Source: Naegleria gruberi
Lineage: Eukaryota
Length of the DNA stretch: 64,000 nucleotides
Reading direction: 5' to 3' (one strand)
Assembly (NCBI GenBank): GCA_000004985.1
Contig: GG738863.1
In this document: piece after piece, positions 1-64,000 of the stretch
Numbering within the stretch: the stretch's first letter is position 1
How the letters are laid out: the number at the start of each line of letters is the position of its first letter
Program-made: the position numbers and the translations under genes
Notes under the pieces: model-generated
What the model was told of the DNA's origin: nothing
The model's database searches: none
What the model saw: only the letters and a program-made list of their open reading frames with translations

Positions 1-1444
1 AGGAGAGATGCAATATTTTGGGTAGTTTGACTTTAAGTATTTCTAAATTTTCTGATAATTCAGCCTTTTCATTTCTTAGCTGATTGAGAGCTTGTTCCAA
101 ACTATTTACTATTTGACTATTTTTCAAAAAGTTAGATTCTAGATTAGTATTTGCTTCCTTAAGAATTCTAATCATTTCCACTGATTTCTGTAATTCTTTC
201 TTGTATCTATTTGACTTTTCAATGAGAGTTTGTTTTTCTTGCTCATTCGCATTATCCTTGTGAGATAGAGTATTTTCGTATTTATCTTGTTGCTCCCTTA
301 GTTGACTATTCAGAGAATTCAAAAGCTCTTGGCTATTCAAATGTTGAGATTGGTAATAATTCTCCTTCTCACGAAATTCGCTTTCAAGCCTATCCACAAT
401 CGAGGTCAGATTGGAAATCTCCTTTTTGAATGACTTCTCTTGTTCCTCTGTTTTTAAAGCAAATTGTTGACTTTGATTTAGCATTTCCTCTTGAAACTTC
501 TTATTCTCTGACCTTAATTGATCAACCAACAGTTCCAATTTTTCATTCTCCTTCTTTAGTTTTTCCTTTCCCAGATTTTCATTAAATTGCAGCTTTTGAA
601 ATTCAAAAATTGTTTTCTTCTCTTCTGCAATTGCTCTCAAAAGTTCATCTTGCATGATGGTCAACTCTTCACATTCTGCTCTTTTATGTTCAAAATTAAT
701 TTTAAGGGTGTTTAATTCTGATTTTAATCTGTCATTCTCATTATGATTTTTTGTCAACTCATGTTTGACATGTTGTAATTCTTCTCTCATCTCACTAGAT
801 TTAATTTCAAGATTCATCAATTGATTATTCCTCCTATCCAACTCTCCTTGAACAACTCCTTGTTTGTACATATTCAATTGATCCTGAATTCCATTCTTCT
901 GTAGACGAAGTTGTTCAGCATATTCCTGAATTGAACTTTTTTCATGAATCAATTGAGAAACTCTCACTGAATCACCACTCATTAATTGATTAAGATTGTT
1001 CAATTTTTTAATTTCCTCCTTTAGGTGAATCACTTGTTTCGAAAAATCCTCAATCCTCATCAAATTCAAATTTCGTTCATTTTCTAATAATCTAATCTTT
1101 TCATCTCTCCAAATAATCTCATAATTACCAATATCATTGGCAGTCATATTCATCAATCCAGATTTCCTCTTCCCCTCACTTACCAAATTATTAATTGCAC
1201 TCAAATCAGAGCATGATGATTTAGCAGATGATGTAGTTTCGGATAAATAATGAGGGGAAGCAATTAAATCCTCATCAAACGAAAGTGGACCACTAGGAGA
1301 GCCCGAAGATTGAATATCAAACAATGATTGATTATAACAACCTCCTCCTCTACCACGAACAGCCCCATCATTTCCATTAGTATCATTATTCATTGTTATA
1401 TTTCCATCATCAGATGAAGATGATGAAGGCGATGAAAAATTCAT
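1..1444 (-). CDS. Coiled-coil protein, 5' portion of the gene. The ATG is at 1442-1444 on the minus strand and the reading frame runs off the window start, so the C-terminus lies outside the window.
   Basis: The minus-strand frame appears open from the ATG to position 1. The ORF track lists no complete ORF of 60 aa or more in 1-1450 on any strand, which fits a single open frame truncated by the window edge. The protein has an N/S-rich N-terminus and then a heptad-like E/K/L/Q-rich sequence (LKEEIKKLNNLNQL..., ELQHVKHELTKNHNENDRLKSEL...). A GTAAGT near 1180 could be a small in-frame intron. Confidence 0.5.
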   Translation of the reverse strand, partial: MNFSSPSSSSSDDGNITMNNDTNGNDGAVRGRGGGCYNQSLFDIQSSGSPSGPLSFDEDLIASPHYLSETTSSAKSSCSDLSAINNLVSEGKRKSGLMNMTANDIGNYEIIWRDEKIRLLENERNLNLMRIEDFSKQVIHLKEEIKKLNNLNQLMSGDSVRVSQLIHEKSSIQEYAEQLRLQKNGIQDQLNMYKQGVVQGELDRRNNQLMNLEIKSSEMREELQHVKHELTKNHNENDRLKSELNTLKINFEHKRAECEELTIMQDELLRAIAEEKKTIFEFQKLQFNENLGKEKLKKENEKLELLVDQLRSENKKFQEEMLNQSQQFALKTEEQEKSFKKEISNLTSIVDRLESEFREKENYYQSQHLNSQELLNSLNSQLREQQDKYENTLSHKDNANEQEKQTLIEKSNRYKKELQKSVEMIRILKEANTNLESNFLKNSQIVNSLEQALNQLRNEKAELSENLEILKVKLPKILHLS

Positions 1445-1513
1445 TTTTTTTATTGTAAAGATTTTTGAAAATTGTAATTAAATTTGGCGCCAAATATTGA
1501 TGGTAAAAGATCT

Positions 1514-2709
1514 TTACAAATCCAATGAATGGATTTTGTCCATGACAGTTTCAACAATACAGAGATTATCTTGAGTTTCGTATTCGTAGAGTAAACCCAT
1601 GGAAGAATCGTTTAGTTCAATAATACGCTCAGAACCATCTTTGAGTTTCATAACATCGAGAGTAAACAAGTCGAGACCTCCAAACAGTTGAGATACTTCA
1701 TCCATCCACAATCTATTGATTTAGAATAAAGTTTAGAATAAAATTTAAATGAATACTTACTTGTATCGTTCTTCAATAGTGTCGAGTGCTTTGAATTTCA
1801 TAGCTCCCCAATTCTAAAATATTAAATAATCAATTTCTATATTCTAAACTTACATTCTTCCATGAAGAATCACTACTTCTTTGATAAACTCTATAATGAT
1901 TTCCAATTTTTTGTAATCTCAAATCATAGTCAACTTGACAAAATGGCTCACAAGTAAAATAATCCTTATAAAGAGCCAGAACTGTTGTAAAATCAGTGAA
2001 ACTTGACTTGGTGTCCAATTTTTGTTTACCAAATCCTGCATGAACAGTTCCAACTTTACAAACAACTGGAAATTCTTGTGGTGTTGTCTTTTTCAGATTA
2101 AATTAAAATGAATTGTATTCAAGCTCCTTACCTTTTCATTCTCATCAAAGAAATCAGTGCTTCTAATGTTAGGATAATAAATTTGTGGAATGAGTGGGAA
2201 ATTTTCAAATCCTCCCAATTTCTTTTGAATTTCCTTCAATTTTCCATAAATAATTGGTTTTTCACTGCACATGTAAACAGATTCCAATGAATTAACAGCA
2301 GGAATATCTAAATTTACGATAAATAATCATCAAAATTCAATTATTTCCATTAAATAATCCAAAATTCAATAAGAAACCTACTTGCAAACATTAAACCAAG
2401 TAAAACATTTCTAAAAGTTTCAGTGTGGAGAGAACTTGGGAAATTTCTAACCAAAACAAAATCTGGTTTGAAATCACGATCCTTGGATTGTTGGCTGAAC
2501 ATGGAATCATTCTTTGCCTTCAATTCCAATATTGGACCATATTCACTATTAGAAACAAGTTTAATTTCCTCCCAACCAGCTTGTTCAACCTTGATCTTTT
2601 TACCTTGTTTTGTTGTCTTGTTTGCAAATAATTTGTACCAATTTGATTGATCCGATTGATTATAGTCAATAACTAGTAAATTAAATGAAGATGTTGTAAC
2701 TTGATGACA
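1514..2709 (-). CDS. Synapsin-like ATP-grasp protein (synapsin C-domain homologue). Multi-exon gene span with at least 4 exons; the terminal exon is 1514-1711.
   Basis: Minus-strand ORFs 1514-1711, 1830-2018 and 2093-2287 plus the 2300-2690 region join through GTAAGT/GTAGGT...AG introns. The joined protein aligns with the metazoan synapsin C domain as I recall it: WYKLFANKTTKQGKKIKVEQAGWEEIKLVSNSEYGPILELKAKND...DRDFKPDFVLVRNFPSS vs [23 protein letters not shown]...SLKPDFVLIRQHAFS; VGTVHAGFGKQKLDTKSSFTDFTTVLALYKDYFTCEPFCQVDYDLRLQKIGNHYRVYQRSSDSSWKN vs [108 protein letters not shown] vs [40 protein letters not shown]. The N-terminal start is unresolved: the candidate ATG at about 2709 is out of frame with the LLVID exon. 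Confidence 0.7.
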
Positions 2710-2886
2710 TTTTTTTTTGATTTGTTGATTTCACAAGTTCAAACACCACCAAACAACACAAAGAATTGCAACATGGAACTCTGAAATCAACTTGAACTGT
2801 AATTCAATTGAACAGTACAAGTATTCAAAATAAGGAAAGTCAAGTTGAATGGGTCTTATTTGAATGATAGAAAACTTGTTACAATT

Positions 2887-4917
2887 TTATTCATCAGAGT
2901 GAATGGTATCATGTTGAAGAATCATATCATCTTCCTGTGGTTCAGTTTGATTATTGGTGGTGGTATTCTTTTGCAATTTCTTCTTTTTCTTTGCATGTCT
3001 TTCTAATCTTTGATGATACTTTTGACTGTGAGAGGCAACTTGAATTCTAGTTCTGGTTTTGACATATCTGTCAGCGATTTCTCTCCATTTACCATAACCC
3101 AAGTCCTTTAAACCTCTGAGGAATGCTTGGTGTTCTCTTTCTGACCAAGCTCCTTGGTTGACTCCTTCTTCCTTAATGTCAGAGTTGACAAATTTCATCT
3201 TTTTTGATGATTTTTCAACAATGAGATTTCTAAAGCAGAATTTCTTTTGATTGGAATCAGATGAATCATTGGAATCATCATCTAATAGTGCTGCATTGCT
3301 ATCTTCTGGTAGAATTTTAGTGGGTTGAGATTTCTCATCAAAGTCGAATTGTGATGAACTGGCAAGAATAATTTCTTGATTGGAGAGTTGAGATTCTGAG
3401 GAATGACCTTGAGATTTGATCTTTTTCTTCTTTTCAGGTGTGCCTTCTTTCGCCTTTCTCTTTTTTCTATTCTTTGAGTTGGATGGTGAATTAGTAACTG
3501 CTGGTTGACTAGGTTGATTTGACTTTTGATTGTCAATTGACTTTTGGCTATTTGAACCAAATTGATAACTAGGATGATGACTCATAAAACCAATATTGCA
3601 ACTATCATTAGATCTTGGAGTATTGTTTAGTGAATGTGATTGAACAGCAATGGTATTTAGTGGAACATGTTTCTCTAAAAGTGGATTCTCCTTATTAAGA
3701 AAAGCATTTTGATTAAATTGAGCATTAAATATATTCTCAGCAAGAAATCTTTCATTTGTTCTCTGAGCATTCATAATAGAGTTCCAAACCAATTGTTGAT
3801 CAGTTGGTTGTTGTTGCTGTTGTGCTTGTTTCATCAAACTTGGATCAACGTATGAATTTTGTTGAATTCTTTCTTGATTATTGAGAATTATTTGTTGCAT
3901 GTTGAGAAGTTTTTGCATGGTTGTTTGGTTGTTAGAATTTAATGCATCATAATTGAATGGATTATTGTACAATTCGTTGAAGGAGAGGTTTCTTTGTTGA
4001 GGTTGACTAGTGGATGAAGTGCAGGTTAGAGATTTGCCAGTGGAGGCGAAAGATAATTTGGAAGATTCGTCTAGTAAATCTCTTGATGGAAACTTGAATT
4101 CATTTTCATTATTTACAGTACCTAGAAGAGGAGATGATAGTGGAGGAAGTGGAAACTGATCAGTTTTTTGTGGAATTAGAGCACTTCCTGCATTGAGAGG
4201 AACGGTTGTATTAGTTTCGGCTACTTTAGAATATCTTCTCTGTTCCATAAAACTGAACAAGGAATTATCATACTCTCCAATATCATTCTTCTTATCGCTT
4301 AGAGTATGTTCACCAAAAGAGAAGCAACTATCTTCCTTATTGGTTGCATTAAAAACATTATTGGAACCAAAGAGTCCTATTCCTCCTTCCAAAGAATCTC
4401 TTGAATTTTCAATATCGAAAATTGAAGAGAGTCTTCTTTCTCTATTACCAAACCCTCCTTGGGAAGATTGATTCATAGAAGAAACTAATCCAGAAGAGGA
4501 TTGATTGACGACACTTTGTGGTTGAGTACCACTAGATCCCAATTGAAAGGGATCGTTAGGATTTGAGAATGGATTCATTGAGAGAAAGTCAAAACCACTA
4601 TTTGAGTTCATATTAGTATCTTCGAGTGGTGTTACATTTGAAACTACTCCTATTTGATTTGCTTGTAAATGAGAATTTGCTGATGTTGCACTCGATGAAG
4701 GAACCACTCCAGAGAAGAGTGAATGTTGTGAGAAGGGTAATTGAGGATTCACTCCAGCAACACTATTAGAGGTTGCTGAGGCTGCAGTTGTAGATGTTGC
4801 AAGTGCTGATGATGATAATGATGATGGAACTGTTGCTGAGGTAGTTGTAGATGTGAATGAAGAAGGACCAAATTGATTCATATTATTAGTATTTGCAACA
4901 TTACTCATTACTTTCAT
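2887..4917 (-). CDS. SHAQKYF-class single-repeat Myb/SANT DNA-binding protein with a Q/N/S-rich N-terminal region.
   Basis: The 676-aa ORF has a C-terminal WSEREHQAFLRGLKDLGYGKWREIADRYVKTRTRIQVASHSQKYHQRL, which is the SHAQKY(F) Myb signature (here SHSQKY). A basic KKKKIKS nuclear-localisation-like stretch lies upstream. The frame stays open upstream to the N gap at 4985, so the true start may lie beyond the gap. Confidence 0.7.
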   Translation of the reverse strand: MKVMSNVANTNNMNQFGPSSFTSTTTSATVPSSLSSSALATSTTAASATSNSVAGVNPQLPFSQHSLFSGVVPSSSATSANSHLQANQIGVVSNVTPLEDTNMNSNSGFDFLSMNPFSNPNDPFQLGSSGTQPQSVVNQSSSGLVSSMNQSSQGGFGNRERRLSSIFDIENSRDSLEGGIGLFGSNNVFNATNKEDSCFSFGEHTLSDKKNDIGEYDNSLFSFMEQRRYSKVAETNTTVPLNAGSALIPQKTDQFPLPPLSSPLLGTVNNENEFKFPSRDLLDESSKLSFASTGKSLTCTSSTSQPQQRNLSFNELYNNPFNYDALNSNNQTTMQKLLNMQQIILNNQERIQQNSYVDPSLMKQAQQQQQPTDQQLVWNSIMNAQRTNERFLAENIFNAQFNQNAFLNKENPLLEKHVPLNTIAVQSHSLNNTPRSNDSCNIGFMSHHPSYQFGSNSQKSIDNQKSNQPSQPAVTNSPSNSKNRKKRKAKEGTPEKKKKIKSQGHSSESQLSNQEIILASSSQFDFDEKSQPTKILPEDSNAALLDDDSNDSSDSNQKKFCFRNLIVEKSSKKMKFVNSDIKEEGVNQGAWSEREHQAFLRGLKDLGYGKWREIADRYVKTRTRIQVASHSQKYHQRLERHAKKKKKLQKNTTTNNQTEPQEDDMILQHDTIHSDE

Positions 4918-4984
4918 TGATTGAGAAGGTTGATTGAGAAAGAATGAGTTACTTGTAAGAGGAGGACCATTTGAAATATTAGAA

Positions 4985-5034
4985 NNNNNNNNNNNNNNNN
5001 NNNNNNNNNNNNNNNNNNNNNNNNNNNNNNNNNN
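4985..5034. other. Assembly gap (50 N).
   Basis: A run of n characters lies just upstream of the open frame of the Myb gene. Confidence 0.99.
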
Positions 5035-5079
5035 TTGGTCAATTAATAAATTAGATTTATTTTAAAAATGATGATACAA

Positions 5080-6625
5080 TTACTCTTCATAAATTGAAGC
5101 ATTAACTTGTGGTATGAGTTGGGACCATTGTTCGTGTAACTTTTGGTTGTATTCGATTTGTAAATTAAGGAAACTTTGCAACATGCAACTGAAATCAATC
5201 TTTCTTTCTAAATCGAAACGTTCCAAATCACTCTTGAATGATTGTTCAGATTCATTAAGTCTGTCAGTCTTTTGAACAACTCTTAGTTGACCTTCTTCAA
5301 TTTGAGTTTCCAAAATTTGTCTCTTATCTTCCTTCAAATTTGGCTTTTCCTTTTGAGCTTGCAATGAAGCCAAGTGAGATTGAGCACTATCCTTTTCATT
5401 TCTAGCTTCTTCAACTTGGGAAGCAGTATGTCTAATAGAATCACACATACCCAAATAATAAGTTAAGGTTTCAATAACTTGCATAGTTTCCTTTTGAGCT
5501 TGGTCATCGGTAACTTTGCTAATTTGTTCAGCTGATTGACCAACTGATAAAAGATTCTTAGCCAAAGTATTAGATTGGTCATATTCCTTTTCAATAGTAC
5601 CAACAAGAGCAAATGATTTACCATATTCCATAAAACCAGTTGCCATTTCCTTTCTCTTTGTAATCATGACTTGCAATCTTTGTCTAAGTTCCTTTAATGA
5701 ACTGTCCAACTTTTCAATAAACTTCTTGTGAGAGGTAATCCATTCTGGTTCTGGTGTAGAACCCTTTGATTTGAAAAGGGAGAAAGAACTACCACTTTTG
5801 GCTTTAGTTTTAACATTTTTCATTTGGTTGAATTCATCTTCATTTGCTTCGAGGAATTGTTGCAATTCTGATGAAGTTTGTAAAACTGGATGTTCACCAA
5901 CACGTGTCAAGAACTTGGTCAATGCACGTTGTCTATATTCTAACAATGAATTTGTATCTACAGAAGAGAAAATCTTTTCACTGAAGATTTTAATCCGTTA
6001 AAATTTCACATTAATTTTGACAGCAGTCAATAAATCGATTCAAAAAACAAAACTTACACTGAAGCCAAAATACTCTTTTCTGGCAATGGAGGAATAATAA
6101 TTCCACTATAAGAAGAAACTAACAATTCTCTGAACCAAACAAAGTCATTATATCTTCTATGACAAATCAAAGTAGCTTGTTTGTATTGATCAAGCTTGGT
6201 GTCAATAGTAATCTTGTACACCCAGTAAGACAAATCAAAAGTCTTACCAGTAGACTTCTTTTCAGGTTCACTGACAGAGAAAATAAACTACATATATTGT
6301 GATCCGATCCAAAAGTATTTAAAATATCATTAATAATCAAAATAATCAAAATATTAACAACAACAATAAAACCCCACACTACTTACAGCTGGTTCATCAC
6401 TATCGGCACTAGCTTGTACTTGATGTGGTTGAGAAGCAGGAAGAGTTGGATAATCCTCATTGTCAGCACTACGAATATCTTCACCTGTTGGTGGAGAAAT
6501 GAAGCCAGATTCATAATTATTGTTTTGGATTCTTCGTATTGTTGTTGTTCTTGATGTTCTTGGGCATCGTATTGTTGATGTTGTTGGTCGTCTTGTCCAA
6601 CTTGTTGATCGTCGTATGAGTCCAT
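5080..6625 (-). CDS. Sorting nexin with PX and BAR domains (SNX1/Vps5-like); multi-exon gene span.
   Basis: A PX exon (about 6070-6290, minus) encodes ...TFDLSYWVYKITIDTKLDQYKQATLICHRRYNDFVWFRELL, including the RRYxDFxWL PX motif. It joins through the intron GTAAGTTTTG...TCTTCAG to ORF 5080-5946, giving ...EKIFSSVDTNSLLEYRQRALTKFLTRVGEHPVLQTSSELQQFLEA followed by about 250 aa of helical BAR-type sequence. The N-terminal exon begins MDSYDDQQ at about 6625; a frame change there implies another small intron near 6520. Confidence 0.65.
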
Positions 6626-7002
6626 TTTTTCTGTGTGGTAAAACATTAAAAAAATCAAATGGTGCGATTTGGAGAGTTGTAAGAATCGATTGACATCACA
6701 CCATTATTAACAATTGTATATTGTTTAATTGGGCGACTGTATAGAGGTTGGCTATTTACCGGTGGTTATCGTATGGGGCGTGTTTTGAAAGGAGAATTTT
6801 GTAATTGAATTTTGAATGGTTATTCTGTGTGAAAAGTGTTTAACAACCGATAGCCTTAATGACACAACTTAGAAGCACCTTTGGAAGATATTTTTACGGA
6901 GTTTCAACAGTTGAGTAGATTTTCATTGTGAAATGGCAAGATTGTTAAGGATAAACTGAAATAATCATTAATATTCATTAATTTACAAATTTATTTACAT
7001 TA

Positions 7003-7575
7003 TTGTTGATTGGGTATTGAAGGAGGGGTTTGTTTCTTGATTTGTATATACTTTTTACTTCCTGGTGGTGATTCTTCCCTATTTGAAATATTTTAGAATT
7101 GCAAATCCAAATATACTTACCATTCAATAGCAGAAATATTCTTAGATTCATTAAATACCATGCAATATTCTCCAACTCTTGAAATATTTGCATTCCTTGA
7201 TGTTGTTAAATTAATACAATTCTTTTGCCACAATTGAGTTTGAGCTCCAATAATTCTGATAATATCACCTCCTACAATATAATCGGCTTTGTGATTCCAT
7301 AAAGTTAATGTAATGTAAGCTGTATCATCAGCCACAACAAAATATGTAATAAATTGATTATCCTTTGTTTTGATTGTTTGTTGTTTGTCTAGAACAATAC
7401 AAGTAATCGAAAAATCGGTCATGTTTGGTTTAAGATCAGCAATTTTATAATGTTTTTGATTCGGATCCATCAATTGTTGATTATTCGGATTATTATTTGT
7501 TGGAGGTGAATGTCTTCTATTCATTGATTGTTGTTGGCCATTGGGTGGCACGTTCACTGACGGAGGTTGTTGCAT
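7003..7575 (-). CDS. OB-fold ssDNA-binding protein, SOSS-B/NABP (hSSB1/2) homologue; 2 exons with an intron at about 7079-7118.
   Basis: ORF 7117-7575 encodes IADLKPNMTDFSITCIVLDKQQTIKTKDNQFITYFVVADDTAYITLTLWNHKADYIVGGDIIRIIGAQTQLWQKNCINLTTSRNANISRVGEYCMVFNE. This is collinear with NABP (IKDLKPGLKNLNVIFIVLE...[25 protein letters not shown]...[40 protein letters not shown]). The donor TG|GTAAGT at about 7118 and the acceptor ...TTTCAAATAG add a short C-terminal tail that ends at about 7003. Confidence 0.65.
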
Positions 7576-7660
7576 TTTTTAATAATTATTAAATAAATAA
7601 TTAATAATAATTATATGGTCCAATGATGGTTTTGTTTGGCTTTAAACACAGCAACTGTGG

Positions 7661-8331
7661 TTAAATTTTAGGCAATACTGTTTCTCCACTAGATCCTATA
7701 TTTGGCATTTTAATATTAGAGAAATTAGGAATATTAGCAGAAGAACCATCAACAAAATAATCAGAAAATTCCATATTTTGTGATGCTTGTTGTTGATTCA
7801 TCATCATGTTTTGTTGTAAAATATCTTCAGCTGTAATATATCTCTTCACTCGAGTAAATACATTGGCAGCATTTACAGCCATTCCTCCAATATTTTCCAA
7901 ATTCTTTTTAAATTAATTCCAACTCAAAGTTTTCATTTCCAACTTACCAATGGGAGAGCATTATCCGTTTTATGTCTCTGTTGATGTAATTTAACATAGT
8001 AAATATCTTCATCAATTTCATTTTCATCAATTTTTAATTCCTCTTCCTTCTTTTCAGGTTGAATATTGTTCTGAATTGATTTCCGATCATTAAAAAACGG
8101 TTTTCCACTCAATACATTCAACATTCCCCATACTAAAAACAATGGATTTTCTCTCATCAATTTTCTAAATGAATTAATTTTTCTAGTTGTGTATTGTGTG
8201 ACGTAGACAGACAATAGGCTTGTTAAAATTACTACGAATATATTCTTTGAATTTCCAATCAATAATTGATTCATGAGTAAATTACCCATAGCCTTGTCGG
8301 TACCTGGATTGTTCGATTGTTGCCTTTGCAT
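7661..8331 (-). CDS. Hypothetical membrane protein; 2 exons (7933-8331 and 7661-7900) joined by the intron GTAAGTTGGAAATG...AAAAAG.
   Basis: The minus-strand ORFs join in frame (...ALPLV|NLENIGGMAVNAANVF...). A hydrophobic stretch (IFVVILTSLLSVYVTQY) suggests one transmembrane segment. I do not recognise a family. Confidence 0.4.
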
Positions 8332-8879
8332 TTTTTTAATTCAAATATTTATTATTTAAATAATATTTAATTTATTACAATTTGAAAGTGATGAAAAGAA
8401 CCCCTAATAAAATTATTACAAACAAGGATTCAGAAGATAAGATCCTATCTATAATTGGATAGAGTTTTTGTTGATGAATAAAAAAGTCTTTTTCATTGTG
8501 AATCTCAATGGTTCATAGTAAGGATTAACGATTAATAAACATCTGAAGTGCTTGTTACAAGGTCGATCGACCAATGTTCATCAATTCGGTGCTGTTATCA
8601 AATGATTGTAGTGCAGAGACAATATTGGCCAAGTTGTTCACCTCTTTGAAATCCATCAGTAGATCTCGAGCAAAAAGGCGCCAACAGTGTTTCTGTTTAT
8701 TATGTCCCTGTACATTTTAGCTTCAAAAAAAAACATCAAACCATCACCACCCTTTTAGCTCTCCCTTAGTAATCAAATTATTTTCCATCTACAACCATCT
8801 TGTACAGAGTTTTTCTTTTGCGAAATCTTATCAAACATATCTCAAACCCTTGTTAATAGAGGAAATTTAAAATAACAAA

Positions 8880-11511
8880 ATGTCATCTCCCAATAGTAGT
8901 AGACACCAGAGTCCTCTCTTCAGAAGAAGGAACGATCTTTCGATAAATGTCGATAATGATAATTCATTTCAAAAATCGGATGATAATTCTAACTCTTCTC
9001 AATCAAGATCGAGTAAGTATATTATTGACTTTTTAATATGGAAGGCATTATGAAATAATTTAAGGAGGAAGATATCTTTCCCCAGTTTCAAGAAATAGAG
9101 TGATACAAATGGAAAACGAGATATATGATGATGTATTTATGCAAAATAATAACTCTCTCATATATGAGAGGTTGTTCAATGCAATGGAAAAAGATAGAAC
9201 ACAAATAGTCGAGAAGGATAGGGAGAAGAAGTGGAACTCTCGATTCCATTTAGATCCAATGCCCTCATACAATGTAATGAAAGACAAACATGCCAAAATG
9301 TATACAGGTTCGACTACCTTTATTTCCCCTAATACGTCACAACAAAGAACAAGAATACAACCCTATGAACCTGCTTCTTCAGCAAAACAAGAACAACAAC
9401 CAGTCTCTGTAAGTACATCAACAAGAGAGTTATGTTATTCATACACGAACAACAAAAAGAAGAGAAAAATTAGTTCTGCCTCCTCAACCCGAAGAAGAAG
9501 TAACTCGGATAATCAAAAATCCACAATAAGTGATAATGGGAAGTCCTCATCAAAACCTCCTTTGGAACAAAAGAAATCATTGGCCGATATTGAGGCAGAA
9601 CACTTCTTTGCTAAGTCAAAATCTAGGATACAAAAACTCTGGAGTGAACTCAGAGTACCACAAGATGAAATAGATAGATTCTCTCGAATCTATCTTTCTA
9701 AATGCTCCAATGATAATATTGCCATTGTTACAGAAGAAATTAAGCGATTAACAGAACAAAGAAATCTCATTCTCTCAATTCTTAAAAATATTGAAAACAG
9801 AGAATTACTGCTGGAAACTCTGTATTCTCTCGTAGAGCGTTATGGTGACGAAAAGATATTCAGTAAGCATTTAGTTGCAAGAGAAGTCAAGAATATCGCT
9901 GCTTCATTGAGGCTTTGTACTTTGGAAATTGTAGAATCTATTGTACAGTGGAGAAATATTTTACAAGCACCAAAGCCATTTGTTTGGAGATCGAAGAATT
10001 ATTTACTCAAAATCCAAACAGATCTAGATTTCTTTTTAATGTCATCACTCATTTCACTCCTTCCAAATGTAAACCCTCTTAAAAATCCATTCCTAATGCC
10101 AGGTATTGAATTTGGAGCAACAACCAATTCTCAATCACTCGACAAGAAATCACATCCAACCTCGCCAAACAGAAAAAGACCAAAATTTGATTCTTCACCT
10201 TATCTTGCTGGAGGTAGTACTGCATTACCTCCTCTTTCAAAATTGAGACAGGCATCACCTGCTGACAATGATCCTCTCAAAGAAAGAATTTTATATGCCC
10301 AAAAAGTAGTCTTCTCTGAAGGAAAAGGAGTGAATGATTCATTTGGATCCCAAACTTGTAATTCTCCATCCAGAGATGACAAGGTTGTAATAGCCCCATA
10401 CGAAGAATTAGGTGGAAAGGAGGAAGAAGTCGGTGAAGAAAATGATTTATATGCTAGACAAATTGAGGAACAGAGATTGAAAGAGGAGAGAAAGAGACAA
10501 TTAGAAGAAGAGCAAAGAATGAAGGAGGAAAAGAAGAGACAGCAACTTGCAGAAAAGAAGAAGGAAGAAGAAAGACTGAGGAAAGAGAGGGAAACAATAG
10601 GCTTTGTTCTTATTATTCAATCTGCTTTAAGAGGAAGAAAGGCAAGACAAATTCTTGCACACGAGTATAAGGTTGAGGCTGAACGAGCAGCTGTCAAAAT
10701 CCAATCCCAAGTTAGAAAGAATATGGCCAAAAAGAAGGTTGACAATATCAAGAGAGATAAGTCAATCTTGATTATGCAAGCATGTTATAGAGGAAAGTCC
10801 GAGTTGGCAATGTTTGAATACACTAAGGAATTCTGCTCAATCATTGAGGCCTGTGTTGAAGGTATGACAGCTAGAAGAGCCTATTTTGAGGAACAAAACC
10901 ATAATGCCATCACTGAAAATATCTATGGTGAAGAGGAAGAAGAACCATCTGTTGAGGAAGTTGAGCAGGATTTGTCTCAATTTGAAAAACTTGTTGCTCT
11001 TTGTAAGGGTCATTTGAGTAGAGTTGTCTTCAGATCAGAATTGAAAGCACACAAGCAACAAGAAGCTGACAGATTGAAACAATTGAAGGAAGAAGAATTG
11101 AGACTCGAAGCAGAAAAAAGAGAAAAAGCTGCCATCAAAATTCAAAGTCAAATCAGATCCTTCTTGGCAAAGAAGAAGACTCAACAAGTTGCTGAACAAA
11201 AGAAGCAAGCCTTCATGGAAGAATTAGAACAAGAGAGAAGAGAATACGAAGCTGCCAGAGAAGAAAGAAAGAGACTGAAACAAGAAAGTGCCATTATCAC
11301 TATTCAAAAGAGTTTCAGAGGCTACTTGGGAAGAGCACAATATGCTGAATTGCTCAGAAGGTATGAAGCAGCCACAAAGATTCAATGTATGGTAAGACAA
11401 AAGTTTGCCAGAAAGAAGGCCATGTCTGTCAAACAAAGAAAACAAATGGAAATGGAAAAGTTTTTGCAAGACGAAAGAGCACAATATGAAGCTCTCCTTG
11501 CTCAATTATAA
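8880..11511 (+). CDS. IQ-motif (calmodulin-binding) protein with a charged E/K/R-rich coiled-coil region; 2 exons with an intron at about 8995-9085.
   Basis: The ATG at 8880 (MSSPNSSRHQSPLFRRR...) joins through a GTAAGT donor and a CCCCAG acceptor in frame to ORF 9100-11511. There are at least six IQ motifs: IQSALRGRKARQ, AVKIQSQVRKNMAKKK, IMQACYRGKSELAMFEY, AAIKIQSQIRSFLAKKK, ITIQKSFRGYLGRAQY and ATKIQCMVRQKFARKK. They sit within ER/K-rich helices (KEERKRQLEEEQRMKEEKKRQQLAEKKKEEERLRKERE). Confidence 0.65.
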
Positions 11512-11686
11512 ACAAATGTATTTCAATGTAATTCATTGAACACTTGAGTTGTGCGATGCGATGATAAGGTTTCTACTACTGCCGCCTTGATGAAATTATT
11601 GCTGAAAAGATTACTATCAAACTAGTTACTAAACAAAAGAATTAATATTCGTATTATTTAAATTTTAAATATGGTTTGCAAAAGAT

Positions 11687-11875
11687 TTATTCTTGCTTTT
11701 GAGCAGCTTCCTTCATAGCCTTGAGAGTACCCTTCTTAGCATACTTGGAGTTGGTCTTCCATGGTCTGTACAAACCCTTGGATGTGGCCTTTCTTTCCTT
11801 TCTTTGCTTCTTGATACCATTTCTATGGTTCTTCTTTTGTTCGTGTTGACCAGTGTGATTCTTGCTCTTTGCCAT
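11687..11875 (-). CDS. RPL29: 60S ribosomal protein L29 (eL29).
   Basis: The 62-aa product [50 protein letters not shown] is collinear with eL29 ([25 protein letters not shown]...). The + strand ORFs overlapping it (11693-12007) are antisense artefacts. Confidence 0.85.
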   Translation of the reverse strand: [62 protein letters not shown]

Positions 11876-12396
11876 CTTTTATGTTTTTTTTTCAACAAAT
11901 TTTTGATGGCGACACTATTGATATTTTACAATGAAAGTTTTCCTCTGCATCCCACACATCAAAAATATTGGCTTGCAATGGATTATTCTCGAGAACTAGC
12001 ACAGTGACTAGCAAGCTATTGAAGACTATGCAATGACAAGAATAACATACTGGAGTTTAATAATATTATAATAATATTTTGAAATTTGGAAAGATGAATA
12101 ACAAGAACATTTAATAAACAAACCTTCAAAATTAAATTGGGATATTTACATAGATCAACAATGTCCTTTAAATAAAAAAAGGAGATAATACACTTGGAAC
12201 ACCCAAGTCACCATCAAGAAATGCCACCTCACAATCTTCATCATCACACAGCTAACAGCTAACATAATAGAGGATCTTCATACCGAGATTGAATAAGCAT
12301 CACCAAAGCCCATTCTCTCGCTCGGAATCATCAAGAGAGAGCGTTGATTTGGCTTGTCCAGAATTGAGAAGAGCACCAAATTTATTAACAAAAAAA

Positions 12397-13904
12397 ATGA
12401 GTCTCGTTAAGAAGAAGCAAGAAAAGAATCAAGACACTATTCGTAAACTCTCCCTTGCTGGAGACAACAAGGAATGTATGGATTGTGTTCTCAAGAGTAC
12501 TCCATACGTTGTTTTGGATTTTGGTATCTTTGTTTGTACTTTCTGTTCAGGTATACAGTAAGTATTATTATTGTTATTGTTGTGGTGGATTGATTGTATT
12601 TTACTTTGTATTAATTAATCAAATAATTGAATTATTTTGATAATATTATTTAAATTATAATCGGTTAAATATCTAGTCGTGGTTTTAACTACAAGGCTAA
12701 GGGTATTTCAATGACTAACTTTGAAGATAAAGATGTTGAATTCTTTGAAACACACGGAAACAAAGTTGCTTCATCAATATGGAGAGCTAAGTGGGATCAA
12801 AACAAGGTTCCAAAGCCAAAATCAACTGATGAAAAGGGAATTAAGGACTTTATTCAAAAGACCTATGTTCAAAAGATGTGGTATGATGCTAGCGGAGCTG
12901 CAGCTAAACAAGAAGATATTCCAGTTAGACCAATTGAAAGTATTGGAATTACTCCATCTAAAGTAGAAGTTAGACCTGCTGGTAAGACAACTCAGCCACA
13001 ACCTCAACAAGAAGAACTGTTCTCTTTTGAATCTGTTCCAGTTTCCAAGCCACAACCAACTCAATCACAACCACAATCTGCCGGATTGGATTTCGATTTT
13101 GGTTTTACTAACACTCAACCAACAACTCAACCAACTCAAAAAGTTTCTCAAAAACATCAATCATCTGGGTTCGGTGATGATGATAACTGGGGATTCGATA
13201 ATCAACCTCAACAAACAACTCACACACAACCACAACAAAAAGCTTCAATTAATGTTGATGATTTATTTGCAGGATTTGGATCGCAACCAACCCAACAATC
13301 TCAAGGTGGATGGGGTAATCAACAATCTCAAGGCGGATGGGGACAACAATCCCAAGGAGGTGGTTTTGGAGGTCAACAATCCCAAGGAGGATGGGGACAA
13401 CAACCACAAAATCAAGGTGGATTTGGAGGTCAACATCAAGGTTGGGGACAATCTCACCAAGGAGGTTTCGGTGGTCAACAAGGCGGATTTGGAGGCCAAC
13501 AATCTCAAGGCGGATTTGGACAACAATCCCAAGGTGGTTTTGGAGGTCAACAATCTCAAGGTGGATTCGGTCAACAAGGAGGTTTTGGACAACAAACTCA
13601 AGGATGGGGCCAACAAGGTGGTCAACAAGGAGGATGGGGTCAACCACAATCACACCAACAACCTCAACAAAATCAAGGATGGGGTCAACAACAAACCCAA
13701 GGTGGATTTGGAGGTCAACCACAAGGTGGTCAACAAGGAGGATGGGGTCAACCACAACCAGCCAGAAACTTACAAACTTCACCACCTCCAGTTAAAGATC
13801 CTTTCAGTAATTTGACTGGAGCTTTTGGTTCATCAACTACTACTTCCAAGCCACCATCTAATCAAGGAGGTTTTGGTGCAGGCAACAATCCTTTCGATTT
13901 TTAA
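12397..13904 (+). CDS. ArfGAP-domain protein with a C-terminal FG/GGWGQQ repeat region (AGFG/Hrb-like architecture); 2 exons with an intron at about 12558-12676.
   Basis: Exon 1 encodes MSLVKKKQEKNQDTIRKLSLAGDNKECMDCVLKSTPYVVLDFGIFVCTFCSGI, the CxxC...CxxC ArfGAP zinc finger. The donor CA|GTAAGT and acceptor ATCTAG|T regenerate an His codon, giving CSGIH-RGFNYKAKGISMTNFEDKDVEFFETHGNKVASSIWRAKW, which matches the ArfGAP CSGIHR...S.V.S...D.W consensus. The C-terminus carries about 20 degenerate QSQGG(F/W)G(G/Q)QQ repeats. ORF-track coordinates differ from my manual count by 1 nt in places, so junctions are given to +/-3 nt. Confidence 0.75.
13255..13760 (+). repeat. Low-complexity coding repeat (QSQGG[FW]GGQQ units, about 30-nt period) in the ArfGAP gene.
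   Basis: Reiterated caatctcaaggtggatt(t/c)gg(a/t)ggtcaacaa units. This creates three overlapping spurious ORFs on other frames and strands (13027-13815, 13249-13785, 13263-13649, 13337-13795). Confidence 0.8.
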
Positions 13905-13963
13905 ATAAATAATGTAATTTATCAGTTAATCATGTCCTGTCATCCATCACCAATTAAAAAAAA

Positions 13964-15403
13964 ATGTTAAAAAACATATTTCTGAAAATTTATGCTCAAA
14001 AGGTTGAACAACCGAAACAAAATCAATTATTAAAATTAGTTAATAACCCCAAGACTAAAGATGAATTAAATAGTGCCTGCACTGCCATGTATACAATCAT
14101 GACCTCGGAACAAGGATATACAGCCTTCTTTGAATTTATTCAAAATTATATCAAGAATACAATTTCTCTAAATTCACCTCGTTCTCCAACATCATCCGAT
14201 ACTGATTCCAATTCCAATTCTAATAGTGGAAGAGTTTCACATAGAACGGCAACTTCTGCATTTCCAATCGTTAGAAAGAGATTTCAACAATTGTCCATCT
14301 CTGAATACACATTTATGGCCATGATGAATGATTTGAAACCTAATAGCAATCCTTTTAAATTTAATAATAATAATAATAGCAGCAATAGCAGTAACAATAC
14401 CTTTAATAATAATGGCAATGGTAATGGAAATGGTTTATCTAATAATAATTCATTGACAGTTTCTAATTCTCCTAATGATCATGGAGGAAATGGTAGAATT
14501 CCTTCAACTTCAACTGTCGATTCAGAATTTATTGAAAATGATGATGATTATTATCAAATATCATTTGATGAATATCAATTATTAGATTTATTCGATATTT
14601 TAGATGTTAAAGGAAAGGGAACTATTTCAATAGAAAGTGTTTACATGTTTTTATGCTTGTTTGTTTGTAGGGAAGGAAAATTGCTTACAAAATTCCTGTA
14701 CCAATTTGGAGAATTTGTCTATGATACTTTCTGCTCAATTGTAACTGTAAATGAAATGGAAACTAATCCATACTTGTCATCAACTCCTGGTAGATCAAGA
14801 AGTGGCTCACTTTCAATGTGGAGTAGTAATAGTCCAAATAATGTTCAAACCAAAAACTCAACTGGTGTTACTAATATTGTAAATAATATTTCTCAGAAAT
14901 TTCATCAGTCAATCACTCCAGTTTCCTCACGTTCTACTAATTCAAGTCCTCAACATGTTGCTCAAGCTCCTCCATTAGTGGTTGAAAAGAGTTCAGAAGA
15001 GATTGATCAAGCTCAAGATGTTCAAGAAGAATCGAGTGATGAATTGGATTATTATGAGTCGTTTGATGAGTGGACTCAACACGAAGATATTGATTTGGAT
15101 TATTATTCAAAGAAGAGATCTGACTTTTTGAAATTGGCAATGCTTATTGGTTTTGATGACATGACAATTGTCAATCATGTTAATGAGCTTCAAAATTTGA
15201 TTTTAAAGAATAGAGCACAAAAAACCAAGCAACAAAACATTACACTCAAGAGAGAAGATTTCATGTTTATTTACTATTCAGTTTTCAAGGAGTTTGATAA
15301 TCCTAATACAAGAAGTTCAAGTTCTAGTGCTTCCTCAGGAGGAGTTATCAAAAGAAAGAAGAGAAAAAACAAAGCTCTACAACAATCTTCAGAGAGAAGA
15401 TAA
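13964..15403 (+). CDS. Hypothetical N/S-rich low-complexity protein.
   Basis: The 479-aa ORF has long N/S/G runs (NNNNNSSNSSNNTFNNNGNGNGNGLSNNNS). I recognise no domain. Its stop lies 1 nt from the stop of the convergent PIG-L gene. Confidence 0.45.
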   Translation: MLKNIFLKIYAQKVEQPKQNQLLKLVNNPKTKDELNSACTAMYTIMTSEQGYTAFFEFIQNYIKNTISLNSPRSPTSSDTDSNSNSNSGRVSHRTATSAFPIVRKRFQQLSISEYTFMAMMNDLKPNSNPFKFNNNNNSSNSSNNTFNNNGNGNGNGLSNNNSLTVSNSPNDHGGNGRIPSTSTVDSEFIENDDDYYQISFDEYQLLDLFDILDVKGKGTISIESVYMFLCLFVCREGKLLTKFLYQFGEFVYDTFCSIVTVNEMETNPYLSSTPGRSRSGSLSMWSSNSPNNVQTKNSTGVTNIVNNISQKFHQSITPVSSRSTNSSPQHVAQAPPLVVEKSSEEIDQAQDVQEESSDELDYYESFDEWTQHEDIDLDYYSKKRSDFLKLAMLIGFDDMTIVNHVNELQNLILKNRAQKTKQQNITLKREDFMFIYYSVFKEFDNPNTRSSSSSASSGGVIKRKKRKNKALQQSSERR

Positions 15404-15404
15404 T

Positions 15405-16427
15405 TTACAATTTTGTCAATGTATTCACAAAAGTATATCTGGAAAAGAGAACAAACAATTTTCTAAACCAAACAAATTGACTTTCGTGGGAGCTCATTGC
15501 TTTCCATGCAATAAATGGGTTTGGAGTAAAAATTGTAACATTTTCGTCACTGTTAAAGTGTAAACTAATAGCAAATTCAATAATTCCCAAATATTTGCGA
15601 AGTAAATTAACTGATTCCAATGTAAATATATCAATTGAGGTTTGTTCTCTTTTACATCTATCTGAAAAGTATGAAACTCCTCTGAATACGTCAATATGAT
15701 TTGGATGGCTTGAAATTCCATCCTTGTCAAATGTTAACAAAGTTGTAATTCCATTCTGTTCTACAAATTTGGCAACAAAATTAGAAATCAATTCATCGCT
15801 CCACTTATTATTCATTCCATCCAATAATTGATCATTGTCAACTATCACTAAAGAACCACTCAAATCATCTTGTAATTCCTTAACAACTTTTGCATTATTA
15901 CAATTCAATCCCATTGAAGAACAACTCAATTCCAATTCCTTAACTCTCTTTTCTCCCAATCCATCAAAATTTCCATTCGACAAGCACAAAATGCTCACAG
16001 ATACTTGTTGCTCAACCAATGAAAGTAACATTGGAGAAAAGAACATGGCTTCATCATCTGGATGTGCAATCACCAAAGCCACTTTCTTTCTATTATTTGA
16101 AGTTTCATTTGTTTGTTGTTGAGTTTGATTCAGAAATTTGGAAAGAATTGTTTCCTTTGAATATTTCCTCTTCATTAAATATAAAATGTAAATGAATATT
16201 CCAACATTGAACACAACTAGAAGAGCCTTTACCAAAGCAAGAATATTATTCAAATCCGAGTATTCAAATAGACTATCATTTTGACGGTAATATTGTTGTT
16301 CTTTTGAAACTTTTTTAAATTGTTTATATAAATCTTGTACTTGTCTATTTACACGTTGTGATGATTCATCACGAACAACATTGAATCGACTATCAACTAC
16401 ACCTTGCTGCTGCTGATTATTATTCAT
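15405..16427 (-). CDS. PIGL: N-acetylglucosaminyl-phosphatidylinositol de-N-acetylase (PIG-L/GPI12 family).
   Basis: The 340-aa product has an N-terminal transmembrane anchor (ILALVKALLVVFNVGIFIYILYLM). It then carries the LmbE/PIG-L signature VALVIAHPDDEAMFFSPMLL...ILCLSNGNFDGLGEKRVKEL, with the HPDDE metal-binding motif. The C-terminal HESQFVWFRKLFVLFSRYTFVNTL is typical of PIG-L proteins. Confidence 0.8.
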   Translation of the reverse strand: MNNNQQQQGVVDSRFNVVRDESSQRVNRQVQDLYKQFKKVSKEQQYYRQNDSLFEYSDLNNILALVKALLVVFNVGIFIYILYLMKRKYSKETILSKFLNQTQQQTNETSNNRKKVALVIAHPDDEAMFFSPMLLSLVEQQVSVSILCLSNGNFDGLGEKRVKELELSCSSMGLNCNNAKVVKELQDDLSGSLVIVDNDQLLDGMNNKWSDELISNFVAKFVEQNGITTLLTFDKDGISSHPNHIDVFRGVSYFSDRCKREQTSIDIFTLESVNLLRKYLGIIEFAISLHFNSDENVTIFTPNPFIAWKAMSSHESQFVWFRKLFVLFSRYTFVNTLTKL

Positions 16428-16514
16428 CTTTAATAAATTAAATAAATTATTAATAATATATTGAGAGTTTCAATTTGATTCCCTCGCTTTTAAAAACTGT
16501 GATTGGGAATTTGC

Positions 16515-16925
16515 TTATTTTTTCTCTTCGTTTGTTGTTGTAGGTTCATTGGTGGTAGTTGTTGTTGTAGATGTGGAAGAAGCATTGTTTTGGTCATTCT
16601 CTTGATTTCCTGTCAAGGCAGAGGAGACTTGATTGTAAGTATCACCAACGAGTGAAGTTACATTACTAGAAAACCATGAATAGGCACTAGTTAAAGTAGT
16701 AGCAGTGGTTTGGGCAGTTTCTTGGAGTTTTTGTTTGGCTTCTTCCGATGTAATGTAGTGATAGACTTCTTCAGTCTTTTCAGCAGCAACACTGTAGGCA
16801 TCTTTTACACCTGTAAGTACAACTGTAGATCCTTCAATGGTCTTATTCTTGACAATATTAACAATTTCTTCGACCTTTTCGAGATTTAAATCTTGATTGT
16901 TATTCTTATCGTCGTTGTTGCTCAT
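16515..16925 (-). CDS. Hypothetical small S/T-rich protein (136 aa).
   Basis: Complete ORF with a T-rich low-complexity C-terminus (STSTTTTTTNEPTTTNEEKK). I do not recognise a family. Confidence 0.35.
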   Translation of the reverse strand: MSNNDDKNNNQDLNLEKVEEIVNIVKNKTIEGSTVVLTGVKDAYSVAAEKTEEVYHYITSEEAKQKLQETAQTTATTLTSAYSWFSSNVTSLVGDTYNQVSSALTGNQENDQNNASSTSTTTTTTNEPTTTNEEKK

Positions 16926-17105
16926 TTTATTTGATTGGAAGAATTAATTGTAACGAAAGATGAAATTAGAATGTTGGGATGGACTCAATTGAGATTGTTA
17001 AGTAGATGACGATTAGTGATGATTGAACACCTAATTTCAAGTTTTAAATAAATTGAAAATTACTAATTTTAGTGTTAGAAGTAACCTATGAAATGAGATT
17101 CAATT

Positions 17106-18044
17106 TTATCGAAATACTTGAATTCTCTTATTGTGCGTATCTGCAACAAATAATTCTCCTCTCGATTCACTAATACATAGGCCAGTAGGGAATTTAAAGT
17201 GACTCTTTCCAGTCGATCCAATCTCTCCAAATGATTGAATAAAAGAACCAAAGTTATCAAATACGTGAATTCTTGAATTTGATTGATCACAAATATAAAT
17301 GTATCCACTTAATTTCTCAACAAAAACTCCTCTTGGATATTGGAACTCGTGTAAACCCACACCTTTCTTTCCAAACGAAAAGTAAATTTGTTTTTTCTCC
17401 AAAACTTTTGAAATTACTGAAATGGTATGAGTTGCAAGACTTGTTACAATCAAATCTCCATCTGTATTGATTTCCAATCCAAATGGAAATTTACAAGCCC
17501 CAAATGATGAAATCAATTTACCATCTTGTTTTGATAGGCACTTAATCTCATTATTCGAACAATCGGATACATATAACCTTCCATCAATTGAATTATCTGC
17601 AACAATTCCACTTGGATGCCTCAAATTCTGAGATGTTTCCCATATGATTTTTTTCTGTTCAATGTCATATTTTCCAACTTGATTATTCATATTTGAAAAG
17701 TAAATGTATTTCTGATCAGAGGAGTCAATCGAAATCATTAATGGAGAGGTAATTCCAGTAAATGATTGTATAAACTTTTTGGTTTTCAAATCAAATACCA
17801 TTATTCTATTACTTCCAGAATCTGAAACAAAAATCAATGAAAGCATATCTGAAACCTTTACATCAGAAGGCTGTATAAATTCAATATTTTCTCTTCCCTC
17901 TCCAATAATATTAATGCATCGGAATGATAGACTGAATTTCATTCTAGAGTATAGAAGTTTTCCTCTCAAGAATTCTAATCCTTTACGAAATCGGTGATCT
18001 TGTAAATCAAGGCTCGTTCCATTATCCAATATCAGTTTGACCAT
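17106..18044 (-). CDS. NHL-repeat beta-propeller protein.
   Basis: The 312-aa product carries repeated NHL-type units: SNRIMVFDLKTKKFIQSFG, GRLYVSDCSNNEIKCLSKQDGKLISSFG, GDLIVTSLATHTISVI, GYIYICDQSNSRIHVFDNFGSFIQSFG and GELFVADTHNKRIQVF. Confidence 0.7.
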   Translation of the reverse strand: MVKLILDNGTSLDLQDHRFRKGLEFLRGKLLYSRMKFSLSFRCINIIGEGRENIEFIQPSDVKVSDMLSLIFVSDSGSNRIMVFDLKTKKFIQSFTGITSPLMISIDSSDQKYIYFSNMNNQVGKYDIEQKKIIWETSQNLRHPSGIVADNSIDGRLYVSDCSNNEIKCLSKQDGKLISSFGACKFPFGLEINTDGDLIVTSLATHTISVISKVLEKKQIYFSFGKKGVGLHEFQYPRGVFVEKLSGYIYICDQSNSRIHVFDNFGSFIQSFGEIGSTGKSHFKFPTGLCISESRGELFVADTHNKRIQVFR

Positions 18045-18271
18045 TTGAAATTAATTGTGTGTCTATGAGATGTTCTTCTATTTTTTAATCGTTTTGCTTC
18101 TTTCATCTTCTCTCATGTTTTTTAAAAAATGAAATATTGTATTTAATAAATTAAATAGTATTAGTGTTATTATTTGATCATTGATGATGACCAATAATAA
18201 TACTTTGGCAATAAAACTAATTAGTAGAATAATAATACTAGTAATAATAAATATTAAAGCTAAGAAAAAAA

Positions 18272-18560
18272 ATGACTCAATTTTTCGATAGAAAGAAACT
18301 CATCCGTCCAGGAAGATTTGATTTGGATACTTTTAAATCAAAGATTGGTCTTGCCATTTCAGTTTTCGGATTGTTATACGGAGCCAATATGGCCTTTGGT
18401 GGTTTCCTTAAACCAACCTATGAAAAGTGGGCTAAACCATCAACAGAAAAATATATTAATTGTACGTAATAATAATAATAATAATTTATTAATCATCATC
18501 ATCGCAAATAGTCATGAAGGACGAAGTTTCAGGAAAGCACTAAATTCAACAATCTAAACA
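18272..18560 (+). CDS. Hypothetical small single-pass membrane protein, about 75-80 aa; possibly 2 exons with a GTACGT...AAATAG intron at about 18467-18513.
   Basis: The ORF MTQFFDRKKLIRPGRFDLDTFKSKIGLAISVFGLLYGANMAFGGFLKPTYEKWAKPSTEKYIN has one hydrophobic helix containing G-x-x-x-G-like motifs. That is reminiscent of small mitochondrial or ER membrane subunits, but I cannot assign a family. Confidence 0.3.
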
Positions 18561-18746
18561 AAATTAATTTATATAAAATTGGAATTTTTCTTTAACGTTC
18601 TACCACTATAGTATTAACACCATCAAAATATTCAATTAAACACAACAATATCGGAATAATAGAAAAGTTTCTAATTCCTCTCCTCTTTGGTTATTATTGT
18701 TATTCCATCTTTTAAACAATAACCAAATATATAAATATATTAAAAA

Positions 18747-20225
18747 ATGAATCAGAAGACACTCTACAAGACAATTGGTATTTCTCTGCTTGTGTTTCAG
18801 GTAGTGATGGTTGTTTACATGTTATTTAATAGGAAGAGGTCATCGTTTGCTACCTCTCATAAATTGTTTGTTCCACACTACTTTAACGAAACTTTGAGTT
18901 ATGCTGATAAAGGTTTGGCTCCACCAAAGGAAGCCTTTGAAAAGATGTTGTATCTTTATCAACAATATCATCAATCTGTGTTGGATTCGTATGTCTTTTC
19001 GGGAAGGAATTGTTTTTCGAATGGAGTCATTCAAGGACATGAAAAATCACCACAATTTGTTGTATTCAAGGCTCATATGTATAGTGGATATGGTAATATT
19101 ATTATGGGACTCTTTTCGACTTTGTTATATGCCTTGTTGAGTAATAGAGTTTTCTTGGTAAATTGGAATGGAGGAGAAGTTGGTTGTCATGCTTCTCTTT
19201 CTCAATTATTGAAGGATCCTGTTCTTAAATCTCATTCTTTAATGTGGAATTATGCTGATGTTAAAAGTAAATCTATTGAAAATGGTTGTCCAAGAGAAAG
19301 ATGGGAGTCAATTGAGAGAAATTGGCTTCATATGGAAAGTACTGTTTATCATGACAGATCTAAATTATCGTATAGATATTTCAAATGTAGCAAAGGATTT
19401 GCTCAAATTCTTCCAACATATTTAAGCAAGGAAAATGAGAAATTCAATCAAATTAATTCTAAAGATTTTATTGAAATGGAAGCAGCTCAATACTTTGCCC
19501 CATCTTTGTATGCTGACAATGATGTGTACTATCAATTATTTTCAAAATTTGAGAAAAAGAATATGGATTGGGAATTAGTTCCTCAACTTTATAGGATTAA
19601 TATTTTCGAAAAATTAGCACCTTTCTTATTCAAACCTATTGATACCATTCAAAACAAAATTGATGAATATGAAAAGGAATTATTTGGAGAAAAATTGGCT
19701 AATCCTGATAGTACTTTTATTTTGGGAGTTCAAATCAGAAAGAATTTACAGGAAAATCTTTTCCACAATACTCCAGTGAGTATTTACTGGGACTGTGCAA
19801 AGCAAAGAATATCAGCCCTTGACACGAAAAAGTATAAGAAGGTCATTATCTTCCTTACAAGTGATTATGTTCCTGCATATGATGAAGCCAAACATGTATT
19901 TAGTGAAATGAAAATTAAGGGAATTGAAATATCACTTGTTCACATGCCTCAAAACGTTCCAAAATCTAGATCTGTAGAATCTGTTCAAACTGCCTTGGTT
20001 GACTTGTATGTCATGATGAAAGCAGATGATTTAATTATGAGTGAAAAATCTACATGTAAGTTTATTGAAATATTTGACAATATTTACAAACTGGTTTGTT
20101 AATCATTGCAAGTTGGTCATATTATTCACGCAACAGTAGGTATTGCTCCACTTTTTGTCAGAAAGGAAGGAAAATATGAAAAGATTCCAAAATGTGTTAG
20201 AGCTCAAAATAGTGAACCTTGGTAA
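18747..20225 (+). CDS. Type-II membrane glycosyltransferase, alpha-1,2-fucosyltransferase-like (GT11-like); 2 exons with an intron at about 20068-20150.
   Basis: An N-terminal signal anchor (ISLLVFQVVMVVYMLF) is followed by FVVFKAHMYSGYGNIIMGLFSTLLYALLSNRVFLVNW, which matches the G.GN....L.....A....R.L..W motif of FUT1/2-type transferases. The C-terminal exon, reached through the donor ACAT|GTAAGT and acceptor ...TTGCAAG, reads ...DLIMSEKSTFGHIIHATVGIAPLFV, matching the FUT TFGFWAAYLAGG region. Confidence 0.5.
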
Positions 20226-20300
20226 GTTATTTTTCGATATCAATATGTATTTATTAGATAATAGGTTCCATTTAAGATTTAGAAATCAACTCGAAAATTG

Positions 20301-22816
20301 TTAATCAGATTGGATTGCTTTCAAGCTGAGATGATCTGATACACTCTTTGGACTTTCTAATGCTAAACGACTTGATCTAAGACCAAGTTTAATACATTTT
20401 TCAATTGGTTCATTACAGAAAAGTCCAAAGCAGAAACCTCCTGAAAAATTATCTCCACATCCAGTTACATTAGCTATGAAATTATCAAGTCAGATATTGT
20501 AAGCTATCAGTACTATCAAAAATTTAACATACCTTTTGGATCAGAAAGTTTTTCTCTCTTTGGAAGAGCTGCATAGTGCTTGATTACCATCTTCCCCTTT
20601 ATAAGTGTTCCGTGTTTGAGTCCTTTTGGTCCCTTTTCAAAGAATTAGAATTTTAGTTTGTGATTCATTCAACTTACCTGTGTTAAAAGTACATGTTTAA
20701 CACCAGCTTTTTCCAGTAAAACTCTAATGCATTCATCAGCACTCAGTTTAACTTTCTTTTTCAAAAAACATTCCACAATACTGAATATTTCATGCTCATT
20801 AGGTTTGATATAAGTGATACAATCAAGAATTCCTGCAACAACAGCTTGTTTTGATTTGGCAATACTCGTTGGATCTAAAAAGATGTCTGCTTTACCTTTC
20901 AATAATTTTCCAATTGCTTTAAACGCATCGACTGAGGAGTTACTATCAAGGAATACTATTGGATTTTGCTTTTCATTAAGGAGGGAAGTAAGGCACATCT
21001 CTATATGTTTGGTGGTTTTGGCATCTGTCAAAATTGCCATATCTGCGACAGCTGAAACAAGTTCACCAGTTTCATCAATCAAACAATTGTAAATTGCAGT
21101 TCTGTTGTTAATATTCTCAATGACTGTTTTTTCTGGCATTTGAATTTTAAGATCATACCTCAAGTGAGAAAGAAGAGATTTTCCAAATGTATCACCACCA
21201 ACAGATGTAACAAAGTTGAGTGGTAATTTTTCAAGATCTGTAGATTGTAAGAGTTTTGAAAGTACCTCACATACATTTCTTGCCACACCCCCAAATGACA
21301 GTGACACTGATCCAATATTTGAAGTTTTTGGAATTAGTTTAGTACCTTGTTGTGGTTGACACATAATATCCAAAACTGAACCACCAATAACCACTAATTC
21401 ACGTTTCTGGGATCCAAACGGAGATAATTTAGAAAGAATTGATTTTTTCTCAGATTGAGCATACTTTAAGTCGTCCAAGAATAAATCTTTTTCTAGAGTT
21501 TTATCCAAGAAGTTATTCTATTTATTTACAATTACTGTTATTATAGTCAAATAAATAATTAAATAAAGAAACTTACATTTAAACTTTGAATCTTGCTCAA
21601 TTCAACAGCAATTTGTGCACCAACACGAGCATTATTCAAGACTAATTCAATATTAGCTCTCAAACTATCACCTCCTGTTAATTCGTTAATACGTTGTAAA
21701 AGGAATGGTGTAACATCCTTTCCTTTAACGTTCTTTTGTTTGGCTTCAGTTAAACCTTGTTCAATGGCCTTAGTCAAGATTCCAGATTTAGCTTCCAAAT
21801 TTTCTGGAATTGGAACAGCAACCAACATTCCAGAATTTAATCCAAGTTGAAGATTTGAATTAATTAATTTGGCACATTCAAGAGGTGAATCCAATCTACA
21901 ATGAGCTTTACAACCACTCTTTGATGTAAAGAAAGCAGGGAATTCATCAGTTTGATAAGATGCTACTGTCACACCTTGAGTTTCTAAATATTCAAGAGTT
22001 CTTGGAATATCCAAAATTGATTTAACACCAGCAGAAACTACCAATGTTGGTGTTCTTCCTAATTCTGTCAAATCACTACTAACATCCATTGGATCAATTT
22101 CATTATTATTTAAAACTCTATGTACACCTCCAATACCACCTGTGACAAAGACATGAATTCCAAAACGATGAGCCAAAAGCATTGTTGCAGAAACAGTAGT
22201 AGCACCATGTTTTTGTTGACTACAAACCAAAGCAACATCTCTTCTCGAACACTTTACAACTTTCTTTTCAGATCCTAATTTTCCAAATTTATCCAATTCT
22301 TGATCATTAATTCCAACATGAATAATACCATCAATAATACAAATAGTGGCAGGTGTAGCACCATATTTTCTAATTTGATCTTCAACACGTTTAGCAGTTT
22401 CAATATTCTTTGGATAAGGCATTCCATGACTATATTCATCGTTAAATTATTATTCAATTATTATTTAATATATATTTAAATTCAATATTAATATTAATTA
22501 TTATTCATTGATCAAAAGATGATGAATTTAATTAAACTAACCTAATAATTGTAGATTCCAATGCAACAACAGCCTTGTTTTGTGCGAGGGCTTCCTTTAC
22601 TTCGGGATGAATCTTAGCCTTCACCAAATAATCATCAAATGAATTCTTCTTAGCCTTTTCAGCAGACATTGTATTCACTAAATTCGATTGATGTTGTTCA
22701 ACAACAACAGGAGAGGAATTGCTTTGGAACATGGAAGCGAATTGGCTCACTCTATTGGAAAACAAATGATCCCTGATGGAAAATAATCTTCTTTGTGTTG
22801 TATCGTTGTTTTGCAT
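20301..22816 (-). CDS. Bifunctional pseudouridine-5'-phosphate glycosidase / pseudouridine kinase; a PsuG-PsuK fusion of at least 5 exons.
   Basis: The PsuG/IndA-like part spans exons 22532-22816 and 21559-22422: ...KIHPEVKEALAQNKAVVALESTIIRLV|SHGMPYPKNIETAKRVEDQIRKYGATPATICIIDGIIHVGIN...VVSAGVKSILDIPRTLEYLETQGV. At the end of the PsuG ORF, the donor AAT|GTAAGT at about 21585 and acceptor AAATAG at about 21530 join in frame to the PfkB-family kinase exon 20669-21508 (...VVIGGSVLDIMCQ...SFGGVARNV...). Two more exons follow and include the PfkB motif VTGCGDNFSGGF. The stop is at about 20301. Confidence 0.75.
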
Positions 22817-23002
22817 TTTTTTATTACTTTAATATTTAAATATTAAATATATTTAAATATATTAAAGTATTAAAGAATGAACAGATGGTAAAAAGAATGG
22901 AAAATCATGTGGTGAAAATTGTCTTTGGAGATTCTTTTTGGAAATCTTCAAAACTCCTCGGAAATTCCATGAATTAGTTTCTTCCACACACTAGAAAAAA
23001 AT

Positions 23003-24233
23003 GTCTTCATCATCGGAGGAACACGTGCTGTCGCCAGCTCTATCAACATTCAGTGCTGTCGTATGTAAATCTATTCATCAGATGATTGTGAGATTTGAAT
23101 TTATTGATTTTTAATATCTTTGTAATTGATGATTTTAATGATTTGATGTTTTATTATATATATATTGGAATGATTATGATGATGAATTTAAATGATATAA
23201 TATATAAACAGGTCGGATGGGGATACTTTTTAGCATGGTCACTTTCTTTCTATCCACAAAATATTGAAAATTTCTGGAGAAAGAGTGTTGTTGGTTTGAG
23301 TTTTGATTTCTTAACTTTGAATATTATTGGACACACTTCCTATTTGATTTTTAATTGTGTCTTGTTTTGGGATCCTACAATGAAAAAGCAATATGAACTT
23401 AGACATGGCTCAGCAAATGTTCAAACAAATGATGTCTTCTTTTCGATACATGCAGTGACTTTGACTGCCATTACAATTTTCCAATGTATTATTTATGAAA
23501 GAGGTGGACAAACTATTTCAGTTCTTGCTAGAGGAATCAGTTTGACATTATTATTGTCAATTAGTGTTGCTGTCTTTTTGGCATTAGGTACTAGAATTGA
23601 ATGGGTTGACTTTTTAAAGTATTTGGGTATTGTTAAATTGTAAGTTTTTATTGATGAGTGTTAAATATTGAAATTTGAAAAGAATTGTTACAACTATTAA
23701 GGTATGTTTTCAATCAGTTGATTAATTAATTAATTCATTCATGTAATTGGAAATAGTACATTCCACAAGCATTTATCAATTACAAGAGAAAATTAACAAT
23801 TGGTTGGAGTATTGGAAATATCTTGTTAGATTTTTCAGGAGGAGCTCTTTCAATTTTCCAAATGGTCATTGATGGAATTAATACTGGAGATTGGACACCT
23901 TTCTATGGTGATTTCGTCAAGACAGGACTTGGATTCCTTTCTATTGCATTTGATATAATTTTCATGATTCAACATTACATTCTCTATCGTAAGAATAATA
24001 AGGAATATTATGCAAAATTGAGAGAAACTAGGAAATTATCCATGTATGAGGAGATGTGGGAATCATTCAAGACTAAATTCCTTTCAAGATTTAGAAAGAA
24101 TAGACAACAAGAACAACAACATTCTGAGAATGGTGAATCAAATCCATTAATTGTTTCGAATGGTGAATCTTTGGAACCAAATAATGTTCAATCATCAACA
24201 TATTATCAACAAGAAGAAGGAGCAACCATTTAA
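23003..24233 (+). CDS. Cystinosin-like PQ-loop lysosomal transporter; at least 3-4 exons.
   Basis: Exon 1 (ATG at about 23003, MSSSSEEHVLSPALSTFSAV) joins through GTATGT...AAACAG to ORF 23095-23643 (VGWGYFLAWSLSFYPQNIENFWRKSVVGLSFDFL..., first PQ loop). The second PQ loop is in ORF 23823-24233 (...KYIPQAFINYKRKLTIGWSIGNILLDFSGGALSIFQ). In total there are about 7 predicted transmembrane helices. A possible 19-nt micro-exon lies at about 23683-23701. Confidence 0.7.
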
Positions 24234-24726
24234 ATTATGATGGTGTTTTTTTTCATTTCAAACATTAAATATTTTGTAAAATACAATACTTCCATTTTTG
24301 TATAAACCACTATCTTGTTTAAATTGTCACTAATCATTAGAACAACAATAATTGTAAAAGATGGTTGTACAATATACCTTACGGTAGTTAGTTTCAGTTT
24401 TATGATTCCAAGTCAAGTTGATGAGTACTGACACTATTTCATAAAATAATCAATTGACATCTAATGCCAATCTCTGCTTAATGTTTATTGTTTCGCTCTC
24501 ATTACTCTTTTGAAATCGATTAATGCCTCAAAGATTCAATGTAACGATTTCGTACTGGTAGTAGTTTCCTCACTTTTTTACAAATAACCGAAAAACAGTC
24601 AACTAACAAAAAACCTTCAAATGCTGTCACTATCTCCTTAATTTTAATGTAAATTCATAAAGAAAAAGAGACAACCCTCACACTAATCAACAAGTGTATT
24701 TTAATTGGTTGACGTTTAAGAGAAAT

Positions 24727-25605
24727 ATGACTTCACTTTCAAATCCATCAAATAACATTTTGACAGCTGCCATGAATAATTCAACAACTACTTACCATCA
24801 ACAAGGACATGTTTCTGCAGAACAAGCCCTCCTTTCCATGATTAGTAATCCAAACTCCTCCCTTTCATTCTCCAATCCAAATTCCAATAATTCCTTCTTA
24901 CTTTCCAATAACTTTAATCCTCAACAACAACAACAAATCTTGAATTCCTCAGCCAATTCTCAACAGATTATGAATCCACAACAAGAATATATGAAACACA
25001 TTCTAATGAGAATTGATCAATCTCTTGATATGGTCTCTCAAAATCTGTTCAGAGATTTGGACAGTTTCTACATGATGCAACATCAAGAATTTAATCATAA
25101 AAAGAGAAAGTTTTCAGAATATGAAGAAGCTACTGATTACAATCATGGTATTGGTGCTGAGTTGATTGAAGAAGGTGCAGAGGGAGTTGGTTGTAACAAT
25201 TCGTCCAATTTCGTCCAAAAATCAGCAGTTCAACAAGAACTTGACAATGAATCCATTGAATTACAACAATTAACTGATTGGATTCAAAATAAGAAGAGAA
25301 AGAAGAATACCTCTCAAGGAAAAAAGGAAATTTTGAAAGAATTCTTAATGCTCAATAAGAATAATCCATATCCATCCGAAAGACAGAAAGAAATTTTCAT
25401 GAAGGAACTTGATTACGATAAGAAACAACTTAACAATTGGTTTATCAATGCTAGAAAGAGATATTTACGAAAGAAGGTTGCCTATACTCCACCAGATATT
25501 AGAAACAAGAATGAATTTGATTCAATTTTGGAAAATAAGGTTAGACAATCAATGAATCACAATGGAGAGGAAGATGATGAGCAGAATTTACCACTTCTCA
25601 ACTAG
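24727..25605 (+). CDS. TALE-class homeobox transcription factor.
   Basis: The homeodomain KKRKKNTSQGKKEILKEFLMLNKNNPYPSERQKEIFMKELDYDKKQLNNWFINARKRYLRKK has the three-residue loop insertion and the WFINAR(K/R)R helix-3 signature of TALE homeodomains. The upstream region is N/Q/S-rich. The first ATG (MTSLSNPS) is at about 24727; the track ORF starts earlier on an alternative codon. Confidence 0.75.
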   Translation: MTSLSNPSNNILTAAMNNSTTTYHQQGHVSAEQALLSMISNPNSSLSFSNPNSNNSFLLSNNFNPQQQQQILNSSANSQQIMNPQQEYMKHILMRIDQSLDMVSQNLFRDLDSFYMMQHQEFNHKKRKFSEYEEATDYNHGIGAELIEEGAEGVGCNNSSNFVQKSAVQQELDNESIELQQLTDWIQNKKRKKNTSQGKKEILKEFLMLNKNNPYPSERQKEIFMKELDYDKKQLNNWFINARKRYLRKKVAYTPPDIRNKNEFDSILENKVRQSMNHNGEEDDEQNLPLLN

Positions 25606-25697
25606 GAAATGCTAGGAAATTTAATATTCGAGTTTAAATAAATGTAAAATAATAATGTAAATAATTATTCGAAAGTGAAAAAGTTTAATCAAAAAAA

Positions 25698-26852
25698 ATG
25701 AATAGACTTTGGGATGAATCATCATTGGAATCTGTGGATATTTTTTCTCATGTTTTTCAATATTTAAAGTTAGAGGAATTATATACGCTTCAAAAAGTTT
25801 CTCCCTTTTTTTACCGAACTATCGAATATTTAAAATCACTTCTCATCAAACCACTCTTTGATATTGGAATAGTTTCAAGTGATAGGGATCAATTAGAAGA
25901 CTTTATTCAACTTTTCCTAAAAGAAAAATTAACATCCACCAATCCGAAACCTTTCCACAATATAAATGAGCTAAAGACAAGCAACCAAAAAGACGAAATG
26001 CACAGTGTGAGTTTTAATGGATCACAAATTCACGTCTTCCACCCAATTGAAAAGGAATTCATTCTCAAAAAGGATCGATACAGAGTATTTTTCTATCCTC
26101 TTCTTTGTGAATACAAGACAAGTCTTGCCCATGGAGAATTCGAACGATTGGATGGGTTTATCTTTCTGAAACCGAAAGATTTGAGTATCTATGCCAGTAT
26201 GCCGAGAGGTTGTGGCTATTGTGCAACTCTGTTGGAATTGGGAGAGTCTGGAATAAGCTCTAATGATGAAGCATTGAGTATGCCAGTTAGTGAATTTGGA
26301 AAATTTAAAATTGAGAGAATGGAAAGATTGAATATCGAAAAGGAAATTATTAATAGTCTGAATTATATTTCGGAAAATTCAGGTCGAGTATTGGATTTGA
26401 ATTCTTCGGAGGAGGGTGGAGTGAAAACTTGTTTATTGGAGAAAATAGAGTCGATTATAAGAGAGCCAAATGATGGAAAAGTTACTGATATGGTTTACTG
26501 TCTATTTAAAAAGAGGTTTAGTTTAAGATATTTGATATTGGCAGAGAAAGTGAGATACACAGTAAGAAAATTGAATTTCTTCAATTTACCTCATAATGTT
26601 CAATTCAGTCTGTTGGAAAGATTGTACAGAGCTGAAATGGGACAGAATGCTGTCAAAATAATTGACGATGTGTATTCCATTAAGGTTATTTACAACAGCG
26701 GTTTAAAATATGTTCTAAACTATCAAAAAAACAAATGGGAAACAAAGGAATTTGAAACTACGATATTATTTGATTTGGTTTCTCAGGAAATTAGATTTGA
26801 CAGCAAGCAAACGAACAGATACACTAATAATTCCAAATGTATAATTTGTTAA
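25698..26852 (+). CDS. F-box-like domain protein (hypothetical).
   Basis: The N-terminus reads SVDIFSHVFQYLKLEELYTLQKVSPFFYRTIEY, an F-box-like L-x-x-L pattern. The remainder is unrecognised. Confidence 0.45.
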   Translation: MNRLWDESSLESVDIFSHVFQYLKLEELYTLQKVSPFFYRTIEYLKSLLIKPLFDIGIVSSDRDQLEDFIQLFLKEKLTSTNPKPFHNINELKTSNQKDEMHSVSFNGSQIHVFHPIEKEFILKKDRYRVFFYPLLCEYKTSLAHGEFERLDGFIFLKPKDLSIYASMPRGCGYCATLLELGESGISSNDEALSMPVSEFGKFKIERMERLNIEKEIINSLNYISENSGRVLDLNSSEEGGVKTCLLEKIESIIREPNDGKVTDMVYCLFKKRFSLRYLILAEKVRYTVRKLNFFNLPHNVQFSLLERLYRAEMGQNAVKIIDDVYSIKVIYNSGLKYVLNYQKNKWETKEFETTILFDLVSQEIRFDSKQTNRYTNNSKCIIC

Positions 26853-26869
26853 TTAAATATTAAATTGAT

Positions 26870-29581
26870 TCAGTAATATTGATAACCATCCAACTGCTTA
26901 ATTTTCGACTCTCTATCTCTATTAAAGGTTATTCTTTTTAGTATGTCACCTTCTTTTTCGAGGATTGTTATATGATCTAGCTGATCAGAATAAATAGCAT
27001 CCCTTCGTTGTGTCAAAAAATCTTGTGCACTAAGGGTTGAATAGGTTGGCTCAGCACTTCCATGTTCAAGAATATCATCATATTCCTCAATGCATACATT
27101 AGAAATCATACTGTCATCACTGTAATAAGTTTCCTCATTTGATGATTCGCTGTCACTACTTTCAGTATCACTCTCATATCTATTTTTGAGCAAGTTGATT
27201 GGTGTTTCAGTTTCATAATCTTTATCCATTTCATCATCTTGAGTTTCATCCAAATAACTTGACTCAAATTGTCCTTCAATAATCTCAATTAAGGTGTTCA
27301 AAATTGTTTCATCACGAATAAACTTTTCCAGTTGATTTCTTACTTCTTCTGAATTAATTTGCATTATTTCTACCAAATTATTTTCAAATTCTCCAAGTTT
27401 CACATATTCCCTATCAACACTTTGGTAATCTAAATTTGTTGTGGAGGTAATCAAAGATCCAGCCAAAGACACATCTGCACCAATAATAAAATCTCTCTCA
27501 GAGAAATTGGCAATATCTTCAGCAAGAGTGAAATTGTTGGAGATTAAATTCTCACAAGCTTGTTGAATAAACATCTTGGCATTTGGCATGATTTTGATAT
27601 CACACTTGAAATCGAGTGAAGTTTCTTGAATAAGAGGCCCTATATGATTTTTTGGAATTACTAAATCTTTTCTGAAAACAAACTCTGGTCCTATTGTAAT
27701 ACTTGTTTCATCATTGGTTGTTTCAGTTACTACCTCTTTTGGTTGTTCGTCATCTTGATCATTTTCTATTGAATTGGCTTTTCTCTTTAGAATTTTAACA
27801 AAGTTTCCATCATCTTGTTCACTCATATATCCATTCATCATATTAACAAAGTCAAAATATTCGTATCTACTATAACTCCAATCAACAAGCTCAAGTTCTT
27901 CAAGAGGTTTCCGTAATTTTCTCAAATTTTCATTGTAAACGTAATCCTTGTGAGGATTTCTCTTTCTTTTCGATGCTTTTACATTTTTCATTTCCTTCAC
28001 AACCCATTCGTACGACAATCCATACTCATTTTCAGATTCATCAGATTCGTCAGAATCATCAGAATCTTCATCCATTAATTCATCATTGAATGATTTTTCT
28101 ACAATTACGAATTCCTTCATTGGTGTATAATGTTTGTCATCTACAACACCTGCTTCATCCAACAAGATGCCCTTCTCCAAGCTCAGCTTGTGAAGATCGT
28201 TTGGTCTGTCGACATCTTTGATTTTCTCCACTGTATCAAATGTTATATTCACTTGTCCATATTTTCCTTCCAATATTTCAAGTATTTGAGATTGTTCTGA
28301 ATTGACTTCACCAATTTTGCAAAGAGTGAAACAGTTGAGTTTCCTTCCTCTGTGTTCAATTTTTGATTCAACAAATGGATTTGCCAAGTATTTGTGAATT
28401 AGCAATTCACACATTTCAACATTTCTCTTTTTGACTGCATGATGAAGAATTGTCAATCCACATCCATCATGAATATAGGTCTTTACATGTGCCTCAAGAC
28501 AAACATTCAAACAATCCAAACTTGATGTATTCGAAAGAGAGGCAAGTGTTGTTTCATTCTTATTTCCAACATTTAAACACCATTCCAATAATTGTGAACT
28601 GTTTATCCAAACTGCCAAATGTTGTAAATAAAATCCTTTTGATATCTTTGGTATAAAACTATCAAATACTTCACATGTTTCATAATTTCTCTTCATACCA
28701 ATATCACTGAATCTCATTCTATCAACCTTAATTCCACACACTCTCAGTTTTTTCATTATATTGGTTACTAAACATGAACTGATTGAACTACCAGATACTA
28801 AACATGAACTATCTGAGTTATTTGATTCTTTTTTCAAACAGTTAATACCTTGAAACTTTTCAATAATAAATAAAATGTAATCTCTTGGAATGCAAGAGTA
28901 TGTATCATCCAATTCACTCCAGCAGTTCGCAATATCTTCATCAAACAAACTTCGTGTTTCAATGATTTCTAATAAATTCTTGTCAAAAATGATTTTATCA
29001 TTCCATTCAATTTCTTTTGGTTTCTCTTGCCATGAATTCACAAGTTTAACAGCTGGTTCAAATAATTTGCCAAAAAACAATCCAATAGGAATTGAGACTT
29101 GACCCATTCCAATGTGTGAAATCATCTCTCTTCCTAAACATGATTGAATCATTGCTTTTAACACCAATGCCTTCTCTTTCGAATAACTTTTAATCCATTC
29201 TTCAAATCTTTCAAATAAATTCATTGATTTATCATCATTTTCAGATTCATACGTAATTAATTCTTCATCTCTTGTAAGATAGACAACCTGGCTTTCTTCA
29301 TCCTTGGTAAAATCTTTGAATTTGTTTCTATGAGTTTTAAATAATAATTGATCATGAAATGCATGTGTTGGAAAGAAGGAATCGGAATCTGAAAATTTAT
29401 TATTCTTTCCTCTCAATTGATTCATCAAAACATTCCAAAAAGCAGCTTCATCATCAAGCAGAACTCGGAATGTTTTGTTAATGTTTCTAAAAGTGATAAT
29501 TTGATGAAACAATTGATATGGATCCACTTGAAAATAAAAGATGTTTTCCAATATTTCATTGGGCAGATCTGTTAATAACAT
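26870..29581 (-). CDS. F-box-like protein with ankyrin-like and acidic regions (903 aa).
   Basis: The N-terminus reads MLLTDLPNEILENIFYFQVDPYQLFHQIITFRNINKTFRVLL, an F-box. An ankyrin-like unit (GLTILHHAVKKRNVEMCELLIHKYLANP) follows, and there are D/E/S-rich acidic tracts. It is convergent with the upstream F-box gene; the stops are 17 bp apart. Confidence 0.5.
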   Translation of the reverse strand: MLLTDLPNEILENIFYFQVDPYQLFHQIITFRNINKTFRVLLDDEAAFWNVLMNQLRGKNNKFSDSDSFFPTHAFHDQLLFKTHRNKFKDFTKDEESQVVYLTRDEELITYESENDDKSMNLFERFEEWIKSYSKEKALVLKAMIQSCLGREMISHIGMGQVSIPIGLFFGKLFEPAVKLVNSWQEKPKEIEWNDKIIFDKNLLEIIETRSLFDEDIANCWSELDDTYSCIPRDYILFIIEKFQGINCLKKESNNSDSSCLVSGSSISSCLVTNIMKKLRVCGIKVDRMRFSDIGMKRNYETCEVFDSFIPKISKGFYLQHLAVWINSSQLLEWCLNVGNKNETTLASLSNTSSLDCLNVCLEAHVKTYIHDGCGLTILHHAVKKRNVEMCELLIHKYLANPFVESKIEHRGRKLNCFTLCKIGEVNSEQSQILEILEGKYGQVNITFDTVEKIKDVDRPNDLHKLSLEKGILLDEAGVVDDKHYTPMKEFVIVEKSFNDELMDEDSDDSDESDESENEYGLSYEWVVKEMKNVKASKRKRNPHKDYVYNENLRKLRKPLEELELVDWSYSRYEYFDFVNMMNGYMSEQDDGNFVKILKRKANSIENDQDDEQPKEVVTETTNDETSITIGPEFVFRKDLVIPKNHIGPLIQETSLDFKCDIKIMPNAKMFIQQACENLISNNFTLAEDIANFSERDFIIGADVSLAGSLITSTTNLDYQSVDREYVKLGEFENNLVEIMQINSEEVRNQLEKFIRDETILNTLIEIIEGQFESSYLDETQDDEMDKDYETETPINLLKNRYESDTESSDSESSNEETYYSDDSMISNVCIEEYDDILEHGSAEPTYSTLSAQDFLTQRRDAIYSDQLDHITILEKEGDILKRITFNRDRESKIKQLDGYQYY

Positions 29582-29975
29582 TTTTTTTAGCTAATTCTAT
29601 TCATAATCGATTGGATTTGAAATTGGCATTCTGTTCACTCAAGTTTTATTATCAATACAAGTCAATTAATCTGTTTTAAGGGAAGTTAATTCTAGTTTAC
29701 TATATCTTTTGGTAATTGTAAATTATTTGATTCCATTCATTCACACAACCTTAATTGTTAGTGTTTGTACTTGTAATTTGCAACTTGATTTATGTAATAA
29801 ATTGAAAATTGAGGACCTTATCATCAATAACTTACCAAGTTGTTCAAACAATAGTTGTTCAAAATCAATGATCTAAACTATACACCTAGATTTTTTACAA
29901 ATCCAAACGTATCGATAGGATATTACGACTCTATTGTAAAATGTGATTGGAATTAACTCCGAGGACAATTTAAAA

Positions 29976-31376
29976 ATGAAAAGAAAGGCAGAAGCAGATT
30001 CTATCGAAAACGAGAAGAAACAAAAACCAAATAATTTCCAACACTATCATGATGACTCGGAAGACAAGGTAACATTCTATCTCGATTTAAACATTGCATC
30101 AAAATTGCTTTCAGATAAAATCAGAGACAACACAGACAAGACGAAAATAAGGAGATTTGTTACCAAGATCAAAAACAGCTCCACAGAAGAAGAAGGAAGA
30201 AATATTATGCGAGAATTCAATGTTGATGTGGTAAAAGAGAGATTTTTACTCACTCAATTGTGTAATTCAATTTTTAACAAGAAAATAATTTGGATTGGAT
30301 CTTTATTCAAGTTGTGGAATAATAGAACATTTGTGGAGAATATAGTTAAACAAAGTGGTAAATATTATTCATACTTTGAGTACGCATCTGAATCATTAAG
30401 GAATGACAGAGAAATGGTGATGATGGCAGTTCAACATGACAGCTTTGCACTTGGACGTGTATCTAAAGAATTAAAGAATGACAAAGAAATTGTAATGCTT
30501 GCTGTACAAACACTTGGCCTCACTCTTATTCATGCATCGACAGAATTGAAAAGTGATCGAGAAATTGTTTTGAAGGCAGTTCAGAAGGATGGTAAAGCAC
30601 TTTCGTGGGCAGCTGAAGAATTGAAAAGCGACAGAGAAATTGTAATGGCTGCTGTGAAACAATGGGGAAAATCAATCCAAAATGCATCTAAAGAATTGCA
30701 ACGTGACAGAGAAATTGTACTAAATGCCGTTCAACAGGATGGAAGAGCTCTTGATTATGCATGTGAGGAACTGCACAGTGATAGAGAACTTGTATTGGCT
30801 GCTGTCAAACAATATGGTAAAGCAATAGAAATTGCATCCACCAAATTGCAACAAGACAGAGAAATTGTAATGGCTGCCATTCAACAAGACATTGAAGCAC
30901 TCGAATATGCATCTGAATTATTAAGAGATGATAGAGAATTTATCAAAATGTTTGCTCTCTACAATGGAATTAGAGCACTTTCTTATGCAAGTGATGAATT
31001 TCAAAGTGATAGAGAAATTGTAATGCTTGCTGTAAAACAAAATGGTGTAGCACTTGCGTATGCATCTGAAAAATTGCAAGGTGATAGAGAAATTGTAATG
31101 CTTGCTGTTCAACAAGATGGATTAGCTCTTGAGTCTGCATCTGAAGAATTGAGGAATGATAGAGAAATTGTATTGGCTGCTGTTCAACAAGACGGATCAG
31201 CTCTTCAATTTACATCTGAGGAATTTCAACGTGATAGAGAAATTGTAAAAGCTGCAGTGAAACAAAATAATGATTCAATTATTTATGCAGCCGATGAAAT
31301 GAAATATGATAGAGAAATTTGTGAATTACTTTCTGAGGAGGAAGATGAAGAAGAAGATGAAGAGGAGGAAGAATAA
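29976..31376 (+). CDS. DUF4116-type tandem-repeat protein with about 13 copies of a 25-aa DREIV(L/M)AAVQQ(D/N)G.AL.YAS.EL(K/Q)xD unit, an acidic poly-E tail and an N-terminal region of unknown function.
   Basis: Near-perfect 75-nt periodicity runs from about 30405 to 31335, for example SDREIVLKAVQKDGKALSWAAEELK, SDREIVMAAVKQWGKSIQNASKELQ and RDREIVLNAVQQDGRALDYACEELH. The protein ends EEEDEEEDEEEEE. The antisense ORFs 30471-30662 and 30921-31115 are repeat artefacts. Confidence 0.7.
   Translation: MKRKAEADSIENEKKQKPNNFQHYHDDSEDKVTFYLDLNIASKLLSDKIRDNTDKTKIRRFVTKIKNSSTEEEGRNIMREFNVDVVKERFLLTQLCNSIFNKKIIWIGSLFKLWNNRTFVENIVKQSGKYYSYFEYASESLRNDREMVMMAVQHDSFALGRVSKELKNDKEIVMLAVQTLGLTLIHASTELKSDREIVLKAVQKDGKALSWAAEELKSDREIVMAAVKQWGKSIQNASKELQRDREIVLNAVQQDGRALDYACEELHSDRELVLAAVKQYGKAIEIASTKLQQDREIVMAAIQQDIEALEYASELLRDDREFIKMFALYNGIRALSYASDEFQSDREIVMLAVKQNGVALAYASEKLQGDREIVMLAVQQDGLALESASEELRNDREIVLAAVQQDGSALQFTSEEFQRDREIVKAAVKQNNDSIIYAADEMKYDREICELLSEEEDEEEDEEEEE
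30405..31335 (+). repeat. Tandem 75-nt coding repeat array (about 13 units) inside the DUF4116-type gene.
   Basis: Visible DNA-level periodicity: ...gatagagaaattgtaatg(g/c)ctgctgt(g/t)(a/c)aacaa... recurs every 75 nt. Confidence 0.8.
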
Positions 31377-31625
31377 ATATTTCGTGAGCCAACTCTTATT
31401 CTATGTTCTAATTGTCGAATTATGATTTTCTGATTTAAAGTTATTTCATTAATTCCTATTGCAGGAATTATTTCCAAGGTTATAAAAACTATTGTAAGGC
31501 AAATGAGGGTACAAAACATTTTTAAGTTATTTTTATCATTTCCACCAAAGAGAATTCTTCCCGCCAACGAAATTCAAAAAAACCTTGAAGCCTCTGTTAT
31601 GTGCTGAAGAAAAGGCTTAAAAAAA

Positions 31626-34418
31626 ATGCAACAACAACCTAGCGAACAAGACTTGACCAACTTTGGTATTTTGATGCAAAATACACTCAATCATGAAAAT
31701 AATGTGAGAGTGAAGGGTATGTAGATTGTTGTAGGAATGTATATATAACGTATTTTTTAACAGCGGAACAAGATTTAAAGTTAATGGAAAAACAACCTGG
31801 TTTTGTGATGTTGCTCCTTACTTTTATTTCTAAACAATTAACTAACAAGTTTATGGGTGCCCAATCGGCTATTATATTGAAGAATTTGGTGAAGAGAGAT
31901 TGGGATGTTGGTTTGATTTTAAAAAACGAAGACAAGGAAATTATAAAATCAGGAGTTGTGGATATTATGATTAGAAGTGATCTTACAATCCAAGAAATTT
32001 TGTCAGAAGTAATTACAATCATTAGTTTACATGATTTTTACAAGAATTGGACAACTTTACTGCCAGTAAGTTTATTATTTTCAACCATTTTCTTAAGAAA
32101 TTTAGTATTTGGTTAATTTATTAAAAACAAACACTGATAAATTTGAATCCACTAGAGGTGTACTTGCCACTTGCCATTCACTTTTTAAGAAATATAGAGA
32201 ACAAGCTAAATCCGACGAAATTGAAGATGAATTAATTTATATTATGAAAGAATTTGCCGAACCAATGTTAGGTTTATTCCAACATTTCATTTCCCTTGTC
32301 CCACAAATTACCGACCCAGCCAGCTTGAAATCAATTTTTACATGCATTAATTTACTTTTGGAAATTTACTATTCTTTGAATTGGATTGATATTCCTGAAT
32401 TTTTCGAAGATCACCTTCCAGAATATAGCAACATCTTCCTCTTCCTTTTGAATTACCAAAATTCTTCCCTCGATAATAATCTCTATGAAGAACCAAGTCT
32501 TCTAGATACAGCTCAATCCCTTGTGTTCCAATCAATTAACTTGTATTTGGAGAAATATGATGAAGCTTTCATTCCTTATGTTGAAAACTTTGCTACAGCA
32601 ACATGGCAATTAATATCAAAGCTGGACATGAAGATCAAGTACGATAATCTTGTATCTAAAGCTCTAGAATTTTTGACCGTCACAAGTAGAAGTGAAAAGC
32701 ACATTATTTTCAAGGATGCACTTCCTGCAATTTGTGAAAATATTATCATTCCAAACATCTCACTTCGTGAAGAAGATGAAATCATCTTCTCAGAAGAACC
32801 AATCGAATATATAAGAAGAGATATTGAAGGATCTGATTCTGACTCTAGAAGAAAATCAGCTAGTGAACTCATCAAAACTCTTAGTATTCACTACGAAANN
32901 NNNNNNNNNNNNNNNNNNNNNNNNNNNNNNNNNNNNNNNNNNNNNNNNATTTGTACATTCAGACAACACTTACCAATTGAATCATTCACCACCATCTTCC
33001 CATTGATTCTTAACTTGTTGAACTCCCCAGAACCTGTTGTTCTTTCTTATGCAGCTTGGTGTATTGAAAGACTTCTTACAGTCAAGGAAGATAATGGAAA
33101 GCCAAGATATTCCCAAGTTGAAATTTTGCCATATGCCCAAACATTATTGCAAGGATTATTCTCTGCTTTGGATAACACTGAAGAAAATGAATATATTATG
33201 AAAGCCATTATGAGAGCTACAGCTGTATTGAAGGAACAAATGAAGCCAATTATGCCTGCATACATTTCCAAGATTACTAGCGTGCTTTCTGAAGTCTGTA
33301 AAAATCCAAACAATCCAATGTTTAACCACTATTTATTCGAGTCATATGCTACTGTAATCAAATTCAACAGTGATTACATTTCAGAGTTTGAAGCATCTCT
33401 TTTCCCACCATTCCAAACCATCCTGAACCAAGGCATTGAAGAATTCACACCTTATGTTTTCCAACTTATTTCTCAACTTTTGACTGTAAGACAAGCTCCA
33501 TTACCTGCTATTTATATTAGTTTGTTCCCTAATTTCTTACAAGCCCATTTGTGGGAAAGTGAAGGAAACATTCCAGGTCTCGTTGCCTTTACCTCCACTT
33601 TGATTACCAAGGCTCCTCAAGAACTTGGAAAGAATAATCAACTCGAACAAGTTTTGGGCATTTTCCAAACATTGGTCAAATCTAACACCAAAGACTACCA
33701 TGGTTTCCGTATTTTGGACAGTATCATCCATGCTCTCCCATACGAAACTGTTGCTAATTTCCTCCAAGGAATTTTCTTCGTCTTGTTTGGAAGACTTCAA
33801 TCTAAGAAGACTGGTCAATTCTTGAGATGTTTGATCCTTTTCTTCTCTAACTTTGCTGTTAGATATGGAGCTGATAAGCTTATCCAAGCCATTAATCAAA
33901 TCCAAGCAAACATTTTCTCTCAACTTGCAAAGGCTGTGTGGCAATCCTCATTAAGAAAGGTTACAGGTAAAATTGAAAAGAAGGTCTGTGCTGTTGCTTT
34001 GATCAAGATTTTATTCAATACAGATCTTATTCAATCATCTGCTGACACATGGAAGATGCTTATTTCAGAGCTTGCTCTCTTCCTCAACCCAACAACAGAT
34101 TCAAAGAATGAATTTGATGAAGATGATGAACAACATGACGATGAAGAAACAGTCCTTCAAACTGAAAAGGGAATTTCTGGAGGTTACAAAGTTACTTTCA
34201 CCAAGCTCAGTTTTGCTGCTATGGGTATTGAAGATCCTGTACGTGAGGTTCAAAATACCAGACTTCATTTCTGTCAATCTCTCACCAATTTCATTTCACC
34301 ATTAGACCCACAACAAGTTCAGTTTGTTAAATCTTTAATTGTTTCTAATCCTGAATCTGCTCAAGCCATTCTCGTTTTGATGCAAAACAATGGGTTCAGC
34401 ACTTCGTTTTTACAATAA
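31626..34418 (+). CDS. CSE1: Exportin-2 (Cse1/CAS) importin-beta-family nuclear transport receptor; at least 3 exons, with the coding sequence interrupted by an N gap.
   Basis: Exon 1 is at about 31626-31715 (MQQQPSEQDLTNFGILMQNTLNHENNVRVK). Exon 2 is 31772-32060 (LKLMEKQPGFVMLLLTFISKQLTNKFMGAQSAIILKNLVKRDW, the importin-beta N-terminal domain). Exon 3 (ORF 32109-34418) contains KYDNLVSKALEFLTVTSRSEKHIIFKD...[47 protein letters not shown]. This is nearly identical in pattern to yeast Cse1 (KYDILVSKSLSFLTAVTR...[46 protein letters not shown]). The N gap at 32899-32948 lies inside exon 3. Confidence 0.8.
32899..32948. other. Assembly gap (50 N) inside the Cse1 coding exon.
   Basis: A run of n characters; the ORF track shows a run of X at this point. 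Confidence 0.99.
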
Positions 34419-34437
34419 ATAATTTAATGAAAAATGT

Positions 34438-35469
34438 CTAATTGTCATCTTCCTTAAATGCTAAACAGAATGCTTGACCAATTTTTTCAATAATATTTGG
34501 AGTAGTAGTTGCTCGGTGATGGTCATGGAAAGCCAATTCAGCAGCTTTCTTAGTAACTAAACAACCACCATAGCATGCTGCTAACATTCTATCATCATGA
34601 CCTATCTCACCTCCAGCTTTTCTATTAGCCCAAAAGCAGAATGTTGCAATGACACCACTCAAAACATCACCTTGACCACCACATCTTCTTGGGGAGGCGT
34701 TAAATATATCACATTCCAAAACCTTATCTCCTTTAGCAATAATATCAGTCATTCCCTTTCTTACAATACAAACATCTCCAAGAGTTTTTGAAACGAAAAT
34801 TATTTCCTCAGTTTCGTTTTTAAATTGAGAAATTGAGACCTTATTTTCATTGTTTGAATTGTGATACTCCACAACTGATTTCAATAAACGAGAAAATTCT
34901 GCAGGATTAGGAGTCAAGACAACATTTGAGTGTCCAACAATCAAGGCAGGATTTTCTCCAATTAAGAATAGGCCATCTCCATCCAACACCAATGGCATAT
35001 TCAATTCCTTACAATATTCAATAAACCATTCTGCTTGTTGTAACATTTCTTTAGATCTTCCAAGACCAGGTCCCAACACCACACTATTAAATCTCTTAAA
35101 CATTGTTTCATAAGTTTTCCTCATAAATTCACTCAATTCCACCTTACTATTAAACATTGATGGTATACTAGCCTCTGATTGACCATAAGAAATAGCAGAT
35201 TTTTCAAATAAATATGGATAGACAACCAATTCAGGTGAATAATTTTTGATCATTAGTGCAGATTTTGAACAAATTACAAAAGACAAATCCGCACCAGTTT
35301 TCAAAGCACTAATTGCTGCATAATATGGAGCACCTGTATACTCCTCACATCCACCAATAACAACAACTCTACCAGCCTCTCCTTTATGAAAATGATGAGT
35401 CAGAGGAGGAATAATAAATTGTCTAAGCTGCGAGAGAACAATTCCCGATGATCGAAGGTATAAAGACAT
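34438..35469 (-). CDS. ATP-dependent (S)-NAD(P)H-hydrate dehydratase (CARKD/Nnr2, YjeF C-terminal domain).
   Basis: The 343-aa product contains ...HHFHKGEAGRVVVIGGCEEYTGAPYYAAISALKTGADLSFVIC..., VLGPGLGRS, VLDGDGLFLI, VLTPNPAEFSRL and a C-terminal GGQGDVLSGVIATF, the G-x-G-D-x-L-x-G signature. Its stop is 19 bp from the Cse1 stop (convergent). Confidence 0.85.
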   Translation of the reverse strand: MSLYLRSSGIVLSQLRQFIIPPLTHHFHKGEAGRVVVIGGCEEYTGAPYYAAISALKTGADLSFVICSKSALMIKNYSPELVVYPYLFEKSAISYGQSEASIPSMFNSKVELSEFMRKTYETMFKRFNSVVLGPGLGRSKEMLQQAEWFIEYCKELNMPLVLDGDGLFLIGENPALIVGHSNVVLTPNPAEFSRLLKSVVEYHNSNNENKVSISQFKNETEEIIFVSKTLGDVCIVRKGMTDIIAKGDKVLECDIFNASPRRCGGQGDVLSGVIATFCFWANRKAGGEIGHDDRMLAACYGGCLVTKKAAELAFHDHHRATTTPNIIEKIGQAFCLAFKEDDN

Positions 35470-35511
35470 TTTTTTGAAAATAAGCCAATTCTATTTTTAA
35501 ACTTAAAAAAA

Positions 35512-36054
35512 ATGACCATTCTTGTGCCTCCAATTAACTTTGGTTATGTGCAGGAGAATGTCTTTCGATCGGGACAACCTACCTCTGTCAATTTCCCTCA
35601 TCTAGCAACACTCAATTTAAAAACAATTATTTATTTAGCACCGGATCAACCTACACAAGAATTTGTAAATTTTGCAAAGGATCAAAATATTAATTTAATA
35701 CACTTGACTAATCAATCTACGAAAATGAAAAAGAGTGGAACTTCTTCATCACATACAGGAATGGCACAATTGGGATTAATTTCGGAGGAAATTGTTGTTG
35801 AAGCTCTTGAAATAATTTTAAATAGAGAAAATTTACCTCTTGCTATTATGTGTAATTTAGGTAGACATAGAACTGGAACTGTAGTTGGATGTCTTAGAAA
35901 AATACAACGATGGAATTTAACTAGTATTTTAGACGAATATAGAAGATATGCTGGCTCTAAAGTCAGATTACAAAACGAACAATTTATTGAATTATTTGAT
36001 ACAGACCTTGTTTCATTTAGGACTGACAACAAACCTGATTGGTTATATGATTAA
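35512..36054 (+). CDS. Siw14/OCA-family atypical dual-specificity (tyrosine) phosphatase (PFA-DSP).
   Basis: The 180-aa product has INFGYVQENVFRSGQP...NLKTIIYL...LAIMCNLGRHRTGTVVGCLRKIQRWNLTSILDEYRRYAG, where CNLGRHR is the Cx5R active-site loop. It is divergent from CARKD, with 42 bp between the two start codons. Confidence 0.7.
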   Translation: MTILVPPINFGYVQENVFRSGQPTSVNFPHLATLNLKTIIYLAPDQPTQEFVNFAKDQNINLIHLTNQSTKMKKSGTSSSHTGMAQLGLISEEIVVEALEIILNRENLPLAIMCNLGRHRTGTVVGCLRKIQRWNLTSILDEYRRYAGSKVRLQNEQFIELFDTDLVSFRTDNKPDWLYD

Positions 36055-36326
36055 TCATCGAACCATTATAAACACATCATGATCCCATCTTCTCCATCTT
36101 TCCAATTGAAAAATCCACATCCCACATTATAAAACTTATCAATATCTTTAAAGAAATACCATTTTATTGAACTGAACTTGTCTCCTATAAACACACTCGA
36201 AAGAACTCTATCACTACAGTTACCACCAATGATTTAACCACCTCAACTTCCATCTCAATTTTTTCCGTTATTTTTCATCAATTTTTCAAATTCTTAATCT
36301 ACAGAAAAAAACAGCACAAATTGAAA

Positions 36327-38345
36327 ATGCCCAAAACTTCATCAGCTGCTTCAAGTGCATCTTATTTGAGCAGCTCGACAAAGCTTCCTCGTCTCGGAAG
36401 TAGAAAAGTTATTGAGGAGGAGGATTGTCCAATTTCATCACCCGAAAGGGTGGAAAGACTTTCATCAGCCAATTCAAAACTTCAATCACCTAAAAGTAAT
36501 TATTCAAGTCCAACTGCAAAATCAGGTGTTTCCATAAGGGAAAGAGCTTTTTCGAGAGCAAGGAGTGGAATGGTACAACCAATATTACTATCTAGTGATG
36601 ATGAAGATGGAAATGGAGGAACATTTTACCTGACTGAGGTTGGGACGATGGCCAAGAAGAAATTAAGGAAAAAGAAAATTGTTGGATGGAATGTTAAGGA
36701 AGTTGAATTAACTGCTGATGGGCCACTTCCTTTTGAATTGAAATTTGATCCTTTAATTGATAATTTAATGAAAAATATAAGAATTTCTGATTCGGATATT
36801 AAAGCAGTGTTTGAGAAGAATTTCAGTCCATACAATCATTTAAATAGGAGTATCATACAGAATTCTTTCTGGTTTGTCTATTCATTGTTTTTCCAGGATA
36901 AACCAGAAGTTTGTGAGAGATTCATCTCTGAACTATCACTTGATAGTGCAAAATTTGCTCTCAATTTAGGAAGGCATCACAGAGATGCCTTTTTTGAAGT
37001 GTATCATTTAGCTGTTGCATATTGTATTTTGAAAGCTTTGAGGAAACATTTTTCTGCTTGTAAAAAGTTGTTTACAACAAATTTCAAGGTTAGAGTTTAC
37101 GAGGTTATATGTGAAGTGTTTTTAGGAATTAGATATAAGAGAGAATTCCTGCACAGTCAACGAACAAAATATTTTCCAAAGAAGAGCGAAGATACCTTCT
37201 TTGAGAAGCTATTGAGGAAACAATCTAAAAAGTCAACAGAAACTTCAAAATCTAAAAAGAAAGAAGTTGATCAGTCAACTGTTTCTAAATCGACAACAGC
37301 ACCTAGACCTGATTCAGCATCAGAGAAGGAATTTTATTCATCTAGTGAAGAGGAAGAAGAAACTCCAGACGAAATGGAAGAAATAGATAATACCTCAAAA
37401 GATCACATTTCTGATCAAATTCAAAAACTTGGTCTTGATGAAAATTATCATGCCCTCCCATCAGAAGTTTTAGAACAAGAGATTGAAGCAATCGAGAATA
37501 GAAAGAAGAAACTTAAATTAGCCAATAAGGAAGCATCTAAAAGTAATGTCGAACAAGGCAAGAAACAAAAGGAATTGAGTCCAAGAATTAGAAATCCTGA
37601 ATACTTTAAATACTTTTCAAATGGTCAGACAGCTCCAATGCAAGACAAGTATTGGTATACATTCCAAATGTCTCCACTGATGTTAAAAGCACTGAGGAAA
37701 CCTCCAGCAGAATTTGCCTTGAATTACACATCACCCGAACTGGGTAAAAACAAAGTAAGACTAATTCACAAAGATGGTTTCTCAAAACCAATCTTCTTTG
37801 GAAGTCTGTCCGATCCAAATAAGCTTGTCAATAATGTGAAAAAATTCCAAAAAGTGTGGAATCCTGATAGTATAGAGGAAGTTGAGAAGGTTCGTCAAAG
37901 GCTCAAGACCAATAAGGAAATGAGGAAAAGAAGTACACAAGAATCTGATAGAGATATTCGGTGGATTAAAGGGAGTACTAGGGAGGAACTGAGGGTGATC
38001 GAACAAGAAAAGAGGGAAGTGCTCCAAAATAAGGACTCTGTATCAAATGTTTGCAACCAAATAATTAAGAAGAATATTGAAGAATCAACCTCACGAGCAG
38101 AGAAACGATATCAAACTGTTCCTTCTTCTAACTTTAAAGGAAGTGCGTTTGCTACAGTACTACATGAAAATTATAATACCATGAACAAAAAACTTCAAAA
38201 ACTTGACAAGCTCCTTTCTACGACTGGTGATAGATGTTTAATAACTAAGGAACAACATTTGAAAGAGGAAGAAGATCTTGGGACTGATCTTGATAAGAAA
38301 GATCCACCAAAAGCTCTTAATGTATCCTTATTTGATTATCTGTAG
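36327..38345 (+). CDS. Hypothetical basic, K/E/S-rich protein (about 672 aa).
   Basis: Long uninterrupted ORF with S-rich and K/E-rich tracts (KKKLRKKKIVGW, SSSEEEEETPDEMEE); possibly nucleolar or chromatin-associated. I recognise no domain. Its stop TAG at 38343-38345 abuts the stop of the convergent gene at 38347. Confidence 0.4.
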   Translation: MPKTSSAASSASYLSSSTKLPRLGSRKVIEEEDCPISSPERVERLSSANSKLQSPKSNYSSPTAKSGVSIRERAFSRARSGMVQPILLSSDDEDGNGGTFYLTEVGTMAKKKLRKKKIVGWNVKEVELTADGPLPFELKFDPLIDNLMKNIRISDSDIKAVFEKNFSPYNHLNRSIIQNSFWFVYSLFFQDKPEVCERFISELSLDSAKFALNLGRHHRDAFFEVYHLAVAYCILKALRKHFSACKKLFTTNFKVRVYEVICEVFLGIRYKREFLHSQRTKYFPKKSEDTFFEKLLRKQSKKSTETSKSKKKEVDQSTVSKSTTAPRPDSASEKEFYSSSEEEEETPDEMEEIDNTSKDHISDQIQKLGLDENYHALPSEVLEQEIEAIENRKKKLKLANKEASKSNVEQGKKQKELSPRIRNPEYFKYFSNGQTAPMQDKYWYTFQMSPLMLKALRKPPAEFALNYTSPELGKNKVRLIHKDGFSKPIFFGSLSDPNKLVNNVKKFQKVWNPDSIEEVEKVRQRLKTNKEMRKRSTQESDRDIRWIKGSTREELRVIEQEKREVLQNKDSVSNVCNQIIKKNIEESTSRAEKRYQTVPSSNFKGSAFATVLHENYNTMNKKLQKLDKLLSTTGDRCLITKEQHLKEEEDLGTDLDKKDPPKALNVSLFDYL

Positions 38346-38346
38346 T

Positions 38347-40792
38347 TTATTCCATTAAATCAATTAATTGTTTGATAAATCTCAAATCACTAGCATTATC
38401 ACGCTTTTCGCTTAAAACTTTCCAATAAAGAGAAAAATCATTCAGATTAGTTTTTTTCCTAAACCTCAAGTAGCTTGTGAAAAGTTGACTTGCCTTTTTT
38501 ACCCTTCCTCCAAAGAAAAGCTTGGTTCTTTCCTGATACTCAGAGGCTTGATCTTCATATGGTAATAAATTATTAGAATAAAAATCATTGACCTCTCTCA
38601 CTAGAGACATGTAAGGATACTTTAAATTCACATATGATTTCAAAAATATTCTATTCAGTTCACTAACAACCTTTTCATCTCCTTTGTCAGTCTCAGAAAA
38701 TTTGGATCTCACAATTAAACAAATTAGAGTGTCATAATTATGTTTTGATTCTATTAGATCGGGTGGTGGATTCGAAATTACCTCCTCATCCAGTAAAGAA
38801 TCAACATAATTGGTATTAGTAATTCTTAAATGTGGAATGGAAGACCTTAAATCGGATTTGATTTGAAAACTCCTATAATTGTTCGTAAAGTTGATACATT
38901 CGAATCCTTCGAAAAACATTGGAGGGAATTGATTAAAATCATTCACTGCCTCCTTGATATCTTCAATTGAATCGAAGAAGAGTTGCTTGACTTGATCTTT
39001 CCAATTGTATTGCTCTCCCAAGTCTCTCCAAACAATTTCCTCTTTCATTGTACTGAGGTTTCTACATCCACAATAAATAATTCTTCCTGATTGAGGTTGG
39101 TATGTGAAAAAGAAAGTAAAATTACTATTTTGTTCTGTTGGTTTCTTCATATCTAATTTTTCCCATAATTTTAAGAACGGCTCAGATATTTCATTTACAA
39201 AATCTCTATCCAAAATCCATTCATTTTGCCATTTCTGACTTTCGTTACCAAAGCTAAATCTCCATTCATTTCTATAATAGTACAAATTAACTCTGGTGCC
39301 AGAAGGGTTCTCTAATATTGCATAGTCTGATAGTTTTAGCTTAGTAGTGAATCCATTGCCATGTCTTTTATCCAAGTTGTGATATTCTTCAGACAAGAAC
39401 CTTGGCACACATAAAGGAGAGTAATGAGTCTCATTCTCGTTAGAAATGGCTTCTATTATAGAACCATTACATTCCAAATACAAGTCCATTTCTCTAAAAC
39501 TTAATGAGTTTTCTGCTTCTTGGAATACAAAGTCAATATCCAATTTGAAAAGATTGCAATCATTTGGATTTGAAACGTTATCTCCCTCAATAAATATAGG
39601 TGTTACACTAATACCAAATACTCTATTTAGTGAAAAAGGTCCAAAGCTTAAAGTGATATTTTCGTAATCTCTCCTTTTAAAAGTAGATTCCTTGGAAAAT
39701 GTTGTGACAAACTTATTCAAAATATCAGAAACTATTAAATTAGACTCCCTCTCCATGGATAAACATTCTTTTCTGCATTCTCTCATAACAGCTTTAATAT
39801 CCTCTTTATATTCAACCATCCATTTATCGTAAAGTGTTTTAACCAACGATTCATACTCTTCCCAGGTTGTATAATTGTCTGTTCCATAAACCACTTCATC
39901 ATAAAGTGCATTTGTTTCCAAATAATCATAAATACACCCTCCAAACGCAATTTGATATCCATATTTACAAAATCTAACAATTAAAGTTAAAAAAAATAAA
40001 TTAAATAATTACATACCTAATTCCATGAGCCAAATTCTTTTTGACTTTTTTCAATGCATCCTTCTTCTCCTTTTCTGTGATGTATTGCCCTTTTTGAAGA
40101 CCTACCCAAAAACGGTGTGCCTTATTGAAACTAAAATTCAATTCATGTAATATTGCATTTCTTGATCTTGGCAATCTCAAAAACCAGCTATTCCAATTTT
40201 CTCTCCATCTTTTCATCTTTTCATCCTCGAATACTACAAATGCATCATTTGGTTGTTGTACTGAAAGTAAAATGACAGGTAAATGAATATGAGCATAGCC
40301 CAGTAAAACAGAAGTGTTCATCATCATAACCTCAAGCTCATAACTGACTAATTGACCATTTGAATCAGAAACTGTTATTTCACTATGTAAATTATATTGA
40401 GTATTTCTTGAATAACCTCCGTCTGATGAGTTTGAGGAACAGAGATCATCAGCAATAAATAATAAATCAAAATCAGAATCATTGACATTAGTATTAAACA
40501 CTCTAGATCCATACAANNNNNNNNNNNNNNNNNNNNNNNNNNNNNNNNNNNNNNNNNNNNNNNNNNNNNNNNNNNNNNNNNNNNNNNNNNNNNNNNAATT
40601 TTCCCTGACATGATTCAATAGCTGATCCGATGAGAAGGGAACCCCTTCCGAGCCTTTCTTATAATTTTTACTTGGCCTACTCGACTCAGGTTCATACTTT
40701 TCATTGTATTTTAAAGCTTTAACCTCCGAGCCATTGTCAGATTTTGTTAAGGAGGCCTCTGATGAGCTTTGAATCATTTTTTTAAAGTTCAT
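38347..40792 (-). CDS. Nucleotidyltransferase-fold protein with a Cid1/TUTase/OAS-like G-S...D-x-D motif and a large uncharacterised C-terminal region; 2 exons with an intron at about 39981-40012, interrupted by an N gap.
   Basis: Exon 1 (ORF 40001-40792, minus) reads MNFKKMIQSSSEAS...[gap]LYGSRVFNTNVNDSDFDLLFIADDL, which is the hG[GS]-x(9-13)-[DE]h[DE]h motif of Pol-beta-superfamily nucleotidyltransferases. It ends ...AHGI at the donor GTATGT. The acceptor TTGTTAG joins it to ORF 38347-39921 (RFCKYGYQIAFGGCIYDYLETNALYDEVVYG... 524 aa). The full protein is about 790 aa. Confidence 0.5.
40515..40596. other. Assembly gap (about 82 N) inside the nucleotidyltransferase exon 1.
   Basis: A run of n characters; X in the ORF track immediately N-terminal to the GS...DxD motif. 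Confidence 0.99.
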
Positions 40793-41272
40793 GTTCAGAA
40801 TATAACTTCTTTTTAATACAATAATAAAACATGATATGAAACTCTCGTGCTATGAACATTGTCATTACTCGAGCCAAACCGTCGGATGCTAGCTTCTCAA
40901 CAATGGCTTGATAATTTTGCATTACTCAAATTGTCAACAACAATGAACGCTCACTGCTGAACCATCTCCCTTCCTTAAGCATAAAAAAATTAGAAAGAAG
41001 GAATCAAAACTGATTTCTTTAGATTTTTGGCGGCGTTTTGATCAAGAGCAAGAATAACGTTATTCTTGTACGAGCCATTTGTTTGGAATTATTGGATAGT
41101 AATATAATTGTTGTTATTATTGGAAAAACGATCATTATTGATCATTGTATTATTATTATTATTAAAATTGGAATTGTATCATCATCGGGAACATTTCAGC
41201 GGAATACTTTGTAAACTTTGGATCATATTGAATTGTATTTTCATCATACAATAATATTAGTAATAATATAGA

Positions 41273-42021
41273 ATGAGAAAGACATTGGTACTTGACCTTG
41301 ACAATACTCTTGTTGCATCATTTTCAACAAGTAAAGCACAATTACTAGGATCTTGTGATTATGTTGTGTCAATACCAAGAGAAAAATATCATGACACAAT
41401 CACAATAGCTGTCTTTAAGAGACCACATTTAGAAGAGTTTTTAGATGTTGCTTGTAGTTTATTTGATGTTTGGATTTTTACAGCTTCCGATAAATCATAT
41501 GCTCAACCTGTTTGTGAAAATTTACTGAACAGTAAGGAAAGATTTAAAGGATGTCTATTTAGAGATTCACTGGTAAAAGGAGGAAAGGACTTGTCGATAT
41601 TTAATGTAAATATGGATCAAATAATGATTATAGACGATGATGAATTTAATTTTCAAAATAATCCAAAAAGTAAGTACAAAAAAACTATTTAAATTAAATT
41701 TTGAAAAGATGGTGTTACCATTAATTCATTTGGATTTGATACTATTACAATACAGAAAGAGTTAAGATTGGATCATGAGCTCAGAGATTTTATCCCTCTT
41801 CTGAAATCTGTTGCAGACTCTCCAACTGTATTTGAACCAATATTACAATATAAGCAATTCCACTCGAGCAATTTCCAAAATTGTGACATTTCCCCATTAA
41901 CATCCTCTTCCTCTAATACACCAGCTGTCACATCTTTCCATGCATTTTCACCTTTCGATGATATGAATGATGAAAAATCCCCAAACTCTGCAACTTCAGC
42001 AAGTTCTGACATTTTAATTTA
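41273..42021 (+). CDS. CTD small phosphatase-like (FCP1/NIF/SCP family, HAD-like) protein; 2 exons with an intron at about 41675-41728.
   Basis: Exon 1 reads MRKTLVLDLDNTLVAS...VFKRPHLEEFLDVACSLFDVWIFTASDKSYAQPVCENL...FRDSLVKGGKDLSIFNVNMDQIMIIDD. It has the DLDNTL (DxDxT) catalytic motif and the FTAS and KDLS motifs. The donor A|GTAAGT and acceptor TTGAAAAG join to ...NGVTINSFGFDTITIQKELRLDHELRDFIPLLKSV, matching the SCP C-terminal region. Confidence 0.65.
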
Positions 42022-42294
42022 AAATCCTTGTAAACTAACAAATAATTCCATAAAGAATTTTTGAATAATAGCAAATCCATTATTGTTTTTATCTAGCTCG
42101 CTAAGTCTTTCGATGTATTAAGAAATTTTCAAAGCATGATAAAAAATTTGAATTTTATTGGACTTGGTGAACATTGAGATCAAAGCACAACTACTAAGTC
42201 TTATTGATTTTCAATTATCCAGTAGTATTATTATTTTAAAAAGAACAAGAAATGAAAAAAAGCAAAATTGTAATTTTTTAATCCAACAAAAAAA

Positions 42295-42606
42295 ATGTTA
42301 GGCAAATCCACTCAAAGTCTTTTCTACAATCTCATCTGGAAGAGAACCTCAACAACCGCTTTGTTCGTCGGTGTTGGTGCTCTCTGTTTTGAACAAGTTG
42401 TTGATAGAGGTATCGATGCTTTCTGGGATAACTACAACAAGGGTGTAAGTTTTTGGATAATCAAAATAATATTTAACTAAAATATCGGATGCGCAAACAT
42501 CATCAATATCATCTTTTTATTATAAATAATTACTAACAGAGACAATTCAAGGACATTGAACCAATCTACAGAGAAAACGGATGGCTCAAGGAAGAAGAAG
42601 AATAAA
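42295..42606 (+). CDS. QCR9: Ubiquinol-cytochrome c reductase complex 7 kDa subunit (QCR9/UQCR10); 2 exons with an intron at 42447-42537.
   Basis: Exon 1 MLGKSTQSLFYNLIWKRTSTTALFVGVGALCFEQVVDRGIDAFWDNYNKG joins to exon 2 RQFKDIEPIYRENGWLKEEEE. The intron runs GTAAGTTTTT...TACTAACAG, with a canonical branch point. The product is collinear with yeast Qcr9 (SLYKTFFKRNAVFVGTIFAGAFVFQTVFDTAITSWYENHNKGKLWKDVKARI). Confidence 0.7.
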
Positions 42607-42894
42607 TTTAATCTTCTCTATTTTTGAACACAACAACAACATCTTCTATTTCATAGGGAAAATTTTAAAACATAATGAAGGAATCTAATCGATTATCTTT
42701 GATAACAATAAAAAAAGCTTTAAATTATAATTTAAATAGTATCCTATTCTAATTAACAATTTCAATAATTGGTAATGTTATTAATCTGGTTCGACATCAA
42801 ACTACATTCCAAAAGTACAATTCATTTTCATCATGTAAGGTTCTTCAATCATATGAAAGTACATTGTTGGATTGAAAAGGGATGACTTTGATCT

Positions 42895-42933
42895 GTGCAA
42901 AAACACGTATTTATTCCTTCCTCGTTTTTGCAC
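42895..42933. repeat. Perfect 10-bp inverted repeat (hairpin) about 125 bp upstream of the PDI start codon.
   Basis: GTGCAAAAAC-(19 nt loop ACGTATTTATTCCTTCCTC)-GTTTTTGCAC. Confidence 0.6.
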
Positions 42934-43058
42934 GCCATCAAGACATTAAGTCCAGGTTAGTCCTTTCGTTGGTTGTGTGAGAGAATTATAAATTAAATCG
43001 AATTGCTGATCCACGTCTAACAAGAAACAATTCGATAAAAAATTACAAGATAAAAAAA

Positions 43059-44489
43059 ATGAAGAGCATTATCATCGCAATCTTGATTGCTCTCTTTGCT
43101 TGCACTTTTGTGTTTGCACAAGATTCTGTTGTTGATCTTACATCAAAGAACTTTGAAGAAAAGTTACAAGAAAAGGAATTTGCCTTGATTGAATTCTTTG
43201 CTCCATGGTGTGGTCATTGTAAGAAATTGGTCCCTGAATATAATAAGCTCGCTGAAAAGTTTGCTACCAATGAAAAGGTTAACATTTTCAAGGTTAATGG
43301 TGACCAAGAATCTGATGTCATGTCTAAGTTTGAAATTCAAGGTTTCCCAACTATCAAGTTGTTCAAGAATGGTAAATTCTTCAGAGATTATGATGGTGAA
43401 CGTACTGCTGATGCTATTGCTTCTTGGTTGCACAAGAAGACTGGTCCTGTCAGTATTCCAATTGAATCTGCTGAAGCTTTGGATCAATTGAAGGCTTCCT
43501 CTAAGGTTATTGTTGTTGGTTTCGTTTCATCAAAGACTTCTGAAACCTACAAGAAGTTCCTCCAAGCTGCTGATGATAAGGATTTGGAAGAATTCATTGT
43601 TGCTGAAGTTGTTGACAATGCTGAATTGAATGCCAAATTCGATATTAAGCAAGATTCTGTTGTTGTTATCAGAGATTTTGATGCTACTCCTGCTGTTTCT
43701 ACTGATTTCGATGCTATTGCCACTTTTGTCAAGGATAATGGTTATCCATTGGTTGATGAAGTTAGTGGTGCTACTTTCCAAAGATTTGTTGATAAGGCTT
43801 TGCCAATTGGTGTCCTTTTCATTGATTTCTCCAATGCTGAAACTAAACAAAAGCACGTTGAAGAATTGAACGAAATTGCTCAATCATTCAAGGGTAAGGT
43901 TTCATTGGGTTACTCTGATGCTGCTGTTTATGGTGGTCAATTGGAAGTTATGGGTGGTAAGAAGGATGCCATTCCAGGTTTCGCTGTCATGGATTTGGAA
44001 ACTAGATCAAACTATCCACTCAATATTGATACTGTTAATAAGGAAGAAATCATTGCTTTCCTTACCAAGGTTTTGGCTGGTGAAGTTCCAAAGTTCTTGA
44101 GATCTCAAGAAATTCCAGAAGAAAACAATGAAGCTGTTAAGGTTGTTGTCGGAAAGTCATTTGATGATTTGGTTATTAACAATGATAATGATGTTTTGCT
44201 CGAATTCTATGCTCCATGGTGTGGTCACTGTAAGTCACTCGAACCAAAGTACACTCAATTGGCTGAAGAATTGAAGTCTGTCTCTGGTTTGGTTATTGCC
44301 AAGATTGATGCTTCTGAAAATGATACTCCAATCAACATTGAAGGTTTCCCAACCATTTACTTCTTCCCTAAGGGTGGTAAGGCTTCTCCAGTTTTGTATG
44401 AAGGTGATAGAACTGTTGAAAGCTTAAAGACTTTCTTACAAAAGAATGCTGTTGGTGCTGTTTTCACTGAAAAGAAGGACGAATTGTAA
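43059..44489 (+). CDS. PDI: Protein disulfide isomerase (ER-lumenal, a-b-b'-a' architecture).
   Basis: The 476-aa product has a signal peptide (MKSIIIAILIALFACTFVFA). It carries two thioredoxin active sites (FFAPWCGHCKKL and FYAPWCGHCKSL) and the C-terminal ER-retrieval signal KDEL. Confidence 0.9.
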   Translation: MKSIIIAILIALFACTFVFAQDSVVDLTSKNFEEKLQEKEFALIEFFAPWCGHCKKLVPEYNKLAEKFATNEKVNIFKVNGDQESDVMSKFEIQGFPTIKLFKNGKFFRDYDGERTADAIASWLHKKTGPVSIPIESAEALDQLKASSKVIVVGFVSSKTSETYKKFLQAADDKDLEEFIVAEVVDNAELNAKFDIKQDSVVVIRDFDATPAVSTDFDAIATFVKDNGYPLVDEVSGATFQRFVDKALPIGVLFIDFSNAETKQKHVEELNEIAQSFKGKVSLGYSDAAVYGGQLEVMGGKKDAIPGFAVMDLETRSNYPLNIDTVNKEEIIAFLTKVLAGEVPKFLRSQEIPEENNEAVKVVVGKSFDDLVINNDNDVLLEFYAPWCGHCKSLEPKYTQLAEELKSVSGLVIAKIDASENDTPINIEGFPTIYFFPKGGKASPVLYEGDRTVESLKTFLQKNAVGAVFTEKKDEL

Positions 44490-45114
44490 ATTTACATTTT
44501 AAACCCAATCTCTAAATAAATATATTTATTCATAAAAAGTTATTCTTCAATCAATAATTAGAACTTCAACAATATTAAGGTTGTTTTCAAAAGAATTTAG
44601 TTGTACTATTATTGCACAGCTGTTTTCTGTAGATGAGAAAATGGACAAAAAAATCACAAGTAAATGATCAACAATTAAAACTAGTGAATGTAGTGTTCGA
44701 TATCGATAGAAAAGAGAATAACCACATACATTGTTTGGTTGGAATTAGTGTTATTTTAACATGGGTATGACTCATAGTAGGAAATAGATGATGTTCATAA
44801 AATGGTTGAAGTACAAACAAAGAAGAAAATAGAGGATAATGGATGACAATTTAAAGTTTTTAAATTATGTGGATGACAAATTTCTTCATATGAAACTCCA
44901 ATGTAAAATATTATTCAATATTAAATTATATTATAAATTTGTTTTATTTATCGCGGAAGAGAGATTATCATTAAAATTTTAATTGGTTCTATCAATTAAC
45001 AACAATTTTCTCTTCGCCAGGTGTTCTTTTTGTAAACGGTTGACTTGGTCATTGGTAACAAATTTGTTTTTAAAAAAAAAGTCTCTACGTAGATTTATCC
45101 ACCATTATATAAAA

Positions 45115-45764
45115 ATGTCGAACAGTTTCAATCTTTTGGAACACGCTTCAAACAGCGATCCACTCGAAATTGCTTCATCTGCCAAGAAGGAAGTTAAGCA
45201 AGAAAAGCCAAAAGTTGAAGAAAAGAAGCCAGTTCAACAACAAAGAAAGCCAAAGCCAACTTCTGCTCCATCCGAAGTTGTCGAAGAAGGTTTCCAAGGA
45301 ACCCGTTCTAAGACTAGAGGTGGTAGACAACAACACCAAGGATACCAACCACCAAAGAAGGGTAGAACTTTCGATCGTCATGTCTCTGGTACTGGTANNN
45401 NNNNNNNNNNNNNNNNNNNNNNNNNNNNNNNNNNNNNNNNNNNNNNNTTCCAAAAGGAAAAGAAGAAGGTTGAAAAGGCTGCTGAAAAGAGTCTGCTGCT
45501 TCTAAGCCAAAGACTGTTGCTGTTTCTGAATTCTTAGATACTGCTTCAATTGAAAAGATCAAGGAAAGAAGAGATAAGGAATTGTTGGAAGGTCCAAAGC
45601 AACCAAGAGGTCCAAGACAAGACAGACCAGAAAGAACTGATAGAAAGGGTGGTAAGCCACAAAACAAGGGTCAAAAGGGTGCCAAGCCAGCCTCAGGCCA
45701 AAAGAAGCCACGTCCAGTCATCAACAAGGAAAAGGACTTCCCTGCTCTCAGCCCACAAAACTAA
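45115..45764 (+). CDS. Stm1/SERBP1/HABP4-family mRNA- and ribosome-associated protein; the coding sequence is interrupted by an N gap, with the frame shifting across it.
   Basis: The product begins MSNSFNLLEHASNSDPLEIASSAKKEVKQEKPKVEEKKPVQQQRKPKPTSAPSEVVEEGFQGTRSKTRGGRQQHQGYQPPKKGRTFDRHVSGTG. The N-terminal NxFxLL motif and the FDRH-SGTG motif match Stm1 (TDRHSRTGK). After the gap it continues in another frame: ...LEGPKQPRGPRQDRPERTDRKGGKPQNKGQKG.... Confidence 0.55.
45398..45447. other. Assembly gap (50 N) inside the Stm1-like coding sequence.
   Basis: A run of n characters; the reading frame differs on the two sides. Confidence 0.99.
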
Positions 45765-45816
45765 ATTTGTTGAACCTAAAAAAAACCATATAAATATAAT
45801 TTAAAATTCTTAAAAT

Positions 45817-46515
45817 TTATTCATAATTTATTTTAGCACTTTTCCATGTTTTTCCCCAATTTTCATCTGTTTGAATATGACCCTTTCTTACATACTTGGC
45901 AATATTTCGTTCAAAATCCTTGTTTGCAAATGTTTGAGTTGATTTGATAACAAATCCTTCTAGACCTTCTCCTCCTCCGACTTGACTAATCTTCTTATCT
46001 TTAATTCTTTCATCCATCCATTGTTTAATTTCATCAAGAGAAGTGAATGTACCTCTGTATAGAACTGGAACAATTGGAACCATACTCGATAAATCATTAT
46101 CATTAATAAAATTGATCATTTCATCCCATCCATACCATCTATTATCTTGTAAATCTAAAATTGCAAATAAATAAAAGTATGATTTCAAATTATTATATTC
46201 TATAGAGTGAATTCCGTACATATTCTCTCCAAACAATACTAAATGATCAGGTATCAGAAATGAAAATTGAGAATATAATTGTTTGATAGGTCCAAAACTT
46301 GCATGTGTTGCCTCCTTATTTGTTGTTCTAGCAAAGATCTTTCCTTGAAATAATTGACAATTGCCACCATCCATCTTTTCGGTAATAATCACTTCTTGAC
46401 CAACAAATTGTGTACAATGTTGATTGGAAAGTACAACATCATCATCTTGATGTTCGGGAGAGAATGGTAAATGTGGTGTTTTTGGATACTTTTGTGTTTG
46501 AAATTTAGATGCCAT
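45817..46515 (-). CDS. Minimal ATP-dependent polynucleotide (RNA) ligase-like protein of the covalent nucleotidyltransferase superfamily; intronless.
   Basis: The 232-aa single-exon ORF carries ligase motif I (TEKMDGGNC, KxDGxN with the lysine nucleophile). It also has motif III (LVLFGENMYG), motif IV (EGLEGFVIKS, EGxVxK) and motif V (AKYVRKGH). Confidence 0.6.
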   Translation of the reverse strand: MASKFQTQKYPKTPHLPFSPEHQDDDVVLSNQHCTQFVGQEVIITEKMDGGNCQLFQGKIFARTTNKEATHASFGPIKQLYSQFSFLIPDHLVLFGENMYGIHSIEYNNLKSYFYLFAILDLQDNRWYGWDEMINFINDNDLSSMVPIVPVLYRGTFTSLDEIKQWMDERIKDKKISQVGGGEGLEGFVIKSTQTFANKDFERNIAKYVRKGHIQTDENWGKTWKSAKINYE

Positions 46516-46540
46516 TATTATTAAAAGTGTTGATTGTTTT

Positions 46541-46740
46541 TTTTGATTTTCTTGTTCTCAATAGTAATTTAAAGATAAAGTATTCTGAGATTCAAATCTA
46601 TATTTAACTCTCAGTTTTGAATTTGAAACTTTTTTACAACAAATGTTTATTTAACAGATTCTGTTAAGTTCAAATGAGTTACATATTCCAATCCTCACTT
46701 TCAACAGTTTTCATCAAATAATTAAATATATTGAAAGTGG
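46541..46740 (+). repeat. Copy A of a duplicated non-coding segment (about 80% identical to 47345-47452), with an internal insertion of about 105 bp.
   Basis: TTCTTGTTCTCAATAGTAATTTAAAGATAAAGTA (46548-46582) and CCAATCCTCACTTTCAACAGTTTTCATCAAATAATTAAATATATTGAAAG (46689-46738) align with 47351-47450 in the same orientation. Confidence 0.6.
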
Positions 46741-47204
46741 GATCACATAATCCATTCCTCATTATACTTGCAGGCATCAATGGCAGGTATCCATAGCATT
46801 AATCATCAATGAAGAACCTCTAATATCAGTGAAATTGGAGGCCTTGTTTGACAGCTGGATATCATTTACATAATATGATGCTTTTAAGGAATAATCCATA
46901 AGATAAGATCCAGAAAATTCGTGAAATGATTTAACAAGTAGTAAATCAATACTATTTCATTGACTTTTGCTCTAGTACCACTATTATACCAATTCAATTT
47001 TTGATGGCTGTATGTTAGCCAATCTGTTTCTGATTGCTGTGCTAATAGTTTGAGTGTATTGAACAATATTTGTTGGACCTATCACTTGATACAGCTTATG
47101 TGGGTAATTGAAAGTTTAACTAAAATAAATAAATAATACAAAAGCTTCAATAATTACATAAATAAAAAGCTTCAAAACTGTTCGCGTTTTAAAGAAATAA
47201 AAAA

Positions 47205-47278
47205 TACGCCGTAAGGGAGTCGAACCCTTGACCTTCAGCGTGTAAAGCTGACGATCTAACCAACTGATCTAACGGCGC
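47205..47278 (-). tRNA. tRNA-Val(UAC): tRNA-Val, anticodon UAC; no intron.
   Basis: Minus-strand sequence GCGCCGT-TA-GATC-AGTTGGTTA-GATC-G-TCAGC-TTTACAC-GCTGA-AGGTC-AAGGG-TTCGACT-CCCTT-ACGGCGT-A. The acceptor stem is 7 bp (with G1-U72), and the D, anticodon and T stems all pair perfectly. It has a GTTCGA T-loop, U33 and A37, and anticodon TAC. A T-rich run follows the 3' end (minus-strand sense). Confidence 0.85.
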
Positions 47279-47344
47279 TTGCAACATTTCCAAAAAATTT
47301 CCTAACTAATCAAATCAACATTAAAATCCTAAATGTAAACTTGT

Positions 47345-47452
47345 CCTTTTTCTTGTTCTTAATAGCTATCAGTAAAGATAAAGTAAATTTTCATTTCTTC
47401 TCCTCACTTTCAATAGTTTCATCAAATAATAAATTTATATTTAAATAAATTC
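47345..47452 (+). repeat. Copy B of the duplicated segment, immediately upstream of the U1-C start codon.
   Basis: TTCTTGTTCTTAATAGCTATCAGTAAAGATAAAGTAAATTTT...CTCCTCACTTTCAATAGTTTCATCAAATAATAAATTTATATTTAAATAAA aligns with 46548-46738. Confidence 0.6.
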
Positions 47453-47475
47453 GCAAATGAACAAGAAGTAAAAAA

Positions 47476-48156
47476 ATGCCTAAATTCTATTGCGATTATT
47501 GTGATGTATTTTTAACAAATGATTCAATTTCTGTCCGAAAACTTCATTGCAAAGGTTGGAGACATAAAACCAATGTAAGAGCTTTTTTTGCTCAATTTGT
47601 TGGAGATCCTACAAGTGCTCTCATGGTTTCAACTCAACAAGTGCCTAAAGAAGACGCAAAGGAAGTTCCAAGTTTAATGATTGGAGTACAACCCGAACAA
47701 ATGATGATGGGTGTACCTTTACTAGTGAATGGAATGCTTGTACAAAATGGAGTTATTCTTCCAAATCCTTCAGCATCAGGAACAATGATGATCTTACAAA
47801 ATAATTTATCAAATACAAACAATAATCAAACAATACAAACATCATCAACAACAACAACAACATCATCTTCTGCTGCTAGTAATCCTACTCAACATATTTC
47901 TAATAATGTACTTCATGCAATAGGTCAAATGACAAAAACACCAGAAAATTCAATTCCTCCATTCCCTGATACCTCATTCAAGCCACCATTTGCAGATGAA
48001 AATTCACAACAACCAAATTGGTTTTTATTTCCTCCACCACCTCCTCCTCACTTGATTAATTTATGTCCAAATATTCCACTTACAGGAAGTTATCAGCAAA
48101 CAGCACCATCACCTCCATTCCCATACATGTTACAAAAACAAAAAGTTGTAAATTAA
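47476..48156 (+). CDS. SNRPC: U1 small nuclear ribonucleoprotein C (U1-C, matrin-type C2H2 zinc finger).
   Basis: The N-terminus [34 protein letters not shown] is nearly identical to the U1-C zinc finger ([34 protein letters not shown]). The C-terminal half is low-complexity M/P/Q-rich, as in U1-C orthologues. Confidence 0.85.
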   Translation: [226 protein letters not shown]

Positions 48157-49611
48157 TTGATCAATGTCACTAAGAGTTTGAATAATTGCAATTACCACAA
48201 AAAACAGATGGGATTTGCACTTAATAAAATAGCCATTTCTGTTCTCAATCTTGTTCTAAATATTTCATAATGTGAAATTCATAAATATTGTGTTTGCCTC
48301 AATGATTTTGAACTATTTGTTTGTTGGACCATCAAGTCAATCTCATCTTTTAATTATTGTTTAATGTCTTGTTCTTTTAATTTCATTACCGTGAAAGGAT
48401 GAATGGTGATATTAATCAAGATTGTAGATATTTTTTTAACTGAAGGAGATGAGGATTGGTTGACTTGTTGTGAAAATTAAGGTAATGGTCAAGCAAAACT
48501 GTAAACACCTTACAATGTGACTCACTACAGAAAGGCTCTAAAATGTTTCCAATAAGTGCATTTAGTCCAGTTATTCACCAACTCCTTTAGTGAATTGGAT
48601 TTATTCGAATCATCATATTTGACCACAAGACCGACGTGGACTTCCTCTATTGGAAACCTCACACAACCAATTCATACTTGAACAATAACATCCGTAGTTT
48701 AACACGAAGTGAACAGTAGTTTGATTTGTAAACTTGTCAATTGAGAATCTACTTTTTTAAAAAATCTGTAGTTGAATTTTGGCACTTTTTAATTTATTTC
48801 TTTTATTGGTTTGAAATCACATGAAAAAGAAAGACAGACCCACATTAATTTCAAAATAACAATTGTCACTATTATACCTTCATTTTGATGTTTCAGTCCG
48901 TTCCTTCTATTTTTTAACACGAATCTCTTAATTTACCAAAATTTTCTAATTTCAGTAAATTGTGCACAAATAATCACAAACATTTCTTGATTGGATTACA
49001 AAGCAACAAAAGCAACACGGCTCCCAAAACTCACTCTTATTGTATTGAACTATAAAGATGTTTCATCATTGTAACATATATTCTATTGGTTCGCCCAACC
49101 ATTTAATACTACTGCAGCATTTACTTGAGAGCTGTTGTAGTTGAACTGTAAAACTGTAACAATTAGCTTATCCACACACACATCGTGTGAACATCAACGT
49201 TTAGAGCCGTTAATGGTTCAGTGCAGTGGTTGAAGAAGAGGAGGTTTCACTGATGTGATGTAGTTCAGTGTGTGAAGGTAATAATAAGTATTTTTGGGTA
49301 AATCATGAGAGGCTTCAAGAAGAGCACTGCAATAGGTGTTAATAACATCAAATTGATGCGCATCGTTTAGGCGCCCAACGAATCCTGCAGTGCATTAAAC
49401 AGGTCGTTCAACGGAGCAATTTGTACCAACACCAAAATTTCTGGCTGGTTATTATTATCTTTGTTGTGTGGTTTTAAAAAGAAGCCGACGCAGTAATTTT
49501 TTATTTATTCATCCAAAAAAACACAACAACAACATTGCCACACAGCAACCAATAGCGAATTGATTGCCCGCCATTTTTCACTTCCAATATTCACTCGCAC
49601 TCTAGTCTGAA

Positions 49612-49938
49612 ATGTGTCATCCACAAACTATTCAATATCAAACCATCGAATGTGCTTCACCAAGTTTACATTTTGTGAATCCAAAGATAATGTTTGCTAG
49701 TACTCCTGTTTCAAAAAGAGTTGTTCAACCTCCAGAACAATTTGCAATTTATAAGAGAGCTAAGGAGGAATTGAGAAGAGATACACATAATCAACTTTTA
49801 ATGGAACAAGCTTCTGGACAATCATATAAGAATGTTTGTCGTAAGCTTGTTTTTGATAATATGGATGATGATGATGTCACAATTACATCACCATCTAACT
49901 TTCAAATCCATACTCCAAAGTTGTTTGGTCAACCATAA
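49612..49938 (+). CDS. Hypothetical small protein (about 108 aa or shorter).
   Basis: ORF following the 1.45 kb ORF-free region. Its acidic DNMDDDDV tract and basic KRAKEELRRD tract are not diagnostic. The true start may be the internal Met (MFASTPVSK). Confidence 0.3.
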   Translation: MCHPQTIQYQTIECASPSLHFVNPKIMFASTPVSKRVVQPPEQFAIYKRAKEELRRDTHNQLLMEQASGQSYKNVCRKLVFDNMDDDDVTITSPSNFQIHTPKLFGQP

Positions 49939-50297
49939 TTTTCCTTCTAACATCTACCCCCTACCTACCCTGTAAATTATTCCCTCAATTTTGAAGTATT
50001 TATTTCTCTAGGCATGCAACTGAGTAACTTGTAAATATCTGAATGACATTTTGGTAATAAACATTAAAGTCAATTTTCACCATTCAACACATAAAAAATG
50101 TTATTTTAGCAATGAACCCCTAAATCGTTTGGGCTTCTAGGGGAATTCGCTCTTACAACCTTCAACTAAGAACAAGCAAAGAAGTTTCACACAAGTTGTT
50201 GTAATCGATAGGTGAAACTACAGATAATCCTTCCTTCCATTGCAAAACTGTAGATGATTTTATTGTGTACTAGATTCTACTTCATTGTCGAACATTC

Positions 50298-51629
50298 TTA
50301 TAATTTTGATACATTTTGAAAAGAGGGAAGAAATCTATCCACAATAACTGACCATCTCTGATTAATATCAATTCCTTGTTCTAATTTTCTTGATACTATT
50401 TCTCTGATTCCTGTATTCGAATTTTGTTTGAAAAGATTGAAGAGCATTAAAATTTCATCATCTGTTAATCTAAATAGAATGCATGAAGCTGTGGATGGCG
50501 AAATATTTTGTTTCACCGTTAAATAGTTGAAGGCACCATTTAAATATTGTTTGCTTCTCATTAGACGAAACAATCCAATAAGTGTCAGTATTATGAATGG
50601 TATCTTTGATACTCTGGCAAACCATCTTGGAAAAGATGGAAGATCTGATGTGATACTAATGATTGAAATCAAGTAGAAAAGCAATGACTCTGATGAACCT
50701 CTTGTAATTGGAGAAAGCAATTTCCTAAGTCTACTTGGTGAAAGAGAGTAAGCAAACTCTTCCTCAAACATTTCAGATCCAACACATTCCCTACATGCAT
50801 GTATAATTTCGTGTAATATCAATTCGTTTCTATCGAGAGAATAATATATTTGTTTATCCTTGAGAAGTGAATGTAATTGAATGAATACTCCAAATCCTTT
50901 CACAGAAATACTAATACCTCCACTTGTCAATGGAAGTGAGTTGCTTTCATAAATTCCAGGAATCCATAAACAATTTTGAATTCCAAATTTTTCTTTCAAT
51001 GGCTGTGTTACTTCTGCATTTTGAAAATGTTCCACAGGAATAAATTCATTCTTTCCCTTTAGGTAGATTTTTCTATATGATTCACATTTTAAAACTAGTC
51101 TAATTTGTTTGATGATAAATGAAATATACTCGTGATATGTTTTGGTTTTACCCCAAATAAATCCACATTTGTCAAGATAGATCAATATTTCTTTTGGAAT
51201 TGGTTGACCATCTTTCAACTCGTTCAGATATTTAATAATTGTTGGCAATTCCTTATTAATCGTCATTAACTGTACAAATTGAGATTTTTCGAGTGTGGTC
51301 AAAATATCCACTCCACCTCCCAAAGATTCTACCAAACTATTTACAATAAATTTAACATTTAATTCCAACCAATTATTATTCAATATAGTATTCAATGATT
51401 CTTTCCGACCTTGAACATCAACTTTAAAATTATTCAACCATTTAAATATCCTATTCTTGTTCTTGTAATAATAATCATCCTGATATTCATCTTTAAATAA
51501 TAAGAATAGCAAACTAGTCTTGCTCTTTACATAAACAATTAGTAATTTCAGAATTTCAATCCTCATCAAATCCAAGTCTTCTTCCGATCGATCAACATTC
51601 GGAACAAGTGCTTGTTGTTTAATTTTCAT
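50298..51629 (-). CDS. Hypothetical protein with a candidate HExxH zinc-metalloprotease motif and C-terminal hydrophobic segments.
   Basis: The 443-aa ORF contains LILHEIIHACRECVGSEMFEEE (HExxH followed by acidic residues). It has two predicted transmembrane helices near the C-terminus (LLFYLISIISITSDL, IPFIILTLIGLFRLM). I cannot assign a family. Confidence 0.35.
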   Translation of the reverse strand: MKIKQQALVPNVDRSEEDLDLMRIEILKLLIVYVKSKTSLLFLLFKDEYQDDYYYKNKNRIFKWLNNFKVDVQGRKESLNTILNNNWLELNVKFIVNSLVESLGGGVDILTTLEKSQFVQLMTINKELPTIIKYLNELKDGQPIPKEILIYLDKCGFIWGKTKTYHEYISFIIKQIRLVLKCESYRKIYLKGKNEFIPVEHFQNAEVTQPLKEKFGIQNCLWIPGIYESNSLPLTSGGISISVKGFGVFIQLHSLLKDKQIYYSLDRNELILHEIIHACRECVGSEMFEEEFAYSLSPSRLRKLLSPITRGSSESLLFYLISIISITSDLPSFPRWFARVSKIPFIILTLIGLFRLMRSKQYLNGAFNYLTVKQNISPSTASCILFRLTDDEILMLFNLFKQNSNTGIREIVSRKLEQGIDINQRWSVIVDRFLPSFQNVSKL

Positions 51630-51865
51630 CCTTTATGCATTGGTGTATAGGGAATATTTTGAAAGGCTTTAAATTATTTTTTTGAATTACAAATAACTAA
51701 TAAGAATTAACAAATATATTATTGAGGAAGATTGTGATGAATGTTTGATTTATGTGTATGATTGATTCATCTTTTAAAATTTCAAATCTAGCCTTGATCC
51801 TCTTTAATACAATTTTTCATTAAAATTTATTACAAAATTAAAAAAAACTAGGCTACAAGAAAGAG

Positions 51866-54800
51866 GATGGATAGAGGAGGTTCATCATCCAGTCAAAATG
51901 ATCTGATGAACTCTCCGAATAATACAAATCCAACAAATTTAGACTTGTTCAATATTATTAAAGAGTTGGTAACAAAAGTAAAGTAAGTGCAAATTATTGT
52001 AAAGAATAGAGAGGATTTATTAATAATCGGAATAGTTCGTTGGAAAATCAAGTGACTGATCTTAAAAACCAAATTTCAGCCTCTTCTTCTTCATCATCTA
52101 ATAGTAATAATAATAGTAGCGAACCTAAGAAAAAGAAAAAAGAGGAAAAGAAATCAAAGAAAGAGGATAAGAAGGATGTTAAAACCAAAGAAAATAAGAA
52201 AACAAAGAAGAATGAAAAAAAGAAAAAGTCACAACAATTATCTCCTTCTACACCGCCTCTACTTGAGCAACCTCTTCCTCCTCCTTCTGTAGAGATTCCG
52301 ATTCCTAGTGCTGAAGTGTTGGATGATTTAACGCCTCCGATTATGGAAGAAACATGTGAAGTTTCCTTGTTGGCACAACCAAATTTTGTTGAGCAAATGC
52401 TTCAAATGGATGAAATTGAGGAAGATAGAATGTATGAATCTCATTCACATTATGAACCTGGAGATGAGTATGAAAATGTAATGGATTTGGATGAAGCTGA
52501 ATATTGTGATATAAGTGATGAAGATCCAGAAAGAATAGAACATGCAAGAGAGGAAGATCTCTTGAAAAGAAAAGAGGAAGAGGAATGCACAAATGAGGAT
52601 TTACTTGGATTATCAAAGCAATTCCCTCAAATGATGTTGGATAAATTATACTCACATCAAAAGAGAGGAGTAAAGTTTCTTTGGGAAAATCTTGCAAAGG
52701 GAAATGGCTGTATTCTTGCTGATTTTATGGGCATGGGAAAAACTTTACAAACAGCTTCGTATGTATCATGATCATTATGAAATAATTTATTAACATTGAA
52801 AGATTTTTACATATATTTTTCGCTGAGAAGCAAGCTAAAACTGCTCTTATTGTTTCACCAGCATCTGTAAATACTCATTGGGAAAGAGAATTTAAAACAA
52901 TTGAAAAATGGGTTTCTGATCCTAATATTTCATGTATTAAACCTTTCCTACTCTCATCAAAGAACTCAATTCAGGATAGAAAAAAAACAACAGCAAATTG
53001 GCAACAAAATGGTGGTGTTATGATAACATCCTATGATATGTTTAGAACACTTTGTGTAGATGAAGATTTTAAGGAATATTTACTAAACCCAGGACCTGAT
53101 GTCATAGTTTTGGATGAAGGGCACAAAATTCGTCATTTATCTTCAAAAATTACTCGTGCTTTAAACTCTGTAAATACACAAAAGAGGATAATTTTAACTG
53201 GATATCCATTTCAAAACAATTTATTGGAATATTGGACAATGATTAATTTTGTATGTCCAATGTACTTGGGAGAAAAGAATGAATTCAAGAGGAAATATTC
53301 CAAGCCAATTCAAAAAGGACAACTCTCCAAAATACCCTATGAACGTAGAATAGCTAGAAGAAGATCATGGCTATTATATGAAAAAGTTAAATCCATCATT
53401 TTGAGAAGAGATGCATCCCTTTTGAAAAAGTTGTTGCCTCAAAAACAAGAAATTCTATTGACCTTGTCAAATAGTGAAATTCAAAGAAAAATGTACAAAA
53501 TTCTGATTGATTCTCTCAAATTAATTGGAAAGCCGAGTATCTTCTGGACCTATGATGTGGTTATCATGCTTTGTAATCATCCAGATGTTCTGTATAATTA
53601 CTATAAGTGGAAAGAAAAACAAGCAGAAACCCAAAAAATTGAGAAGGAAGCCAAAGATTCTAAAAAGAAGGAAAAAGAATCGTATTCAGCTGAAGAAGAA
53701 ACAAATAATGGTGAAGTGTTTGATCCCTCAATAGATGATGAGGAGATAGAATCATACATAGATAAAGAGGTTGATACTGGGGAAGAAGGAAAAGAACCTC
53801 AAAAGAAGGATAGTACTGAAGCAATAGCAAAAACTATTTTATCAGAAATATTTAAATGTCCAGAAAATATGGGATACAAGAGAGGAGCACTAGATAATGG
53901 AGGTAAAATGATACTCTTATTCAGTGTTATGTTTCAATGTAAAAGCGTAGGAGATCGTCTCATAGTATTCAGTAGAAGTATTAACACCTTGAATTTCATT
54001 GAAAACACTCTTAAACGATACAATAAGGATAAGGATGCAAAAGGTCAACTTAATTTTATGCGATTTGATGGAAGTACTCCATTTGATCAAAGACAATCCT
54101 GTATCGATAAGATTAACGATAATACTAACAATATTACAGTTCTACTTATTTCAACACTTGCCGGTTGTGAAGGTATTAATTTAATGGGAGCAAATAGAGT
54201 TGCACTCATTGATGTAAATTGGAACCCTTCTCATGATAGTNNNNNNNNNNNNNNNNNNNNNNNNNNNNNNNNNNNNNNNNNNNNNNNNNNNNNNNNNNNN
54301 NNNNNNNNNNNNNNNNNNNNNNNNNNNNNNNNNNNNNNNNNNNNNNNNNNNNNNNNNNNNNNNNNNNNNNNNNNNNNNNNNNNNNNNNNNNNNNNNNNNN
54401 NNNNNNNNNNNNNNNNNNNNNNNNNNNNNNNNNNNNNNNNNNNNNNNNNNNNNNNNNNNNNNNNNNNNNNNNNNNNNNNNNNNNNNNNTTAAAGAAAATA
54501 CCAAGTGGATCAAACGAGCAGATTTTAGAGATCAATTATTACGAGATGATCCTCTCAATATTCTGACTGAGGAAGAAAAACAGTTGGCTCATAGCGAAAA
54601 TGAATTTGAATCTGTTTATGGAGCTAAAAGAAATTATGATAGGAAAAAAGTAGATTCAACTCAAGAACAGAAAGCCAAAGCAACTACTGTCCCAACGATA
54701 CCTAAGAGGCCAGAAGAGCCAATTAATACCAATTATCTCAAAGATCAGGAATCGCTTTGGTTGAGAAGACAACAAATAATAGTGGAAAAGGAAACTGTAG

Positions 54801-55357
54801 AAGCCTCAAAGCTTTTACAAATTTTACAAACAAAAGATATTCCACTAACAGTTGTTCCTGAAAAACAAGTAGTTTCTACACCGCCTTCAACACCAGAATC
54901 AAAACTATCCCATTCTAAATTTGAAAAGGAAAAGAATAATATTATGAAACAATTGGTTTCCAAAAATAAGGTCAATCCTGTTCCAAAAAACCATCGTCCT
55001 TCTTCAAGCAATACCACTTCATTTGAAGATCCATATGAATTAGAGATGGAACGATCAAGAACGCAATCTGAATTTCAAAAAAAGAGACCTTACAAAGATG
55101 TTAATGATAGCAAGGGTGGAGAATACAGAAATAACAGAAACCATCCACCATATGATTCTCGAGATTACAATAGCAGAGACAGAAGAGATTATAGAGAAAA
55201 CCATAAAGATAGAGACTATAGGGATAACAGAGATAACAAGGAACGCAATTCTTATTACAGAGATAGTAGTAGAGACAATACAGACAAGGATAATCGTGAC
55301 CAGAGAGACAAAAGGCCCAACAATTATGATACCAGCAAAAGATACAAGAAATATTAA
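51866..55357 (+). CDS. SNF2-family DNA-dependent ATPase (ATRX/ARIP4/Rad54-like) with an R/D/Y-rich C-terminal tail; at least 3 exons, with the coding sequence interrupted by a 248-N gap.
   Basis: Exon 1 is at about 51866-51985 (MDRGGSSSSQNDLMNSPNN...). It joins to ORF 52040-52771, which has a basic/acidic N-terminal region followed by LYSHQKRGVKFLWENLAKGNGCILADFMGMGKTLQTAS (motif I). A 44-nt intron (GTATGT...TGAAAG, about 52766-52809) leads to SFLHIFFAEKQAKTALIVSPASVNTHWEREF. Further on come ...VIVLDEGHKIRH (DEGH, motif II), ILTGYPFQNNLLEYW (motif III) and the helicase-C region LIVFSRSINTLNFIENTL...LLISTLAGCEGINLMGANRVALIDVNWNPSHDS[gap]. The tail reads RDYNSRDRRDYRENHKDRDYRDNRDNKERNSYYRDSSRDNTDKDNRDQRDKR. 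Confidence 0.8.
54241..54488. other. Assembly gap (248 N) inside the SNF2 helicase-C region.
   Basis: A run of n characters; motif VI of the helicase is expected within it. Confidence 0.99.
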
Positions 55358-55370
55358 TTTTAATAATAAA

Positions 55371-57095
55371 TTAAAGTTGAGGAGCCATATTAACCCAATC
55401 AAAAGCAAATCTGACTGGTTGATCAGTGTGAATATTTGTCTTATCCCAGTTAGCAGTCCATTCGAAAACAGGTTGAGTGTCATGAGTTGGACCAGATTGA
55501 GCAACAGCTCTATTGAGTTTAGCCATGTGGACATCAGTAACCTTAGCGTCAATAGCACCGAAAGCTTGAGCTCTCATATTTGGTGGATTCAAATCACATC
55601 TAGCAGCAACAGCATGGCAAGCATCACCACCAGAGAATGGATCAGTTTGGTACTTGTTTTGTCTGATCAAAGATTTAACACCTTCAATATCAGTAACAGC
55701 TGGAAGATCACGTCTGAAAATGTTAGCTCTTGGACAATGTTCATAACTCCAGAAATCACCATACTTTTGGAATTGAGCTGGATAACCAGAAATGTTGTAA
55801 ATATAAGGGAAGTATGGAATATTGTAAGAAGCCCAATAAGAACTATCAAGAATATGGCTGACACTAGCAATCTTACAATCACCTGGAATTTGTTCCAAAA
55901 TGTAGAGAAGATCTGGGTGAGATGTTTTAGCATATGGAACAAACTTGTTAATATCAAGAACGATCCATTGATTGTTGTAAGTACCACTGTTGTACTTGGC
56001 AAACAATTGAGTCCATTCCTTACCAGAAGTGGCCAATCTGTTAGCAACAATATTTCTGATCCAGTAGAACAAAGTTTCTGGAACAACCTTATTATAGAGA
56101 GTCAAGTTGAAAATATTGTTTGAAGTTTCAGTAATAACCAAACCAGCATCTGTAATGTAGAAATCATCAACAGAAACCAACCAACCAGGAGAGGATGAGA
56201 AACTGACCAATTTAGCTGGAACATTCTTAAAGTTAATTCTGTAATGTTTGAAAATTCTGAGCATGTTTTGGAAAGTATCCCAAGTAGCATGAGTCAAGAA
56301 TACATTGCTTCTATCATGACTTAACTTAACAAAAGCACTACATTTAGTCTTGAAAATAGCAAATGATTCCAATTCAAATTGAGTCATTGTGTGGAAAGAT
56401 GGAGGAGACCACTTGTTTGACAAATCCTCAATATCACCATCCAATTGGAATTTAAACATGTCAATCAATGAAAGTTGAGGCAAGGTATCTTTTTCAGCCA
56501 TAGCCTTCAAATAACCTGCAAATAAACCTTCAACTTGTTCCAAAACCAAAGCAACATGATGCCAGTAAAGCTTTTCACTTGTATCAGTTGAATTCTTTGA
56601 TTCAGCAATCTTTCTCTTCATGAAACGGAAGTTACCATCCAAGAATGCATTCAATTGCTTGTTTTGACTATCATCAAAAGTATATTGTTTATATCCAGTC
56701 CAATATTCTTGCATTAATTCTCCAGTAGTAAATCCTTCAATAAAACCAGCAGCGAAGGCTTGTTCTTCATCACTGTGATCTGGATTAGTACTCAAGCTCA
56801 AAGTAGCCCAACCAGTCTTATTAACAGTTTGTTCATAGTGTACTTGAGCAATTGGTTCTCCGACCATCATTTTCATCTTGTTATTGTTTTGGTCAACAAT
56901 TCTATAAGATTCAATGTTCTTATAGGCAAGAGGACTCTTATCCTTTGGTTCATAGTAGAGGTTGAGTTTTTGGGAGGCTTCAACATGTTGAACAGATAAT
57001 GCCAACATGGCAATAAGTGCCAACACTGTTGCGATAAAACAACCAAACCGCACGGAAGAATGTTGTTGCATTTTTTTCTTGTAATTCTTCCACAA
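55371..57095 (-). CDS. Phospholipase B-like protein (PLBD/LAMA family), secreted or lysosomal.
   Basis: The 574-aa product has a signal peptide (VRFGCFIATVLALIAMLALSVQHVEA). Its length and cysteine pattern are collinear with PLBD1/2 and the Dictyostelium phospholipase-B-like family, including the conserved ...FAAGFIEGFTTGELM... and ...WSYEHCPRANIFRRD... regions. Its stop is 13 bp from the SNF2 stop (convergent). Confidence 0.65.
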   Translation of the reverse strand: MWKNYKKKMQQHSSVRFGCFIATVLALIAMLALSVQHVEASQKLNLYYEPKDKSPLAYKNIESYRIVDQNNNKMKMMVGEPIAQVHYEQTVNKTGWATLSLSTNPDHSDEEQAFAAGFIEGFTTGELMQEYWTGYKQYTFDDSQNKQLNAFLDGNFRFMKRKIAESKNSTDTSEKLYWHHVALVLEQVEGLFAGYLKAMAEKDTLPQLSLIDMFKFQLDGDIEDLSNKWSPPSFHTMTQFELESFAIFKTKCSAFVKLSHDRSNVFLTHATWDTFQNMLRIFKHYRINFKNVPAKLVSFSSSPGWLVSVDDFYITDAGLVITETSNNIFNLTLYNKVVPETLFYWIRNIVANRLATSGKEWTQLFAKYNSGTYNNQWIVLDINKFVPYAKTSHPDLLYILEQIPGDCKIASVSHILDSSYWASYNIPYFPYIYNISGYPAQFQKYGDFWSYEHCPRANIFRRDLPAVTDIEGVKSLIRQNKYQTDPFSGGDACHAVAARCDLNPPNMRAQAFGAIDAKVTDVHMAKLNRAVAQSGPTHDTQPVFEWTANWDKTNIHTDQPVRFAFDWVNMAPQL

Positions 57096-57442
57096 GGTGG
57101 GAGATGAGGAGTTTCACTTTCCGGGGTGCTACTTGACAATTTGTGAATAGATCACAGGTATTACGTTATTCATTGTGTAAATAATTTGTAATGAAATCAA
57201 AAGTGATGGAAATTGATGAATATTATTAGCTCTTAACTGTTTATTAATCATGGAAATAAATCGCCTCTTCCTTAATTTACTAATTATTGCAACACTGTTT
57301 CCTTCATCAGGACTATTCAATTTTGAATGATAATAAGATCATTGACCAATGTTTCTTTTATGTTTCTTTTCTAATTTCTCTTACTAAAAAGAACTCTTTT
57401 TGTATTTTATTTAATAATTATTATTAATTACAATAATAAAAA

Positions 57443-58959
57443 ATGGCTCCATCACTCGAAGAACTTTCAAATGCTCAACCGATCACTCAAAAGATGGTTG
57501 ATTTTATCAATGAATCCAAATCACCTTATCATGCCGTCGGATCAATTAAAAAAAGATTGTTAGATAGTGGATATGAACAACTCTTTGAAAGAGAAGCAAA
57601 TTGGGAACAAAAAATTAAGCCTTGTGGAAAGTATTTCTTCACCAGAAATCACTCAACAATTGTTGCATTTGCTGTTGGTGGAAAATTTGCTGCTGGAACA
57701 TCAGGATTGAAAATTATTGGAGCCCACACTGACAGTCCTCATCTTGTCATTAAACCAATTTCATCACAAAAGAGTTCTGGTTATCTTCAAGTTGGTGTAC
57801 AAACTGTAAGTGATGATTTTATATTTCGGAAATGGAAGAAATATTATTAAATAGTATGGTGGAGGTTTGTGGTATACTTGGTTCGATAGAGATTTGACAG
57901 TTGCTGGTAGAGTTATTCTTTCTGATGGACAAGGAAAATTCAAGCAACATCTTGTCGAAGTTAAGAGACCAATTCTTCGTATTCCTTCTTTAGCTATTCA
58001 CTTACAAAGAGAAGTTTCAACTGATGGTTTCAAACCTAATACTGAACTCCATGTAAGTAGTTTGACATTTTGTAAACTAAATTCAATAGTTACTTCCAAT
58101 TATTGGTACTGAATTGGGAGAATTGAGTGATGATCCAAATACTAAGGGATTTATTGCTAACCATCACTCTGTTTTATTGAAAGCTATTGCTGAAGAATTG
58201 AAATGTAATGTTGCTGATATTCGTGATTTTGACATGTCAATTGCTGATGTTCAACCTGGTGTTATTGGAGGTGTAAATAATGAATTTGTTTTTGCTCCAA
58301 GATTGGACAATTTGGCATCATGCTTTGTTTCTCTTGAAGCTCTCCTTAACAGCGAGAATACTTTGGCTACTGAAAAGGATATTAGAATGATTTGTTTATT
58401 TGATCATGAAGAAGTTGGTAGTACAAGTTCTTATGGTGCTGATTCTAGTCTTATTAATGATACCATTAATAGAGTTATTCAATGTACACATGCCTCCTTT
58501 GATAAGAATGCTCCAGTTGACTCTTATGGAGCTTGTATTGCAAACTCATTCATTATTTCATGTGATATGGCTCATGCTGTCCATCCAAATTATTCTGAAA
58601 AGCATCAAGCTAAACACAGACCACAAATCCATCAAGGTTTGGTTATCAAGACTAATGCCAATCAAAGATATGCCACCAATGGACATACTTCATTCTTGTT
58701 TGGAGAATTGGCTAAACGTCACAATATTCCAATTCAACAATTTGTTGTAAGAAATGATAGTGCTTGTGGATCCACAATTGGTCCAATTACATCTTCCAAC
58801 ACTTCAATTCGTACCATTGATGTTGGTATTCCTCAACTTTCAATGCACTCTATCAGAGAACAATGTGGTTGTGTTGATATCAAATCAACCATTGACCTTT
58901 TCACTGAATACTTTAATGAATTTAGTGAAATTGATTCCACATTGCACATTGATGAATAA
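57443..58959 (+). CDS. DNPEP: Aspartyl aminopeptidase (M18 family, DNPEP); 3 exons with introns at about 57807-57852 and 58051-58105.
   Basis: Exon 1 reads ...[56 protein letters not shown]...[17 protein letters not shown]. Exon 2 reads [20 protein letters not shown]...[14 protein letters not shown]. Exon 3 reads ...[21 protein letters not shown]...[13 protein letters not shown]...[12 protein letters not shown]. The metal-binding residues and the order of regions match M18 aminopeptidases. Confidence 0.85.
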
Positions 58960-59012
58960 ATCATAATATTAGAAATACGTTCAACAATTTAATTTAAATA
59001 TTTAATTAAAAA

Positions 59013-59204
59013 ATGGAAAATTACAACAAGGCATACAGAGGAGGTCGAGGAGGTCATAGAGGTGGTAGAGGTGGTAGAGGAGGATACAATAACAATGGAG
59101 GAGGACATCGTAACTATCATCACAACAAGCATCAAAAGAAAGAATTTGTTTTTGATGTTGCCCAATATTATAAAGAATCATTTTGGACTGATCCTTGGAA
59201 TTAA
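59013..59204 (+). CDS. Hypothetical small Gly/Arg-rich protein with a conserved-looking aromatic C-terminus.
   Basis: The 63-aa ORF reads MENYNKAYRGGRGGHRGGRGGRGGYNNNGGGHRNYHHNKHQKKEFVFDVAQYYKESFWTDPWN. The + strand RGG-box-like repeat reads as HHH/Y-rich on the opposite strand (ORF 59002-59211), which is the artefact. I do not recognise a family. Confidence 0.4.
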   Translation: MENYNKAYRGGRGGHRGGRGGRGGYNNNGGGHRNYHHNKHQKKEFVFDVAQYYKESFWTDPWN

Positions 59205-59326
59205 TTGTCAAGAAATAGTATCATCATCATCATGATGTTTAGATTATTTGATTATTATTGCATTCATTTCATTGAATACAAAAGAATACAAATCATTAGA
59301 TGATGAAATATCATAATACAAAAAAA

Positions 59327-59993
59327 TGGAACCTCTTCCTACATTCGAGGATTTCTTCAATAGTAAAGTATGTCTTGAAATAAAGAATCAACATGAAGAA
59401 TTATTAAATAATAATATTTATAATTTTATAGGGAGGAAGTAAAGTCAATCATGATGCAGGAATTTATGGAATGACAAATATTCATATGGTTGGAAAAAGT
59501 CTAATTAATAAAGGAGCAATATTGAGAGGAGATTTACAAACTATCAAGATTGGAAAATTAACAATAATTGGAGAAAATGCAATTATTAGACCACCAACTG
59601 CAAATTATGGAATGGAATTGATGCAAGATATAGGAGCTTATTTACAATTGTCAATCGGAGATCATGTTTATATTGGAGATAATTCTGTTGTACAGGCAGC
59701 TGCTATTGGTTCATTTGTGTACATTGGCAAAAATTGTGTTATTGTAAGTTAATTAGCAGAGGATTATATAGAATTTAGAAATAATTATTTAGGGAGAAAG
59801 ATGTATTCTAAGCGATTGTTGTAGAGTTGAGGATAATTCTGTTGTTGCTTCTGATACTGTTATTCCTACCTTTACTTCATTTTCTGGAAATCCAGCCTTA
59901 ATGACTGATTCTGATTTACCTGAATCAACAGAAATAACCATGAAAGAATTGACAACCAAACTTTATATTCAATATTCTCCAAAAATTATTTGA
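59327..59993 (+). CDS. DCTN5: Dynactin subunit 5 (p25; left-handed beta-helix, hexapeptide repeats); 3 exons.
   Basis: Exon 1 is short (MEPLPTFEDFFNSK; donor AAA|GTATGT). Exon 2 is about 59433-59752: GGSKVNHDAGIYGMTNIHMVGKSLINKGAILRGDLQTIKIGKLTIIGENAIIRPP...LSIGDHVYIGDNSVVQAAAIGSFVYIGKNCVI. Exon 3 is about 59805-59993: GERCILSDCCRVEDNSVVASDTVIPTFTSFSGNPA.... The product is collinear with p25 ([66 protein letters not shown]). Confidence 0.75.
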
Positions 59994-60119
59994 ATGTTTA
60001 TTGTGTTAAACAGTCACCTAGCTGTCCAGCATACCTCTCTGTGAGTCTATTCTTTAATGTGTCAGTTTGTTGTGTTAACATTGATGACAATGTCAATAGA
60101 TCTCCTTCAGTAGAAATTT

Positions 60120-62504
60120 CTAAAATCGATTAGATATTAACGAGAGACAATACTTACGCTGATTAAAAAGTTTAGATTGTGAAGTTTCCAATCCGTCTGT
60201 CTCTACAAGTGTTAAAAGATTGTTCACATCCTTAATAGTTGACGACATATTTCTTCTAATAAAGTCTATTTGTTGGAATGCCTTCTCATTGTTCTTATAT
60301 TTGAAATTTTCTGTTCTTAGAGAGTTTGATATTCTTCTTTCCTCCTCAATTAATCTCAATAACTCTTGCTTCTTTGTTTCGTTATCATCCATAACACCAA
60401 CAAGTTTCTTTTTGTATTTCTCAACTAGATTTTCCAAAAAGTGGATTCTTTCCTCTTTTGTCTGCCCTTCTTTGATTTGAACACTTATTTCTTCTTTCAC
60501 TTGTTCAGTAAAGTCTCTTCTTTCTTCGAGAAGGTGTTGTGTTTGTTTTTTGAATCTATCAATTTCTTGCAAATTATTTTCACTGAACAGTTTGAGAGTT
60601 CTTATTTCTTGATCCTTTCTCTCTATTAATGCATTGAGTTCCAAAATTTGCTTGTCTTTTTCTCCATTCTTTCTAATCTCATCCTCTTTGCAAGCAATTA
60701 ATTCCAGTAACCTTGCTTTCTTTTCCTCGTAGTGAAGCCTTTCTCTTTCAATGTCAGATCTTAATTCTCTGATTGTCCTGTTATGCTCTTCGATTATTGG
60801 CCTCAAATGTTGTCTGTCTTGATCTCTTACTTGAACTTCTTTTTCTCTTAGGTTTTGGTTGAGCGATTCAATTGTCTTTTTTAAACCCTCAATCACATTT
60901 GTATGAGTCTGGGAATCAGAATCCAATTTAACTTGAAGCTCATCTATTCTCTTATTTAACTCTGACACAGCTGTATCCTTGCTGCTAGAAATAAATTGAA
61001 GGGCTTCAAGCGAGTCTTCCAGAGATTTGTTTTGAGATTCTAAATTGGTATTCATTGAGTGCAATTTGATGATCTTATTTCTGAGGTCAATAATTTCCCT
61101 GTTCTTCTTTTGAATCTCGTCTATCAATGTTGTTTTAGAAAATTCTTTTTGTTTAAATAAATTCACATCTATTAAACCTTGTTTATCCTCCCCAAAAGAA
61201 ATATTCTGTTTCATTGGAGATTCTTTTTTTGGTGTTATTTGAGGCTTAACATTAGTATTTTCATTAATTGCTGTTCTCGATTTTTTGATTTGTGAAAGAA
61301 TATTTACAATTTCTCTATCTTCGTTATCTGTGGTATTACCCTCATCATGATTATTGAATATTATTGAGGTCTTTTTAGGTCTTGAAGTAGAAATTTTGAT
61401 TGGTTCAATGTCAGATGTTGCAAACTCCTCAGTAAAGTAGCTGTTTTGCACATTCTTAATTTTCTCTTGTTGTACCTCTGCCATTTTGAAGGCTTTATCT
61501 GTTTTTTCACTCAGTAAAAGTTGTTTGATGAGATCTTCCTTTTCTTTACGAGGTGAAATTTCAATTTCCTTCATACCAACAGAAATTCCACTTTGTCTTC
61601 CTGATTTTTGTTCCGATTCAAAATCATAAGGTTTAAACGAAGGAGGAGTAAAATATGCCGTACTTGGTGTTGTATTTGCTCTTGACATTGTAGATAAGAA
61701 AGGATGAGGGGATTTACTAATGTACATTTCCCGATCCCTTGGAGTTAATGTTGGTGATTCTCTTCTCATTCGTTGTTGTTGTGTTCCAATTTTTTCCTTA
61801 TTAGCTAAATAATAATAATGATGATGTTCCTCAACAGCTGCTTTGTTATTATTTGATGATGTATTAAATACAGTTGGAGAGGCTGCTCTTCTCCTAAAGA
61901 TTGCTGGATCAAACGTTTGAGTTTCTGGCGCAAAATTTGTAGAAGGTGAGCGCGGTCTGTTTTTTTCTGGGTTTGTATGAGGAACATATTGTTCCGTATT
62001 ATTGTTGCTTAATGTTGCAGTTGAGGGAGAATATTCATTTGTTGTTCTGTATTGAGTAGATGAGGCTCTTGGGGAAGAAGGTGAAAGAGAAGGAATTTGT
62101 CTTTGAAATTTGATAGCAGAGAAATGACCAGGTGTATGATTGATTGCAAGGGATGATGTTGGACGTTCGGCGTCATTTAATAACGTTAGAGAGGGAGAAA
62201 GAGAAGGATTATTAGTTGCATAGGTAGTTGGTGTTGAGGTTTTTGAGGAAAACACTGTTGGACGAGAATTTGTTGGTGAGGGAGCATATCTATTTGATGA
62301 AGATGACGAATGCTCTGCGTAGGGAGATGGTTTAGAAACAAACAATCTTGAAAATCCATTTTTCGTTGATTCCAAGTGCATAATTGTTGGGTCATCTCCT
62401 GTATGATGATTTTTTAAGGCTGAATTTCTTGCAGGTGATGATGCTTGACTCCTCTCTCCATAACCCTCATAATTTGATGATGTAAGGAGTGGCATTTTTT
62501 TCAA
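60120..62504 (-). CDS. Hypothetical protein with an S/T/P-rich N-terminal half and a C-terminal coiled coil (794 aa).
   Basis: The long minus-strand ORF has an N-terminal half with S/T/P/N-rich low complexity. From about residue 430 it is strongly heptad-patterned E/K/L/Q-rich sequence (KLHSMNTNLESQNKSLEDSLEALQF..., RELRSDIERERLHYEEKKARLLEL...). I do not recognise a family. Confidence 0.45.
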   Translation of the reverse strand: MKKMPLLTSSNYEGYGERSQASSPARNSALKNHHTGDDPTIMHLESTKNGFSRLFVSKPSPYAEHSSSSSNRYAPSPTNSRPTVFSSKTSTPTTYATNNPSLSPSLTLLNDAERPTSSLAINHTPGHFSAIKFQRQIPSLSPSSPRASSTQYRTTNEYSPSTATLSNNNTEQYVPHTNPEKNRPRSPSTNFAPETQTFDPAIFRRRAASPTVFNTSSNNNKAAVEEHHHYYYLANKEKIGTQQQRMRRESPTLTPRDREMYISKSPHPFLSTMSRANTTPSTAYFTPPSFKPYDFESEQKSGRQSGISVGMKEIEISPRKEKEDLIKQLLLSEKTDKAFKMAEVQQEKIKNVQNSYFTEEFATSDIEPIKISTSRPKKTSIIFNNHDEGNTTDNEDREIVNILSQIKKSRTAINENTNVKPQITPKKESPMKQNISFGEDKQGLIDVNLFKQKEFSKTTLIDEIQKKNREIIDLRNKIIKLHSMNTNLESQNKSLEDSLEALQFISSSKDTAVSELNKRIDELQVKLDSDSQTHTNVIEGLKKTIESLNQNLREKEVQVRDQDRQHLRPIIEEHNRTIRELRSDIERERLHYEEKKARLLELIACKEDEIRKNGEKDKQILELNALIERKDQEIRTLKLFSENNLQEIDRFKKQTQHLLEERRDFTEQVKEEISVQIKEGQTKEERIHFLENLVEKYKKKLVGVMDDNETKKQELLRLIEEERRISNSLRTENFKYKNNEKAFQQIDFIRRNMSSTIKDVNNLLTLVETDGLETSQSKLFNQRKYCLSLISNRF

Positions 62505-62641
62505 AATGACTTGCTTGACGTTAAGAAAAATGGAGGGAAGATGTTACTAAACTCTCTCAATTAATATGAGAGGTTCTGTAAATGGTTGCAGTTCAGTTTT
62601 CAAAGAGGAAGAAATAATGGATTTGCCAAGAATATATTTAT

Positions 62642-63727
62642 TTACGATACTCTTTCAGAACTTTCTGTCATTTCAATATCTTGGACTCGTCTTTGTCTAT
62701 TGACTTTTTCACTTGGAATGTCAGCAGAGAAGATGTTGCTACTTTCAAAATCAGAAAGCATAAAACTGTTGATATACTTTGGGACTGATTGAGAGAGAAA
62801 ATTGTCCCTCATATCAACATCATTATCAGTGTCGTGTTTTGAGGAAAATTGACTATTAGTTGAGGAAAATTGGTAGGAGCTTTTCTTACTTGTCTTGCCT
62901 GGTGAGGAGAGAGGTCTCTTGTTATTTCCAACTGCTTGTGTAGTAGTTGATGATTGGAAAAAGGTAGAAGTGGAGGAAAGAAGTGGAGGAGGAGCTGTTG
63001 CACTGCTGTGGAATCTCTTTTGTCTATTAAGAATGGAAGTTGTCTTCTTTGGACCTAGAGAATACTTTGGACTGCAACTGTTGGTGGTATTAGAAGTGGT
63101 TGGAGGTGAGCTGGTATGTTGTTTGGAAGGTGAAACAAGGAGTGAGGATAAGTTATTTGAAGGGAAACACTCTGGAGAAAGTGAACGGGTAGTAGAAAGC
63201 AAGCTAGTTAGAGAAATGTCTGAGACTGTACTAGAAGTGGTGGAAGAGGTTGAGAGAGCATCATATGATCTGGCTCTTCTCTGTGAGAGGTACCTTTCTT
63301 TTCTTTCATTAAAAACTTCAGCCTTCAAACAGACACAAAACTTTGGAACGGAAACAGTTTCACATTGTTTGTGAGTTATGGTATGGTCAATTGAATTAGT
63401 CTTTTTGTTTTCAATTTCAATTTGAACTAAATCTTCACATTCATCTTCATCAAAATGGCCTAAACCAACAATTGTTCCGACCTTACCATGCAACATTGGA
63501 TCAAGTGTTTGTAATATTTCAAACTCTTCTGGAACAATGATAAGAACTAAATCATTTAAACGAAGTAAAAGTGAAGTGAGCTTGTGATGAACAAACTCAA
63601 TTCTCTGTTTGTTATCTTTGTCATCAGTGGTGGATGATGAATCATCTTCAATAGTACTGCCGTGTCTTGAATTACTACTAGAAGGCTTGTAATTAATAAG
63701 TCCTTTGAACTGTTTTGTAGGCTTCAT
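62642..63727 (-). CDS. Hypothetical S/T-rich protein (361 aa).
   Basis: Complete ORF. The N-terminal 120 aa look globular (LVLIIVPEEFEILQTLDPMLHGKVGTIVGLGHFDEDECEDLVQIEIEN). The rest is S/T/P-rich. The + strand ORFs 62895-63374 and 62586-62792 overlap it in antisense and are discounted. Confidence 0.4.
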   Translation of the reverse strand: MKPTKQFKGLINYKPSSSNSRHGSTIEDDSSSTTDDKDNKQRIEFVHHKLTSLLLRLNDLVLIIVPEEFEILQTLDPMLHGKVGTIVGLGHFDEDECEDLVQIEIENKKTNSIDHTITHKQCETVSVPKFCVCLKAEVFNERKERYLSQRRARSYDALSTSSTTSSTVSDISLTSLLSTTRSLSPECFPSNNLSSLLVSPSKQHTSSPPTTSNTTNSCSPKYSLGPKKTTSILNRQKRFHSSATAPPPLLSSTSTFFQSSTTTQAVGNNKRPLSSPGKTSKKSSYQFSSTNSQFSSKHDTDNDVDMRDNFLSQSVPKYINSFMLSDFESSNIFSADIPSEKVNRQRRVQDIEMTESSERVS

Positions 63728-64000
63728 GTCGATTGAGTAAAAAGTGAGTTGACTATTCAGTTAGATGTAATAGAGAGATTAGAGTGAACGCTGTTAATAA
63801 CTAGCAGGTTGTTGTTGTTGTATGGTTACTTGTTGTTGTAGTCAGCAAAGGCTTGATAAAAACGCAACACACGATAAGGCTTAAAGTGGACAGATCAAGG
63901 CTACTTTCCGCTAATGTTGTTGTATGAATGCTCAGAGCAGAAGTGAGGGAGCAGTGTGTTGTTTTTTTTTAAGAACAATCTTGAAAGAAATGTGTAGTGA

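Follow-up and report, generated by a model that had tools for sequence, protein, structure and literature searches.

Several families of mobile elements in the compact genomes of dictyostelids are found near tRNA genes, and the defining features of four of them (TRE5, TRE3, DGLT-A and Skipper-2) are taken here from a published description (PMC5006619). The TRE5 and TRE3 elements are located at fixed distances, approximately 50 bp upstream and approximately 100 bp downstream of a tRNA gene, respectively; they contain two ORFs, including an RT-bearing ORF2, and are present in multiple copies at many tRNA genes (PMC5006619). Insertions of DGLT-A occur 13-33 bp upstream of the mature tRNA sequence, and this element, like others of the Ty3 type, has a PBS approximately 2 bp after its left LTR and a polypurine tract (PPT) just before its right LTR (PMC5006619).

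The locus studied here belongs to Naegleria gruberi (Heterolobosea, Discoba) and lies within a 64-kb window, i.e., the whole stretch of DNA that was analysed. Two direct repeats, copy A and copy B, bracket a tRNA-Val gene and a unique stretch of 460 bp, and are themselves flanked by the genes for an RNA ligase and for U1-C (Table 1). The original prediction regarded the repeats as possible footprints of tRNA-targeting retroelements such as TRE and DGLT-A, or alternatively as a duplicated promoter or leader module. The repeat is real yet ordinary, a lineage-specific micro-duplication, and the retroelement interpretation is unsupported. On balance, it was probably generated by a local, non-tandem duplication of approximately 100-190 bp of intergenic promoter-region DNA, which took place in the N. 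gruberi lineage at a rearrangement breakpoint.

Table 1. Features of the N. gruberi locus, ordered by position in the 64-kb window
Feature	Coordinates	Strand	Basis or remark
RNA ligase gene, PF09414, 232 aa, intronless in N. gruberi	45817..46515	-	homologues
Copy A	46545..46740	+	left edge 30 nt from RNA-ligase ATG
TTTAAAT TATA-like box, -58 from RNA-ligase ATG	46567..46573	-	inside copy A, unshared spacer between blocks 1 and 2
A-only spacer	46583..46692	+	insertion in A or deletion in B
Unique non-coding 460-bp stretch	46741..47204		between copy A and tRNA
tRNA-Val(TAC) gene	47205..47278	-	ARAGORN and Rfam, 69.9 bits
Copy B	47346..47445	+	left edge 67 nt from tRNA 5' end
TTTAAAT TATA-like box, -36 from U1-C ATG	47440..47446	+	tail of copy B
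Upstream mini-ORF, four codons (ATG AAC AAG AAG TAA)	47456..47470	+	between copy B and U1-C ATG; read from sequence
U1-C gene, zf-U1 PF06220, 226 aa, single exon	47476..48156	+	homologues

Structure and distribution of the repeat

The two predicted segments, lying in the same orientation on either side of the tRNA gene, were recovered by all alignment methods applied (repeat finder, MAFFT, BLAST and Smith-Waterman). Their similarity is distributed over three collinear blocks rather than the two proposed earlier: block 1 (46547-46564 and 47348-47365; 17/18 identical), block 2 (46570-46582 and 47373-47385; 13/13 identical) and block 3 (46693-46725 and 47402-47433; 31/33 identical, with one 1-nt indel). 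Taken together, the blocks comprise 64 nt at approximately 95% identity and are separated by spacers that are unalignable. Identity amounts to 85% in the global alignment (90 of 106 aligned bases), as compared to a first estimate of about 80%. The extra sequence ascribed to copy A does exist, with a net length of approximately 94 nt (110 nt in the A-only spacer vs 16 nt in B) instead of 105 bp, and no TIR or TSD signature was detected in this spacer. The terminus of copy A is a 9-bp inverted repeat, CACTTTCAA...TTGAAAGTG (46696-46704 and 46731-46739).

Homology ends sharply at both outer sides, and none extends into the 460-bp stretch, the tRNA, U1-C or RNA ligase. On the U1-C side it dies out at about 47445, leaving 31 nt to the ATG (47476) instead of the 25 bp given earlier. 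Because homology ends at the outer sides and is absent from the interior, the locus has the structure of a repeat, an unrelated insert and a second repeat, and tandem duplication of a gene together with its leader is excluded. A plain tandem duplication of the U1-C leader had been named as an explanation that would fully account for the repeat. Neither the U1-C leader together with its gene nor the 5' end of RNA ligase shows such a pattern, as the 801-bp period is not homologous over its whole length and only approximately 100 nt are shared.

Proper alignment did not bring the identity down to background. The Smith-Waterman score of 59 compares with 23.3 +/- 3.3 in dinucleotide shuffles, approximately 11 SD above the mean, and was attained by none of the 300 shuffles; the two BLAST self-matches extend over 46 nt at 87% identity (E=5e-8) and 38 nt at 84% identity (E=1e-4). 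The local GC content is merely 18-30% and short AT-rich matches are common; nevertheless, with these scores and with blocks that are collinear, chance resemblance of AT-rich intergenic sequences has a negligible probability and is already refuted as the source of the repeat.

Apart from A and B, no copy of any block was identified in the 64-kb window with mismatches allowed, no further copy of the repeat was identified in five orthologous loci from four relatives, and a scan of metagenome and viral collections with block 3 returned 0 matches. The window does contain a third look-alike, 59-95 nt upstream of the ATG at 8331(-), in which the block-1-like CTTGTTTGTAATA is followed by TCATCACTTTCAA and an AT-rich TTAAAT stretch; this match, which involves a likeness to block 3 next to the AT-rich stretch, is weak (E=0.001) and mostly AT-rich. 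Block-1-like sequences located 3' of U1-C (48235-48263) were not significant. A sequence 99% identical to copy A, extra segment included, occurs in ERR1078381 (L008/L009), an independent assembly that is N. gruberi-like; its contigs are genomic and end within the AT-rich DNA that flanks the tRNA and copy B on both sides.

Flanking genes and TATA-like boxes

The RNA-ligase ORF matches a Naegleria gruberi protein of its family at 100% identity. Copy A had been placed on the non-transcribed side of this gene. It is indeed upstream, but it does more than adjoin the gene, since it begins just 30 nt from the ATG at 46515(-) and therefore overlaps the promoter and leader of RNA ligase. Each copy contains a TTTAAAT box of its own, and the box of one copy is missing at the equivalent place of the other; for instance, copy A reads TTGAAAG where copy B has its box. 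This motif is enriched upstream of genes in the 64-kb window, with 6 occurrences at -85 to -30 of 31 candidate gene starts vs 1.07 expected, an approximately six-fold excess, and five of the six are located at -58 to -65. Among the earlier proposals, the duplicated promoter or leader module comes closest to this evidence, with two amendments: the shared blocks represent upstream sequence whereas the TATA-like boxes are copy-specific, and copy A faces RNA ligase rather than an unnamed gene on the plus strand.

The tRNA-Val gene and the 460-bp stretch

The tRNA-Val gene is the sole tRNA detected by ARAGORN and Rfam in the 64-kb window, and six consecutive T (47199-47204) come after it on the same strand. 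A 25-nt tandem pair (47124-47173) is located beside this terminator, within the 460-bp stretch. Stops are frequent in all six frames of the stretch, in agreement with the earlier statement that it holds no convincing ORF. A Pfam search yielded a sub-threshold MutH match alone, an exhaustive HMMER search with the longest ORF against 1.84 billion proteins yielded tandem-repeat artefacts only, and an Rfam search gave nothing beyond noise at either threshold. Folding of both strands in comparison with shuffled sequence revealed no excess structure (z = +0.50 and -0.09), and a structured ncRNA was rejected on the basis of these z-scores and the Rfam result. Nor does the stretch resemble any other part of the window, the loci of relatives (including the GT61 gene described below) or Naegleria rDNA units; a pseudogene of GT61, U1-C or RNA ligase and a fragment of rDNA-plasmid DNA were likewise discarded, as no tblastx or blastn similarity to them was found. 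Another candidate, a trypanosomatid-style small-RNA gene divergent from the tRNA, was rejected as well, given that a plus-strand Pol III transcript beginning approximately 95-105 nt from the tRNA would run into TTTT within 20 nt.

Genomic context in related species

Orthologous loci were fetched through the RNA ligase and U1-C proteins. The order of the PDI, HABP4 and RNA ligase genes, together with that of a 108-aa and a 443-aa gene on the other side, is kept in N. lovaniensis (L001) and in Naegleria sp. ERZ27315067 (L010), and is partly kept in Willaertia magna (L002), where the fetched stretch lacks a match to PDI and to the 443-aa gene. Willaertia and Naegleria sp. have RNA ligase directly next to the orthologue of the 108-aa gene, in divergent orientation and at a distance of 800-900 bp; in N. 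lovaniensis, a GT61 gene separates the two. In none of these three species does the spacer between the two genes contain a tRNA, U1-C or the repeat. The U1-C gene is sited elsewhere in N. fowleri, N. lovaniensis and Naegleria sp., and its upstream DNA in these three species is unrelated to copy B and has no nearby tRNA.

Among the species compared, copy A, the 460 bp, tRNA-Val, copy B, U1-C and another 1.45 kb devoid of ORFs are confined to N. gruberi at this position. As the relatives lack the insert and have U1-C elsewhere, the whole arrangement from copy A to U1-C is specific to the N. gruberi lineage. Within Naegleria, lineage-specific gene insertions have recurred in the spacer between RNA ligase and the 108-aa gene, which received the GT61 gene in N. 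lovaniensis, and tRNA-Val and U1-C in N. gruberi.

Considered as empty sites, the corresponding spacers of the relatives are free of the insert, the tRNA and the repeat, and also of U1-C; their intergenic DNA is unalignable to either copy, being too diverged to polarise which copy is ancestral. To polarise the copies, they were aligned with the DNA upstream of RNA ligase in N. lovaniensis, Naegleria sp. and Willaertia: a similarity of the copy A spacer to this DNA in Naegleria sp. (L010) reached p ~0.02 under one scoring scheme only, was not significant under the others, and constitutes a non-robust hint in favour of copy A.

Alternative explanations

It is very unlikely that the two copies are LTR-like terminal or solo repeats, or footprints, of a tRNA-associated mobile element of which the 0.6-kb interior would be the degraded body. 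Several features do resemble such an element: a tRNA gene is enclosed by the direct repeats, the site of insertion is lineage-specific, both copies are readable with TG...CA ends (46539/46748 and 47342/47455), and the distance of 67 nt between copy B and the tRNA is roughly compatible with the approximately 50 bp of TRE5. However, copy A is located approximately 465 bp downstream of the tRNA, which is incompatible with the approximately 100 bp of TRE3, and the DGLT-A interval of 13-33 bp is not observed either, the nearest repeat edge being the one 67 nt upstream and the tRNA lying between the repeats. The interior has no ORF homology and no similarity to RT, integrase or gag, so that the earlier suggestion of a degraded element interior in the 460 bp finds no confirmation, and a functional-looking tRNA gene with its own terminator resides inside the supposed element. 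The sequence that follows copy A, TAATCCATTCC..., is not complementary to the 3' end of the tRNA and provides no PBS, and the one that precedes copy B, ...AAATGTAAACT, is not a polypurine tract; likewise, in the PBS and polypurine tract test neither TAATCCATTCCTC after copy A nor AAATCCTAAATGTAAACT before copy B fits. The search for target-site duplications that had been suggested at the outset detected none of 4-6 bp outside the copies, the outer flanks being ...TGTTTTTTT on the left and AATGAAC... on the right, and no poly(A) end is present. Additional copies, as described above, are absent from the 64-kb window, the five loci of four relatives and the metagenome and viral scans. Moreover, TRE and DGLT-A footprints would be expected in a dictyostelid and not in Naegleria. 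The retroelement footprints of the original prediction are therefore rejected for the wrong host and for the absence of RT/ORF, gag, integrase, PBS, PPT, poly(A) and TSD features, and an LTR or TRIM element, its readable TG...CA ends notwithstanding, for the absence of PBS, PPT and TSD. A broader version of this idea, that the approximately 0.9-kb unit composed of copy A, the 460 bp, tRNA-Val and copy B is the relic or a copy of an undescribed heterolobosean non-autonomous mobile cassette, seems highly improbable. Such a putative cassette would be bounded by direct repeats of 100-200 bp, and a tRNA gene would be either its cargo or its target. If true, the cassette would represent independent, convergent tRNA-associated mobility outside Dictyostelia and fungi.

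The remaining alternatives attribute a function to the copies. The similarity could consist of shared cis-regulatory modules, i.e., sites for the same transcription factors in the same order, that are held by selection or gene conversion, and the blocks would then act as bidirectional upstream elements instead of being just what a duplication has left behind; we regard this as rather unlikely, even though the blocks are approximately 95% identical between unalignable spacers, the look-alike upstream of the ATG at 8331(-) has a comparable layout, and the window has an excess of CTTGTTCTYAATA-like 13-mers (20 vs 9.2 expected). A total of 64 nt in three collinear blocks at 95% identity is far above the usual extent of motif sharing, the third locus is the weak, mostly AT-rich match described above, and the other occurrences of CACTTTCAA in the window fall inside coding sequence. 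In addition, regulation explains the maintenance of the blocks, and their origin still needs common descent by duplication; regulatory constraint is compatible with a duplication origin and does not exclude it. A quite different possibility is that copy A is an alternative promoter and first exon of U1-C, with the 460 bp and the antisense tRNA-Val forming a 5'-UTR intron whose candidate 3' splice site would be the pyrimidine tract and AATAG in copy B. This can be given little credence. Pyrimidine tracts followed by YAG are present at 47345-47365 and 47395-47416, the plus strand of copy A has a TATA-like TAAATATAT (46722-46730), and possible GT donors occur at 46787 (GTATCC) and 47103 (GTAATT). 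These donors are poor, however, and no plausible donor or upstream exon was found in the interval from the tRNA to copy B; a TTTAAAT box belonging to U1-C itself is present at -36, and the short, unrelated U1-C upstream regions of three relatives bear no sign of such an intron. The least probable of the functional alternatives is that paralogous RNAs resembling C/D-box snoRNAs are encoded on the minus strand of the copies. In this layout, the C box and one guide would come from block 3 and another guide from block 2, and CTGA would serve as the D box of copy B. It would account for TTGATGA and CTGA being 57 nt apart in copy B and for weak minus-strand Rfam matches to SNORD61 (19.5 bits, 47365-47428) and snoMBII-202 (15.7 bits, 46690-46745). 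Yet these scores are 20-25 bits under the gathering thresholds (43 and 40) with E of 4-7, copy A is without a D box and has its two putative guides 110 nt apart, and the terminal stem does not exceed 3 bp. Possible rRNA targets were sought in heterolobosean rDNA contigs, 37 of which were fetched from metagenomes with the Naegleria ITS primer; the 13 that also carry the Naegleria 28S-side primer were tested. In these 13 Naegleria rDNA units, complementarity was found in 14 windows as compared to 7-21 in shuffles, and no rRNA duplex of at least 13 nt was found beside a D or D' box, where a C/D-box guide would be expected to pair with rRNA over at least 10-12 nt. Since the guide complementarity is no better than that of shuffled sequence, the snoRNA reading is rejected and can be considered already largely refuted.

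Proposed origin of the repeat

A local duplication at a rearrangement breakpoint accommodates the observations on repeat structure and synteny, as direct repeats of host DNA directly flank a segment that is unrelated to either side. It is plausible that U1-C arrived head-to-head with RNA ligase across a compact shared upstream region, and that a fragment of approximately 0.6 kb (the 460 bp and tRNA-Val) was subsequently inserted in this shared region with duplication of the target. The duplication may have resulted from the fill-in of a long staggered break or from template switching during repair. The 94-nt indel and small changes would then have accumulated as the copies diverged, with the outcome that copy A would keep the TTTAAAT facing RNA ligase and copy B the one facing U1-C. 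As a consequence of target duplication, each of the two genes would have kept a full copy of the upstream sequence, to which a promoter function is attributed here. Three points weigh against this scenario: 100-190 bp is an unusual length for a target duplication, being very long; blocks of approximately 95% identity next to unalignable spacers could mean selection on the blocks, for instance as regulatory sites, and not simple decay; and upstream DNA has diverged too far in the relatives to polarise the direction or the mechanism of the duplication.

The duplication has little import beyond annotation, and would gain more only if the repeat proved to be a tRNA-associated family genome-wide. 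On a small scale, it may cleanly illustrate how target duplication allows a compact head-to-head promoter to outlast an insertion.

Comparison with known systems

The locus shares with the dictyostelid TRE5, TRE3, DGLT-A and Skipper-2 elements (PMC5006619) the presence of a repeat close to a tRNA gene in the compact genome of a protist, and the position of copy B is near that of TRE5. It differs from them in belonging to another supergroup, in having no RT/ORF, PBS/PPT or A-tail and no evidence of multiple copies in the sequences searched, and in that its repeats bracket the tRNA instead of being one-sided, with copy A several times farther downstream than is typical of TRE3. The yeast Ty3 sigma and Ty1 delta solo LTRs, as well as TRIMs, are similar in being short direct repeats with possible TG...CA ends and with a Pol III gene nearby or enclosed; unlike them, the N. 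gruberi repeats are without PBS, PPT and TSD, have a two-fold length difference between copies, enclose a complete tRNA gene with its terminator, and have no family members in the sequences searched. The resemblance to duplicated C/D-box snoRNA genes is restricted to block-wise conservation and to C- and D-box-like motifs on the minus strand of copy B, in contrast to which stand the sub-threshold scores, the lack of a D box in copy A and the absence of an rRNA target in the units tested. Closer parallels are provided by insertions accompanied by target duplication and by template-switch micro-duplications of the MMBIR/FoSTeS type at a break in a divergent promoter, in which direct copies of host DNA flank an unrelated insert, as they do in this lineage-specific arrangement at a synteny breakpoint. 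The duplicated length of approximately 100-190 bp is far longer than that of classical transposon TSDs, and the mechanism is a proposed one. Each flanking gene retains an upstream region, as in these parallels.

Probable promoter signatures and sequences resembling the repeat blocks

Among the 31 candidate gene starts of the whole window, TTTAAAT is enriched about six-fold at -85 to -30 of the start codons, with its occurrences clustering at -58 to -65, and most of these starts have an A-run immediately 5' of the ATG. The TTTAAAT box and the A-run are likely the N. gruberi signatures of the core promoter and the start context. Two further places in the window bear some likeness to block 1 and block 3, the collinear segments common to copies A and B of the direct repeat around tRNA-Val. 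Upstream of an ORF starting at 8331 (-), a block-1-like CTTGTTTGTAATA is followed by TCATCACTTTCAA and then by a TTAAAT-rich stretch, the same order of elements as in copy B, and this likeness may reflect either a common promoter architecture or chance. The second place is N-terminal coding sequence from a different gene (ATG ACT TCA CTT TCA AAT CCA TCA AAT AAC). It has TCACTTTCAA and CATCAAATAA in common with block 3, though spaced differently, and the resemblance is probably coincidental, arising from Ser/Asn-rich coding sequence.

Features of the window that resemble the repeat blocks or lie near tRNA-Val and U1-C
Feature	Position	Sequence or placement
Region resembling copy B	8352-8426 (-)	
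Region resembling block 3	24727-24760	
Perfect 9-bp inverted repeat	46696-46704 / 46731-46739	CACTTTCAA ... TTGAAAGTG, at the end of copy A
25-nt tandem pair, 80% identical	47124-47173	AATAAATAAATAATACAAAAGCTTC / AATAATTACATAAATAAAAAGCTTC
Mini-ORF of four codons	47456-47470	ATG AAC AAG AAG TAA, after the TTTAAAT box and before the start codon of U1-C
U1-C ORF	47476-48156	
ORF-free DNA	48157-49611	downstream of U1-C

The U1-C gene and small repeats near tRNA-Val

A search for an exact match to the U1-C ORF among recorded gene products found none, and the sole match of 100% identity came from a metagenome assembly and not from the N. gruberi annotation, so that the gene may be absent from the reference protein set. 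The mini-ORF that precedes it would belong to the 5' UTR only if transcription started upstream of the mini-ORF itself. On the other side of copy B, the 25-nt tandem pair lies about 30 nt from the 3' end of tRNA-Val, beyond the T-run terminator. The arms of the inverted repeat in copy A enclose 26 nt of AT-rich sequence, and only the left arm is present in copy B.

Contigs of the N. gruberi-like run ERR1078381 (L007, L008 and L009) were compared with 47116-47453 of the window. Both of the two independent assemblies of this run end at 47116-47119 and the U1-C contig begins at 47453, which leaves the tRNA and copy B in a stretch that no contig spans, a break that probably stems from very low GC content (18-22%) rather than from repeats.

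The RNA-ligase gene and its spacer in related species

The RNA-ligase gene (45817-46515) was compared with its counterparts in N. lovaniensis (L001, 10001-10857) and Naegleria sp. (L010, 4039-4828), with intron sizes inferred from tblastx coordinate offsets and gene lengths. The gene lacks an intron in N. gruberi and Willaertia, and carries one at an identical position in N. lovaniensis (about 158 nt) and Naegleria sp. (about 91 nt). The adjoining HABP4/PAI-RBP1-like gene is broken by an N run, an assembly gap, at about 45380-45430.

Downstream of U1-C, about 1.45 kb of DNA yielded no ORF of at least 46 aa and no Rfam match, an unusual length given the compact genome; its likeness to the Willaertia spacer is limited to an A-rich 30-mer near 49505-49534. 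The spacer between the RNA ligase and the 108-aa gene was compared across relatives (window 46516-49611 against L001 7126-10000, Willaertia L002 9094-10000 and L010 3242-4038). It is empty and 800-900 bp long in Willaertia and Naegleria sp.; N. lovaniensis has a GT61 gene there, and N. gruberi has tRNA-Val and U1-C. Lineage-specific insertion is recurrent in this spacer, and the chromosomal neighbourhood of U1-C differs between all lineages examined.
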